Shown here: positions 1-64,000 of the stretch, piece after piece
How positions within the stretch are numbered: position 1 is the first letter of the stretch
Layout of the letters: every line of letters begins with the position of its first letter
Origin: Octopus vulgaris
Taxonomy: Eukaryota
Length of the DNA: 64,000 nt
Direction of reading: 5' to 3'
Assembly: GCA_951406725.2 (NCBI GenBank)
Contig: OX597825.1
Span: forward strand, 25,048,001-25,112,000
The notes under the pieces: model-generated
The model's database searches: none
What the model was told of the DNA's origin: nothing
Seen by the model: only the letters and a program-made list of their open reading frames with translations
Translations under genes and position numbers: made by a program

Positions 1-1229
1 CGTTAAGTTACGGGGATGTAAACACTCCAGCATCAGTTGTCAAACGATGTTGGGGAAGGGACGAACACAGACACGTGCAGGTGGCACGTAAAAAGCACCC
101 ACTACACTCACGGAGTGGTTGGCATTAGGAAGGGCATCCAGCTGTAGAAACATTGCCAGATTAGACTGGAGCCTGGTGCAGCCTTCTGGCTTCCCAGAAC
201 CCCGGTCGAACCGTCCAACCCATGCTAGCATGGAGAACGGACGTTAAACGATGATGATGATATATATATATATTTCTTTACTGCCCACAAGGGGCTAAAC
301 ATAGAGGGGACAAACAAGGACAGACAAAGGGATTAAGTCGATTACATCGACCCCAGTGTGAAGCTGGTACTTTATTTATCGACCCCGAAAGGATGAAAGG
401 CAAAGTCAACCTCGGCAGAATTTGAACTCAGAACGTAGCGGCAGACGAAATACCGACGGGCCTCTTTCAGTTTCCGTCTACCAAATCCACTCACAAGGCT
501 CTGGTCAGCCCGAGGCTATAGTAGAAGACACTTGCCCAAGGTGCCATGCAGTGGGACTGAACCCGGAACCATGTGGTTCGTAAGCAAGCTACTTACCACA
601 CAGCCACTCATACGCCTCTGTGAAAACAATTCACATGGCTTTAGTCAGTTCAGGGCTATAGCAGAAAAGTTAGGATCGAACTCCAAACCATATAGTTGGG
701 AAGCAACTATATCGTCATCATCATCATCATCATTTAATGTCCATTATCCATGCTGCCATGGATTGGGCAGTGTGACCAGAGTTGGCAAGCTGGGGAGCTG
801 CACCAAACTCCAGTCTGATTTGGCATGGTTTCTATGACTGGATGCCCTTCCTAACGCCAACTACTTTATAGAGTATGCTGTATATATATATCTATATTCC
901 ACACACATATGCACATATATTTATATATATTTTCACAGGTACATATTTCCTAATGCCAAAATTATTCAGAGCAAAGCTAGAAATATTTAGTTTTTAATAC
1001 AGAACTACCTAATTCACATACCGTAGCGCCTCGATATACGAGTAAATTTTTTCCTGGAGACCGCTCGTAAAGAGACATGAAATGAAGTGGCTTGCTCAAG
1101 AACACAATGCACTGCCCAGTCCAGGAATTGAAACCACAATCTTACGATCATGAGTCCAACACCCTAACCACTAGGCCATGTGCCTCTACCTCGCAATACT
1201 GCAAAGTTATAAAGAACATTGCTACCAAC

Positions 1230-1292
1230 CTGTCAAAAACACCAGCAACAGTTAACAAACCAAGAGATATCCACTGTATTGATGTTATAGGC
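1230..1292 (-). CDS. SLC35A4: SLC35A4-like exon (PITSIQWISLGLLTVAGVFD)
   Basis: tctttgcag|G CCT...GAC AG|gttggt; 63 nt, phase 2-2. QWxxLxLLxxxG helix of SLC35A family. Confidence 0.88.
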
Positions 1293-1949
1293 CTGCAAAG
1301 AAATAAACAGCTTTGATTAAAACGTAACAACTGCACCAACAATTACATAACAAGAAGAAGAAGAAGAACTACAACAACAACAATAACGATTCTTTCAAAT
1401 TTCAGCACAAGGTCAGCAATTCTACATCAATTACATTGACCCCAGTACTTGACTGGTACTTTATTTTATGCCAGCATAAAATAAAAATGAACTTGTAAAG
1501 ACCCAGAAGAAATGCCACAAAGTATTTTGTCCAGCAGGCTAAGGACAATTCTGTCACCTTGTGGTCTTCAGAATAATCCTTTCAACTATAGGTACAAGGT
1601 TGAAAATCTTGGCCCCAGCAGTCTGATTCTGTCAGATCGCATCCTTAATAATAATAATAATGATGGCGATGATGATGATGATGATGATGATGATGATAAT
1701 AAATAATAATAATAATAATAATAGTAATAATAATCCTTTCTACTGGAAGCACAAGGCCTCCAATTTGGGGGAAGAGATTAAGTCAATTAAATCGACTCTG
1801 ATGCGTAACTGGTCCTTAATTTATCGATCCTGAAAGGATGAAAGGCAAAGTCAATCTTGGTGGAATTTGAACTCATAACATAAAGACAGATGAAATACCA
1901 TTAAGCATTTCACCCAGCATGCTAATGGTTCTGCCAGCTCACCACCTTA

Positions 1950-1985
<36 letters not shown>

Positions 1986-2159
1986 GTAATAATAATAATC
2001 CTTTCTACTATAGACACAAGGAGCCAGTTAGATCAACCCCAGTTGAAAGGTTGAAAGACGAGATCTACACTGGTGGAATTTGAACTCAGAACGTAAAGAC
2101 AGATGAAATACTGTTAAGCATTTTGTTCGGCATGCTAGCGATTCTGGCAGCTCGCCGCC

Positions 2160-2181
2160 TTAATAATGATGATGATGATGG

Positions 2182-2223
<42 letters not shown>

Positions 2224-2322
2224 GGAGGAGGAGGAGGAGGAGGAGAAGAAGAAGAAGAAGAAGAAGAAGAAGAAGAAGAAAAGATGATGATGATGATGAT
2301 GATGAACAACAACAACAACAAC
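2160..2322. repeat. Compound trinucleotide microsatellite (TAA)(GAT)(GAG)(GAA)(GAT)(CAA)
   Basis: Directly visible. Confidence 0.95.
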
Positions 2323-2806
2323 TGTTTTTGATTTAGGCATAAGGCCAAACCAGGAAATAAATCACTTCCAACTCTTAATTTAATTAGAAACAAATGAACA
2401 AATTTAAAGATATTGTATTTTACTCTAGGCACAAGACCCGAAATTTTGGGGAAGGGGGCCACTCAATTCGATCGACCCCAGTAAACAACTGGTACTTAAT
2501 TTATCAACCTCAAAAGGATGAAAGGCAAAGTTGACCTCGGCGGGATTTGAACTCAGAACGTAAAGACAGACGAAATACCGCTAAGCATTTCGCTCAGTGT
2601 GCTAACGTTTCTGCCAGCTCGCTGCTTTACAAATTTTAAAATATCCAAAAGAAAACACTTAGGAAATTAAAAAAGAAATTATTTCAAATAAAAATACTAA
2701 CAAAACTAAAAAAAGGAAGTATGTGTAACGAAGGATTCGGCAAAATTCACAAAACTAATTAAACTGTAAAAATATATTGGAACAAAAGACTTGTGGAAGT
2801 ACTCAC

Positions 2807-2865
2807 CGTTTAATAATTAACCGGTATAATAAAGCTGTAGTGGCTATTTTTAAATTACTCAAGAC
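2807..2865 (-). CDS. SLC35A4: SLC35A4-like exon (VLSNLKIATTALLYRLIIKR)
   Basis: ttgtag|GTC...AAACG|gtgagt; 59 nt. Continues TYQ-VLSNLKI as in SLC35A4. Not in the supplied ORF track. Confidence 0.93.
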
Positions 2866-2971
2866 CTACAAATGGTAAATACACAAAAAGAAAAAACAAA
2901 TAAGGAGAATGTTGTTTATTAATAATGTAACTATTTTTTGAAATATCCTCAATCCAACCACACACACACAC

Positions 2972-3018
<47 letters not shown>

Positions 3019-3252
3019 TAAATGGATATGTAAGTCAACAGATAGATAAATAAATAGATAGGTACATAGGTAATATGGACAGATAAGCACACACACACAC
3101 ACACACACACACACAAGGACACATAGGGAGACACACATCCATACATAACAGACACACGTACATAGTCACACTAACCCATATACATAGACACACTCAAACA
3201 CGCACACACAAGGAGACAGAGGTACACACAGAAATACACACACAAACACATG

Positions 3253-3283
<31 letters not shown>

Positions 3284-3930
3284 GCATGCACACACACACA
3301 CACATACATACATACATATATATGTACGTGTATACACATGCACACTGACACACACACATGTGCACTAACAAACAAAAAGAACGCAACTCTGATAATAGAC
3401 AGAGTCAAAAACTATTTAAGACAATGAAAATTTTAGAAAAAAATAAATAAGTAAATGAGTGGAAATCAAACTGGTGTATTAAGTAATAAGGCACTAAATG
3501 AGAATGATTCTCCCCAGACACTATAATCAATATATATATATATTATATCATCATCATTTAGCGTCCGTTCTCCATGCTAGCATGGGTTGGACGGTTCAAC
3601 TGGGGTCTGTGAAGCTGGAAGGCTTCATCAGGCCCAGTCAGATCTGGCAGTGTTTCTACGGCTGGATGCCCTTCCTAACGCCAACCACTCGTGAGTGTAG
3701 TGGGTGCTTTTTACGTGCCACCCGCACAGGTGCCAGACAGAGCTGGCAAACGGCCATGAACGGATGGTGCTTTTACGTGTCATCGGCACGGGGCCAGGCG
3801 AGGCTGGCAACGGACACGAACGGATGGTGCTTTTACGTGCCACCAACACGGGGGCCAGACAGAGCTGGCAAACGGCCACAAAACGGATGGTGCTTTTACG
3901 TGTCACCGGCATGGGGGCCAGGCGATAGAG

Positions 3931-4180
3931 ATATAATATAAATTAGAGATAAAACCTCTATTATGCAACTCAAACAGTGACAGACATAAACCAAAACATA
4001 AATAATAAATAATAGATATCTTTATTATGTTTTGGTTTATGTCTATCACTGTTTGAGTTGCATAATAGAGGTTCTGTCTCTAATTTATATTTTATATATT
4101 TATACTGTGAAATTTGATTTAATACTAAATTGAATTTTTCCCTGTAAGTTTGGAGTTATACTCCCTAATATTATATATAT
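3931..4180. repeat. Fold-back element (arms ~3935-4001 / ~4025-4091) with extension ending in (TA)n
   Basis: Imperfect ~67-bp inverted repeat; no hammerhead core found. Confidence 0.7.
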
Positions 4181-6686
4181 ATATATAGATAGATAGATAC
4201 AGGCATACTTCCGCCACAAATATTGGAAACATAAAATCATTAAAAAAACGTTAAAAGCACATAAAATCATGTTACTGTACAATAAATAAGAATAAAAGCG
4301 TATAAAATCATAGTAATATACATGTTAAGATACACACCATAAAGTAGTGTAGCTTAGTGAACGAAATCCAGAAATGCATTCATAAATAAAGTACAGAACT
4401 GGGAATGGTTATTATTGGTTCAGACAAGAGACAAGTAAATTCGATTTAAGCCGTGTTTCCTGGACCCAATTAATGATGTAGGGTGAGGTATGTCTGTATA
4501 TATACATCAGTGGCGAAGGGTAACTAGGAAACTAGGGAATGCAGTCCAGCCAGCCACACACAAATACACTGAGGTTTGTTGGGGAGCGGTGGGTTCCGAG
4601 TGTTCCACCCCTCCCCCGTTTTCCATGAGAAGTGTAGTATTATATGCTTTGAGATATATCATCATCATCATCATCGTTTAACATCCGCTTTCCATGCTAG
4701 CATGGGTTGGACGGTTCACCTGGGGTCTGGGAAGCCCGAAGGCTGCAGCAGGCCAGTCAGATCTGGCAGTGTTTCTACAGCTGGATGCCCTTCCTAACGC
4801 CAACCACTCCGTGAGTGTAGTGGGTGCTTTTTATGTGACACTGACACAGGTGCCAGACGAGGCTGGCGAACGGCCACGCTTGGATGGTGTTTTTTTTTAT
4901 GTGCCACGGGCACAGGTGCCAGACGAGGCTGGCAAACAGCCACGCTCGGATGGTGTTTTTTACGTGCCACCAGCACGGAGGCCAGGCGATGCGGTACTGG
5001 CTACGGCCACGTTCGGATGGTTTTCTTATGTGCCACCGGCACTGGTACCACAAAACTACAAATTCCATTGATGTTCATCGATTTTGATTTGATTTGATTT
5101 TGGAATCTGAAAATGAAAATAGTTTCCCCTCACTACAATGCACTATTTTGAAGTAATTAGTAACACACGAGAAATGTCCATACAAGCGTTTCCAAAATAT
5201 ATACAGGAATTCCGGGATTAGTGCGCAAAAAAGTTCTGAGACTGCCCCTTAATATAAGCGATGTCAAATTTGATTAGGTTGTTTCAATAAGTGTTTGTCT
5301 ACTTTTTCTGCACAATCCCTTTGAAGCATTAGCAGCACCTCATCTTCAGTTGCACACCAATCTTTCACGCATGAGGTCTGAGGTCATGTGCCACACCTAC
5401 CAGTGCTTAACTAGCATATTCAAAATAAATCGACAAAACTTCTTGAAATTCCACCAAAAGTCAAATGGCTCTCTTTACTCTTCTACTTGCTTCAGTCATT
5501 TGACTGTGGCCATGCTGGAGCACCGCCTTTAGTTGAATCAAATCGACCCCAGGACTTATTCTTTGTAAGCCTAGTACTTATTCTATCGGTCTCTTTTGCC
5601 GAAACACTAAGTTACGGGGACCTAAGCACACCAGCATCAGTTGTCAAGCAATGTTGGGGGGACAAACACAGATACACAATATACACACACACACATATAA
5701 ACATATATACGACGGGCTTCTTTCAGTTTCCATTTACCAAATCCACTCACAAGGCTTTGGTGGATCCGAGGCTATAGTAGAAGACACTTGCCCAAGGTGC
5801 CACGCAGTGGGACTGAACCCGGAACCACGTGGTTGGTAAGCAAGCCATTTACCACACAGCTGGAAATACTCCCACTTCTAATATCGTAGCCATATTGAAG
5901 TGGCGAGCTTGCAGATTTGATAGCAAGTCAGATGTGACGCTTTGCAGTATTTCATCCGTACTTACGCTCTCAGTTCAAATTCTGCCAGGGTTGACTTTGC
6001 CTTTCATCTGTTCAGGATCTATAAATTAAGTACCAGTCAAGCACTGGGGTCGATGTAATCGACTAGACCCATTCCCCCAAAATTTCAACCTTTGTGGCTG
6101 CATAGGAAAGGAATATTGTAGTCCTATTGAACCATGCCTATTTTTAAAGAACATTGCATATAGAAACGAAATCAGAAAACAATATTCCAAAATACGATGT
6201 GTATTTTTCAGTGGAGTCTAGCATGGCAAAGCTGATTTTAAGAAGGAGCATCAGTCAGATCATCCTAATTTTTCTTGCATTTTATAATTATAACTTTTTT
6301 CTAAAACAAAACAGCACTCCACGAATTTTGGGGGGGTTTTTACTGCTTCCTTGATTTTTTAATAGTATTTTATGTCTCATAAATATACAAGCTAAAGTGA
6401 ATTTTGTCCCGTTTCTTAATTACAAAAAAAACAATAGGTGCATTTTTTAAAGAATTTTATTTATTTGTGCCAGTTTTTAAGTATGCTTGGCCATAACTGA
6501 AAAACCAACATTTAGCCAGGAACTTTTCAGCACTGCCTCATATGTGTGTATATATGATGATGATGATATTTACAAGTATGTATGCACATGCATGTTTAGT
6601 TTTTGTACCTGTACATCTGTGTAGTGTAGGAAAAGACTGTTAGTCTGTATGGTCTCAACTATTTTCACATGCTTTCCCTCATACAC

Positions 6687-7390
6687 ATCATCATCATCAT
6701 TTAACGTCCGCTTTCCATGCTAGCATGGGTTGGACGGTTCAACTGGGGTCTGGGGAGCCCGAAGGCTGCACCAGTCCAGTCAGATCTGGCAGTGTTTCTA
6801 CAGCTGGATGCCCTTCCTAACGCCAACCACTCCGAGAGTGTAGTGGGTGATTTTATGTGCCACCGACACAGGTGCCAGACGAGGCTGGCAGACGGCCACG
6901 CTCGGATGGTGTTTTTTATGTGCCACCGACACAGGTGCCAGACGAGGCTGGCAGACGGCCACGCTCGAATGGTGTTTTTATGTGCCACCGACACAGGTGC
7001 CAGATGAGGCTGGCAAACGGCCACGATCGGATGGTGTTTGTTACGTGCCCACAGCACGGAGGCCAGTCGATGCGGTACTGGCTACGGCCACGTTCGGATG
7101 GTTTTCTTGTGTGCCACGTGCCACTGGCACTGGTACCACAAAGATACAAATTCCATTGATGTTCATCTATTTTGATTTGTTTTGATTTTCACTTGCCTCA
7201 TCAGGTCTTCACAAGTGTCACAAGAAGGAAGGTAAGCACAGGTGGACTGACTACGTCCCAGGTAGGGGCCACGGTACTGGCTATGGCCACGTTCGGATGG
7301 TTTCCTTGTGTCCCACCGGCACTGGTACCACAAAGATACAAATTCCATTAATGTTCATCTATTTTGATTTGTTTTGATTTGATTTGATAT
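6687..7390 (-). mobile_element. RTE 3'-UTR-derived repeat (representative; others start near 75(+), 715, 3547, 4659, 12700, 13430(+), 19929, 25330, 31167, 33058, 34766, 35466, 51158, 62594, 63640(+))
   Basis: Shares (cat)n-cgtttaacgtccgctttccatgctagcatgggttggacg... with the 3' end of the RTE at 22839; variable number of ~60-bp internal repeats. Confidence 0.85.
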
Positions 7391-7826
7391 AATTATATTT
7401 ACAGGTGTAATTAATTTAACTTAAATTACCAAAATGCTACTCTATTTATAGTTTTATAAAAATATATATATATATAAAACTATAAATAGTTTTATACAAC
7501 TTATAATGGTCTATTCTTATTTACATTAAATAGCAATATATATATAACTCTCAGCTAGTTGGGCATATCACCATCTTTAGAACATTCACCTTTTCCATGC
7601 TTGCATGGGTCGGACAGAGTTTAGTGAGGCTGAATTTCCATGGTTGGATGCACTTCCTATCACAAACCCTCACCTTTTTCCAAACAAAGTAATATTTTCC
7701 CATAGCCAGACATTTTCTTACAGAAGTCTGAAAATGAACGACACTGTTTGTATGACTGTCACAATCCTTCTGCAACTATTATGTAACGTCAAGACAAGGA
7801 GATGCAAACACACACGAAACACTCTT

Positions 7827-7857
<31 letters not shown>

Positions 7858-8994
7858 AACACACACGACCAGGACCCTTTCAAGTTCCACCCACCAAATC
7901 TACTCACAAGGCTAAGTGTGGAGATGTAAACAAACCAATATCGTATTTCTTTACTACCCATAAGGGGCTAAACACAGAGAGGACAAACAAGGACAGACAA
8001 ACGGATTAAGTCGATTATATTGACCCCAGTGCGTAACTGGTACTTATTTAATCGACCCCGAAAGGATGAAAAGCAAAGTCGACCTCGGCAGAATTTGAAC
8101 TCAGAACATAGCAGCAGACGAAATACCGCTAACCATTTTGCCCGGCGCGCTAACGTTTCTGCCAGCTCGCCGCCTTGTCAAGCAAGAGGGTAGGAGGACA
8201 AACACACACATACACATTCTCCTCCCACCCTCCATATATAAGCATGGCCATGTGGTAAGAAGTTTACTTTCTATCCACATGGTTCTAGGTTCAACCCCAC
8301 TGCACTGCACTCAGGACAGGTGTCTTATATTGTTGTACAAGTCATACAACTGTACTAACAATGGTTCAATGATTTCTAAATAGACGTATACAATCAATTG
8401 AAACAGTTGGCTCCAGTATTTGGCAGTCTTTTTCCGCTTTTTATAATTTTCATTCACCTCAAAAAAAAAATAAATAAATAAAAATGAAAGTGAGCCCCTG
8501 CCAGAACATGGAGACATGTAATTAAACATCTTAAGGAATTCTGTTTGATGCTCTTGATGGTATTTCACCTGTTAGCAACAGCTTTCCACCAGTCTTAATA
8601 TCAAAGTACCACAGTTAGTAAAATGTAGGAATATGTGTGACACCATGGTGCTAACGGCTACTTGTAGGCGGGGGAGGAAATATAGATTAGTATGTCTTCA
8701 GGTTGAATGCAACTATGCTAATTGTTAGATCCCACCCTGTTTTGGCTCTCTTTCTGCTATTGATAAATAAGATTCCGGAAACAGCAGAAGTTACTGTTAA
8801 ATTGGCTGGGTCAGAGATATTTCACACGTTTTAATTATGTCAGTGTTGACTGTTGATTACTTATCTATCTCCTACATTGCCTTCATTTAAACAGAATCAG
8901 AATAACTGATTTCAAAACTTATAGACTGTGAATTAGAACCAGAATATTATTGACTAAATGCCATTTTAATTGGCAGGTAATTTGGAACAGACTA

Positions 8995-9399
8995 ACTCTT
9001 ACTCTTTACTCTTTTACTTGTTTCAGTCATTTGACTGCGGCCATGCTGGAGCACCGCCTTTAGTCGATCAAATCGAACCCCGGAACTTATTCTTTGTAAG
9101 CCCAGTACTTATTCTATCGGTCTCTTTTGCCGAACCGCTAAGTGGCGGGGACGTAGACACACCAGCATCGGTTGTCAAGCAATGCTAGGGGGACAAACAC
9201 AGACACACAAACACATATATATATATACATATATACGACAGGCTTCTTTCAGTTTCCGTCTACCAAATCCACTCACAAGGCATTGGTCGGCCCGGGGCTA
9301 TAGCAGAAGACACTTGCCCAAGATGCCACGCAGTGGGACTGAACCCGCAACCATGTGATTGGTTAGCAAGCTACTTACCACACAGCCACTCCTGCGCCT
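8995..9399 (-). mobile_element. tRNA-derived SINE family 1, full length (others ~5470-5860, 17530-17920, 26808-27208, 29579-30046, 31913-32336, 52645-53040, 54571-54997, 57535-57947, 58555-58949, 59555-59954, 61437-61845)
   Basis: Head GGCGCAGGAGTGGCTGTGTGG (A box) followed by a B-box region (GGTTCAGTCCC), an internal (TA)/(TG) microsatellite and a (GAGTAAA)n-like tail; many near-identical copies. Confidence 0.9.
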
Positions 9400-9970
9400 A
9401 TATATTTTATTTCTACATACTTGAGAAGAGTGAATACTAAAAACTCATTATATGGACATAAAATAAGAACTATGATTCCTTACAAGGTTGCATGTTTAGC
9501 AAGCTATGTAACAAGTAGACACTAGCATTTATTTTATTGTATCTGGGGTGAGCCTTTCTGTTTTAATGTCTTATTAATTAACACACTCACCAGTTCGATT
9601 TCCACTCATTTACTTATTTATTTAAAAAAATTTTTTTTTCCTTGCAACTTCTTCAATAGTCGTTGACTCTGTCCATTATCAGAGCTGCATTCATTTTGTT
9701 TTTTTGTGCACATGTGTGTGCATCAGTGTGCATGTGTATACACATATGCATGTATGTATGTATTGTATGTATGCATATATATATATATGTATGTGTGTAT
9801 ATATATATTATATATATATATATATAAACTATTTATAAGTAAGGGCAAAAAAAAAAGTTCCTAATGCCAAAATATGCTGAAAATAGACATAACGTCAATA
9901 ACCATGTAATTTATCACTACAAGCATGTGTTTCGAAGACAGCCAACAGAAACTTCTAAAAAATCCCGTTA

Positions 9971-10031
9971 TTACCATATCGGACCCAATTTCAGAGTTAG
10001 TTCATAAGAACCTTCCCTTCATCAGTGATAA
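9971..10031 (-). ncRNA. Type I hammerhead ribozyme motif (inverted twin of 10267-10327)
   Basis: Reverse complement of 10267-10327; lies on the SLC35A4 sense strand. Confidence 0.75.
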
Positions 10032-10266
10032 ATGCGGCAAAGAAATAAGTGAAATACTTACTTATACCCACGGAAGAAGCGAGCACTAAGTCATGAGTAC
10101 AATTAAGTACCCCAAATATATCCAAAATAGAAACTCTCTAGCCCATCTCGAGACACGTGTGATTCAAACTGAAAAACTCTCGTAAAGTGAGAGAGTCCGG
10201 AAGTGAACACTATTAAATTAACATCCGTGGGTATAAGTAAGTATTTCACTTATTTCTTTGCTGCAT

Positions 10267-10327
10267 TTATCACTGATGAAGGGAAGGTTCTTATGAACTA
10301 ACTCTGAAATTGGGTCCGATATGGTAA
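10267..10327 (+). ncRNA. Type I hammerhead ribozyme motif
   Basis: UUAUCA-CUGAUGA-AGGG aag GUUC uuau GAAC uaa CUCU-GAAA-UUGGGUCCG-AUA^UGGUAA. Stem I 6 bp; self-complementary stem III AUUGGGUCCGAU; AUA site after 10321. Confidence 0.75.
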
Positions 10328-10942
10328 TAACAGGATGTTTTGGAAGTTTCTGTTGGCTTTCTTCGAAACACATGCTTGTAGTGATAAATTACATGGTTAT
10401 TGATGTTGTGTCTATTTTTGGCATATTTTGGCATTAGAAATTTTTTCTTTTGCCCTTACTTATAAATTGTTTATAAATTTAACCTTTAAAGGTACTTTTT
10501 AATATGCTGGCCATTGAGAGAATTTTTTTCGAAAAATTTTATCCTACATTTGATGTTAATTTAATAGTGTTCACTTCCAGACTCTCTCACTTTACGAGTG
10601 TTTAAGAAGAGTACCTAGCCATAGAAACCATGCCAAGGCAGACATTGGAGCATGATGTAGTCCTTGAATTGGTCAGATTCTGTTGAACTGTCCAACCCAT
10701 GCCAGCATGGAAGATGGATGTTGAAAGATGATGCCGATGATTTAACATACTTCATACACTGAGTTCTAATTCTCCAATTTATGCCCCCAAACCTATACCC
10801 ACCAAAGTGACCCCTCCCCCACTACAAGGCACACATGTACACACACAATCATGCACACATACACAGGTGCGTGTATGTATATGCGTGCACACACACACAC
10901 ACACACACTGGCACAAACACAGAGGCCAGAAACACTGATTAC

Positions 10943-11107
10943 CTGGTAAGTTGTGGGGTCCATTTGTAGTTGCATATGTACAGCTATGTTGTTATTTATG
11001 AAGTACAGAATGGCTGGAACTGCGAATGGAATACAAAACCAAAAAGATGGAACCTGGAAGCCAGTTTTCCAGCTGTCGATGGAAAATAAGGTTACAGAGA
11101 TCACAAT
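10943..11107 (-). CDS. SLC35A4: SLC35A4-like exon (IVISVTLF...FAVPAILYFINNNIAVHMQLQMDPTTYQ)
   Basis: tttcag|ATT...CAG|gtaatc; 165 nt, phase 0-0. PFAxxAxLYxxNNNxxxxxQxxMDPxTYQ is characteristic of SLC35A4/SLC35A nucleotide-sugar transporters. Confidence 0.95.
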
Positions 11108-11429
11108 CTGAAACGAGAGAAAAATAGAGGAAATCAGTAAAACAATAGCTGACTCACATCATGTTGTTGTAGTTCATTGTCAGGTCAGCCAGCTGGCAGA
11201 GCTAGAGTGTATACTGCCCAGGACAACCCAGAGCCATCCCACTAACCTATACAGACTTATATAGCAGACCCCAAAATGCTACTTCCAGAAAAGCATTACC
11301 CAGGCTGGATGTTGGTCATGCTGGTGGAGGGAAACTAAAGCGACAAACGGAGTGGGAGTGAGTGACAGTCAGAGACACTAAATGCAGGTGAACTACAGTG
11401 AACTATCATTCACATAACATTCATAACTT

Positions 11430-11975
11430 ATGTATATTATATATATTCAATAATGAGGGTGAATAAAATTATAGATATTAATTCAATAATACCCTTATTT
11501 TAACACCAAGCGACCTAGCACAATAAACCGGGGATACAAATTCATATTTATCCGTAAATATAAGAGAGCCAACTTTGAATATGTTAACTCTAGTGCTAGA
11601 AATAGCTCCACCGGTAGTCGCCAACGATAATTCCACATAGAAATAGCACTTTTCGGCGGGGAATTCGTAACTACAACCCTGAATGTAATTGACCAGACCA
11701 CATGGTTAATCGTCGCCTGTATCGGTCTGATTAATTATATTGACAAATGTTGCTGACGAATCATAGACAATTATGTAAGTATAATCTGCATATTTTGTTA
11801 ATGAGGAAACAATTGTACAACATTAATCCATTATTTGGTTGTATTTCAATTTCATAGCGTTGATTGTAGTGCTATTTCTATGTGGAATTATCGTTGGCGA
11901 CTACCGGTGGAGCTATTTCTAGCACTAGAGTTAACATATTCAAAGTTGGCTCTCTTATATTTACGGATATATTAT
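11430..11975. mobile_element. Fold-back Penelope/retrozyme-like element
   Basis: 102-bp inverted arms 11549-11650 and 11868-11969, a hammerhead between them, and TA-rich flanks. Outer limits approximate. Confidence 0.7.
11746..11824 (+). ncRNA. Type I hammerhead ribozyme motif with extended stem II
   Basis: AAUGUUG-CUGACGA-[46-nt hairpin: UCAU/AUGA, GACAA/UUGUU, UAUGUA/UGCAUA]-GAAA-CAAUU-GUA^CAACAUU. Perfect 7-bp stem I; palindromic stem III ACAAUUGU. Confidence 0.82.
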
Positions 11976-11978
11976 ATA

Positions 11979-12363
11979 CTAGCAGTATCGCCCGGCGTTG
12001 CTCAGGTTTGTAAGGGAAATAACTATAAAGCATTTTTAGAGAGTTATAGCCAAAAAATAGCAAAAAAATGGAAAAAAAAATGATGGTAAATTTTTTTGAG
12101 AGTTAAAACAGGTGGAGTTGCGTCCCCTAGACGGTCTGTGGTTTGGGTTTCTCATTCTCGACCCCATGTCGAATTTATCGATTTTTTTCAGAACTGGGGG
12201 AACTTTTCAAAATTTTCGCTGCGTTAGTTTTGAATTATGACATTGGGCTATGTGTGTGTCAAGTTTCATCAGAATCGGTTGAAAGCCGTGGTCAGAGTGA
12301 GGGTACGAGAAAACAGACACACAGAAACACGCACAGACAAACTGCCGTTTATATAGAGAGAGA
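11979..12363 (-). mobile_element. Non-autonomous Helitron-like element (related pieces 42231-42490(+), 42922-43020(-), 63174-63215(-))
   Basis: 5' TC(TC)TATATAAA, 3' GC-rich hairpin followed by CTAG, no TSD. Confidence 0.7.
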
Positions 12364-13176
12364 TATATATATTTTCCCTTTGTGTTAGACTATTTTTACA
12401 TGCTAGCCTTTCCTGATATTAGCCCCTTTTTCTTTTTCACAAAATAAAGGATGAGGACAGATGTTTAAAGAAGTGCTGAGCTCAAACTGTGGAGAGATAG
12501 ACTCAGGAAGACATGGGACGAAGTAGTGAAGCATGGTCTTTGAACTTTGGGCCTCCTGGAGACAATGACTAGTGACCAAGGCCTTTGACGATATGCCATG
12601 CTTGAGATGACCCATCAAGCCAAGTGAAACTGTAGTTGTGGCCGATGCTGGTGTTACATAACTGTTAGCATTTTTGATGATATGCATATGCTATCATTAT
12701 CATCATCATCGTTTAACGTCCGTTCTCCATGCTAGCATGGGTTGGACGGTTCGACCGGGGATCTGGGAAGCCAGAAGGCTGCACCAGGCTCCAGTCTTAT
12801 CTGGCAATGTTTCTACAGCTGGATGCCCTTCCTAACGCCAACCACTCCATGAGTGTAATGGGTGCTTTTTACGTGCCACCCGCACAGGTGCCAGGCGAGG
12901 CTGGCAACAGCCACGGTCGGATTGGTGCAATTTACGTGCCACCGGCACGGAAGCCAGTTGAGGCGGTGCTGGCATCGGCCACGATTCGGATAGTGCTTTT
13001 TACGTACCACCAGTCCAGGGGTCCTGGCATCTGCCGGGTGCCAGTCATAGGATTGGTTCAATTTCGATTTCGATTTCACTTGCCCCAACATGTCTTCGCA
13101 AGCAAGGGGGATCATATACATTATATACATGTGGTTTGTGTGTGTGTGTGTGTGTGCGTGCAAATATGTATGTGCA

Positions 13177-13213
<37 letters not shown>

Positions 13214-14203
13214 TCTTTCTACTGGAGGCACAAGGCCTCAAATTTGGGGGAAAGGGGACTAGTCGATTACATCAACCCCAGTGTTTCACTGGTACTTACT
13301 TTTTAACCATGAAAGGATGAAAGGCAAAGCCGACCTCAGTGAAATTTGAACTTAGAACGTAGTGACAAGCAAAATACAGCTAAGCATTTTGTCCAGTGCG
13401 TGAACGATTCTGCCAGCTCACCTTAAAACATTCGAGCGAGGTCATTGCCAGTGCCGCTGGACTGGCTCCTGTGCAGGTGGCATATAAAAAGCACCATTTG
13501 AGCATGGCTGTTGACAGTACCGCCTGACTGGCCCTCATGCCGGTGGCACATAAAAGCACCTGCTACACTCTCGGAGAGGTTGGCGTTAAGAAGGGCATCC
13601 AGCTGTAGAAGCTCTGCCAGATCAGATGGAGCCTGGTGCAGCCATAAGGTTCACCAGTCCTCAAATCGTCCAACTCATGCTAGCATGGAAAGCGGACGTT
13701 AAACGATGATGATAATGATGATATACACACACACATGTCCTCTTTCTTGTAAACTCTCCCTCTCTCTAGCTGGGTAACTATGTACCTCCTCTATAGCAAG
13801 ACACCTGTTTCTGCCTCTCTGTCACACTCTAATCTTTCATCATCTGACACAAGCTCACCTCCTCCAATGCCCCTTCCCCTCTCAAAGATTCCTTGTCTTG
13901 CAAAGTTACTTAGTAACCCTGCCAGTGCTGGTGCCATGTAAAAAGCATCCAGTCCACACTGCAAAGTGGTTGGCATTTGGAAGGGCATCCAGCTGTAAAA
14001 ACCATGCCAATACTGACTTCGCCTGTACTAGTGCCATGTAAAGAACATTCAGTCCCACATTCTGTGGGATGGTTGGCATTAGAAAAGGCATCCATCCATA
14101 AAAACCATGCCAAAACAGAAATAGAAGCCTGGTGCAGTCTTCTGCTTGGCCAGTTCCTGTCAAACCATCCGATCCATGACAGCATGGAAGGCAGACATTA
14201 AAC

Positions 14204-14251
<48 letters not shown>

Positions 14252-14917
14252 AGAGAGAGAGAGAGAGAAAATAGGCTTTCTACAGTAGTTTCAAGCTACT
14301 AAATTCACTCATAAGTCATTGATTCACTTAGGACTATAGAAGACACCCAAGGTGTTGCACAGTGGGATTGAACCCAGGACCTTGTAGTCACTAAACACAG
14401 TCGTTAACCAGCCAGCACTGGCCTGCATGTATACACCACACACACACAGACACATCCATGTTTGTGTGTGTGTGTGTGTGTGTGTGTTAAGAGAGTTGTT
14501 GATTGGTTGAAGTATTGTGGAATACTTAGAAGACAGCATTAACCATTGTTAATAAGATTAACGACTTCATTGAAATGTTACCTGCAGAAATAATTATTTC
14601 TAACGAAACTTTCAATACATTAGCGATTGTTATTAATGACGTTTAATGTCGCAATTAGAAAGACTTCTATAACGCAGTTTTATATGCATACATAATAAAT
14701 GAAAATGCATGAGAAGCTGAGGCCAGTTGATTCCTGATTGAATTTGGTAGATGGAAGCTAGCCCATTGTCTATATATACATATATATATATATAGGTTAG
14801 CAGTTGGAATAACCAAATAAAGGATAAGAATATCCATTTTACTACCAGTATAAATTACCTATATCAACCCTGGGCATACATATGCAAGCATATTATGCTC
14901 ATAGGATACAGGCAATA

Positions 14918-15154
14918 TCCTTTAAGGTGGTGAGCTGCCAGAAACGTTAGCATGCCGGGGCGAAATGCTTAGCGGTATTTCGTCTGCCACTATGTTCTGA
15001 GTTCAAATTCCACCGAGGTTGACTTTGCCTTTCATCCTTTCGGGGTCGATTAAATAAGTACCAGTTATGCACCGGGGTCGATATAATCGGCTTAATCCGT
15101 TTGTCTGTCCTGGTTTGTCCCCTCTGTGCATAGCCCCTTGTGGGCAGTAAAGAA
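14918..15154 (+). mobile_element. SINE family 2 (Meta-domain-like) with 17-bp TSD (others ~272-457, 1735-1948, 2421-2627, 5900-6112, 7944-8175, 13213-13423, 17292-17503, 47497-47713)
   Basis: TGGCAGAAACGTTAG-like A box, GAGTTCAAATTC B box and a GACTTTGCCTTTCATCCTTTCGGGGTCGAT core resembling the Meta domain (recalled). TSD ATAGGATACAGGCAATA at 14901-14917 and 15155-15171. Confidence 0.85.
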
Positions 15155-15198
15155 ATAGGATACAGGCAATAACAAAGATAAACAAGAGTTTATCAGAA

Positions 15199-15541
15199 AT
15201 AAAATTTTAATTAAGCAGAAAATGGAGAAATCTTGATCAACAACAATGGACTACCATCAATTATTATTTTTTCGTATTAAAAAATAATAATTGTTGTTGA
15301 TCAAGATTTCTCCATTTTCTGCTAAATTAAAATTTTATATATATATATATATATACATAAATTGAGAAAATCTTGAATGCAATACAATAGCAGTGAAAAC
15401 AGCTTTAGAAAATAGGGTAAAAACACCCGTATAAAAAGAAAGAAAATATTTTTTTCCCATCTATGAGAGTATTTTAACCAAATTTCCTAATGTTGCTTTC
15501 ACATCTTATACTCTCACATTCAAGATTTTCTTAATTTCTAA
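15199..15541. repeat. Two adjacent fold-back segments separated by (TA)n
   Basis: ~15199-15248 inverted to ~15290-15338, and ~15357-15386 inverted to ~15517-15541. Confidence 0.6.
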
Positions 15542-15826
15542 ATATATTTCATTCACTCAATGCTTCAATGTTTGTTCATCTGTATATGTGTCTGTGTGTA
15601 TATATATATATATGACTCACACAGAGTGTGCTCAGAAAGTATACAAATTTTTTCTACCTGCCAAATCTAATACTGCATGGATAAAATGTTTTGCCCATGT
15701 AGCATGTTTTGCCTTCCTGCACATGCAGGAAAATTTTTGCCCTGGTTGGCCACATTAATTTGTTGGGTGTTTTGTCTAGGGCAGAAAAGTGTAGTGCATG
15801 CCTATCAGATTTTCATTTACACACAA

Positions 15827-16477
15827 AATGAGCAAATGCATTGAAAAACAATATTGCATCAAGTTTTGCCAAAAGCTAAAACCAACCAGAAGATACAGCA
15901 GGCCTTTGGCAGTGATGCCATGGCCAAAACTCAGATCAAGGAATGGTACAACAGCTTCAAACATGGCCACACCTCAGTGGAGAGCAAGACATGCTCAAGC
16001 AGGCCATCAATAAACTGAAACGAGGAGCCAATTGAGATGGTTTGCCGAATAGTCGTGGAAGACCATCATGTAACAATCCAGGAAATTACTCACAAAGTGG
16101 GAATAAGCATAAGATCAGTGTATTCCATTTTAATGGAGAATTTATGGACGTGGCGTGTCAGTGAAAAAATAAATTTGGATATTTTTGGGACACACCTCAT
16201 AATCCAAGCTTTCCTGGTTAAGAACAACATGCCACTTCCACTTATTCAACTGGCTCCCTATTCTCCCAACTTGGTACCATGTGATTATGGCTTTTACCCC
16301 CAACAGAAAACCACTCTGAACGGGAAGTGGTTTGAGTTGCGAGAGGAAATTATGAGAAAAGTGATGGCGGAGCTCCATATCATTCCAGAGGAGGTGTTCC
16401 AGAGGTTTTTACTAGCAATAGCTGAACCACTGGAGACGTCTGTGAATTTCCTAGGAGAGTATTTTGACAGCAATTAA
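15827..16477 (+). mobile_element. Mariner transposase relic with frameshifts and internal deletion
   Basis: N-terminal QYCIKFCQKL...EWY..FK.G..SVE, HTH VTIQEITHKVGIS, C-terminal PYSPNLVPCDY (YSPDLAPxD motif). Most of the catalytic domain is missing. Confidence 0.85.
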
Positions 16478-17240
16478 ACAAAATTTGTGAAATGTACAAA
16501 ACTGCTTTTTTTTTTATACCCAAAGGCTGAATAATTCTTCTAAATGCACTTCACACACACACACACACACACACAGGCACTGTGCTAGAGAAAACCTACC
16601 AAACCGAAGCAAATAAGGAAGAACAGACATAAAATAATGACAATGCAGATGAAATACATGTAGATGCATGTGTGTGTGTGTGTGTGTGTATGTGTGTGAG
16701 GGCGTGAGTGTGTAAATCAGTCAAAGTACTTACTGACCAAAGAGACATGAACAGAAGATGTAGAAGACATCATAATGGACATTTTAAGTCTTCATTAACA
16801 GCATGTCACATCGGATTCATTAACTTAATGCAAGTCGCAACATGACTTTATTGTTTCTTTACAAAACTATACAAGACGAAATAGCTAAGTGCAAAAGCAT
16901 TAGCGAAATATATTACTTGGCTCTGCCACAAATAAAGCCATGCAGCGCTGCAGCTGTTGCTGCCGTTGCTGGTTAGCCGAAGTCAGCTCTGTTTAGGCAA
17001 ACCAATAACAAAAAGATGGCTGATTATATTTAACTGTTTTTTTTTTTACTTGTTTTAATCGTTGGACTTATGGTCATGCTGGAGCACCTCATTGAAGAAT
17101 TTTCGTCGAACGACTGGATCCTGGTGCTTATTAAGTCTGTTGATCATTTCAGCTGAACTAAGTTAAGGGGATGTAAACAGACCAACATTGGTTGTCAAGT
17201 GATGACGGTGAGAGAAAACATACATACACACGCATATATA

Positions 17241-17289
<49 letters not shown>

Positions 17290-18471
17290 CATCTTTTCTA
17301 CTCTAGGCACAAGGCCCAAAATTTTGGGGGAGGGGGCCAGTTGATTAGATCGACTCCAGTACACAACTGGTACTTAATTTATTGACCTCGAAAGGATGTA
17401 AAGCAAAGTCAACCCCAGTGAAATTTGAACTCAGAACGTAAAGACAGACAAAACACAACTAAGCATTTCGCTTGGCGTGCTAACATTTCTGCCAGCTTGC
17501 CTTACATATATATATATATATAATAAATATTCTTTTATTTGTTTCAGTTATTTGACTGCGGCCTTTAGTCAAACAAATTGCTCCCAGGACGTATTCTTTG
17601 TAAGGCTAGTACTTATTCTATCGGTTTCTTTTGCCAAACCGCTAAGTTACGGGGGACGTAAATAAACACACCAGCATCGGTTGTCAAGCAATGGTGAGGG
17701 GACAAATACAAACACAAAAACATACACACCCACACACACATATATATATATATATGAAATGGGCTTCCTTCAGTTTCTGTCTACCAGATCCACTCACAAG
17801 GCTTTGGTTGGCCTGAGACTATAGTAGAAGACACTTGCCCAAGGTGCCATGCAGTGGAGCTGAACCCAGAACCATGTGGTTGGTAAGCAAGCTACTTACC
17901 ATACAGCCACTCCTGTGCCTCTCTATATATAATGTATATATATATTCTCTTATTTGTTTCAACCATTTGACTGTGGCCATGCTGGAGCATTGCCTTTTAG
18001 TTGAACAAATCGACCCCTGAACTAATTTTTTGTAACCCTGGCACTTGTTCTGTTGTTCTCTTATGCCGAACCGCTAAGTTACAGGGACATAGGCACACCA
18101 ACATCGGTTGTCAAGCGAAGGTGGTAGGACAAACAGAGACACAAAAGCACACACACACACACATCATCATCATCATTTAACATCTGTTGTCCATGCTGGC
18201 ATAGGCTGGACAGTTTGACTGGGCTGGCACGCTGGAAGGCTGCACCAGACTCCACTCTGACTTGGCATGATTTTCTATGGCTGGATGCCCCACCTCACGC
18301 CAACCACTCCAAGAGTGAAATGGGTGCTTTGGCTTCTGTCAGTTTCTGTTAACCAAATCTACTCACAAGGATTTGGTTGGCCCGAGGCTAAAGTAGACGC
18401 CACTTGCTCAAGGTGCCACACAGTGGAACTGAACCCAGAACCAAGCTTCTTACAACACAACCACTCCTGCA

Positions 18472-18550
<79 letters not shown>

Positions 18551-18950
18551 AGCTTCCGTTCTGTTTCCGTTTACCAAAATTCTCTTGCAAGGCATAGGTT
18601 GGTTTGGAACTATAATAGAAGACATTTTCCCAAAGTGCAAGTGGTTCCAAAGTGAGCTTCTTATCCCCACAGCCAAACTATTGTCTTAATGCATACACCA
18701 TTAACATCTCTAAGATGATATTCGGCAGCCATGAACAGTGACATCCTCCGACACTTTCAATCGTTTCTCTCCTCAGTAACCACCAGGTACATTAACAGCA
18801 TCAAACACACTTCCAATTTCAGAAGACCTATAAGGGTCAAAGGTACTGGCCCCTTCTTACAGACTGAGCAAGTAAAAAAAAAACAACAACAAAAAAGGGT
18901 GGGGGTGGGACATCAGCATTACTATAGCAACAAAGTAAAACTATTCCTAC

Positions 18951-19056
18951 CTTCATTATTTCTGTGATCAGAACCATTGATGAAGAACTAAAAGGAATTT
19001 TGCCATCTTTTTCACAGAGATGCACCAATACTGTATAAGATCCATATATGAACACC
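18951..19056 (-). CDS. SLC35A4: SLC35A4-like exon (VFIYGSYTVLVHLCEKDGKIPFSSSSMVLITEIMK)
   Basis: ttttccag|G GTG...ATG AAG|gtagga; 106 nt. Matches the SLC35A4 motif YGxxxxLxxLCxxDGxxPFxxSSxVLxTExxK. Confidence 0.93.
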
Positions 19057-20294
19057 CTGGAAAAAAGAAAAAAACATCAACTGAAATTCAAAAACAGAAT
19101 CAACGATAGAATAAGTACTAGGCTTACAAAGAATAAGTCCTGCGGTCAATTTGCTCGACTAAAGGCGGTGCTCCAGGATGGCCGCAGTCAAATGACAGAA
19201 ACAAGTAAAAGTAAAAGATATGTCTCTATATCCGTCTTTAAGGGGTTGACCCAGGAAGATGTCGGAAGAAGTGGTGAGAAAGGATCTCCAGACGCTGGGG
19301 CTCACTGAGGAAAATGACAAGGGACTGAGAGATGTGGTGATTTGCTATACTTGAGAAGACGCACCAAGCCAAGTAAAACCACTGTCTTCCACACAAGCAG
19401 GCTTGGCCTTTCAGGTGTTGATGCCACTTAAAAAGCCACCTGTGCCAGGTATGCGTTAATACGCCCCATGCCAGCAGCACATAAAAAGAATCACCCAGCA
19501 CACTCTGTTAAGCGGTCGGCATTAGGAAGGGCAGCATCTAGCTGTAGAAACTGTGCCTCAACAGATGGCCAGAGTTGGGACAGCAGATGTATGATGATGA
19601 TGATGATGAGGAGGAGGAGGAGGAGGGGGAAGGAGGATAGGGAGGATGTGGAGGAGGAGGAGGACACTAAACACTTGCAAAGCTATCCTTTATTTATGTC
19701 CATTAACTTAGTAATTTCACAAACGGAGATCAAAAGGACCAACCTAAAAAGAGAAAGAACATCTATGAACATTTTGCTGAAAACATGGACATGAAGGGGT
19801 TTAACACTAAAATGTGTAAAATAAACAAAGAAATAAATTACTACCTAATTTTACTGTCAGGTAAAGCAAAATAATTGATGTCTTTTTCCTCTGTATTCTG
19901 TGTTCGTATTCTTCATGGTTGACAAAATCATCATCATTATCATTTAACGTCTGCTTTCCATGCTAGCATGGGTTGGACGATTTGACTGAGGTCTGGTGAA
20001 CCAGACTCCAATCTGATCTGGCAGAGTTTCTACAGCTGGATGCCCTTCCTAACGCCAACCACTCCGAGGGTGTAGTGGGTGTTTTTACGTGCCACTGGCA
20101 TGCAGGGGGTTAACAGTAAAATAACCAAAGAAATAAATTACTACTTAATTTTACTGTCAGGTAAAGCAAAATAATTGATGTCTTTTTCCTTTGCATTCTG
20201 TGTTCATATTCTTTATGGTTGACAAAATGTTTATTAGATTAGAACGTTATCCCTTGAGAACCCAAGAGAAATTCTAAAGAAAAGATTTACTTAC

Positions 20295-20386
20295 CCAAAA
20301 AGAAGCATAATCCGCCAAAGGCATCCATTAACAAGTTCTTTGCCATTCTTCTCATCTCCTGATAGTGGAATATTAACAGTCGTATC
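20295..20386 (-). CDS. SLC35A4: SLC35A4-like exon (DTTVNIPLSGDEKNGKELVNGCLWRIMLLFG)
   Basis: ttgcag|GAT...TTTGG|gtaagt; 92 nt, ends in phase 2. WRIMLLF resembles WTLMLLL at the start of TM1 in vertebrate SLC35A4 (recalled). Confidence 0.85.
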
Positions 20387-20897
20387 CTGCAAGATATTCC
20401 AAGAGATATTCATTTCAGAATGTTAAACCAAACATTGAATCAAATGATACATATATATGCAATTGATTTCTTTCAGTTTCTGTCTACAAAATCCACTCAC
20501 AAGGCTTTGGTTGGTCTGAGGCTATAGCAGAAGACACATGCCAAGTCACCACACGGTGGTACTGAACCAAGGACCATGTGTTTTGGAACAAAGTTTCTTA
20601 CCAGACAGCCACACCTGCACCTATGTATGTGTGTGTTTGTGAGTGTGTGTGTGTGTGTGAGTGTATGGGTGTATATATGTATGCATGTATATATGTGTAC
20701 ATATTACATGTATATCTATACATATATACCTACACATGTACATGTATACATATACATCTATACATATACTTGTATATATATATTTTGTGCAGATGTATAC
20801 ACACACACACACATATATATATATATATGCACATATACAAGATATATATAAATATTATATACATGCATGTATGTATATATGTATGTATGCCTGTATA

Positions 20898-22340
20898 TAT
20901 GTGAGATAAGTTTCACTTTAATAGTTTTAGTATTAAAGTGAAAATATCTGACATTACAAAAGAGAGATGTTATTGTTTGGCTTTTGACACATAATACTGA
21001 AATAGTAGAGGAGATATGATATTGCTCTGAGCTCGCACTAGGCAAGAAGTTAAAAATATTTTTGGCCTATGACACTACATGGACCCTAAGTAAGGCATGT
21101 GTAAAATTTGAATGAAATTGGTTGTGTAGTTCTCAAGTTTTAGGGATTCACACAGACAGACAGACACACACACATTCTCATCTTTATATATATTTATGAA
21201 TTTTCATAATTTATGAATTTTCACGGGGGCCTTGCCCCCTTTAAGCCATCTCAAACTGAAACCGAACATACTGCATTATACCCGCTCTTATGCATTGAAT
21301 CCAAGGTTCAAATATCATAAGAATCCAGTGAGTAATTTTGGTCCATGAAATTGTATGAAACACACAGCATTACCCTTCTCCCTAGGCTGGGATTTTGTGT
21401 TCCAAATTTCATTAGGATCGGTGCAGTAGTTTTCAAATGTATAAGTAACACACGAACACACATAAAGACATTGACTTTTATATAATAGATATGAATATGC
21501 ACATATACATACATGTATGTATGTGTTTGTATGGGTGTATATACGTATGCATGTATATCTATACATATACATCTATATCTATATACATCTATACATATAC
21601 ATATATACATGTATATATATGTATATATATATACATTAATATATATACATTTGTGCAGATGTATACATATATATATACATATAATTATATAATATATACA
21701 TTATAATTGTATGTATATATGTATGTCTATATATGTGAGATAAGTTTCACTTTAATAGTTTCAATATTAAAGTGAAACTCTGATATTACAAAGTGAAAAT
21801 ATCTGACATTACAATAGAGAGATGTTATTGTTTGGCTTTTGACATATAATACTGAAATAGTGGAGGAGATATGATATTGCTCTGAGCTCGCACTAGGCAA
21901 GAAGTTAAAAATATTTTTGGCCTATGACACTACATGAGTAAAATTTGAATGAAATTGGTTGTGTAGTTCTCAAGTTTTAGGGATTCACACAAACAGACAG
22001 ACATTCTCATCTTTATATATATAGATTGAAAATTTATGAATTTTCATGGGGGTCCTGCCCCCTTTAAGCCATCTCAGATTGAAACCGAACATACTGCATT
22101 ATACCCATCCTTATGCATTGCATCTAAGCTCCAAATATCATTAAAAATTCAGTAAATTTTGGTCCATGAAATTGTATGAAACACACAGCATTACCCTTCT
22201 CCCTAGGCTGGGATTTTATGCTCTAAATTTCATCAGGATTGGTGCAGTAGTTTTCGAATGTATAAGTAACACATGAACACACATAAAGACATTGACTTTT
22301 ATATAATAGATATGAATATGCATATATACATACGTGTATG
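20898..22340. repeat. Diverged ~0.83-kb tandem duplication of a Helitron-like composite; third partial copy 25920-26078
   Basis: ~20898-21510 aligns by eye with ~21731-22335, with indels. Confidence 0.75.
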
Positions 22341-22766
22341 TGTGCGTGTGTATTATACACACTCACACACAGACACACACACACACACACAAAGAGATTG
22401 ATAGATACAACTGAGTTGGCAAACAAAAGTATGAGAAACTGTCTAGTGCTTTTTTTTATTTTGATAAGCCTGGTATTCTATCAGTTTCTTCTTGTCGAAC
22501 CAGTAAGCTATGGGGGTGTAAATAAACGAACAGCAGTTGTGAAGCAGTGATGAGGGAGAAACACAGAGACAAAGACACACACATAGACTTACATATATAC
22601 ATAAATAAATATAGAATTGATTTCTTTCAGTTTCTGTCTACAAAATCCACTCACAAGGCTTTGGTTGGTCTGAGGCTATAGTAGAAGGCACATGCACAGT
22701 GGTACTGAACTGAGGACCATGTGTTTTGGAACGAAGTTTCTTACCACACAGCCACACCTGCACCAA

Positions 22767-22830
<64 letters not shown>

Positions 22831-22838
22831 GGTGTATA

Positions 22839-23767
22839 TCATCATCATCATCATCATCATTTAGCGTCCGTTTTCCATGCTAGCATGGGTTGGACGGTTC
22901 TGCTGGGGTCTGTGAAGCCAGAAGGCTTCATCAGGCCCAGTCAAATCTGGCAGTGTTTCTACGGCTGGATGCCCTTCCTAACGCCAACCACTCCGTGAGT
23001 GTAGTGGGTGCTTTTTACGTGCCACCCGCACTGGTGCCAGACAGAGCTGGCAAACGGCCACGAACGGATGGTGCTTTTTATGTGCCACCGGCACGAGGGC
23101 CAGGCGAGGCTGGCAACGGACACGAAACGGGGCGGTGCTGGCAACGGTCGCGAAACGGAAAGTTCTCTTACATGCCACCGGCACTGGTAACACATCTGCA
23201 ATTTCCATTGATCGATTTCCATTGATCGATTTCGATTCTGATCCTCACTTGCCTCAATGGGTTTTCACAAGCAGAGTTTCGACATGCCACCGGCACTGGT
23301 AGCACATCCGCAATTTCCATTGATCGATTACGATTCTGATCCTCACTTGCCTCAACACGTCTTCACAAGTAGAGTTTTGTGTCCCAAGAAGGGAAGGTAT
23401 GCATACGTAGGCTGGCTCCATCCCATGTAGAAGGCCACGGGTTGTGGACTCACTTGTCCTGCCGGGTCTTCTCGCGCACAGCACACTTCCAGAGGTCTCG
23501 GTCTCTAGTCATTTCCTCAGTGAGACCTAAAGTTCGAAGGTCGTGCTTCACCACCTCGTCCCAGGTTTTCCTGGGTCTGCCTCTTCCACAGGTTCCCTCA
23601 ACCGCTAGGGCGTGGCACTTTTTCACACAACTATCTTCATCCATTCTCGCCACATGACCATACCAGCGCAAACGTCTCTCTTGCACACCACAACTGATGC
23701 TTCTTAGGTCCAGCTTTTCTCTCAAGGTACTTACAGAGAAAAGCTGGACCTAAGAAAAGCTGGACCT
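22839..23767 (-). mobile_element. 5'-truncated RTE-clade LINE (ORF C-terminus, 3' UTR, (GAT)n tail)
   Basis: ORF 23450-23725 has RRLRWYGHVARM...GRGRPRKTW...DRDLW, the typical RTE C-terminus. The 3' UTR has ~60-bp sub-repeats and ends in (GAT)n. Short 5' inversion at 23737-23767. Confidence 0.9.
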
Positions 23768-23901
23768 ATATATGTATATCTATACATATACATATATACA
23801 TGTATATATGTAGGGAGAATTTACGAAAAAACAAAAGTCGAAGACAGGTGGTGTACAAAGCAAACAGATGTATTAGTATAACGCTCAGGAATAGAAAAAG
23901 T

Positions 23902-23937
23902 CTTTTACGTTTCGAGCCTATGCTCTTCTACAGAAAG
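23902..23937 (-). ncRNA. Minimal hammerhead-like motif with non-canonical core (CUGUAGAA)
   Basis: CUUU-CUGUAGA-A-GAGC AUAG GCUC-GAAA-C-GUA^AAAG. Same repeat family as ~30986-31150; element ~23811-24041. Confidence 0.5.
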
Positions 23938-24221
23938 GGACACAGAAAAAACAAGGAGAGAAACAAGGAGAGAAAAAAAAGTGTGTAGTGGCTAACAATC
24001 TATCATGGTGTGTGACCCTCGGACATAAGGGTCACACACCATATATATATATATATAATATAAGGGATATTAGCCAACCGAATATGGCTAGGGACAGGGC
24101 AGGGTGGTGGGGGTGTCACTGTTGCATTTAGCCCCAGGCGAACATCAACGTCACCAGATAGGCCTGACGCCATCACGGCGTCCTTTATCTTGCAAAGGGA
24201 GATCACCCACCAAGAAGCCGA

Positions 24222-24275
24222 TACCACACACGGACCTAGGTTTCAAGGTGTGTTGCCTATTATCAACGTGTGGTA
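24222..24275 (-). ncRNA. Type I hammerhead ribozyme motif, U3-A8 core variant (copy 1)
   Basis: UACCACACG-UUGAUAA-UAGGCAACACACCUU-GAAA-CCUAG-GUC^CGUGUGUGGUA. Stem I CACACG/CGUGUG, stem II AGG/CCU, palindromic stem III ACCUAGGU, GUC site. Confidence 0.75.
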
Positions 24276-24577
24276 GGCATCACTTCTCGATGAACGACCA
24301 ACTTTGCAAGATACATATAAGGATTTTCAAGTAAATACATTTACTGATTTCGAAAATCCGTTCGACAGCAATAATAATTCTCTAAATGAGATATAGACAG
24401 TGACTGCTCCGTAATATAAGGGATATTAGCCAACCGAATATAGCTAGGGACAGGGCAGGGTGGTGGGGGTGTCACTGTTGCATTTAGCCCCAGGCGAACA
24501 TCAACGTCACCAGATAGGCCTGACGCCATCACGGCGTCCTTTATCTTGCAAAGGGAGATCACCCACCAAGAAGCCGA

Positions 24578-24631
24578 TACCACACACGGACCTAGGTTTC
24601 AAGGTGTGTTGCCTATTATCAACGTGTGGTA
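24578..24631 (-). ncRNA. Type I hammerhead ribozyme motif, U3-A8 core variant (copy 2)
   Basis: Same sequence as 24222-24275, 356 nt away. Confidence 0.75.
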
Positions 24632-24986
24632 GGCATCGCTTCTCGATGAACGACCAACTTTGCAAGATACATATAAGGATTTTCAAGTAAATACATTTAC
24701 TGATTTCGAAAATCCGTTCGACAGCAATAATAATTCTCTAAATGAGATATAGACAGTGACTGCTCCGCCTGGGGCTAAATGCAACAGTGACACCCCCACC
24801 ACCCTGCCCTGTTCCTAGCCATATTCGGTTGGCTAATATCCCTTATATTACGGAGCAGTCACTGTCTATATCTCATTTAGAGAATTATTATTGCTGTCGA
24901 ACGGATTTTCGAAATCAGTAAATGTATTTACTTGAAAATCCTTATATGTATCTTGCAAAGTTGGTCGTTCATCGAGAAGCGATGCC

Positions 24987-25040
24987 TACCACACATTGAT
25001 AATAGGCAACACACCTTGAAACCTAGGTCCGTGTGTGGTA
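24987..25040 (+). ncRNA. Type I hammerhead ribozyme motif, U3-A8 core variant (inverted copy 3)
   Basis: Same motif with G>A at 24995, which breaks the stem I pair next to the core. Confidence 0.6.
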
Positions 25041-25627
25041 TCGGCTTCTTGGTGGGTGATCTCCCTTTGCAAGATAAAGAACGCCGTGATGGCGTCAGGC
25101 CTATCTGGTGATGTTGATGTTCACCTGGGGCTAAATGCAACAGTGACACCCCCACCACCCTGCCCTGTCCCTAGCCATATTCGGTTGGCTAATATCCCTT
25201 ATATTACGGAGCAGTCACTGTCTATATCTCATTTAGAGAATTATTATTGCTATATATATATACATCTATATATATACATTGGTGCAGATGTATACATATA
25301 TACATACACACACACACATACATATATTATCATCATCATCGTTTAACGTCCGTTCTCCATGCTAGCATGGGTTGAACGATTCGACCGGGGATCTGGGAAG
25401 CCAGAAGGCTGCACCAGGCTCCAGTCTTATCTGGCAATGTTTCTACAGCTGGATGCCCTTCCTAACGCCAACCACTCCGTGAGTGTAGTGGGTGCTTTTT
25501 ACGTGCCACCTGCACAGGTGCCAGGCGAGGCTGGCCGTTGCCAGCCTCGCCTGGCAACGGCCACGGTCGGATTGGTGTATTTTACGTGCCACCGGCACGG
25601 AAGCCAGTCGAGGCGGCCCTGGCATTG

Positions 25628-25674
<47 letters not shown>

Positions 25675-28596
25675 TATCATCATCATCATCGTAACGTCCG
25701 CTTCCATGCTAGCATGGTGGATACTGTTGGAACAATATCAGACTGGCAGTGTTTTACAGCTGGATGGCCTTCCATTTATATATATATATATATATATATA
25801 TTTTTATATATTATTTATATATATTATATATATTATATATATATAATATATATATATATAATTATGTATATATATATACATAATATATATATATTATAAT
25901 TATGTTTGTATGTTTGTTTATATATGTGAGATAAGTTTCACTTTAATAGTTTCAATATTAAAGTGAAACTCTGACATTACAAAGTGAAAATATCTGACAT
26001 TACAATAGAGAGATGTTATTGTTTCGTTTTTGACACGTAATACTGACATAGTGGACGAGATATGATATTGCTCTGGGCTCCACCTACCAAATCCACTCAT
26101 AAGGTTTTGGTTAGCCCAAGGCTATAGTAGAAAACACCTGCCCAAGGTGTCACACAGTGGGACTGAACCCAGAACCATGAAAGCCTTTTACCTCACAGCC
26201 ACTCCTGTGCCTATTGTAAATAAATAAATATAAACATTTTCAATATCAACTGGTATAAAAATTCATGGTTGTCAACAAGTAGAAGTGAAGTGGAGTGGCA
26301 TGGAATTTGTAGAATTTCTCTTTGAGGATGCTTGTCAAGACTTGAAACATTTATGGATGCCTAAGAGGATCAGGTTGGGTGCATAAAATATGAGGTGAAG
26401 TGGAGAGTCCACACTAAGTAAGGGAGTAAGGGGAGGAAGGCGTTGTTCTCTCAAGAAAGCGTATAAAACAGGTGAGTAAAAATAACTGGAGGTTAGATGT
26501 GGACAGTGGAATCAAAAGAACCAGTTTAATGATATTCAAGGAGTTTTATCTTGTTCTTCCTAGATGTATGATGTAGTTTTAATTTAAGACAGAGAGAAAA
26601 ATGAAAGATGGGGTTAAAATATTAACCCTCTAGCATTTAAATCGGTTATGTCCAGCCCAAATATTCTCCCATTTTATGATCAAACTGGCCAGATCTGGTC
26701 TCTAACACCGAAACTACAATTAATTCAAAACAATGAAAACAAATAATTTTTGCGTTTGACAGAGTTATGTGAAAGCTAAAGAATTAAACTAATTTTTAGA
26801 ATCGCCCTCTCTTTTACTTGTTTCAGTCATTTGACTGCGGCCATGCTGGAGCACCGCCTTTAGTCAAGCAAATTGACCCCAGGACTTATTCTTTGTAAGC
26901 CTAGTACTTATTCTATCGGTCGCTTTTGCTGAACTGCTAAGTTACGGGGGACGTAAACACTCTAGCATTGGTTGTCAAGCAATGTTGGGGGGACAAGCAC
27001 AGACACACAAACACACACAGACAAATATATACATATAAATATATACGACAGGCTTCTCTCAGTTTCCGTCCACCAAATCCATTCACAAGGCCCTGGCCGG
27101 CCCGAGGCTACAGCAGAAGACACTTGCCCAAGGTGCCACGCAGTGGGACCGAACCCGGAACTATGTGGCTGGTAAGCAAACTACTTACCACACAGCCTCT
27201 CCTGCGCCATTTAAACATTTCTAGACCAATTGCACCCCTTCTCCTTCTCACACAAAAACACAAAACTCACACATAGAAAGAAACAGATATATACACTCAC
27301 ATAACATAATTGTCAAATACAAAACACAGGTGTTTCTCAAGAATATGTTTTCTCGTTCACTCTTCTACATAACTTTATTTACCTCATACACTGGAGACAT
27401 CACAGTTAATACTCTCTAGCAGTTCCCAACGACATTACTGCACAAATAACTTCAATGCAATAAAAACTGCATAAAAATCTGGCTCCAAATAAGCAGACTA
27501 AAAGTAGCACCTACCAAGCTGACCGTCTTCCTTCTTGGCAATAGCACCATAAACTGATATATGATACAACACCATCGCTAACAAAAACATACCACATACA
27601 ACACACAAGACAAAAATAGCAGTTATTACATACACTAGCAGTATAGCCCAGCATTGCTCGGGCTTGTTTTCTTTAGAATAGGAATTTTTGAAAAGCAAAA
27701 ATTTTGCATTATGTAGCTTGTTATTCTCTTTAAGTGAACTTTTTTCTGATTGAAATACACTGAAAAATGGCGACACAGCAGCAAAAAAAAACGTAAAAAA
27801 TAGGGATTTTCATAGAAAAAAAGCACCTTTATGATGTAAATAATGTTTGGTCTTAACATGGTCCAATTTGAATTTTTTCTTCTATGGAAGGAAGAGCAAG
27901 CCTTCTTCTATCATACTCTCAATTTTGGTCAACTTGCGCCGCAGGGTCTCGGAGGAGATAGTGTTAGTTGAAGGCTACCAAACCTTCCATACACAGACAA
28001 CTTCAGCTTTATATATAGAGAGATTATTCAAAAGAAACTTTAAAAAAACAACAAAGCAATGCATCTATGCACTTAAACCACTCACAAGCAACACATTTTC
28101 TTAACTGAAAGGAACACCAGCACATGTACAGGAAACATCAAATCCACCATGGAATAATAGTTGCCCCATTTCAGTAACAAATTACAAGCTACACGCCACT
28201 CCCACCCACCCAAGCGGTACAGTTTGCATTATCACAGAACTGCACACAGACCACCCAGGGTATAAACTAACTTCACTCCAAAATGACATTTCTGGGACAC
28301 AATCAAGGAATAAACTGCCTGCCTTTATATGTTCAACTAATGAAAAACGTCCTAGCAACATATACAACGACACTATCTTCAAAACTTCAAAACGCAGTCC
28401 AAATAATTACAGTATTAATATCAGCAGTATTAATGAACTCATTAACTTCATTAACTGTGTTGGTATGTTAATGATTAGTTCAGAAGAACAACAATTCTCA
28501 TTCTTCAAATTGTCATCGTCATGGTTGAGCATGTGTACATGTTTATGTATATATATATATATACTTTATTTTAAGCAGCAGAAAATTCAACAAAAT

Positions 28597-28634
28597 CTGT
28601 TACTCTGAGTTTCTCGTTGCCGTTCATCAGACAG
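28597..28634 (-). ncRNA. Minimal type I hammerhead ribozyme motif (inverted twin)
   Basis: Reverse complement of 28828-28865. Confidence 0.75.
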
Positions 28635-28827
28635 TTTTTGCTAGAATGGAACATATATATTAATTCAATCTATACTCTTACAAACGCTACACCTTTAAAA
28701 AGAAATGGACTTGTTTGATTGACCGTTTTTTCTAAAGGGCCAATCAAACAAGTCCATTTCTTTTTAAAGGTGTAGCGTTTGTAAGAGTATAGATTGAATT
28801 AATATATAAGTTCCATTCTAGCAAAAA

Positions 28828-28865
28828 CTGTCTGATGAACGGCAACGAGAAACTCAGAGTAACAG
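28828..28865 (+). ncRNA. Minimal type I hammerhead ribozyme motif
   Basis: CUGU-CUGAUGA-ACG GCAA CGA-GAAA-CUCAGA-GUA^ACAG. GNRA-capped stem II; near-palindromic stem III ACUC-A-GAGU. Confidence 0.75.
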
Positions 28866-28966
28866 ATTTTGTTGAATTTTCTGCTGCTTAAAATAAAGCA
28901 TATTACTCTACCACTGGTATTTGAGTACTCTTTTTCCACCTTGTTTCACATTTATGTGTTTACTCC

Positions 28967-29028
<62 letters not shown>

Positions 29029-29532
29029 TATATATACATGTGTATACACACACACACATACACACACACACACACAAAATTAATAAAAACAGCTAAGTTG
29101 ATGTATATATACCGTATGTATTCATGTAAAAAGTTGAATCTTTTAGGCCATTTTTGAAGGTCAAATTCATGGGGGTCAACTATAACATGGATACTACTTT
29201 TGAGGGGCTGAAATTCAAGCTAGAAGCAGAGTTTCTACAGCTGGATGCCCTTCCTAATGCCAACCACTCCGAGAGTGTAGTGGGTGCTTTTATGTGCCAC
29301 CCGCACGAGGGCCAGTCAGGCGGTACTGGCAAGGGCCACACTTAAATGGTGCTTTTTATGTGCCACCTGTACAGGAGCCAGTCAAGCGGCACTGGCAACG
29401 ACCTCGCTCGAATGTTTTTTCACATGCCACCAGCACAAGTGCTTGTAAGGTGACACAGGTAACGATCACGCTCGAATGGTGTTTTTAATGTGCCATTGGC
29501 ACGGAGGCCAGCTTGTTGCTCAGGCAACAATC

Positions 29533-29579
<47 letters not shown>

Positions 29580-29787
29580 CTCTTTACTCTTTTACTTGTT
29601 TCAGTCATTTGACTGCGGCCATGCTGGAGCACCGCCTTTAGTCGAGCAAATCGACCCCGGGACTTATTCTTTGTAAGCCCAGTACTTATTCTATCGGTCT
29701 CTTTTGCCAAACCGCTAAGTAACGGGGACATAAACACACCAGCATCGGTTGTCAGGCAATGCTAGGGGGACAAACACAGACACACAA

Positions 29788-29880
<93 letters not shown>

Positions 29881-30043
29881 CACGACAGGCTTCTTTCAGT
29901 TTCCGTCTACCAAATCCACTCACAAGGCATTGGTTGGCCCGGGGCTATAGCAGAAGACACTTGCCCAAGATGCCACGCAGTGGGACTGAACCCGGAACCA
30001 TGTGGTTGGTTAGCAAGCTACTTACCACACAGCCACTCCTGTG

Positions 30044-30094
<51 letters not shown>

Positions 30095-30097
30095 AAT

Positions 30098-33000
30098 GTA
30101 AGATCCAAGGATCACGTAGTAGGAAGAAAGTTAGCTTTGAGCAATCCATAGTGAATATAAAAAAACAACTTTTAGGAACAATAGTGGTTTATTGAGATGG
30201 AAGGTTACATATTTTTTCTTTTATTGAAAAAAAGTTCTTTTTATATTCCTCAGTAGGCAACCAGGATTGCTGAGTGTGCAAAAATGAATACATGAGTTAC
30301 AGAATAGAGCGCAGGAAATCTGAGCTACATGTGTTTCATAGCGAGTGGAACCCCAGAAATGGTAAAATCCAAGTGAGGTGTGTACTGCTGGCTATTTTTC
30401 AGGCCAAGGATATCTTGATTAGATTAAAGGCTACCTTGTCACAAGGAGGTACATGTTGACACAAAGATTCAATCAGAATGTGTGGAGGGCACAGTATGTG
30501 AAGGGTATATAAATAAGGGGAGAAATAAGTAATAGAAGAAGGGAAGAAGAGAAAGAAGAATAAATAAAATAAAATATTGGGGAGTAAGGAAAAAGAGGAA
30601 TTGAATGGGTCGGTGGTAGATAATATAGTAGTTTTAGCTTAATCACAGAATTCAGTAATGGAATTGGCATTTGAACAGAAGAGAAATTAAAGGGAAGAGG
30701 GAGAAATAATTTTGGTCCTGGAGAACAAAAAAAAAAGTATGTATGAATAAAGCAAGGTAGGGTGGGGAGTTTAAGCTCCTAATTTATGTTCAAAAAGCAT
30801 AAATTGGTACAAGAAAAGAAAAACACAGGAGCTAGTTTAGCGGCACTGGAAATGACCTTGCTCAAATGTTATCTTTCATGTGCCACCGGCACAAGTACTA
30901 GTTAGGCGACGCAGGTAACGATCGCACTCGAATGGTGTGCTTTACGTGATACAATTCCCTGCTACCACCTATATATATATATATACGCATTTTTTTCTCT
31001 CCTTGTTTTTTCTGTGTATCTTTCTGTCGAAGAGCGTAGGCTCGAAACGTAAAAGACTTTTTCTATTTCTATTCCTGAGTGCTATACTAATACATTTGTT
31101 TGTTTGTACTCCACCTGCCTTCGTCTTTTGTTTATTTTCGTAAACTTTCCTTTTATATATATATATATCATCATCTTTTAATGTCCACTTTCCATGTTGG
31201 CATGGGTTGGACGACTTGAGTGAGGACTGGTGAGCCAAAGGCTGCACCAGTCTCAATCTGGTCTGGCAAAGTTTCTACAGTTGGATGCCCTTCCTAACAC
31301 CAACCGCTCCAAGAGTGTAGTTGGTGCTTTTTACATGCCACCGCACAAGGGCGAGTCAGGCAGTTCTGGCAATGGCCACGCTCACGCTCAAAAGGTGTTT
31401 TTACATGCTACCTGCACAGGAGCTAGTCCAGTGGCACTGGCAATGACCACGCTCAAATGTTGCTTTTCACACGCCACCAGCACATGTGCAGGTAAGGCGA
31501 TGCTGGCAACGATCATGCTCGAATGGAGCTTTTCATGTGTCACAGACACGGGAGCCAGTCCATGGCCCTGGCAACGATCATGCTTGGATGTGCTTTTAAT
31601 GTTCCAATGGCACGAGTGCCAAGCAGGTGGTACTGTCATTGGCCACATCAGCAATTTTGATTTTGATTTTACTTGCCTCAATAGGTCGTCACAAGCAAGG
31701 TTTATTGTCCAATGAATGAGGGGTGCTCGTAAGTGGGCTGGTTACACCCACTAGCATAGGCCATGGGCTATGGCCTCACTTGGCTTGTCGGGTCTTCTCA
31801 AGCACAGCATATAAGATCCAGGGATCAAGGTTTAGGAAAAAAGTTAACTGCAACTAATTTGTAGTAAATATAAAAAGCCCTTTCAGGGACAATAGTGGTT
31901 TACTGAGACGGATACTCTTTACTCTCTCTTTTACTCGTTTCAGTCATTTGACTGCGGCCATGCTGGAGCACCGCCTTTAATCGAGCAACTCGACCCCGGG
32001 ACTTACTCTTTTTGTAAGCCCAGTACTTATTCTATCCGTCTCTTTTGCCAAACCGCTAAGTAATGGGGACATAAACACACCAGCATCGGTTGTCAAGCAA
32101 TGCTAGGGGGACAAACACAGACACACAAACATGCACAACGACGATGATGATGATGATGATGATGATGATATACGACGGGCTTCTTTCAGTTTCCATCTAC
32201 CAAATCCACTCACAAGGCATTGGTCGGCCCGGGGCTATAGCAGAAGACACTTGCCCAAGATGCCACGCAGTGGGACTGAACCCGGAACCATGTGGCTGGT
32301 TAGCAAGCTACTTACCACACAGCCACTCCTGCGCCTGGATGGTTGTAGATTTTTCGTATCAAAGTACAATAAGCTGAAAAAAGTTTTTTTTCATATTTCA
32401 CAGTAGGCAACCAGGGTTGCTGGGTGTGCGAAAAAGAATGCAAGTGCTACAGAATTGAGTAGATAAGATCTGGGCTACATATGATTCATAGCAAGCGGAA
32501 CTCGTGAGCGCTCGCCTCTGTTTTCGGCCCGCTACATATGATTCATAGCAAGTGGTAAATATCCAAGTGAGCTGTATACTGCAGGCTAATCTTCGGGCCA
32601 AGAATATCGTGATTAGATTAAAGGCTACATTGTAGCTAGGAGATACATGTTGACACAAAAATTCAACCAGAATGCATGGAGGGCACAATATGTAAAGAGT
32701 ATATAAATGAGGGGAGAGATAGGGACACCATATTTACAGTATTTATTTAACGTGTATTTGGACATTTAAAACCCTCCCTGTACTGTTAACAACCCATCCA
32801 TTACAGTAGTCTATTAACAACAAGGACAACTATTAAGCAATAACACTTAAGATTTAAAACAGGCCAGATTACAAAATAGAATGTTGTGATTCGTCGTCTA
32901 TCTCTCCATTGCACCAATCACAGCCCGTCTTAAGTTCAAATACCCTTGTATATGCTTTTTTGCTATTTTACGCTTGTTTTGTTGTTCCTAGACTAGGAAA

Positions 33001-33790
33001 TAATATTTGCTATTATTTTAATGGATTTAATGAAAAATTTTAGATGTTCATATATATCATCATCGTTTAACGTCCGGTTTCCATGCTAGCATGGGTTGGA
33101 TGGTTCAACTGGGGTCTGGGAAGCCAGAAGGCTGCACCAGGCCCAGTCTGATCTGGCAGTGTTTCTACGGCTGGATGCCCTTCCTAATGCCAACCACTCC
33201 GAGAGTGTAGTGGATGCTTTTTACGTGCCACCTACACAGGTGCCAGACGAGGTTGGCAAATGGCCACGATCGGATGGTGCTTTTTACGTGCCACCGGTAC
33301 AAAAATCTGCGAAGTCGTGAATCTGCAATAGTTGAATCGCAAAGTAGCGAGGGATCACTGTACTCCATTTCCGTGTCTTCCACACAGCTTGCCAGCAGAA
33401 TAGGAACAAGTAATATATAAATGTAAGATCCAGAGATCGAAGTATAGGAAGAAAGTTAGCTTCAAGAAATCTGTAATAAATAAAAAAAAAAAAACAACCT
33501 TCAGGATCAATAGTGGTTTATTGAGATGGATGGTTGTGGATTTTTATTGTATCGAAGTATGATAAACTGAAAAAAGTTCTTTTTATATTTCATGGTAGGC
33601 GACCAGGGTTGCCGGGTGTGTGATTAAGAAAAGAGTTAAGAAATGGAGTAGATAAGATCCGGGCTACATATGTTTCACAGTTAGCAGAACCTCAGAAGTA
33701 GTAAATATATCCTCTTCAGGCAAAAGTTATCTTGATTAAATGAAACTTTACATTAAATGCGAGTGAATCAGAAAGGAATGCAATTTTTAT
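30098..33790. repeat. Cluster of three diverged copies of an unclassified repeat (~30098-30830, 31810-32730, 33420-33760)
   Basis: Shared taagatccagggatc...gacaatagtggtttattgagatgga...gtaggcaaccagggttgctgggtgtg blocks; the middle copy is split by a SINE. Confidence 0.6.
31019..31056 (+). ncRNA. Minimal hammerhead-like motif with non-canonical core (CUGUCGAA)
   Basis: UCUUU-CUGUCGA-A-GAGC GUAG GCUC-GAAA-C-GUA^AAAGA, inside repeat ~30986-31150 flanked by (TA)n. Confidence 0.5.
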
Positions 33791-34012
33791 TTGCATTGCA
33801 ATCTGATTTACTCTTGTATGCGTGTATGTAAAAAGATTATATACAATGTACAGAATATGGAACTTGTGGTAAATGACACTCACTCCCCAAAACAGTATCA
33901 TCCAGCTCCGACCTTAACATGCAAACAACACTGCAGCTGGGAAGCATAAATCATGGGACTATCTTCAAAATCTTGTCGTCAACTGGAAATATCTACTAAG
34001 TTTTGCCTTAAA

Positions 34013-34240
34013 TTAACCCTTTAATTACTGTATTTATTTTGAGGTGCTCTGTGTTTCTTTCAATTACTTTAAATATAACAAACAATTTACTAAAATAACT
34101 TTGTTATCATTCAGCTGGTGTTAGGAACATAAATTGTGACTAAGGATTTGGTGGAAGATTTTAATTCAAAACTTATGAAAACAAGACTTTTGTACTCAGA
34201 GCCAGAGCCAGTTTCAGCCGGGTTGGTAACAAAAGGGTAA
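34013..34240. mobile_element. piggyBac-type MITE
   Basis: TTAACCCTTT...AAAGGGTAA; reverse complement of the 46-kb copies. Confidence 0.8.
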
Positions 34241-35715
34241 GGAAAGGACACATTTGATACTGTAGCCTTACACATATCACCAAGACAATGAACGGATGAT
34301 CACAGCTAGAAGGCCTGGAACACCTTTACACACAGCTCCATTCATTCATAGTTCAGCTGGAGCTAATTGGTAACAAAATATGCTAGCACAGCAACTTAAT
34401 GACCAAACTACAATCTGTACTTTTTTTTTTGTAATTATTTTTGTTATTATTGTTACTAGCATCATGCACACAGCTAATTGTATGATGGACCCAAATAGAA
34501 CTCCTACAATTACTCCAGCATTTGGAGACAATTAGCAGCTTTATCCCTTGTCCCACCCCCATCCCTACCCACTCTCATCCCATCTCACCTACACCTAACT
34601 AAAAATATGCTGTCACACACATTGACCTCAATCAATGGCATAGTGCTAATAACAGTGCTCCAGCTTGACTTTAACTATAATAGATAATGAGTCAGTGAAG
34701 GGGCTGCCTCAACACTGTCACTCAAGTTGCTAGAAATAGTGGCCAGTCCTTTCATAAAGCATTACTCATCATCATCATTATCATCGTTTAGCGTCCGCTT
34801 TCCATGCTGGCATGGGTTGGATGGTGCAACTGGGGTCTGGGAAGCCAGGAGGCTGCACCAGACCCAGTCTGATCTGGCAATGTTTCTACGGCTGGATGCC
34901 CTTCCTAACGCCAACCACTCCATGAGTGTAGTGGGTGCTTTTTACGTGCCACCAGCACAGGTGCCAGACGAGGCTGGCAAACGGCCACGATCGGATGGTG
35001 CTTTTTACGTGCCACCGGCATGGAAGCCAGTCGGGGCGGCGCTGGCAACGGCCACGTTCAGATGGTTCTCTTATGTGCCACCGGCACTGGTATCACAGCT
35101 ACAATTTCCATTGATGTTGATCGATTTTGATTTTGATTTTCACTTGCCTCAACAGGTCTTCACAAGTAGAGTTTTGTGTCCCAAGAAGGAAAGGTATGCA
35201 TAAGTGGAAAAGAAGGATAGATGGAATAATGTAGTTCAGGGTTAGCTGTTCCTGAAAAAATTGAAAATTATTCTATGTATGCACCATATTTCCTGTTATT
35301 ACCAATACTAGCAAAAGTATGCCTTCAAAGGTATCTCTCATGATCGGTAACAGTCTTGTATTTGTATGTGTGTGCTATCTACGTGTGTGTGTGTGTGTGT
35401 GTCTGTGCACGTGTCATATATATGTATGTATATATTTGTGTCATGTGTGTGTATATATATATATATCATCATCATCATCATCATCATCGTTTAACGTCCG
35501 TTTTCCGCGCTAGCACGGGTTGGACGGTTTCGACCGGGGTCTGGGGAGCTCGGGACTGCCCCAGGCTCCAGTCTAGTCTGGCAGTGTTTCTACAGCTGGA
35601 TGCCCTTCCTAACGCCAACCACTCCGCGAGTGTAGTGGGTGTTTTTTACGTGCCACCTGCACAGGTGCCAGAGGGGTCTGGCATCGGCCACGTTCGGATG
35701 GTGCTTTTTATGTGG

Positions 35716-35769
<54 letters not shown>

Positions 35770-35819
35770 TCAAATAAAAAGTTTAAGAATTAATGTTTAG
35801 AAAATAAATGTTAAACACA

Positions 35820-35911
35820 GCATCGGAACATTATTTCAGAGTAAATCCCAGGTCATGCGTCTGCAGAGCATATTCATCACTTATGGCTACTGGGGGCATC
35901 ATCAGCGATAC
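35820..35911 (-). ncRNA. Possible degenerate hammerhead motif
   Basis: GUAUCG-CUGAUGA-[long insert with CCCAG/CUGGG]-GAAA-UAAUG-UUC^CGAUGC. Stem I 6 bp but stem III is mismatched; lies near a (TA)n tract. Confidence 0.35.
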
Positions 35912-36877
35912 TTAGCAGACATTGATGTAATAATTCCAGGACATCCAAGATGGACGTAAGGTATATATTAAAGATAAACAGAGACCTAACAATTGCCAAT
36001 ATTTTGTGCGAGTGACATATGCATAAACATATGCATTGATACATGCATTTTCTGCGATTGACATATGCACACGATGCATAAATGTAAATATATATTGTCT
36101 TTATGCAACTTTAAACATTCATAACCTTGAATGTATACAAGAGAAACACACTATAAACCACATCTAGAAGCTTTATTTATAAATACTTTTAAACATTGGC
36201 GTTCTTAAAATACTGGAAATTGATTATAGTTTATTTTCAGGTACTTGGATTGCAAATGGCAATAGTGGAAGATGTAAAGTCTAAAATGTATGCCATAGAT
36301 TAAGAAAGTGAAGTCTGTAACAGCTGTGAAAAGATTCTCTGCTTAGTGGAAGAAAGAGGCATCAAATAGGGATTCAATAAGAAATTGGATGGAATGTTTG
36401 AAGAACTAAATTCTGTGAATGACAACTCCAAAACTGGGAGGCCACTGCCCAGTATATATCTGTGATCATAGTCCAGAAAGCATTTGATGAGAGTCTAAGA
36501 ATATTGCTGTGATGTGTATCAGATGGACTAAAGTTTAGTTGATGGCAGAATGTTTAGTCACTAAACATTCTGCCATCAACTGTGCACAAAATTCTGGAAG
36601 TGAAACTGAATGTGCATATATGATTCAAGTGGTTGAAATGTTACTGAAAGAAGACAACCATGGAAGATACAATTCTCTCCTCTATTCCACCCCTTTCTAT
36701 CTATAATGAGTGGGCCTTTGGATGTTTGAGAAGTAGGGCAAATGATGGTTCAGGTAAGCAGTAGTAGTTAATAGCTGCTTGTGCAACTGTTATGCCTGCT
36801 GGCAAGCATCTATGCAAACCCTCCTTTCCAAATGCTGAATGCTGTTGCCCATCTCCTTGTTCATTCTTGTAACCCAT

Positions 36878-37165
36878 CCACATCCGCAGAGTTGGCACAG
36901 TCAGTGTACCTACATTGAAAGATAGATCTCATGAGAGTGTTGAGATGATAGAACAGAGGCATGTAAATGTGTGTTGAGTTCAGGAAGTAAGGTGGAGGGG
37001 AGTATCAGCCAGGTTCCTCACAGGCAAAGACATAGGTATAAAATCTTCTGGGAAGGCTATAGTATTGGGGTAGGGGGTGTGGGCATAATTTTAGCTGAGA
37101 AATGGGTGGATAAGATGATTGAGGTATTTAGAGCATTCAATAGGATACTTATTCTTAGAAGTTGA
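36878..37165 (+). mobile_element. Degenerate RTE AP-endonuclease fragment
   Basis: Frameshifted RVGTV...VQEVRWRG...YKIFW...GVGIILAEKWVDK. A similar shorter piece lies at ~49714-49832. Confidence 0.7.
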
Positions 37166-39009
37166 TATGTTTTTCTCTGAAACCTAGTGGTTAGGGTAAT
37201 AAACCTCATGACCTTGAACAACACACTTCATTTCACATAGCTTCGTATAGCTTCAACAAAAAATGAATAACAATTTTGTGGTGGCACAGCTCTCCTCCCT
37301 CTCTCTCACTCTCTCTTTATCTGTCTCTCCTCCCTCTCTCTCCAGTTAGTCACATTCTGTTTATGTTCCACTGGTTCATAGGTGATAGAACAGTAAACTG
37401 CATCCAGGTCTGCCCACGACTGCACAGACACCTAAAACAATTTAGCGAAAGCATGGAAACATACTGCTTTGGTTATTTTCTCACATAACACCTTTTCACA
37501 TCAATGTTAAATTGAAATGTCACAACTGTTTGGTGTGGGGTGGGGTGGGGTTTGGTGGGGGAGAGAGAAATAAATCTCAAGAAGTCTGGCACCATATTAC
37601 ACACAATTAAGGCTGCAGAAAAACTTTATAACTTTCCCATAGCTACTTCTTTAGTCTGTCCAGGTTTTTGTCAGTCACTGCAATCCCCACTCCCTACCTG
37701 TACCTTCTTGGCAACACCTGATTGCATATATTACGACCTCTGCACCTCTCTCTTCCTTACTCTACCAATCACATCTATGCTCTGATCTTTCTTACCTGTG
37801 CGTATACCCTGGCACTTCACCATCTCTCTCCTGCTTTCTCTTACACTTTTGCTGTTCCCTCCTCTCTCTTTCCCTCACACTTCTCTCTGGCTGGGTAACC
37901 ATAAATCTCCTCTACAGCAGCACACCTATCTCTGCCTTCATTATCTCTCTCTCTCTCTCTTCTCTTGTTTTTCCTCAGACTAGATAACCAAATATCTCCT
38001 TTACATCAGGACACCTGTTTCTGTCCTCTTTCTTGTACCCCTCCATCTCTCTCCTTTCCTCTTCTCTCTCTCTATCTTTCTTCTCTTTCTCTCCCTCTCA
38101 CTAGGTAACCATGTACCTCCTCTATACCTGTTTCTGCCTCTATTTCTCTGTCATGCTCTCACTTTTCATCATCTGATATTGGACCACCTCCTCCAATGCT
38201 CCCACCATTATAGCAAGACACCTGTTTCTACTTTTCTGCCTCTGTCACACTCTAACCTTTCATCCTCTGACACAAGTTCCCCTTCTCAAATTCCCCTGCC
38301 CCCTCTCATAATTCCTTGTTTTGCGAGTTACTTGGTTACCCTGCCAGTGCTGATGCCACGTAAAAAGCATCCAGTCCACACTGCAAAGTGGTTGGCATTT
38401 GGAAGGTTATCCAGCTGTAGAAATCATCCCAAAATTAACCTCGCCTGTGCTAGTGCTACATAAAAAGCACTGAGTCCACTCTTCAGAGTGGTTGGTGTTA
38501 GGAAGGGTATCCAGCTGTAAAAACCCTGCCTAAACAGACACAGTAGCCTAAGGTAGTTTTTCTACCTGGCTAGCTCCTGTCAACCATCCTACCTATGCAT
38601 GCATGGAAGATGGATATTAAACGATGATGATGATGATGAGTTATGTCTATTTATCACCCGATGAGATACATCTGCAGTGCTGGATGCTCCTGAACCATTT
38701 GTCAAGTGTCCCTCCCCGCCGTGAGGGAACAATGCTAGATGTGTCAAAACAATTGTCATGATTTATGATAAATTTTCGTATATTCCATCTTCCATATTTC
38801 ATTCACCATATATACATACACACAGATAGATATACAGGTGGGTGGGTGTTTGAATAATTATGTGTGTGTACAAGTGAGCATACACATGGATTGTTTATGC
38901 ATGCAATATACATATACATCTGTGTGCGTGGGGAGGAATATAGATACGCACACACAAACATATGTACAGGTATGATGCCCTACAGTTACACTTATGTATG
39001 TGTCTAAGA

Positions 39010-39228
39010 CAGTGCTTTTCAAACTTTTTGCTGAAGTGGAACCCCAAGGAAACGTTCCACTGGCTCGAGGAACTCCTGTGCAATAATTTAATTGTCTTAT
39101 GCACACATATCTGCACAGGAGAATTAAAAATTACTGTCGATTTTAGCATTTTTGTAACTTCTTGCGGAACCTCTGGACTGTACTGGCGGAACCCTAAGGT
39201 TCCGCGGAACCTTGGTTGAAAACCACTG
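39010..39228. mobile_element. hAT-type MITE
   Basis: TIRs CAGTGCTTTTCAA / TTGAAAACCACTG; 8-bp TSD GTCTAAGA. Confidence 0.9.
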
Positions 39229-39294
39229 GTCTAAGACAATATGAATATAGATTAAACATGCTGAAAAACTACAAGAGATCTCCTATAGATACTC

Positions 39295-39540
39295 CTGGAA
39301 ACCTTGTTTCCAGGATGCATGTGTACAAACAGCTATGCTACATGGCAGTGAAACATGGGCTGTGACTGCTGAGGGCATGCGTAAGCTTGCAATGAATGAA
39401 GCCAGTATGGTCCGCTGGATGTGTAATGTCAGTGCACATACTCGACAGAGTATAAGAGCCTTGAGAGAAAAGTTGGACCAAAGAAGCATCGGATGTGGTG
39501 TACAAGAGAGAAGACTGTGCTGGTATGGTCAGGTGGTGAG
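39295..39540 (+). mobile_element. RTE LINE ORF fragment
   Basis: LHGSETWAVT...MVRWMCNVS...VQERRLCWYGQV, the post-RT region of RTE elements. Confidence 0.85.
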
Positions 39541-39920
39541 ACTCACTTGGCTTGTCGAGTCTTCTCAAGCACAGCATATAAGATCCAGGGATCAAAGTTT
39601 AGGAATATTTACCACTTCTGAGGTTCTACTTGCTATGAATCATGAAACACAACCAAAAACCAGCTTTTTTTATATAAGCAATCTCATGACTCCAATCCGA
39701 TACTCCTGTCCACAGCCTATAATCAATTTCCCAGACATACACATACCAAGCCTAATTAACTGTCTCCTACAGAGCTGTATCTACCCCAGAAAAACAAACT
39801 CATTGAAAACTGCACAAAGCTAAAAGGAACCCAAGTGTAGTAATTGTCCGATAAAAAGCTTAGCCGGCTGAAACTTTTAAATTATATTGTTGTCCCTCTT
39901 CTTGCAAAAGTTTTATACAT

Positions 39921-40092
39921 AGGCACAGGAGTGGCTGTGTGGTAAGTAGCTGGCTTACCAACCACATGGTTCCGGGTTCAGTCCCACTGTGTGGCACCTT
40001 GGGCAAGTGTCTTCTACTATAGCCTCGGGCCGACCAAAGCCTTGTGAGTGGATTTGGTAGACGGAAACTGAAAGAAGCCCGTCGTATATATG

Positions 40093-40144
<52 letters not shown>

Positions 40145-40360
40145 CATGTATGTTTGTGTGTCTGTGTGTGTCCCCCTAGCATTGCTTGACAACCGATGCT
40201 GGTGTGTTTACGTCCCCGGCACTTAGCGATTCGGCAAAAGAGACCGATAGAATAAGTACTGGACTTACAAAAGAATAAGTCCCGGGGTCGAGTTGCTCGA
40301 TTAAAGGCGGTGCTCCAGCATGGCCGCAGTCAAATGACTGAAACAAGTAAAAGAGTAAGT
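39921..40360 (+). mobile_element. tRNA-derived SINE family 1, plus-strand copy
   Basis: Same A/B boxes and tail as the family-1 copies. Confidence 0.9.
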
Positions 40361-40816
40361 ACCCTACAAAAACCGTTGTCTAATTCTCATTAAAGTGAAA
40401 ATACATATATAGGAAAGACTATAAAACTATATGTAAGCATGCATAAAGTTAATGACGCACAAGAATTTTATAATCTTCCCATACACACACACATATACTT
40501 AGATATGCAGATACATGTATTACAGACACACATAAACATTCATACACACTATATTCTACCCAAAGTTAAATAGGTCAATTTGGTCATTATTGAAGTGAGA
40601 TTGGTTTAAATTGGTAACTGCCAGCAGTTGCAAAAAGTATTATTATCAGAATATATTTTACTGCTGTGTTGTGGCCTGCTATCATGTTTCACGACCCTAA
40701 TGATAATGGATTCATAAACTGAAATCTACTGAGTGAGAGACTCTCTGGCTAAACATTAAAAAAAAAAAAGGCCAGCGTGGCTGCACCAAGCTAATTGGAA
40801 CAAGAGACAGATAGAC

Positions 40817-41193
40817 GGAAGGAAAGAAGGAAAGAAAGAGGAGTGAAGGAAGAAGAAAGAATGCAAAAAGAGGAGAAAGAGAAACAAAGGGGAAAGGAAG
40901 AATGACAGGAAAATGGAAAGAAAGAAAGAGAGAAAGAAAGGAAGGAAGAGAGAAAGGAAGGAAGGAAGGAAGAGAGAAAGGAAGGAAGGAAGGAAGGAAG
41001 AGAGAAAGTAAGGAAGGAAGGAAGGAAGAGAGAAAGTAAGGAAGGAAGAAGAAAGAATGTAAAAAGAGGAGAAAGAGAAACAAGGGGGAAAGAAAGAATG
41101 AAAGAAAAAAGGAAAGAAAACAGGGGAAAGGAAAGAAAGGAAAAAGGAGACAAAGACAGAAAAAAGAAGAAAGGAAGGAAGAAAGGAAAGGAA
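40817..41193. repeat. Polypurine (GGAA/GAAA)n tract
   Basis: Directly visible; source of the spurious S/F/L-rich ORFs. Confidence 0.9.
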
Positions 41194-41911
41194 GCTGATT
41201 GGATGAACTGGTGGCTGGATGTGGGTGGAAGGATGTGTGTGTATGGTGTGTGTGTTTATATATTTGTTTGCTGTATGTTCAATACAGTTGCAACACAGTT
41301 ATCTCTTTTACTTCTTACTTTCTTCGGTCATGCTGGGGCCATGCCTTGCCTGGCCTGGCAGGGTTTGCTCAAACGAATCGACCCCAGTACCAATTTTTGT
41401 AAACCTGGTACTCAACATCTCTGTCAAGAAGAAGTTGAAGAATTTCTTAAAAAGAAAAGAACTCTCTGGCCAAACAAAAAAGGTCGGCATGACCACACCA
41501 AACTCATTGGAACCAGTAAATAAATAAAGTAAGAAAAAAGAAGGAAAGAAGTAGAGGAAAGAACTCATAAGTGGTTGAGTATTCCAGATACATGTGTATC
41601 CTTAAAGGAAGCCTCAGGCAGGGATTAGGACCCCATACGAGAAATCCATATCAGGCCAATTACCCCATTAGGACAATTTTCCCCAACAACAACCCTCAGG
41701 ACAATTACCCACTCTCCAAAATATTAAGAAGTTTTAAATCATCATCTAAAGGTTCAAATTATATGCAATTCCTTGCAAATATTGTATCACATTTATGTTT
41801 CCATAATTGCTAATTACGGCATTAATAAGGGTTGAAACACCTAAATATTTCTCTCTAGATGGCTGTTTAGCAAATCCCGTCAAGGATCGAGTCTATAAAA
41901 CACATTGGTAT

Positions 41912-42141
41912 TTAACCCTTTAGCATTCAGATTATTCTATCAAAAGTAATGCTTATTTATTCACATAGTTTTAAATTAATCCTGCATTATCTTGTAGCTT
42001 TGAGATTTTGAAGAAGTAACTATTCATTTTTAGAATGATATAGTAGGGCTGGTGTGGGGGGGCCAGATCTGGCCAATTTGAACATAAAACAGGGGAGAAT
42101 ATTTTGGCTGGATGTGGCCGGTTTAAATGCTAAAGGGTTAA
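41912..42141. mobile_element. piggyBac-type MITE, second family (degenerate relative 26622-26787)
   Basis: TTAA-CCCTTTAGCATT...AATGCTAAAGGG-TTAA. Confidence 0.85.
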
Positions 42142-43918
42142 GCTGCAGAGCCAAATTTTGGGGAAAATTTTGGCTTTACCACACGTTGTGGTGCACCTGA
42201 GCACTGTATACAATAATTTCATTATTATTATCTCTCTCTATATAAACGGCAGTTTGTCTGTGCGTGTTTCTGTGTGTCTGTTTGCTTGTACCCTCACCCT
42301 GACCACGGCTTTCAACCGATTCTGATGAAACTTGACACACACATAGCCCAATGTCATAATTCAAAACTAACGCAGCGAAAATTTTGAAAAGTTCCCCCAC
42401 TTCTGAAAAAAATCGATAAATTCGACATGGGGTCGAGAATCAGGAATACGAACCACAAACTGTCTAGGGGGTGCAACTCTACCTTTTTTAAATCTGGGAA
42501 ATTTAGTATGTGGCTTAGAGAAAGGTGCACCTAATGTGTACTTTTTATAAAACTCAGGAGGAAAATGATTTGAGTATGGAGATTGAATGATTCCACTTTT
42601 ATCTGAGGAAAGGTCGGTTGGTGAACAGCGAGAAAGACTATTGCTACAGAACATTGGTGCCCAAAGCATATTTGTTTTGTTTTACCTTCATGTTTTGATA
42701 ATATTTTTAATCTGATAAAGAGTTTTATATTGACGAAATGTGTTTGTTGTTGATTATTTTAAGAAAAAATCATAACAATAACAATACATTTCATAGTTGT
42801 AAGATAAGGCATTTTGAAGCTACATACATGTCAACAACAAGAAAGCTAGCTGTGAACCCACAGCTTTATTGGTCTTTTAGATACTGGTGCTCTTTCGACA
42901 CCAGTGTGATTTATAATAATACTAGCAGTATCGCCCGGCGTTGCTCAGGTTTGTAAGGGAAATAACTATAAAGCATTTTTAGAGAGTTATAGCCAAAAAA
43001 TAGCAAAAAAATGGAAAATAGCAGCTTATATCCTGGAAAATACAGGACACATCAGGGGTTAACTGTTTAGAGGTAATTGTCCTAGGGGGTTGTTGTCCTC
43101 AGGGGTAACTGTCCTGGGCGGGGGGGTATTTTCCATGGAGGGTAAATTTCCTAGACTCGATAAACTAGACTGGAAAATGTAATCTACAGTGTGATGCTCC
43201 ATTAAGTGAAACTATGGTTTGTCTTGCACAGTGGGGCAAAGGATTCTCACACCATTTTGGAATTACTTAAATACAGGGCAAGGTGAATATATCGTCTAAA
43301 TTATACTAAAAATTGACACCCAAACACTCTGAAATGTTCATACTGAAGCTTCCAGCACCAAAGCCAAGCAGTACAGCATGTCATTTCCAAATTTCTAGCT
43401 GAGTGAATTGCGCCATTGCAGCATGGTGCTATTTTACTCAAAGATGGTGCCCAGCTGACCCTACTATACTGTGTAGTTGACAAAATCAAAAACAAATAAT
43501 GCGCATGCACGAAATAAAAAATATAAAATGGCAACAACTCATTCAGAGTTGACTTGAAACTAAAAGTTAGCCCAAAAGGATACTATGGATAGAACATGTT
43601 TGATACTCTTTTACTATTTTACTTGTTTCAGTCATTTGACTGCGGCCATGCTGGAGCACCGCCTTTAGTCGAGCAAATCGACTCCAGGACTTATTCGTTG
43701 TAAGCCCAGTACTTATTCTATTGGTCTCTTTTGCTGAACTGCTAAGTAACGGGGACGTAACCACACCAGCACCGGTTGTCAAGTGATGTTGGGGGACAAA
43801 CACAGACACACAAACACACACACATATATATACGATGGGGTTCTTCTCAGTCTATCAAATCCACTCACAAATCCTTAACCATTCAACCACACTGTTGCCA
43901 ACTGAATACATGAACAAT

Positions 43919-44348
43919 AGGCGCAGGAGTGGCTGTGTGGTAAGTAGCTTGTTTACCAACCACATGGTTCCGGGTTCAGTCCCACTGCATGGCACCTTGG
44001 GCAAGTGTCTTCTACTATAGCCTCGGGCCGACCAAAGCCTTGTGACTGGATATGGTAGACGGAAACTGAAAGAAGCCCGTCGTATATATGTATATATATA
44101 TATATATGTGTGTGTGTGTTTGTGTGTCTGTGTTTGTCCCCCCTAGCATTGCTTGACAACCGATGCTGGTGTGTTTACGTCCCCGTTACTTAGCGGTTTG
44201 GCAAAAGAGACCGATAGAATAAGTACTGGGCTTACAAAAGAATAAGTCCCGGGGGGGGGGGGGGATCGAGTTGCTCGATTAAAGGCGGTGCCCCAGCATG
44301 GCCGCAGTCAAATGACTGAAACAAGTAAAAGAGTAAAGAGTAAAGAGA
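43919..44348 (+). mobile_element. tRNA-derived SINE family 1, plus-strand copy next to an inverted partial copy (43606-43870)
   Basis: Same sequence family; opposite orientations ~50 bp apart. Confidence 0.9.
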
Positions 44349-45322
44349 ATGTATCTGACCTGGTGGCTAAGTAATGATGATAGAGACGAGTGTGTGTGTG
44401 TATGTGTGTGTTCGTGTGCATATCGTGTGTATGTGTGTGCGAGTGCATATCACTTCAAGGTCACTTGCCAGCTTTCTCTTCTCCTTTCCCATCACTTTTA
44501 GCTTTAGCTGTGATCATAGATGTGTGTGTGGTGATGGGGGGAAATAGGGGGCATTGGGTTTGAAAGCATTGTGGCCTTATTGTGCTTGTTCTCTCTTTCT
44601 CTGATGACACATTTCAGCAAAACAACTCAAACAATAAACTAAACTAAACTAAAATAAAATAAAATAAAACAAGTGCTTGTCAATGGTGAGTTGCTAATCA
44701 AAGCTGTTCTGATGTTGTTACAAAATGGATTGTGTAGGGTGGCAAGGGAACAGTCAAAGTCAGAAATAGAATCACTGATTTCAAATAAAGGGAATATGTG
44801 TGCAGAATGTTGTCATTATCAATGAGTAACCACATTTGTAATGGGCACTCGCTATGCATGCCTACCCTTACTCATTCAGTGCTTTGCCTACCATTAACGA
44901 ATTAGCTGCTAATTTTAACATGTCAAGTGACCTCACACAGGGTCCATCATTGGCACCATATATGCATGGAAGAATGCATCTATACATTCATAGCACCAAT
45001 GAGAAACCCTGTGTAAAGTCACTTGCATGTCTGTCTCCATATTGGGCAGGTAGGCAGGTATTTAATATGCTACAATCAGTAAATCAATAGAGAACCAAGC
45101 CTTCTTCTCTTGTCTTGCCTATTGACTTCCTCACATGCAGCATTCTTTAATGGCTTTTTGTTGTGGGGAAAAGTTCAAAAGACCAGTTGTAAAATGCAGT
45201 GAGCTTCAATGGCAACAGTTACTTCCTCGAAAATTTTATAAAAGATTTTGTAAGTCAATATTACTTTGCATTTACAGTCTACTAACTCTATCGTTCAATA
45301 ATCCATACACAAGAATAAGAAA

Positions 45323-45715
45323 TCTCTATACATATAAAGCCAAAGTTGTCTGTGTGTGGCAGGTTTCGTAGCCTTCAACTAACACTGTTTCCTCTGAGAC
45401 CCTGCAGCGTAAGTTGACCAAAATTGAGAGTATGATAGAAGAAGGCTTGCTCTTCCTTCTGTAGAAGAAAAAATTCAAATCAGACCATGTTAAGACCAAA
45501 AATTATTTACATCAAAAAGGTGCTTTTTTTCTATGAAAATCCCAATTTTTCAATGATTTTTTTACTGCTGTGTCAACATTTTTCAGTGTATTTCAACCAG
45601 AAAAATGTTCACTTAAAGAGAATAACAAGCTACATAATGCAAAATTTTTACTTTTCAAAAATTCCAATTCTGAAGGGTTGAAACAAACCCAAGCAATACT
45701 GGGCGATACTGCTAG
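45323..45715 (+). mobile_element. Non-autonomous Helitron-like element, second subfamily (inverted copy 27635-28023)
   Basis: 5' TC, 3' CCCAAGCAATACTGGG hairpin then CTAG; colinear with 27635-28023. Confidence 0.7.
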
Positions 45716-46022
45716 TACTATATATTTTATCTTTTATCTGTTTCAGTAGCTGAACTGTGATCATGCTGGGCATCATCTTGAAGAGTTTAGTCAAACAAAC
45801 TGTCCTCAGTATTTTTATCGGTCTCCTATGCCAAACCACTAAGTTATGTGGAAGTAAGCAAACCAACACCGGTGGTCAAGCAGTGGTGGTGGCAATGGAA
45901 CAAACAAAAAGACACACATACATACATTATCTGGTTGAAAGATTGCATAAATGACTCACAGCCCTAGAGTTGTTTATGTATCATGTCAGCTGATTAAAAT
46001 ACATATATATCCTCATCAATGT

Positions 46023-46541
46023 TTAACCCTTTCATTACCAACCCGGCTGAAACTGGCTCTGGCTCTGAGCACAAATGTCTTGTTTTCATAAGTTTTGAAT
46101 TAAAATCTTTCACAAAACCTTAGTCACAATTTATGATCCTAACACTAGCTGAATGACTACTAAGTTATTTTTACTAAATTCTTTGTTATATTTAAAGTAA
46201 TTGGAAGAAATACAGAGCATCTCAACAGAAATACAATAATGAAAGGGTTAAAGTGATCTAAGTTAAAAACCTTCCTTCAAAATTTTAAGTTAATTTATAT
46301 TACAAACACCTGCTTAACCCTTTTGATACCAACCTGGCTGAAACTGCCTCTGGTTCTGAATACAAATGTTCTGTTTTCATAAGTTTTGAATTAAAATCTT
46401 CCACCAAACCTTAGTCACAATTTATGATCCTAACACTAGCTGAATGACAACTAAGTTATTTTACTAAATTCCTTGTTATAATTAAAATAATTAAAAGAAA
46501 CACAGAGCATCTCAAAATAAATACGGCAACAAAAGGGTTAA
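46023..46541. mobile_element. Two piggyBac-type MITEs (46023-46251, 46314-46541)
   Basis: TTAA-CCCTTT...AAAGGG-TTAA termini; same family as 34013-34240. Confidence 0.85.
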
Positions 46542-47213
46542 CAGCCATGCTCCATGTTGGTTTGGGTTGGACAGTTTGACAGGATTCAATGGAACTGAGG
46601 ACTGCATCATATTCCAGATGTCTGCTTTGGCATGGTTTCTATGGCTGGATCTCCACCCTAACACTGACTCCTTTATAGAGTACACTGAGAACTTTTTTTG
46701 AGGTATCTGCTCTAATCAGATAATGTGGCTCATAAGTATAAAGAACACCTTCTAATGGGTATGAGTAAGAGACATGGGTAACAACTGTTAAGTAGAAGGT
46801 GCTCAATACAAGATGTTTGTAGAGTGATGGGCAGTAATTTTAACCAATGGTATACCAACAATTATGCTTGTTTGGGCAAACGACCAATACATCACATTGC
46901 TGCCTTTTATGACTTGCTACAGACCAATTATGACTGGATAATTTGAGATGTTGAAATATCCATTTCATCAGACAAAACTTGATTGGTTGATTTAAGATGA
47001 TGGAATATTGCATCTGAACTATGCAGCAATGAATAATGTAATTTATTTCAAAGGTATGTTTCTATGATGTAAATGAAATAATGCATACACGTCATTAATT
47101 GGAATTTCTGTATAATGCATGAGCTGCAACCAAAAAACTTTCTTATCTTGAAAACTGTGCATGACGTCAAAGAACTGTTTGTATTTTTGTATATTTTCCA
47201 TGAGTATCTTTCA

Positions 47214-48079
47214 TAGGCAATGGCATGAAGTAAAAGATGCTTTCAATTGGATATGTGAGAACTTCTTGGGAAACAAGAAGGCAATGGACTACAAGGCTGG
47301 CATCAAGAATCTTCTGAAATGTTATTCAGCAATGGGTTGTCACATGTCACCAAAAGTTCACTTCTTGGACTCCCATCTGGATTTTCTTCGCAGATAGCCT
47401 TGGAGCAGTGTCTGATGAACATGGTGAAAGATTTCACCAGAACATTAGTGCTATGAAGAAACAGTACCAAGGCTTCTGGAGAGACGGTATGCTGGCAGAA
47501 CCGTTAGCACGCCGGGCGAAATGCTTAGCGGTATTTCGTCTGCCGTTATGTTCTGAGTTCAAATTCCGCCGAGGTCAACTTTGCCTTTCATCCTTTCGGG
47601 GTCGATAAATTAAGTACCAGTTACGCACTGGGGTCGATATAATCGACTTAATACCTATGTCTGTCCTAGTTTGTCCCCTCTATGTTTAGTCCCTTGTGGG
47701 TAATAAAGAAATAGGTATGCTGGCTGACTACTGCTGGACACTTTACCGTGATCAACCAGATCAGGAACACCACAGGAAATCCAAATCATAATGTTTCTAA
47801 CTCTGTTGTTCAAACTTTGCTTTGTCTGACCCATTTTTTGTGTATTCACTCTTTGTAGAATGAAATTGATGATTTTTAACTCAATAAACTCATTTACTTT
47901 CTAAAGACAATATGTCCTTATTTATTGCGTTTCATATATACAAATATGTAAATATCTGCATGTATCTAATGAAAAAACCGATATGTGCTGCATACAAATG
48001 GAGTGAAATTTTGAAATCAGCATGAAAAACGAGTCTATAATAGTTGGTTTGCATTCATAATGAGTATAATAAACCAGTG
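47214..48079 (+). mobile_element. DNA transposon relic, probably CMC/Chapaev-like, interrupted by a SINE
   Basis: NFLGNKKAMDY...MSPKVHFLDSHLDF/FADSLGAVSDEHGERFHQNISAMKKQYQGFW..GMLA[SINE]DYCWTLYRD. Frameshift near 47385; possible terminal CAGTG at 48075-48079. Superfamily assignment is from memory. Confidence 0.7.
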
Positions 48080-48995
48080 TAATTATCTATCCATGTGTTA
48101 CAATATGGATCCTCGTTCACTTGTACGTTATTGTTGGCACTGTAATATTCTTGCTGCCACTATTATGGTACATGCTTAGATAAGTACATACACACATATA
48201 TGCACACTAACATAGTATACATACATACAGGGACAAAACCAGATATACATGCATGTACATATAAGGAAAGCCAAGTATTGAAGGGAATGCTGAAATTTGA
48301 AAATGCTATTAAGGAAATATACTTCATAATGTAAGAGGAGACGGTATAGATAAATAGGGAGGGGGAAGATAAAGCAAAGTTAAAAGAGAGAGTGGGGAGA
48401 GGAGCAGATGCGATTGGATGGATAAAGGAAGGGAAGAAAGAATGAATGGAGGAATAAAGGTTACTGGGAAGTAAGGATAAATAATAAAGAAAAAATAAAG
48501 AAAAAGTAAAGGATAATTTGCAGAAATTATTGTTAGGTGAGGGGTAGACACTATGTGAAAAAAGCAAAGGAATGTTTACATCTGTAAACTCGCTCTGTAA
48601 ACAAGTTCACCAGATTATGTTTGGAAAAGAGTATTGAAAATTGTTCCTCCATGCAAAGTGGATAGAAAGATTTCCCTTTGTCATAGGGAAATGATATAGA
48701 TAAAATTTTCCAGTGTAAAGAAAGTTTTCCAGTCTAAAGAAAAAAACTTGTTAGAGTCTTATTTAGGACATATTTTGGATGCATCCATCGAAACATATGT
48801 AGGAGATATGAAGATATAAATGATTTAATAACATCTTGAACGTTTGTCTCCATTTTCTATTTCTCTACTAAATACATCTTGTTTGTTCCCAGATTCAAAT
48901 CCCACACGTGTGTGTCCATTGTTTCCTAGGACACTTAAGCAACATTTAGCTACCTTGGAATTATTCCCTCGGATCCTTCCTATATATTGTACACT

Positions 48996-49033
<38 letters not shown>

Positions 49034-50387
49034 CATGTGTGAGTGTGTGTTACTATCACCTTGCCTTGATATCATGGGACAGTTGTAAATGATTGTCACT
49101 ATCATAAAAGTCATGTCCTTCATTTCCAATGTTCTGTGAAAATATGTCTGGCCATGGGGAAATATTACCTTACGCGGAGACAGGTGAGGGTTGGTGACAA
49201 GGAAGGATATCTAGCTGTAGAAAATCCCGCTCAAGAAAATTCAGTCCATGCAAGCTTGGAAAGTGGACATTAAGATGATGGTGATGATGATGATACGCAT
49301 TGTTGAATACCATTTGCATTTACCTCAATATTTGAGTTGCAAATATAAGAAATGACAGGTAACAGCCAGTATTTGTCATAGGTCATTGGCCGTTGAAGGA
49401 ATAAACAGTCAGACAATTAACTATAGATAAAAACAAGCAACTGTGGGTGTAAATGTTATCAGATGGTTACATGAACTCTTTTCATTACAAATGCAGAAAA
49501 CAGATAACAGATACTTGCCCGTTGGTGACTCACTTCTTATCAGGAATTAAATAACAAGCACCCCATTCACTAACAGGATTTACCCCAACTCTTCTGCATT
49601 ATCTGTGTCTGGTTCAAAACTTTAAAGCTGTTTTGCCATCATTGTTGATATGATTAAAGCTGAGAATTTTTACAGACGATGGAGGTGGGACAGGGTGGAG
49701 TTTGGTAGAGAGGGCTGTGTACAAGAGACAAGGTGCAGGAGAGTACCTCGGACAGACTCAACACAGGCAAAGAACAAACATACAAATTCTTTTGGTTGGG
49801 TAACAATGATGGGGTAGCCAGTGTAGGTATATCGTTCCACTACACTCTTGGAGTGGTTGGCATATTAGGAAAGGCATCCAGCCGTAGAAACCTTGCCAAA
49901 TTGGACTGGAACTCGGTGCAGCACTCCAGCTTACCAGTTTTCAGTCAAACCATCCAAATCATGCCAGCATGGAAAGCAGATGTCTGATGAGGATGATGAT
50001 AGAAATAGATAATAAAGGAAAATGAGGTTATCAAAATATGTGATTAAATAACTTAATTATAGACATTACAGTGACTATTATGTCTGCATATGCACTGGCA
50101 GTTGAACACAACTGCTTTTTTGAATCTATACTGTAAACTAACTCCATAACAAGCAACAGTAGACTCACTATCAAGGTCAGCAATTTTAGCAGCAATGTTG
50201 AACAATATCATGATGGCTGCTCTTGCATACATGGAGGTTACAGATGTGATGCAAAAAATTAGGCTGGACCACAGCTCCTAGAAGGATCAAAGTCTCTGGA
50301 GGGACCAAGGCTCTCTGAAGCAAACGACTTCAGGAAATTAAACAGCAATCTGATCACCTGGTAATCAGGTGAGCACACACTGTAGAC

Positions 50388-50606
50388 CAGTGGTTTTCAA
50401 CCAGGGTTCCGCGGAACCTTAGGGTTCCACCAGTACAGTCCAAGGGTTCCGCAAGAAGTTACAAAACTGCTAAAATCGGCAGTAATTTTTAATTCTCCTG
50501 TGCAGATATGTGTGCATAAGACTATTAAATTATTGCATAGGGGTTCCTCGAGCCAGTGGAATGTTTTCTTGGGGTTCCGCTCCAGCAAAAAGTTTTAAAA
50601 GCGCTG
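50388..50606. mobile_element. hAT-type MITE, same family in opposite orientation
   Basis: Reverse complement of 39010-39228; 8-bp TSD CTGTAGAC. Confidence 0.9.
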
Positions 50607-52131
50607 CTGTAGACACTTCATACTCACCAAGAAATGGAATAGATAGAGACAGATGGCTGAAAATACCAATTCTTTTTCTCGGAAGAGGAATATGCCACAT
50701 TGAGTGACACATTGTAAATTATGACTTCAAAATAAGAGTTAAATAGAGTCAAAGACAGAGGACAACCTGAAAAAAGAAGACATTAAAGGTAAAAGAGTCC
50801 TTGACTAGTCACAGACTCTGAGAAACTTGAGTCGACATATTTAACAGAATAGAGTAGGAGACAGGAACTTAGAACATAGAGGATCAGTGGCATTTTCTTT
50901 TTTGATGGCACACTAAAATCCCCTTCCCTTTGGCCTTCACAAAACAACAGTATGTTCTTTTTATTCTTGCTTGTTCTTGGAGAAATTCCCCAGGTAAGGA
51001 GAGAGATACGTACATCTGCCTTTACACTATGAATGTCTAAATCAACGATGGACTCTCCTGTCAAAGACAGCATATGAGTGATCAGCTTTCTTGTTGAATG
51101 ACCTGCACGAATGATTTGTTTATAGTGATCAAATGAATGTGCTGTACATTAACTCATTCATCATCATCATCATCATCATCGTTTAACGTCCGCTTTCCAT
51201 GCTAGCATGGGTTGGACGAATGACTGAGGGCTGGCGAACCAGATGGCTGCACCAGGCTTCAATCTTGATCTGGCAGAGTTTCTACATCTGGATGCCCTTC
51301 CTAACGCCAACCACTCCGAGAGTGTAGTGGGTGCTTTTACGTGCCACCGGCATGGGGCCAGTCAAGCGGTACTGTATGTCAGGTGTACCGTATGTCAGGT
51401 GTCAAAGTGATTGCACAACCATGTGAGATGAAGCGTTTTGCTTGAGAACAAAAGACACCACCCAGTCGAGGAATTGAAACCGTGATCTTGTGATCACGAG
51501 TGCAACACTAACTGTTAGGCCATACTGTCACTATTTTCAGCCAAAATCATTATCCTTTTCCTTTGTGTACCTGTCTAGTTGTTCAATGTTGCTACCTTCA
51601 GTCCTTTTTTGTTTTGTTTTTTTTCATTTTTGTTTTCACCTGTTCGGTGGCTCTTAGTTAAGACAGTATATCTGCAGACATAATGAAATCCACAATTACG
51701 TGGAAACAAAAAGCAATAGAAAAGTATGACACCAAACCAAACTGGTTACAGTTATCTAGAATATGCCTGTCTAGAATGACAGGCAAACTGAGGCAAAATG
51801 TCAAGATACAATTATCAAAGACAAATAGAAAAAAATCTCTGTATTCTGTTAGACATGCAGAGTCCTTCTGACCAAAACATTACCCAGGAATAGGTAAAGA
51901 GACTGTCAAAGGAGAAGGATTTTCGAATCAAACTAAGCAAGACGTAAACTATGAATTTGAAAACGGCACCAACAAATAATACTCGGAGTATTTTAAGAAT
52001 GATAGAGAATATGCAAACATAAAAACAATATCAGGGTTCATAACTGTACCAGGTACTAAAAGTAGCCCTTTTAAGCACACCTAACTTCCCATTTAAGATA
52101 CTTTCAATTCAATGGTACAACCCCCACCATT

Positions 52132-52436
52132 TTTTTGTTCCTTCTAGTGCCATCCCTGGCTCATTAGGGCCGGTTTCCCGGATTCCTTGGCGTATAGGTT
52201 CCCCACCTGGATGGGACGCCGGTCCGTTGCAGGTGAGCTGCAAGATGCAGGAGGAAAGAGTGAGAGAACGTTGTGGCGAAAAATTCAGCAGAAGTTCGCC
52301 ATTACCTTTTGCCGGAGCCGCGTGGAGCTTAGGTGTTTCGCTCATAAACACACATACACATCGCCCAGTCTGAGATTTGAACCCATGATCCCTCGACCGC
52401 GAGTCCGCTGCTCTAACCACTAGGCCATGTGCCTCC
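52132..52436 (-). mobile_element. SINE family 3 (tRNA head, V-domain-like body) with 13-bp TSD; relatives ~60066-60318, 1075-1188, 51410-51525
   Basis: TGGCCTAGTGG A box, GGTTCAAATCT B box, A tail. TSD AACCCCCACCATT at 52119-52131 and 52437-52449. Confidence 0.85.
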
Positions 52437-55331
52437 AACCCCCACCATTCCCTGCAGTATACTCTCTGCACAACTCACACAGCACACACCCCACACCAGT
52501 TGTTCTTGGTCTCTGGTAGCTCAGCCTCCACTTTTACCAAAAAAACATTTTACAAATGTCCCCAAGCTAATTATTCTGCTAATTATTCTGTGTAGTTGTT
52601 TATTATCCAATATGTTCTGTTACTAATTCCATCCAGTAAGTATTATTCTTTTACTTGTTTCAGTTTCAATCATTTGACTGCAACCATGCTGGAGCACTGC
52701 TTTAAGTCAAACAGGTCGACCCCAGGACTTATTCTTTGTAAGCTTAATACTTATTCTATAGGTCTCTTTTGCCAAATTGCTAAGTTATGAGGATGTAAAC
52801 ACACCAACACCAGTTGTGAAGCAATAGTGGAGAGGACAAACACAGACAAACTAGCATATACATACACACACATATACAATGGGCTTCTATCAGTTTCCTT
52901 CTACCGAATCCACTCACTGGTTGGCCTGAGGTTATAGTAGAAGACGCTTGCCTGAGGTGCCACACAGTAGGACTGAACCCGGAACCATGTGGTTGGGAAG
53001 CAAGATTCTTAACACACAGCCCACAGCCATGCCTGCACCTACTGTATTTTTTAGACGGATGTGTTGAATAGTTCCTCTATGTTAAGTTTTTATAGAAATT
53101 ACTAAAGACAGAGAGAATATGTATAATGAAATAACATTGGACCTAGACACGTCTTCAGTTATGCTTCTGCTTACATTCTAGTCTCACCAATGATTTTTTT
53201 TAACAGAAAATCTTTTTAAAGTATAAATATTGTTTGTACCTGGTTTAAATATTTTATTTCTAAGAAACAAAAATCACAAGCACCCCATAAACACCCAACA
53301 CCTCTCTATAGTACCCCCCTTTGTACTTGCTGCTCCTTTAATAGCTCACAATATTCCCAAGGAGGCCCATACAGCCAGGTTAAAAAACCCAATGCTCTCA
53401 AGAATTACCATTAAATAAGATAGCACAATCCACATAGCCCATAGTCTCTTAAAGAGAGTTCTTGAAGAATCCCAAAATTTCATGAAAAATGGTAAAAATT
53501 CAATAAAATTCTTTGTTATAAAACAATTGCTATTCACTATTTTCAAAACAACAAATTGCCTTTCTTTTTTTATATAAATGAATAAATTCTCTCTCCAAGA
53601 CAATTTTTGTTTAATTTAATGTATTATTAAAATCAGGGTGGTGGTGGTGGTGGTAGGGTTACCTATAAAACAGGTGTGGCTTCTGTGACTTGTAGGAAAT
53701 TGTACAAAGTTTTGGGAACCAGCACTAAATTACTTTCTTCTTCATATATGTGTATATATATATATATATAATTACTACGTATGTGAATTAAACAGGCTTA
53801 ATATATTACAAATTTGCACAAGCTGACATCTGATGCTGTACTCAACAGGAGGAGGAAGATTTCAATAAAGACTAAAAGTTACATCTTGAAAGAAAAAAAA
53901 AAAAAGAAAACCATCAGATGGAATTATCAATAAGTCTCAAATTTTTGTTTTATTTTTATCCTATTTTTTTTTATTTACCAGCAAATAATTTTTAATCACC
54001 AGCAAATAATTACTAGAATGCATTCATTAAAATACATAATGTGAAATATTAAAGAGAATTGATTAGGTTAGTTAGCATTAATTATTAGTAATGACCATTG
54101 ATTAGCTTAAAGTCAGCTCTGATTGAGTATGCCTATAATCCAAGCCACTCCAGCTATGGCGACCCAACCAATTTGTATATTGAGGACTACGTTGTCCAAT
54201 GTCTTCTTCCTTTTAAGGTGGCAGGGTGAAACTTAGCTGCTATTTCTAGTTGTTTGAGCAACCATATACAGTTTGGGCTTTAATTAATAATGGTTTCTTA
54301 ATTTGGTAACAAACCTGTTAATGTTGTTGTTTAACCCCAGGTCAAACAGAGGTTTGGATTCATATTATCCATTATCATCTTATGGTGTTTTTTTTTTTTG
54401 TAAAGGGTTCCCAAGACTACATTATCTAATGTTACTTTCTGTCTTTGTAAAGTTGGTAGGATGTGACTTGGCAGGTAATTTGGTCGCTGTTTCTATCGGG
54501 TCAAGCAACAAAATGTTCAGAGAGGCCTTTCAATGACAACAAAGGTTTAAAGAAAAAAAAATATATATATTCTCTTTTACTCTTTACTCTTTTACTTGTT
54601 TCAATCATTTGACTGCGGCCATGCTGGAGCACCGCCTTTAATCGAGCAACTCGATCCCGGGACTTATTCTTTTGTAAGCCCAGTACTTATTCTATCGGTC
54701 TCTTTTGCCGAACCGCTAAGTAACGGGGACATAAACACACCAGCATCGGTTGTCAAGCAATGCTAGGGGGACAAACACAGACACACAAACACATACACAT
54801 ACATACATATATATATATATATATACGACAGGCTTCTTTCAGTTTCCATCTACCAAATCCACTCACAAGGCTTTGGTCGGCCCGAGGCTATAGTAGAAGA
54901 CACTTGCCCAAGGTGCCACGCAGTGGGACTGAACCCGGAACCCGGAACCATGTGGTCGGTAAACAAGCTACTTACCACACAGCCACTCCTGCGCCTATAT
55001 ATATATATAAAAGAAAAGAAAAAAGAATAAAAATGAGGAAAATAGTTTCAAGATTGTCTTATTACATTGTTGCTGAACCAAATTCTCTTCTTTTCCAGGT
55101 GCACCAGGCACAGATGGAGCCAAATGTTAGCACTTTCTTTTCCTAAACGAACCAGATAAGATATCAAATGGCAGCTGTCTTTCGGGAATGAGAGCATTGC
55201 TTTCAACTGTCATTTGCATGTGCACATTGTGGTGGTGGTGGTAAGGTGGTGGGGGAGGAGTCTATCACTACTGCTACCGCTGCTGTTGCTTTTTGTCGGT
55301 CAAGCACAATTGTTGCCTTTAGAGATCCACT

Positions 55332-55369
<38 letters not shown>

Positions 55370-55558
55370 TGGGGAAAGCAAGATAATCCACCAATACCAC
55401 CCACAAAAATCACAGAAAACTACAGAAAAATAATTGTTTCTTGCGATGACGACGACGATGACGATGATGATGATGATGAGGAGAATTTCAACTTTCTGCC
55501 GCAAGGGCAGCATAGGGGAGGGGGGATGAGTTGATTAAGTTTATTGAATTTTTAAACT

Positions 55559-55723
55559 CCAATTTCTCGCAAATCTAAATATTCACTGCGTCCAATTTGT
55601 CACAAATTTAAATATTCACTGCATCCAATTTGTCACAAATTTAAATATTCACTGCGTACAATTTCTCGCAAATTTAAATATTCACTGTGTCCAATTTGTC
55701 ACAAATTTAAATATTTATTGCAT
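55559..55723. repeat. 33-bp minisatellite x5
   Basis: Unit ccaatttgtcacaaatttaaatattcactgc(a/g)t. Confidence 0.9.
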
Positions 55724-57534
55724 TCACTGTGGAGTATTCCATTTTCATTTGCAAAGTCTCTCACTTTCTCTTTTAAGTTTTAATTCGCTATTAAAAAAAG
55801 GCAAGTGACTTGATCTGAGATTGTGTGCTGAAACAAAAACAATTGTGTGAAAATATTTTTGTTGTTGAAGTTTTGTGAAGTTTTGCCAGTGAATAGATTG
55901 CAGTTTCAAAACAACAAAAACACCTCCATAAAGTTTTGCAGTTTCAAAACAACAAAAACACCTCCATAATTTTTTTTTTAAATCACTGTAGATAAATGCC
56001 AGCAATGACCTCCTCAGGCTCTCCAATACTTTAATTTCTAAAGAGAAACAATCAGGGGCAGGGAGTGGGGTTGCAAAAAATTCATAATTTCTCACATTTC
56101 TTTTATAGCACATAAATGTATTTATGGGAAAAAAATTTTGAAAAGCATCAATACATACAAGAGTGATAAAGAAACGAGGAGGGTTGTCTTTGGATGTACT
56201 TTTAGTACCAAATCACACTTAAATCACTTTTCCCTCCGAAAATATTAACATTTTTTTTTTTTATTCTCTTACCGAAAATGCTCTTCTCATGGTTTTAAAG
56301 TGCAAAAAATGTTGGCCAAAATAGGTCTAGAGTGGGATGATGAGGGAAGGGGGTGTAAAAAAAAAAAAACGAATTTTCAAAACAAAGATGCCCCCCAACC
56401 CCATCATTTCAGAAGCTGTGGTTTAAAAAAAATGGAGAAAATCCTCGAAAAAACTTTCCCTACAAATTTTTTTATAATCATAATCTATGTCGCTTGAAAG
56501 GGATTTATATAAATTTTCATTAAAAGATACCCGTCTTCCTGAAAGTTAGGGAAAAAAAGTCAGATCATGTGAATTTTCTGAAACTTCTCTCTCCACCCCC
56601 TTGCAAATATTCTTTCCCATAAATCTCTATATACTCCGAAGCAACAACATCTAAGTGGTACTGGTAGAAAATTTTGTTAAAAAGTATCCATTTTTCTGGA
56701 TGTTATGAGACAACAAAGTCAGTGGTGTACATATCTGTAGTAATGCCCCTTTATTTATACGATTTTTAAAATAATTTCATGTTCATTTCATTCATTGTTT
56801 GCAATGTTCTCTTACAGATGGGTTGCTGTAAAGCTTACAGATGGGCTGCTGAATTGAAATCTCTATGTTGCTTTGAGGGGATGGTAAAACTTGACAAAGT
56901 GCTTTTCCCTCTGTTGTTGGACTACTGTGATGTTTGTTTAAAAAAAGAGAGATTATGACTGTGATAAAATAATGAAGGCAATATTTACTAAGCAAGCGAA
57001 CACTATTATGCAAAGAAATAATTAGATGTACAATATAAAAATTATTAGAAATTGGAATCAAACGTGAAAATATTATCAAGGGGCTAGCAGAAAGACTATA
57101 TCTAGAATTACATGAAGCAATTTGTTCTAAGAGATAAATGATACCACAAAAGCCAGCCAAGTGAGATTACTATGGCTGGAACTTTCTCAGGGTTAAATAG
57201 CAATGACAATACACTCCTCTTATCAGTGGAAGGCCATAAACAATTCTTTATCTTCTCTTCTCTTTTTATATCTTCAATAAAACAAATAAATCAACTCTAG
57301 TAACATCTTTTTCTTTTCAAGCTCCCCACCCACACACACACACACTACCACCACCATACTTAATTTCAATGGATCTCTTTTGCAGAACAACTGAGTAACA
57401 GGGATAAAACAAATGAACACCCAGTTGCCAAGTGATGGAGGAAGAGGACAAAAACACACATACACACACACGAACACACACACACACGAACACACACACA
57501 CACAAAGGTAAAAGAGCCCTTAACTAGTCACAGA

Positions 57535-57738
57535 CTCTTTTACTTGTTTCAGTCATTTGACTGCGGCCATGCTGGAGCACCACCTTTAGTCGAGCAACTC
57601 AACCCCGAGACTTATTCTTTTTGTAAGCCCAGTACTTATTCTATCGGTCTCTTTTTGCCGAACCGCTAAGTGACAGGGACGTAAACACACCAGCATCGGT
57701 TGTCAAGCAATGCTAGGGGGACAAACACAGACACACAA

Positions 57739-57776
<38 letters not shown>

Positions 57777-59954
57777 ATATATACGACAGGCTTCTTTCAG
57801 TTTCCGTCTACCAAATCCACTCACAAGGCATTGGTCGGCCCGGGGCTATAGCAGAAGACACTTGCCCAAGATGCCACGCAGTGGGATTGAACCCGGAACC
57901 ATGTGGTTGGTTAGCAAGCTACTTACCACACAGCCACTCCTGCGCCTATGACTCTGAGAAACTTGAGTCCACATATTTAACAGAATAGAGTAGGAGACAG
58001 GAACTTAGAACATAGAGGATCAGTGCGCTACCACCTGGTTTCTGCCAACCAAATACACTCACAAGGCATTGGTTAAGCCCCAGGCTACAGTAGAACAAAG
58101 ACACTTGCCCAAGGTACCATGTAGTGGGACTGAACCCAAAACCATATGGTTGCAAAGTAAATTTCTACACAACACAGCTGTGCCAGCAACTACTTAAAAA
58201 AGTTTTTATTGTTGTGGTTGTTGTTGTTGTTTCTGCACAGTTTACTCCAAGAAGGAAGGCTGGTGCCCACAACACTCTCGTAGTTTTTTTTTGCTAAACC
58301 GAGTGCTAAGTGGAGCCCGAAATGCCTGCACTAGTGTTGACCTTACTGAAGGCAGTCAGAATCCAGTCAGATGGGGATGTTAAACTAGATTCTGGACCAC
58401 ATATACAATCCAAGAACATGTACAACCTCACTGGAAGGTTTCCACAGTAGTTTCCGCCTTCAGGGCCACCCAGGGGCAATGGCAGGTAGAAGACACTTGC
58501 CCCCAAGTCTGTCAATGTGTAAAGGTGGGCACAACCAATCTCTCTCTCTTTTCTCTTTTACTACTTGTTTCAGTCATTTGACTGTGGCCATGCTGGAGCA
58601 CCACCTTTTAGTCGAGCAACTCGACCCCGGGACTTATTCTTTTTGTAAGCCCAGTACTTATTCTATCGGTCTCTTTTTGCCGAAGCTAAGTAACGGGGAC
58701 GTAAACACACCAGCATCGGTTGTCAAGCAATGCTAGGGGGACAAACACAGACACACAAACATACATATATACATATACATATATACGACAGGCTTCTTTC
58801 AGTTTCCGTCTACCAAATCCACTCACAAGGCATTGGTCGGCCCGGGGCTATAGCAGAAGACACTTGCCCAAGATGCCACGCAGTGGGACTGAACCCGGAA
58901 CCATGTGGTTGGTTAGCAAGCTACTTACCACACAGCCACTCCTGCGCCTATGACTCTGAGAAACTTGAGTCCACATATTTAACAGAATAGAGTAGGAGAC
59001 AGGAACTTAGAACATAGAGGATCAGTGCGCTACCACATGGTTTCTGCCAACCAAATACACTCACAAGGCATTGGTTAAGCCCCAGGCTACAGTAGAACAA
59101 AGACACTTGACCAAGGTACCATGTAGTGGGACTGAACCCAAAACCATATGGTTGCAAAGTAAATTTCTACACAACACAGCTGTGCCAGCAACTACTTAAA
59201 AAAGTTTTTATTGTTGTGGTTGTTGTTGTTGTTTCTGCACAGTTTACTCCAAGAAGGAAGGCTGGTGCTCACAACACTCTCATAGGTTTTTTTTTTGCTA
59301 AACCGAGTGCTAAGCGGAGCCCAAAATGCCTGCACTAGTGTTGACCTTACTGAAGGCACTCAGAATCCAGTCAGGTGGTGATGTTAAACTAGATTCTGGA
59401 CCACATATACAATCCAAGAACATGTACAACCTCACTGGAAGGTTTCCACAGTAGTTTCCGCCTTCAGGGCCACCCAGGGGCAATGGCAGGTAGAAGACAC
59501 TTGCCCCCAAGTCTGTCAATGTGTAAAGGTGGGCACAACCAATCTCTCTCTCTTTTCTCTTTTACTTGTTTCAGTCATTTGACTGTGGCCATGCTGGAGC
59601 ACCGCCTTTTAGTCGAGCAACTCGACCCCGGGACTTATTCTTTTTGTAAGCCCAGTACTTATTCTATCGATCTCTTTTGCCGAACCACTAAGTAACGGGG
59701 ACATAAACACACCAGCATCAGTTGTCAAGCAATGCTAGGGGGACAAACACATACACACAAACACATACATATATATATATACATATATATGACAGGCTTC
59801 TTTCAGTTTCTGTCTACCAAATCCACTCACAAGGCATTGGTCGGCCCGGGGCTATAGCAGAAGACACTTGCCCAAGATGCCACGCAGTGGGACTGAACCC
59901 GGAACCATGTGGTTGGTTAGCAAGTTACTTACCACACAGCCACTCCTGCGCCTA
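57535..59954. repeat. ~1.0-kb tandem duplication (SINE-spacer-SINE-spacer-SINE)
   Basis: 57948-58555 and 58950-59558 are near identical with a 1002-1004 bp period, bounded by three same-orientation family-1 SINEs. Confidence 0.9.
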
Positions 59955-60846
59955 TTTTATTCTTTTATTCTTTTTTTGTTTTTGCGAGAAGACTAGAATG
60001 GGTAACGAGAGAATGACTAGTGAGGGTTAATTAACCAGGTACAAATTGAGTCTACCATATAAATAAGACAATGTTTCCTTCTTGAGCCATGCCAGGCTAA
60101 TGAGGGCCAGTTTCCCCATTTCTGTGGCGTATATATTCCCCACCTGGATGGGACACCGGTCCGTCGCAGGATTGTTCATTTCTGCCAGCTGAGTAGACTG
60201 GCGCAAAATGAAATGAAGTGTTTTGCTCAAGAACACAATGAATCACCCAGTCCAGGAACTGAAATCACAATCTTAGAATCATGAGTTCGACACACTAACC
60301 ACTAAGCCGCGCGCCTCCACTATACTGTATAAACGGTTCAAACTGAATTCATTAAAGTAAGCATAAGCATACAATATTTGCTGGTTACAAAAAACGAGAA
60401 ACAAGGGAAGGGAGAAACAGATAATATACAGAACAAGATTCGAACCAATGAGGGAAAGCAAATTTAAGGCTGCTTGATTTGCTAGAAATAACAGCTAAAT
60501 CTACCATCTTCAAAAAGTTGAAAGGCACAACTGGTGAAAACCGACTTCCAAGGAGAGTGTACCTATGCAGAAATTTTTAATTTTATTCCACCGTCATAGT
60601 TATTTCTGGGTATTATTGTGTCCCCCACCCCAAAGAAAAAGGACCAGTAGTCATAACTAGAATGTGTTTGATCATAGATGTGTCCTCAAATTAAACAACA
60701 AAATATGGCTTAATTAATATAATGTATTACATCACAATACATAGACAATGAAGTGTGTGTGTGTGTGTGTGTGTGTAAAGACAAAACAAAACAATGGTGA
60801 TGATAATAATATCAATAACAACAACAATGATAAATGAAAAGCTTAC

Positions 60847-60867
60847 TTTAGCTTCACTGCTTGACAT
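60847..60867 (-). CDS. SLC35A4: Putative first coding exon of SLC35A4-like gene (MSSSEAK)
   Basis: Minus strand reads ctaacATG TCA AGC AGT GAA GCT AAA|gtaagc. This is a strong phase-0 donor, matching the phase-0 acceptor of exon 20295-20386. Possible acceptor (ttag) just above 60913. It implies a ~40.5 kb intron and has no homology support at this length. Confidence 0.5.
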
Positions 60868-61638
60868 GTTAGCCGTAAGAAAAGAAGGAAAATAGTCTCT
60901 TCACTTTAGAGAACTAAGATTTATATTTTTAAGACACTAGACAAATGCACACACACACAGACACAGACACACACACTCACACACACACACACACTCACAC
61001 ATACACACTCGCTCATGCACATATGAGTTTTGAAAGAGAAAAAATAGAGAAATGAGAACAAGGCAGTAAGGTAGGAGGAGGAGAGTAAGAAAGAGAGAGG
61101 TGGGTAAGAGGGAGAGAGAGGTGGACTAGAGGGAGGGTTGAAGCAGAGAGGGGAGAGGGAGTCTTTAGGAGTGTGGAAAAGCAAAGCTAAGAAAGTGAGT
61201 GTTATAAAGGCATACTTACATAAATATGCCCCGCAACTTTGTTTCCTCATAACTTACAGAAAAAATGTTTTTTTGTTGTTTTTTTTTTGTTTTTGAAATT
61301 TTCTACAAAGTCACTTTAGATGGTGTAGATTCCAATTATACTGGAATCTGTAGTGGAAACAATTTTTGGAGGTGGGCGTAGGAGTTTCGGAAAATTCACA
61401 GAAGTCAGATTTGTTTCCTCAAAACTTTCAGAAATATTCTTTTACTTGTGTCAGTCATTTGACTGCGGTCCTGCTGGAGCACCGCCTTTTAGTCAAGCAA
61501 ATCGACTCCAGGACTTATTCTTTGGAAGCCTAGTACTTATTCTATCGGTCTCTTTTGCCGAACCACTAAATTACAGGGACGTAAACACACCAGCATCGGT
61601 TGTCAAGCGATGTTGGGGGGACCAAACACAGACACACA

Positions 61639-61678
<40 letters not shown>

Positions 61679-64000
61679 TACGACGGGAGTCTTTCAGTTT
61701 CCGTCTACCAAATCCACTCACAAGGCTTTGGTTGGCTCGAGGCTATAGTAGAAGACACTTGCCCAAGGTGCCACGCAGTGGGACTGAACCTGGAACCATG
61801 AGGTTGGTAAGCAAGCTACTTACCACACAACCACTTCTGTGCCTATAAATAGGAGTATTTTTGAGTGAAATTTTCTACAAACGCCTTTCAGATGGTGTAG
61901 ATTACAATTATATCAAAATTTAATAAGTGAAACAAAAATTGGTGGGTGTGCACACATAGATACTGATACACATCACATATGTGATGGTATGATCTTGTGA
62001 TGACTGTAACCAAACTGTGCTGGTATGGTCAGAGACTGAGACACCTGGTGGCTTGCTGTGCTTGAGAAGACACGTCACGCTGAGTGATATCATGGTTGTC
62101 CTTGCACACAAGCATATCCCCTATATCCCTCTTCATCTGAGCCTTCCTAATCTTGTTGTTGTTAAGCAATAAGACAGGTAAGGGTGATTAGGTGATGGTC
62201 TAAGGCTTAGGGGCGGGAGACCCCAGACCTTGGAGAAAAAAAACTTTGGTCGTCTTGTAGTCGAGGGCTCTTCGTTGATGCCCGACACCACTGGGAGGTG
62301 GCCCTCGAAATGGAGATCTCCAGGTCCAAATTCTTGGATAGCTTCCTAATCTTGTGGACCCATGGGTGCTGGTGCCATGTAAAAAGCACTCGTACTGGTT
62401 TCACGTAAAAGTGCTCACACTGGTGCTGCATAAAAGCAACCAGTAAACTCTGTGAAGTGGTTGGCATTAGGAAGGGCACCAATCCAAAACAGACATAGGG
62501 TTCAGATAGTTCTTCAGCTGGTCAGCTTTTGTCTAACTGTCCAACCCATACCAGTAAGGAAAATGGATATTAAATGATGATGATGATGAAAGTCATCATC
62601 ACCATCATCATCATCGTTTAACGTCCGCTTTCCATGCTAGCATGGGTTGGACGGTTCTACTGGGGTCTGGGAAGCCAGGAGGCTGCACCAGGCCCAATCT
62701 GATCTGGCAGTGTTTCTACAGCTAGATGCCCTTCCTAAGGCCAACCACTCCGTGAGTGTAGTGGGTGCTTTTTACATGCCACCGGCACGGAGGCCATCTG
62801 AAAAAATTGTGATATGCATCAGAATGTATGTGTATGTCTACCATTTTTTCCTTCCACATTAAATTCCAGCATAATCATAATCGATACAACCTGAAAGATA
62901 TATATTTTTTTATTTTTTATAATTTTTTTAGTTGTTTCAGTCATTTGACTGTGGCCATGCTGGAGCACCGCCTTTAGTCGAACAAATCAAACCCCAGCAC
63001 TTGTTCTTTGTAAACCCAGTACTTATTCTATCGGTTTCTTTTGCTGAACCACTAAGTGACGGGGATGTAAACACACCAATATCGGTTGTCAAGTGATGGT
63101 GGAGGGGTAAACAGACACACTAATACATACACACACACACGCACACATACATAAACACACACACACACATACACTAGCAGAGAGATACCCGGCCTTGCTC
63201 GGGCTTAAAATGGCAAAGTTTTTTTTATTGTTTTACTTGTTTCAGTCAATGTGACAGTGGCCATGCTGGGGCACCGCCACCGGTTGAACAAATCAACCAC
63301 AGGATTTATTCTTTGAAAGCCTAGTACTTCTTTTTATCAGTGTCTTTTGCCGAACCACTAAGTTATGGGAACGTAAACACAACAACATTTGTAGTCAAGG
63401 AATGGTGGTGGTGGGGGGGTACAAACACAGACACACACACAGAGAAATATACACATATATACGACAGTCTTCTTTCAGTTTCCGTGTACGAAATCCACCC
63501 AAGTTAGGGTGCTAAAACCACATGTTATGTGTTTTGACAAAATAACACGGGTTATCCAATCTGAGGACTAAAATCCCTTTTGCATGAGTAATATGGTGGA
63601 TAAGAAGTCCTGATTTTTTAAGTAAGTTGAGGCTCACATGCGCCGCCCCGACTGGCCGCCGTGCTGGTGGCACGTAAAAAGCACCATCCAATCGTGGCCG
63701 TTTGCCAGCGTCGTCTTGCACCTGTGCAGGTGGCACATAAAAAGGACCCACTACACTCACAGAGTGGTTGGCGTTAGGAAGGGCATCCAGCCATAGAAAC
63801 ACTGCCAGATCAGACTGGGCCTGGTGCAGCCTTCTGGCTTCCCAGACCCCAGTTGAACCGTCCAACCCATGCTAGCATGGAAAATGGATGTTAAATGATG
63901 ATGAAAAGACTGATACAAGATCCTGGACCTTCTATAAGAGTTTAAGGTTAACTTAACGCAAATCTGAACTCCAAAGTATTCGCAAGTTAAGAGGAGGTGA

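Follow-up and report, generated by a model that had tools for sequence, protein, structure and literature searches.

A hammerhead-bearing 479-nt non-coding unit of the retrozyme type, probably derived from a Penelope-like element, inserted in Octopus vulgaris as head-to-head arms with two fixed ends

How did a short inverted structure in the Octopus vulgaris genome come to carry two hammerheads on opposite strands, within arms that read as arcs of a single circle? The window, by which we mean the whole 64-kb stretch of DNA that was analysed, contains an inverted arm pair of 258 nt (9817-10074 and 10224-10481; 94% identity, 15 mismatches) and a second one of 52 nt (10174-10225 and 10552-10603; 96% identity, 2 mismatches). 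Comparison of the inverted arms gave the segment order B-D-A on the minus strand and A-C-B on the plus strand, exactly as the original prediction had read it. The junction had been described as an overlap of a few nucleotides, which holds at 2 nt, whereas the start of B had been placed at 10226 and lies at 10225. The left arm is a standard arm that ends in (TA)n at E1, one of the two fixed ends (E1 and E2) described below (Table 1). The right arm meets a foreign repeat, which we take to be SINE-like, through a short motif common to both; its original right end was probably lost by a later deletion, so that the arm is now fused to this neighbouring repeat. The GTAAGT upstream of the hammerhead resembles a splice donor in sequence.

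Table 1. Features of the inverted insertion and its surroundings, in positions of the window.
Feature	Position	Strand	Remarks
(TA)n-rich microsatellite target, E1 side	9770..9816	.	read from sequence
Left arm B-D-A, 0.86 unit	9817..10225	-	5' end cut off at the junction; 3' end is the fixed site E1 (L001 1094-1502)
Second, identical hammerhead, left arm	9971..10031	-	core at 10025
Segment D	10075..10178	-	left arm only; links B and A without a break in other copies
Head-to-head junction	10224..10225	.	2-nt overlap of the two 5'-truncated arms
Right arm A-C-B, 0.79 unit	10224..10603	+	passes E1 and E2; stops at unit position 52, a non-standard end
GTAAGT upstream of the hammerhead	10237..10242	+	GTGAGT in the third relative (L233)
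Type I hammerhead, right arm	10267..10327	+	helix I UUAUCA/UGGUAA, core CUGAUGA, extended helix II, GAAA, self-complementary helix III; predicted cut after A10321
Fixed end E1, end of segment A	10466..10481	+	internal in the right arm
Segment C, 'tail' from E1 to E2, ~80 nt	10476..10556	+	
3' half of another abundant repeat	10599..10745	+	fused to the right arm

The hammerhead that had been predicted in segment A is present there, with the CUGAUGA core at 10273-10279, GAAA at 10306-10309 and an AUA triplet before the predicted cut. A type I descriptor matched exactly twice in the 64 kb, once per arm. Rfam yielded no match at the gathering threshold and, at E<=10, three chance-level matches, none of them to a hammerhead family; the 81-nt hammerhead folded alone formed helices II and III, with a stability not beyond that of shuffles (z -0.57). 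Across 40 of the 59 distinct hammerhead segments, the proposed structure was paired in 96% of cells, compared to 29-46% in slid controls. Between the 479-nt family and a sister family, each of four helical segments carries a two-sided change, to be counted as about four events and not as 55 independent ones. The core and three helices with covariation that characterize a type I hammerhead were thus found, a third relative also keeps the fold, and in the two relatives compensatory changes have preserved the hammerhead. The self-complementary helix III was computed to be more stable as a duplex between two molecules than as a hairpin, which is what hammerheads acting as dimers would lead one to expect; cleavage is predicted to occur, probably, only as a dimer on multimeric transcripts.

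The hammerhead had also been noted to be identical in both arms while their flanks differ. This is correct for the window, where none of the 15 mismatches falls within its 62 nt (p = 0.014), but not as a general property: in ten other insertions, repeated copies differed at 28 of 615 sites inside the hammerhead and at 159 of 2725 outside (p = 0.24). On this comparison outside the window, we set aside selection on the hammerhead after insertion as unsupported. Family-wide variation is lower in the hammerhead (83 of 2836 versus 746 of 16678 non-CpG sites, p = 1e-4), which more likely reflects selection among source lineages.

We then asked whether the four segments form a circle, as had been proposed. 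Mapping of the cycle junctions with the four segments on 30 loci established a 479-nt cyclic unit A-C-B-D with a natural period of 474-479 nt, and natural single-strand copies read C-B-D-A-C. Rather than being linear copies lacking D-A or C-B-D continuity, copies elsewhere carry all of D-A, A-C, C-B and B-D on single strands (for example L013, L015, L016, L019 and L017). One arm (L002:1466-1990) passes straight from segment D to the E1 end, which suggests an internal skip or deletion. In the assembly (2.8 Gb, 227 contigs), a first look gave 3482 candidates for A-C-B and 1753 for B-D, figures that are lower-bound indicators and not copy numbers, and the copies are dispersed over many chromosomes. 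The unit is non-coding, with a GC content below 50% and a type I hammerhead in each unit; at 479 nt and repeating on itself, it is too short for an RT plus GIY-YIG open reading frame, and no examined copy ran into coding sequence. Inverted arms within one insertion differ by 6.2% compared to 8.6% between loci, which is why we assign both arms to one source lineage. Non-majority variants are shared at 1.5% of sites within an insertion and at 0.5% between loci, and six of them are common to both window arms.

To describe how copies end, we collected 120 loci with four queries (30 of 40 scored candidates each). These comprised 90 distinct insertions (30 loci being duplicates of the same insertion), of which 89 were kept after leaving out L007, an apparent segmental duplicate of L003. 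The loci are best-scoring matches and not a random sample; their lengths are biased, while the end of the partner arm was not selected by the query. Of 147 arms, 67 end at E1, 63 at E2 (~80 nt from E1) and 17 elsewhere, so that 130 have a fixed end, and (TA)4 lies within -12 to +25 nt of 114 of these 130 ends (raw count); a target of this kind would mask any target-site duplication. The 5' ends are scattered: two of 147 fall within 11 nt of the predicted cut, with ~3 expected if they were uniform. Head-to-head junctions occur in 54 of the 89 insertions and a tail-to-tail junction in one. Among the 42 insertions in which both ends are fixed, 41 combine E1 with E2 and a single one combines E1 with E1 (L197; p = 2e-11), a pairing that we did not find quantified in the literature searched. 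By their BLAST edges, the 54 head-to-head junctions divide into overlaps of 1-5 nt (30), longer overlaps (2), blunt joints (5) and gaps (17). In 28 of the 41 E1+E2 pairs one arm lies within the other, and in 13 neither contains the other; the 5' ends are at most 12 nt apart in 10 of 41 pairs (stratified permutation mean 4.8, p = 0.01). As a separate observation, one insertion consists of the tail only, running from E1 to E2 between TA runs (L243:3057-3145).

This anatomy comprises the features of derivatives of Penelope-like retrotransposons (Penelope-like elements, PLEs), namely fixed 3' ends with an optional tail and variable 5' truncation (130 of 147 arms), an inverted 5'-truncated head-to-head copy with a tail at one end only, an AT-rich or microsatellite target and a partial tandem arrangement (31 of 147 arms exceed one unit). 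In conclusion, the locus is one insertion of a high-copy, non-autonomous and non-coding PLE derivative of the retrozyme type. It is a known kind of insertion from a new family, and the pasting rule is unusually clear in its copies. We found no description of the 479-nt family in the literature searched, with Repbase, Dfam and paper supplements lying outside that search; the supplements of PMC4209133 and PMC8557442 may list the family or a relative.

What kind of template was copied? The original prediction named a circular or tandem RNA, and several observations support it: 94 of 147 arms cross the cleavage site, 31 of 147 exceed one unit (a share enriched by the query), and tandem units are no more diverged than inverted arms (6.7% for direct repeats and 7.5% for inverted arms in the 18 loci with both, p = 0.16). 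Repeated passage over the cleavage site is seen in five of the 147 arms (two or three times each), in further arms found with a 2.7-unit query and in the L233 relative; the window locus itself has its two hammerheads on opposite strands and no same-strand tandem. A hammerhead-cut linear monomer copied once was rejected as the sole template, given the arms that cross the cut and the lack of a pile-up of 5' ends there. Arm lengths reach 1.93 units and once 2.7, and the 2.7-unit query gave no array longer than itself among the best 40 of 4387 candidates. With that query a hard upper limit to arm length proved unsupported. The longest arms hinted at transcription starting around unit position 120-140, a reading that we rejected as query bias. 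For each of the 23 long arms, the divergence between its tandem units is smaller than that to the median outside copy; 10 of the 23 arms have units that resemble each other more than they do any of ~100 outside copies. Tandem units therefore seem to be made anew from a single unit during, or close to, each insertion event. A circle is consistent with this, as is end-to-end template jumping; gene conversion or young, homogeneous dimer sources are a possible alternative. A circular RNA is a plausible template, and so is a linear multimer. The end-to-start joint of the unit also exists in genomic DNA, and the circular fold was better than shuffles in one of two copies (z -4.8 and -1.7).

With a probability of about 0.72, we interpret the locus as a non-autonomous PLE insertion mobilised in trans by a PLE RT and GIY-YIG endonuclease. 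This explanation draws together the cyclic unit, the two fixed 3' ends, the variable 5' ends, the (TA)n target, the head-to-head E1+E2 arms and the shared source variants. A PLE RT-endonuclease, probably a dimer, would act in trans and nick both strands in (TA)n. Each nick would prime cDNA on an RNA of more than unit length, with one start at E1 and one at E2; the two cDNAs would break off at variable points, and short microhomology would join the truncated ends into an inverted pair. In the window copy, the later deletion would then have taken the right end and fused the arm to the neighbouring repeat. What the enzyme does, its dimeric form and its paired use of one RNA are our inference, and the anatomy of the insertions is all that points to a partner enzyme. 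LINE-1 twin priming is a related process, in which two cDNAs from two nicks are joined by microhomology into a 5' inversion; LINE-1 arms do not overlap and their second start is variable, whereas the 479-nt family has two fixed starts and broadly overlapping arms. A PLE protein has been described that cuts and extends both strands, has two RT start sites bounding the tail and is a predicted dimer (PMC11167929, in the part concerned with this activity), and the same source reports hammerhead cleavage to be dispensable in vitro.

The strand switch of the original prediction survives as one of two mechanisms, with two separate primings favoured by the near-exclusive E1+E2 pairing and by the 13 non-nested pairs. 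In the single-priming version, which we regard as rather unlikely, a non-autonomous PLE would be primed once, its inverted arm would come from a subsequent strand switch or fold-back, and endonuclease cleavage at the opposite boundary of the tail would fix the second end; this version resembles both the first idea about the locus and the self-priming model put forward by Arkhipova et al. 2013. The 10 pairs with near-coincident 5' ends fit fold-back synthesis as well as a shared stop, and the 28 nested pairs also speak for a single priming, although nesting is partly expected from geometry alone. Likewise, text in PMC3846280 proposes self-priming for head-to-head repeats, and PMC8557442, where it treats the tail, attributes it to endonuclease-mediated resolution. 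However, in the 13 pairs whose arms each hold sequence absent from the other, the palindrome would have to have lost its centre in a later deletion, and the window arms are non-nested too, unless the right arm was once ~800 nt long. Against our preferred explanation as a whole, in turn, stands the tail of ~80 nt here compared to 30-40 nt in the literature, together with the exceptions to E1+E2, namely the E1+E1 insertion and, by eye, one E2+E2 insertion in the sister family (L137).

The copies might instead be truncated pLTR stubs of an autonomous PLE and not a self-propagating non-coding lineage. This we consider very unlikely: most short insertions do resemble pLTR stubs, and the search for autonomous elements covered the top-scoring GIY-YIG matches of 6136 and 21932 candidates, but arms that extend upstream enter another copy of the unit (to 1.9 units, once 2.7) and not a coding region, and three relatives (77% identity and beyond) keep a non-coding period of 470-495 nt. 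Inverted duplications with microhomology can arise at the DNA level, but an event of this type, in which repair or template switching during replication would have inverted a satellite unit without any RNA stage, is barely credible here, being contradicted by the fixed-end statistics and at odds with the dispersal over many chromosomes, the fixed 3' and ragged 5' ends, the (TA)n targeting, the E1+E2 pairing, the covarying ribozyme and the lack of long arrays among the best 40 matches to the 2.7-unit query.

As for a partner enzyme, the assembly holds PLEs with RT plus GIY-YIG, long open frames and (TA)n flanks. One young family of 781 aa has 456-nt pLTRs that are 99.3% identical and TA flanks; on a zinc-finger-like motif of the kind described in PMC8557442, we label it as putative Neptune. 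This family was rejected as the parent, its pLTR being unrelated to the 479-nt unit. Around GIY-YIG matches we searched 83 stretches, some of which overlap and which represent a small share of the 6136 candidates; none contained an autonomous PLE with a homologous pLTR, and matches to the unit near GIY-YIG loci are separate inserts in TA runs. Apart from this search, two copies of the young autonomous PLE family (L091:906-4587 and L096:1081-4781) show an extra upstream frame that overlaps the 781-aa RT-endonuclease frame, is 479 aa long in L096 and has no Pfam match above the cut-off; canonical PLEs are described with a single ORF in the relevant part of PMC8557442. An autonomous pLTR (L091:5570-5610) carries by eye a hammerhead with a U3-A8 core variant, which the type I descriptor did not report and which is among the variants described in PMC4209133.

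How does the 479-nt family compare with known systems? According to the sections of PMC8557442 on insertion structure, PLEs insert at TA targets as partial tandems, with a 5'-truncated copy in inverted orientation and a tail at a single end, and they give rise to non-autonomous derivatives. Endonuclease-bearing PLEs (Penelope/Poseidon, Neptune, Naiad) are alike in partial tandems, 5' truncation, the inverted head-to-head copy, the one-end tail, AT-rich or (TA)n targets and a hammerhead upstream of the 3' ends, as far as the relevant accounts in PMC8557442, PMC3846280 and PMC11167929 go. The 479-nt unit differs from them in having no coding region and repeating on itself, in the longer tail and in the lack of a homologous autonomous pLTR in the 83 stretches. 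Non-autonomous Chlamys elements such as MRC1, in the account of PMC8557442, are alike as PLE derivatives with pLTRs and head-to-tail multicopy insertions.

Animal retrozymes are defined in PMC7229834, which names PLEs as likely mobilisers, and bioRxiv 10.64898/2026.07.22.740005 argues, in the portion bearing on this, that retrozymes are non-autonomous PLE derivatives, mainly in vertebrates. Animal non-LTR retrozymes as portrayed there share with our family a low-GC non-coding unit, a type I hammerhead, a range from monomers to short tandems and a proposed PLE origin or mobilisation. The unit of 479 nt is slightly above the 150-450 bp given in PMC7229834 and within the 51-972 bp of bioRxiv 10.64898/2026.07.22.740005. 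In contrast to retrozymes, the 479-nt copies are dispersed, mostly below two units and without long arrays, are known here from genomic copies and not from circular RNA, and carry a hammerhead whose long helix II and palindromic helix III, by eye, match the PLE type. PLE minimal hammerheads, as presented in part of PMC4209133, are alike in the type I fold, the long helix II and the palindromic helix III suited to dimers. That source also describes hammerheads paired across the two strands at distances of 100-700 bp and suggests that copies exceeding one unit come from circular templates; the pair in the window lies 296 bp apart on opposite strands. The 479-nt family differs by A10.1-U11.1 in place of the conserved G-C, which its relatives have, and by a helix III of 5 bp. 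Taken together, the element is not an autonomous PLE; as regards the anatomical features tested, it has those of a non-autonomous PLE as well as those of a retrozyme unit.

The family has relatives in the same assembly. The sister family mentioned above is ~77% identical (L092:5534-5991 and L123-L147; 2774 first-look candidates) and has the same unit, ends and inversions, with nine E1+E2 pairs and one E2+E2 pair (L137) by eye; its L092 copy adjoins an autonomous PLE end within one TA run. A third relative (L233, minus strand 5877-6776) has a 495-nt unit present as 1.8 units that are 99.3% identical, and its alignment score is 124 compared to 44 for the best of 30 shuffles. This copy is young, lies between (TA)n runs and ends at the homologue of E1. 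Elsewhere in the window, a second, unrelated inverted insertion (11546-11972) has 105-nt arms of 99% identity and a hammerhead-like motif with the core CTGACGA near 11720 on the plus strand, with GTAAGT in its helix II. This element gave 585 first-look candidates, often as inverted pairs, and probably represents one more family of the non-autonomous PLE type. Several other, distinct type I hammerhead families, in part arranged as inverted pairs, lie near GIY-YIG loci (L064, L068, L069, L082, L095, L109, L236, L239 and L246), and the assembly seems rich in hammerhead elements.

Building upon the interpretation as a non-autonomous PLE insertion, we tentatively suggest a more specific, possible scenario, in which a long-lived lineage of ribozyme-made circles would be copied by a dimeric PLE enzyme that starts on the same circle at both tail boundaries and rolls past the ligation point, yielding one E1 arm and one E2 arm with fresh identical tandem units. 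The structure itself is ordinary for PLEs, and its value is that of a test bed. Both the origin of the inverted ends and tails of PLEs and the role of retrozyme circles as templates are raised as open questions in passages of PMC8557442, PMC7229834 and bioRxiv 10.64898/2026.07.22.740005. Since the unit is short, non-coding and high in copy number, with its two ends fixed, E1+E2 pairing can be counted in it; it also offers arms of more than unit length and tandem units no older than the insertion itself. A 479-nt RNA is also an easy substrate for the in-vitro PLE assay described in PMC11167929. If paired priming on a ribozyme-made circle is true, these copies would provide direct genomic evidence for the proposed link between retrozymes and PLEs and for obligatory paired priming in PLEs.

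Follow-up and report, generated by a model that had tools for sequence, protein, structure and literature searches.

A probable retrozyme family of 356-nt units in Octopus vulgaris with insertion ends resembling those of Penelope-like elements

A 64-kb stretch of Octopus vulgaris DNA (contig OX597825.1; hereafter the window, meaning the whole of these 64,000 nucleotides) contains an array of a 356-nt unit that probably belongs to a dispersed family of non-LTR retrozymes, moved in trans by a Penelope-like element (PLE) that carries an endonuclease. The retrozyme class itself has already been described, and the value of the present family lies in the structure of its insertions, by which a retrozyme can be tied to the PLE reaction. 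Non-LTR retrozymes have been described from coral, mussel (about 350–390 bp) and axolotl (330 and 350 bp), with PLEs suggested as their mobilisers (PMC7229834). In vertebrates they have been tied to the pseudo-LTRs (pLTRs) of PLEs in a preprint that, as it presents its survey, samples no mollusc and leaves the mobilisation mechanism open (10.64898/2026.07.22.740005). For the giant squid genome, hammerhead matches are given in PMC6962438 as a count without analysis. The initial annotation of the window knew of no cephalopod description of the family; our literature search, which covered mainly open papers, likewise found neither a cephalopod retrozyme family nor a retrozyme for which tails or paired start sites are reported. 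The questions left open in the papers cited are which enzyme and template spread animal retrozymes, and how PLEs make insertions that are tandem, inverted and tailed.

Results

Architecture of the array

Unit positions are numbered in the hammerhead sense, with unit 356 as the final base of the right arm (25251) and the predicted ribozyme cut after unit 134. The array consists of a 712-bp arm of two 356-bp units and a 486-bp arm in head-to-head orientation within (TA)n, which adjoins both outer ends (Table 1). For the left arm, Tandem Repeats Finder reports 2.0 copies of the unit at 24056–24767 with 99% matches. The right arm (24766–25251) is the reverse complement of the unit (98–99% complementary) and measures 484 bp if the 2-nt CG overlap at 24766–24767 is left out. 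On the plus strand the left arm is antisense, with its 3' end facing outward at unit 311, and the right arm is in the sense orientation, with its 3' end facing outward at 356, so that the 5' ends meet inside. The two direct repeats, the 484-bp inverted copy with its CG dinucleotide and the (TA)n surroundings had all been noted in the initial annotation and are borne out. Its description of the copies as circular permutations fits this locus, but not the family, in which the 3' ends are fixed at two sites and only the inner 5' ends vary.

The unit has a GC content of 45.5% and, as had been proposed, no recognisable protein; in a concatemer, the longest stop-to-stop frame is 85 aa in sense and 80 aa in antisense. 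No ORF combining reverse transcriptase (RT) and GIY-YIG was found, either by a frame scan of the unit or by tblastn with PLE proteins on the 64-kb window. The four hairpins named in the initial annotation are all present in the unit, and the hairpin at unit 8–46 may be regarded as a candidate RT-binding element. At 356 bp, with up to about 2.9 units per arm, the repeat lies in the size range of tandem retrozyme units (150–450 bp). Measured against the family majority, the three unit copies carry 7 changes over about 1200 bases, and all of these are C>T or G>A, from which we conclude that the insertion is young and that the copies are not assembly duplicates. Public runs under five organism labels contain parts of the stretch, mostly in small shares. 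Among the runs listed none is on record as RNA, and the four that were compared with the stretch consist of contigs only, which carry no information about transcription, strand or circles.

Table 1. Features of the retrozyme array, in window coordinates
Feature	Position	Strand	Basis or remark
(TA)n target tract, left	24040..24055	.	
Left arm, two units, hammerhead sense on minus; outer 3' end unit 311 (no tail), inner 5' end unit 312	24056..24767	-	
Type I hammerhead, copy 1; stem I CACACG/CGUGUG, core UUGAUAA, helix III ACCUAGGU; predicted cut 24233/24232	24222..24275	-	motif scan, covariation
Type I hammerhead, copy 2; predicted cut 24589/24588	24578..24631	-	motif scan
Head-to-head (5'-5') junction, 2-nt CG overlap	24766..24767	.	
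Right arm, hammerhead sense on plus; runs from unit 227 on and includes one full unit; outer 3' end unit 356 (with tail)	24766..25251	+	
Hairpin directly 3' of second start site, unit 8-46	24903..24941	+	one compensatory pair in family B
Long rod, unit 54-177, hammerhead at tip; many 5' truncations at rod base	24949..25072	+	
Hammerhead, copy 3; predicted cut 25029/25030	24987..25040	+	motif scan
GACGCC/GGCGTC hairpin, unit 182-198	25077..25093	+	
TAGCCA/TGGCTA hairpin directly 5' of first start site, unit 277-296	25172..25191	+	
Penelope-type tail of 45 nt, lying between the first (unit 309-311) and second (unit 348-356) start sites; right end only	25207..25251	+	
(TA)n target tract, right	25252..25262	.	

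Hammerhead ribozyme and RNA fold

A motif scan of the unit identified stem I CACACG/CGUGUG, the core UUGAUAA, GAAA, helix III ACCUAGGU and GUC, i.e., a hammerhead with a U3–A8 core and a palindromic helix III. The U3–A8 pair is a described covariant of C3–G8 in the PLE ribozymes of PMC4209133. With its short helix III and palindromic loop, the hammerhead has the layout that is canonical for type I ribozymes of metazoans, and by analogy it would work as a dimer. Rfam at the gathering score gave no match in the 64-kb window, and Hammerhead_HH9 reached 19 and 17.4 bits, below its cut-off of 52; the hammerhead call therefore rests on the motif scan together with covariation. Across the 45 loci of the family that cover it, the core is nearly invariant. 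One type I hammerhead per unit with a cut after GUC had been annotated previously, and the two positions given for the cut (24233/24232 and 24589/24588) agree with ours, but in the third copy a G>A change at 24995 breaks the stem I pair adjoining the core.

The strand in the hammerhead sense is predicted to fold at -120.8 kcal/mol (z = -5.7), a value that none of 100 shuffles equalled, and the opposite strand has z = -3.0. In the predicted minimum-energy fold of the monomer the hammerhead core is mispaired, which counts against the ribozyme reading. Two hammerhead domains are predicted to co-fold via the palindrome at -39.0 kcal/mol, as compared with -34.4 kcal/mol for two monomers. Eight of the nine Xenopus retrozyme dimers reported in 10.64898/2026.07.22.740005 gave no cleavage in vitro, and this counts against an active-ribozyme step.

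Copies in the genome and their insertion ends

A search of the 2.8-Gb genome with the unit returned at least 1520 candidates, and a 75-nt query at least 321. The dispersed copies are 92–100% identical, and the best 40 full units, which were scored, are 94–100% identical with the exception of one at 89%. The loci read comprise 40 distinct ones chosen by full-unit score, a choice that inflates arm length, and 15 that were obtained via the short query and not chosen for length; duplicates (L002, L005, L022 and L023) were dropped before all counts. Tabulated by ends and flanks, the copies in this genome lie mostly in (TA)n, and their number and 92–100% identity, together with the lack of an ORF, support the earlier view of the element as young and non-autonomous. 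Head-to-head arms are found in 28 of the 40 first-set loci and in 9 of the 15 short-query loci, with an inverted 5'-truncated copy adjoining the 5' end. An LTR–internal–LTR layout is absent from all 55 loci. A plant-type LTR retrozyme, with a type III hammerhead in two LTRs and a 4-bp target-site duplication, was rejected on the grounds that the ribozyme is of type I and lies in tandem units.

The outer 3' ends are concentrated at two sites 45 nt apart. Among the 68 such ends of the 40-locus set, 65 lie at unit 309–311 or 348–356, and 61 are flanked by (TA)n, where any target-site duplication is unreadable. Random circular permutation of the ends was rejected on account of these two fixed sites, and a 3' end at the ribozyme cut was rejected as well (0/68 outer ends). 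One tailed and one tailless end are combined in 27 of the 28 inverted loci of the same set, in all nine inverted loci among the 15 not chosen for length, and in a further 7/7 known from BLAST coordinates only, for a total of 43/44. The two end types occur at about the same frequency, so that one of each would be expected in half of the loci if the ends were chosen independently (p = 3e-12 against 0.5). The exception in this family is L014, with ends at 11 and 309; the complex locus L030, which holds several insertions, was entered in the pairing count by its first insertion.

The inner 5' ends vary, and the overlap or gap at the joint is within 7 nt in 25/28 loci. Of 26 arm pieces in the short-query set, 11 end at unit 170–200 (the rod base), three at 201–235 and one at 135–169. 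This clustering, judged against a uniform null that is crude, fits RT stalling on structure in the hammerhead-sense RNA. Arm lengths within a locus show no clear correlation (rho 0.34, p 0.08). A piece at L135:1870–1995 is 71% identical to unit 13–138, and loose contig ends near the TAGCCA hairpin occur in other runs; both hint at further sister families.

Copying across the ribozyme cut

In all 75 cases where an arm crosses the cut site, it does so without an indel at unit 131–138 (55 loci; one 71% piece in L135 was left out of the count). In the first set, which is biased to long arms, 56/78 arm pieces cross the cut, 11 of them twice; in the length-unselected set eight arms reach into the rod, and seven of these pass the cut. 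At 16 subfamily sites, agreements outnumber disagreements by 481 to 24 between arms and by 271 to 4 between tandem units, as compared with 27382 to 18116 between loci. Thirteen of the 24 arm–arm disagreements come from L030 and four from L010. The latter locus (G000:C21:512569-513167) has arms that differ at four subfamily sites, one of them resembling a mosaic of two subfamilies, which suggests two RNA molecules or a template switch within one insertion. Locus-private variants were counted in 54 loci, with L030 left out; four are common to both arms and three to tandem units, and 101 and 66, respectively, are unshared. Two variants that are private among 40 loci are not so among 55, and "private" may here mean rare. 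The presence of new variants in every unit points to a one-unit bottleneck, and the multimers appear to have been made at insertion rather than by later unequal crossover.

An older sister family

A weak blastn match of 41 nt beside an unrelated PLE led to an older sister family, B, with units of about 350–358 nt (L070:6580-6818, L075-L094, L178-L182). The search with family B gave at least 2621 candidates, of which the best 40 were scored and are 88–92% identical to the query. Family A, to which the array belongs, and family B are collinear around the whole unit at 55–59% identity. In a comparison of seven A and six B units, the U3–A8 core of A is replaced by C3–G8 in B, the first pair of helix II is A–U in A and G–C in B, and the helix III palindrome is CUAG in A and mostly UCGA in B. 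Two helix III pairs are changed on both sides, as is one pair in the hairpin at unit 8–46. With the structure drawn on family A, 92% of cells are paired, compared with 26–42% when partners are slid; the number of pairs changed on both sides is reached by 85/500 shuffles, and the data represent one A-versus-B contrast rather than many independent events. The compensatory changes support a ribozyme under selection, as distinct from proving its activity. An RNAalifold consensus of A and B recovered stem I and several hairpins, mispaired the core, and lost the long rod where the alignment is gapped; in family B, the GACGCC hairpin falls out of register. The outer ends of family B fall at the same two sites, with one of each in 5/6 inverted loci where both ends are readable (L179 and L180 counting as one), the exception being L182 with both ends at the tail site.

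Penelope-like elements of the genome

A GIY-YIG search of the genome gave at least 6136 candidates, of which the best 150 were scored, many in open 781-aa frames, and 44 PLE loci were read. The 781-aa family (L061-L068, L074, L139-L168, L175-L177) contains GIY-YIG and RVT_1 (just below the Pfam cut-off), and its frames include RYLDD and a CxxxxCxxC linker, a motif that according to PMC8557442 marks the Neptune and Nematis PLEs and by which the family would be assigned as Neptune/Nematis-like. An overlapping upstream frame of up to 479 aa has no Pfam match. Eight of the ORFs are 95–99% identical; the family is young and abundant and, to judge from this identity, possibly still active.

Its pLTRs end in (TA)n, and in the inverted loci with both ends in view there is always one tailed and one tailless end (7/7). 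As for family A, these PLEs are thus young, inserted in (TA)n, subject to a one-tail rule and equipped with a UUGAUAA hammerhead core. They differ from it in that the tail is about 35–40 nt long and of other sequence, and in that the hammerhead is of the minimal kind with an ACAUGU helix III. We regard the 781-aa family as a candidate partner PLE for the retrozyme. In this small sample of 44 PLE loci, blastn with the unit gave no pLTR match, the one hit being the 41-nt match to the separate family B copy. A tblastn search with PLE proteins of the window and of the loci retrieved for families A and B detected no ORF-linked unit. A second PLE family (L070:2821-5979) is itself inserted head-to-head in (TA)n, and just one of its ends carries extra sequence; L034 and L058 look related to it.

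Discussion

Proposed insertion mechanism

In the mechanism that we propose, a tandem copy would be transcribed in the hammerhead sense, the weak helix III would allow two ribozymes to cleave as a dimer, and the monomer would be ligated into a circle. Both strands of a (TA)n tract would be cut by the PLE protein, a step that is taken from knowledge of PLEs and fits the ends seen. The genomic ends show separate priming by the two 3' ends of the break: the minus-strand cDNA of each starts at an internal AU-rich position in the RNA, at unit 309–311 for one and at 348–356 for the other, and almost never at the same site for both. The genomic copies further show that the RT passes the ribozyme cut precisely and proceeds for up to about 2.9 units, with frequent stops at the base of the long hairpin, and that the two truncated cDNAs are then joined 5' to 5', the joint having an overlap or filler of a few bases, which leaves head-to-head arms with a tail on one end. 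From the strict one-of-each pairing it follows that the two priming events are coupled.

Several of these features have precedents among PLEs. PLE insertions are known to carry a tail at one of their ends (PMC8557442; PMC3846280). As reported in PMC11167929, the anole PLE cuts and extends both target strands in vitro, its RT starts at two internal RNA sites flanking the tail, RNA 3' of the start sites is required, and a dimer is predicted. According to the same source ribozyme cleavage is not needed in vitro and the start site does not differ between strands, and both observations count against our explanation. A more tentative proposal, which we would put somewhat below even chances, is that a dimeric Penelope RT-endonuclease acts on one covalently closed retrozyme RNA, with its active sites at the two start sites 45 nt apart. 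Each end of the cut (TA)n target would then prime at one of these sites, and the two enzymes would travel round a single circle. The one-of-each pairing could thereby reflect an asymmetric dimer that acts on one RNA.

Nature of the template and alternative explanations

The initial annotation had put forward a Penelope-type RT that copies a circular or multimeric RNA, and this fits the precise read-through, the single haplotype per insertion, the shared Penelope tail signature and the (TA)n target. A circular RNA template has been proposed for retrozymes in PMC7229834. Given the rest of our explanation, we consider such a template the likeliest source of the homogeneous multimers, and a reasonably probable one. 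An alternative that retains the same dual priming by a PLE is that the template is an uncleaved linear multimer transcribed from a tandem source locus, with the ribozyme slow or acting at some other stage, and no circle. Unprocessed RNA is the main PLE substrate in vitro according to PMC11167929, precise read-through is equally well accounted for, and some unit-to-unit differences at subfamily sites do occur (4/275). Against this, new subfamily changes are present in all units of an arm (271/275), which would demand a one-unit bottleneck or steady homogenisation of the source. Moreover, one linear molecule holding both arms without overlap would need 4.1 units here and 4.2 for L095, compared with about 2.9 for the longest arm among the best 40 loci per search; arrays may collapse in assembly, and two RNA molecules from one source would lift the length limit. 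We judge a linear multimer to be unlikely, while giving it appreciable weight.

Rather than an independent RNA replicon, the unit could also be a pseudo-LTR stump belonging to some autonomous PLE not seen here, or else a satellite produced by unequal crossover. Xenopus retrozymes match PLE pLTRs, and local tandem amplification has been proposed, in 10.64898/2026.07.22.740005, and the PLE sample used here is small (44 loci read; best 150 of 6136 candidates scored). However, in the loci retrieved for both families the tail is followed by the unit again and not by an ORF, and PLE-type ORF fragments were detected by tblastn only at the flank of L014 (also fetched as L130) and at L075, the neighbour that led to family B. 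The insertions are dispersed and have their own ends, and the two families are collinear around the whole unit. A stump or satellite is therefore improbable, and an ancient origin of the unit from a pLTR is possible.

About as improbable, and slightly more so, is that the RT copies cleaved linear monomers and jumps from end to end, imitating a circle. Mosaic arms at L010 and short internal template switches in L018, L105, L108 and L138 would be in line with such jumps. The cut is nevertheless crossed without indel throughout, and from this precise read-through we conclude that cleaved linear monomers are not the main template. In addition, none of the 26 length-unselected arm pieces has its 5' end at unit 130–140, and in the first set 7/78 5' ends lie at 130–143, a mild excess at most.

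Fold-back, in which one cDNA primes or switches onto itself so that its first arm serves as the DNA template of the second, would account for the haplotype common to both arms, and self-priming has been proposed for head-to-head PLE repeats in PMC3846280. It requires, however, that one arm contain the other, and 22 of the 28 simple two-arm loci (multi-piece loci being omitted), the present locus among them, fit neither order; for these 22 it was rejected. Fold-back also leaves unexplained why both outer ends lie at RT start sites joined to (TA)n, and we regard it as very improbable. Finally, inverted repeats within (TA)n are difficult to assemble, but the chance that the array is an assembly artefact or a chance repeat is negligible, since 7 sites distinguish its three copies, dozens of loci on many contigs show this architecture with other inner junctions, and contigs from other public runs contain pieces of it, one carrying its own inversion joint.

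Comparison with known retrozymes and PLEs

The family resembles metazoan non-LTR retrozymes as described in PMC7229834 in its few-hundred-nt non-coding head-to-tail units, one type I hammerhead in each, a GC content below 50% and a strongly self-paired RNA. By the description in the same source, axolotl HHR_Amex2 is similar in having a two-pair helix III with a palindromic tetraloop and a U–U mismatch at the base of helix II. Unlike the metazoan retrozymes, as far as these are described there, the insertions studied here are mostly head-to-head in (TA)n, with fixed 3' ends and a one-sided tail, and the core is U3–A8; such cores also occur in the PLEs of PMC4209133. The likeness to endonuclease-bearing PLEs (PMC8557442, PMC3846280 and PMC11167929, as far as these describe them) extends to partial tandem copies, a truncated copy in inverted orientation at the 5' end, (TA)n targets, a tail at one end (30–40 bp in PLEs), two internal start sites and a type I hammerhead upstream of the tail. 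Unlike these elements, the unit has no ORF, its 45-nt tail is followed by the next unit and not by UTR and ORF, and its hammerhead is canonical rather than minimal. It also differs from the PLE pLTRs sampled in this genome, which have no sequence match to it.

That PLEs mobilise retrozymes is also the conclusion of the vertebrate preprint (10.64898/2026.07.22.740005). The case made there is that retrozymes and PLEs occur together and share pLTR homology in vertebrates, insects and one coral; ours is built on the anatomy of insertion ends. The PLE tail signature on an ORF-less retrozyme supports the proposed PLE-driven spread of such RNAs, and the use of two start sites, one per DNA end, bears on a point that in vitro PLE work did not settle. 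A 356-nt RNA and an intact candidate enzyme in one genome provide a small system in which a circular versus a linear template, and coupled priming, could be addressed. If the asymmetric-dimer reading is true, one-tail pairing would be the footprint of the dimer and a general rule of PLE integration, and the insertions would be direct genomic evidence for an animal circular ribozyme RNA as a retrotransposition template.

Other repeats in the window

Directly to the left of the array, at 23812–24043 on the minus strand, lies a different high-copy repeat (at least 3262 candidates; best 40 scored, 94–96% identical). It contains a degenerate hammerhead-like motif near 23900–23935 and a short inverted repeat at 24004–24044, and in eight loci read it has a fixed end, corresponding to 23812, beside simple repeats. 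This repeat is probably the truncated end of another Penelope-type family. A third hammerhead family is present at about 9816–10602 as a head-to-head pair, with cores at 10025 (minus) and 10273 (plus) and 258-bp arms that are 94% identical; it has a CUGAUGA core and an AUA triplet, and a similar motif is seen in L042/L062. Finally, a common repeat with internal tandem units of 63–66 bp, which we take to be probably a SINE, occurs at 3703–3921, 4828–4961, 6851–7049, 23007–23126 and 25326–25618.
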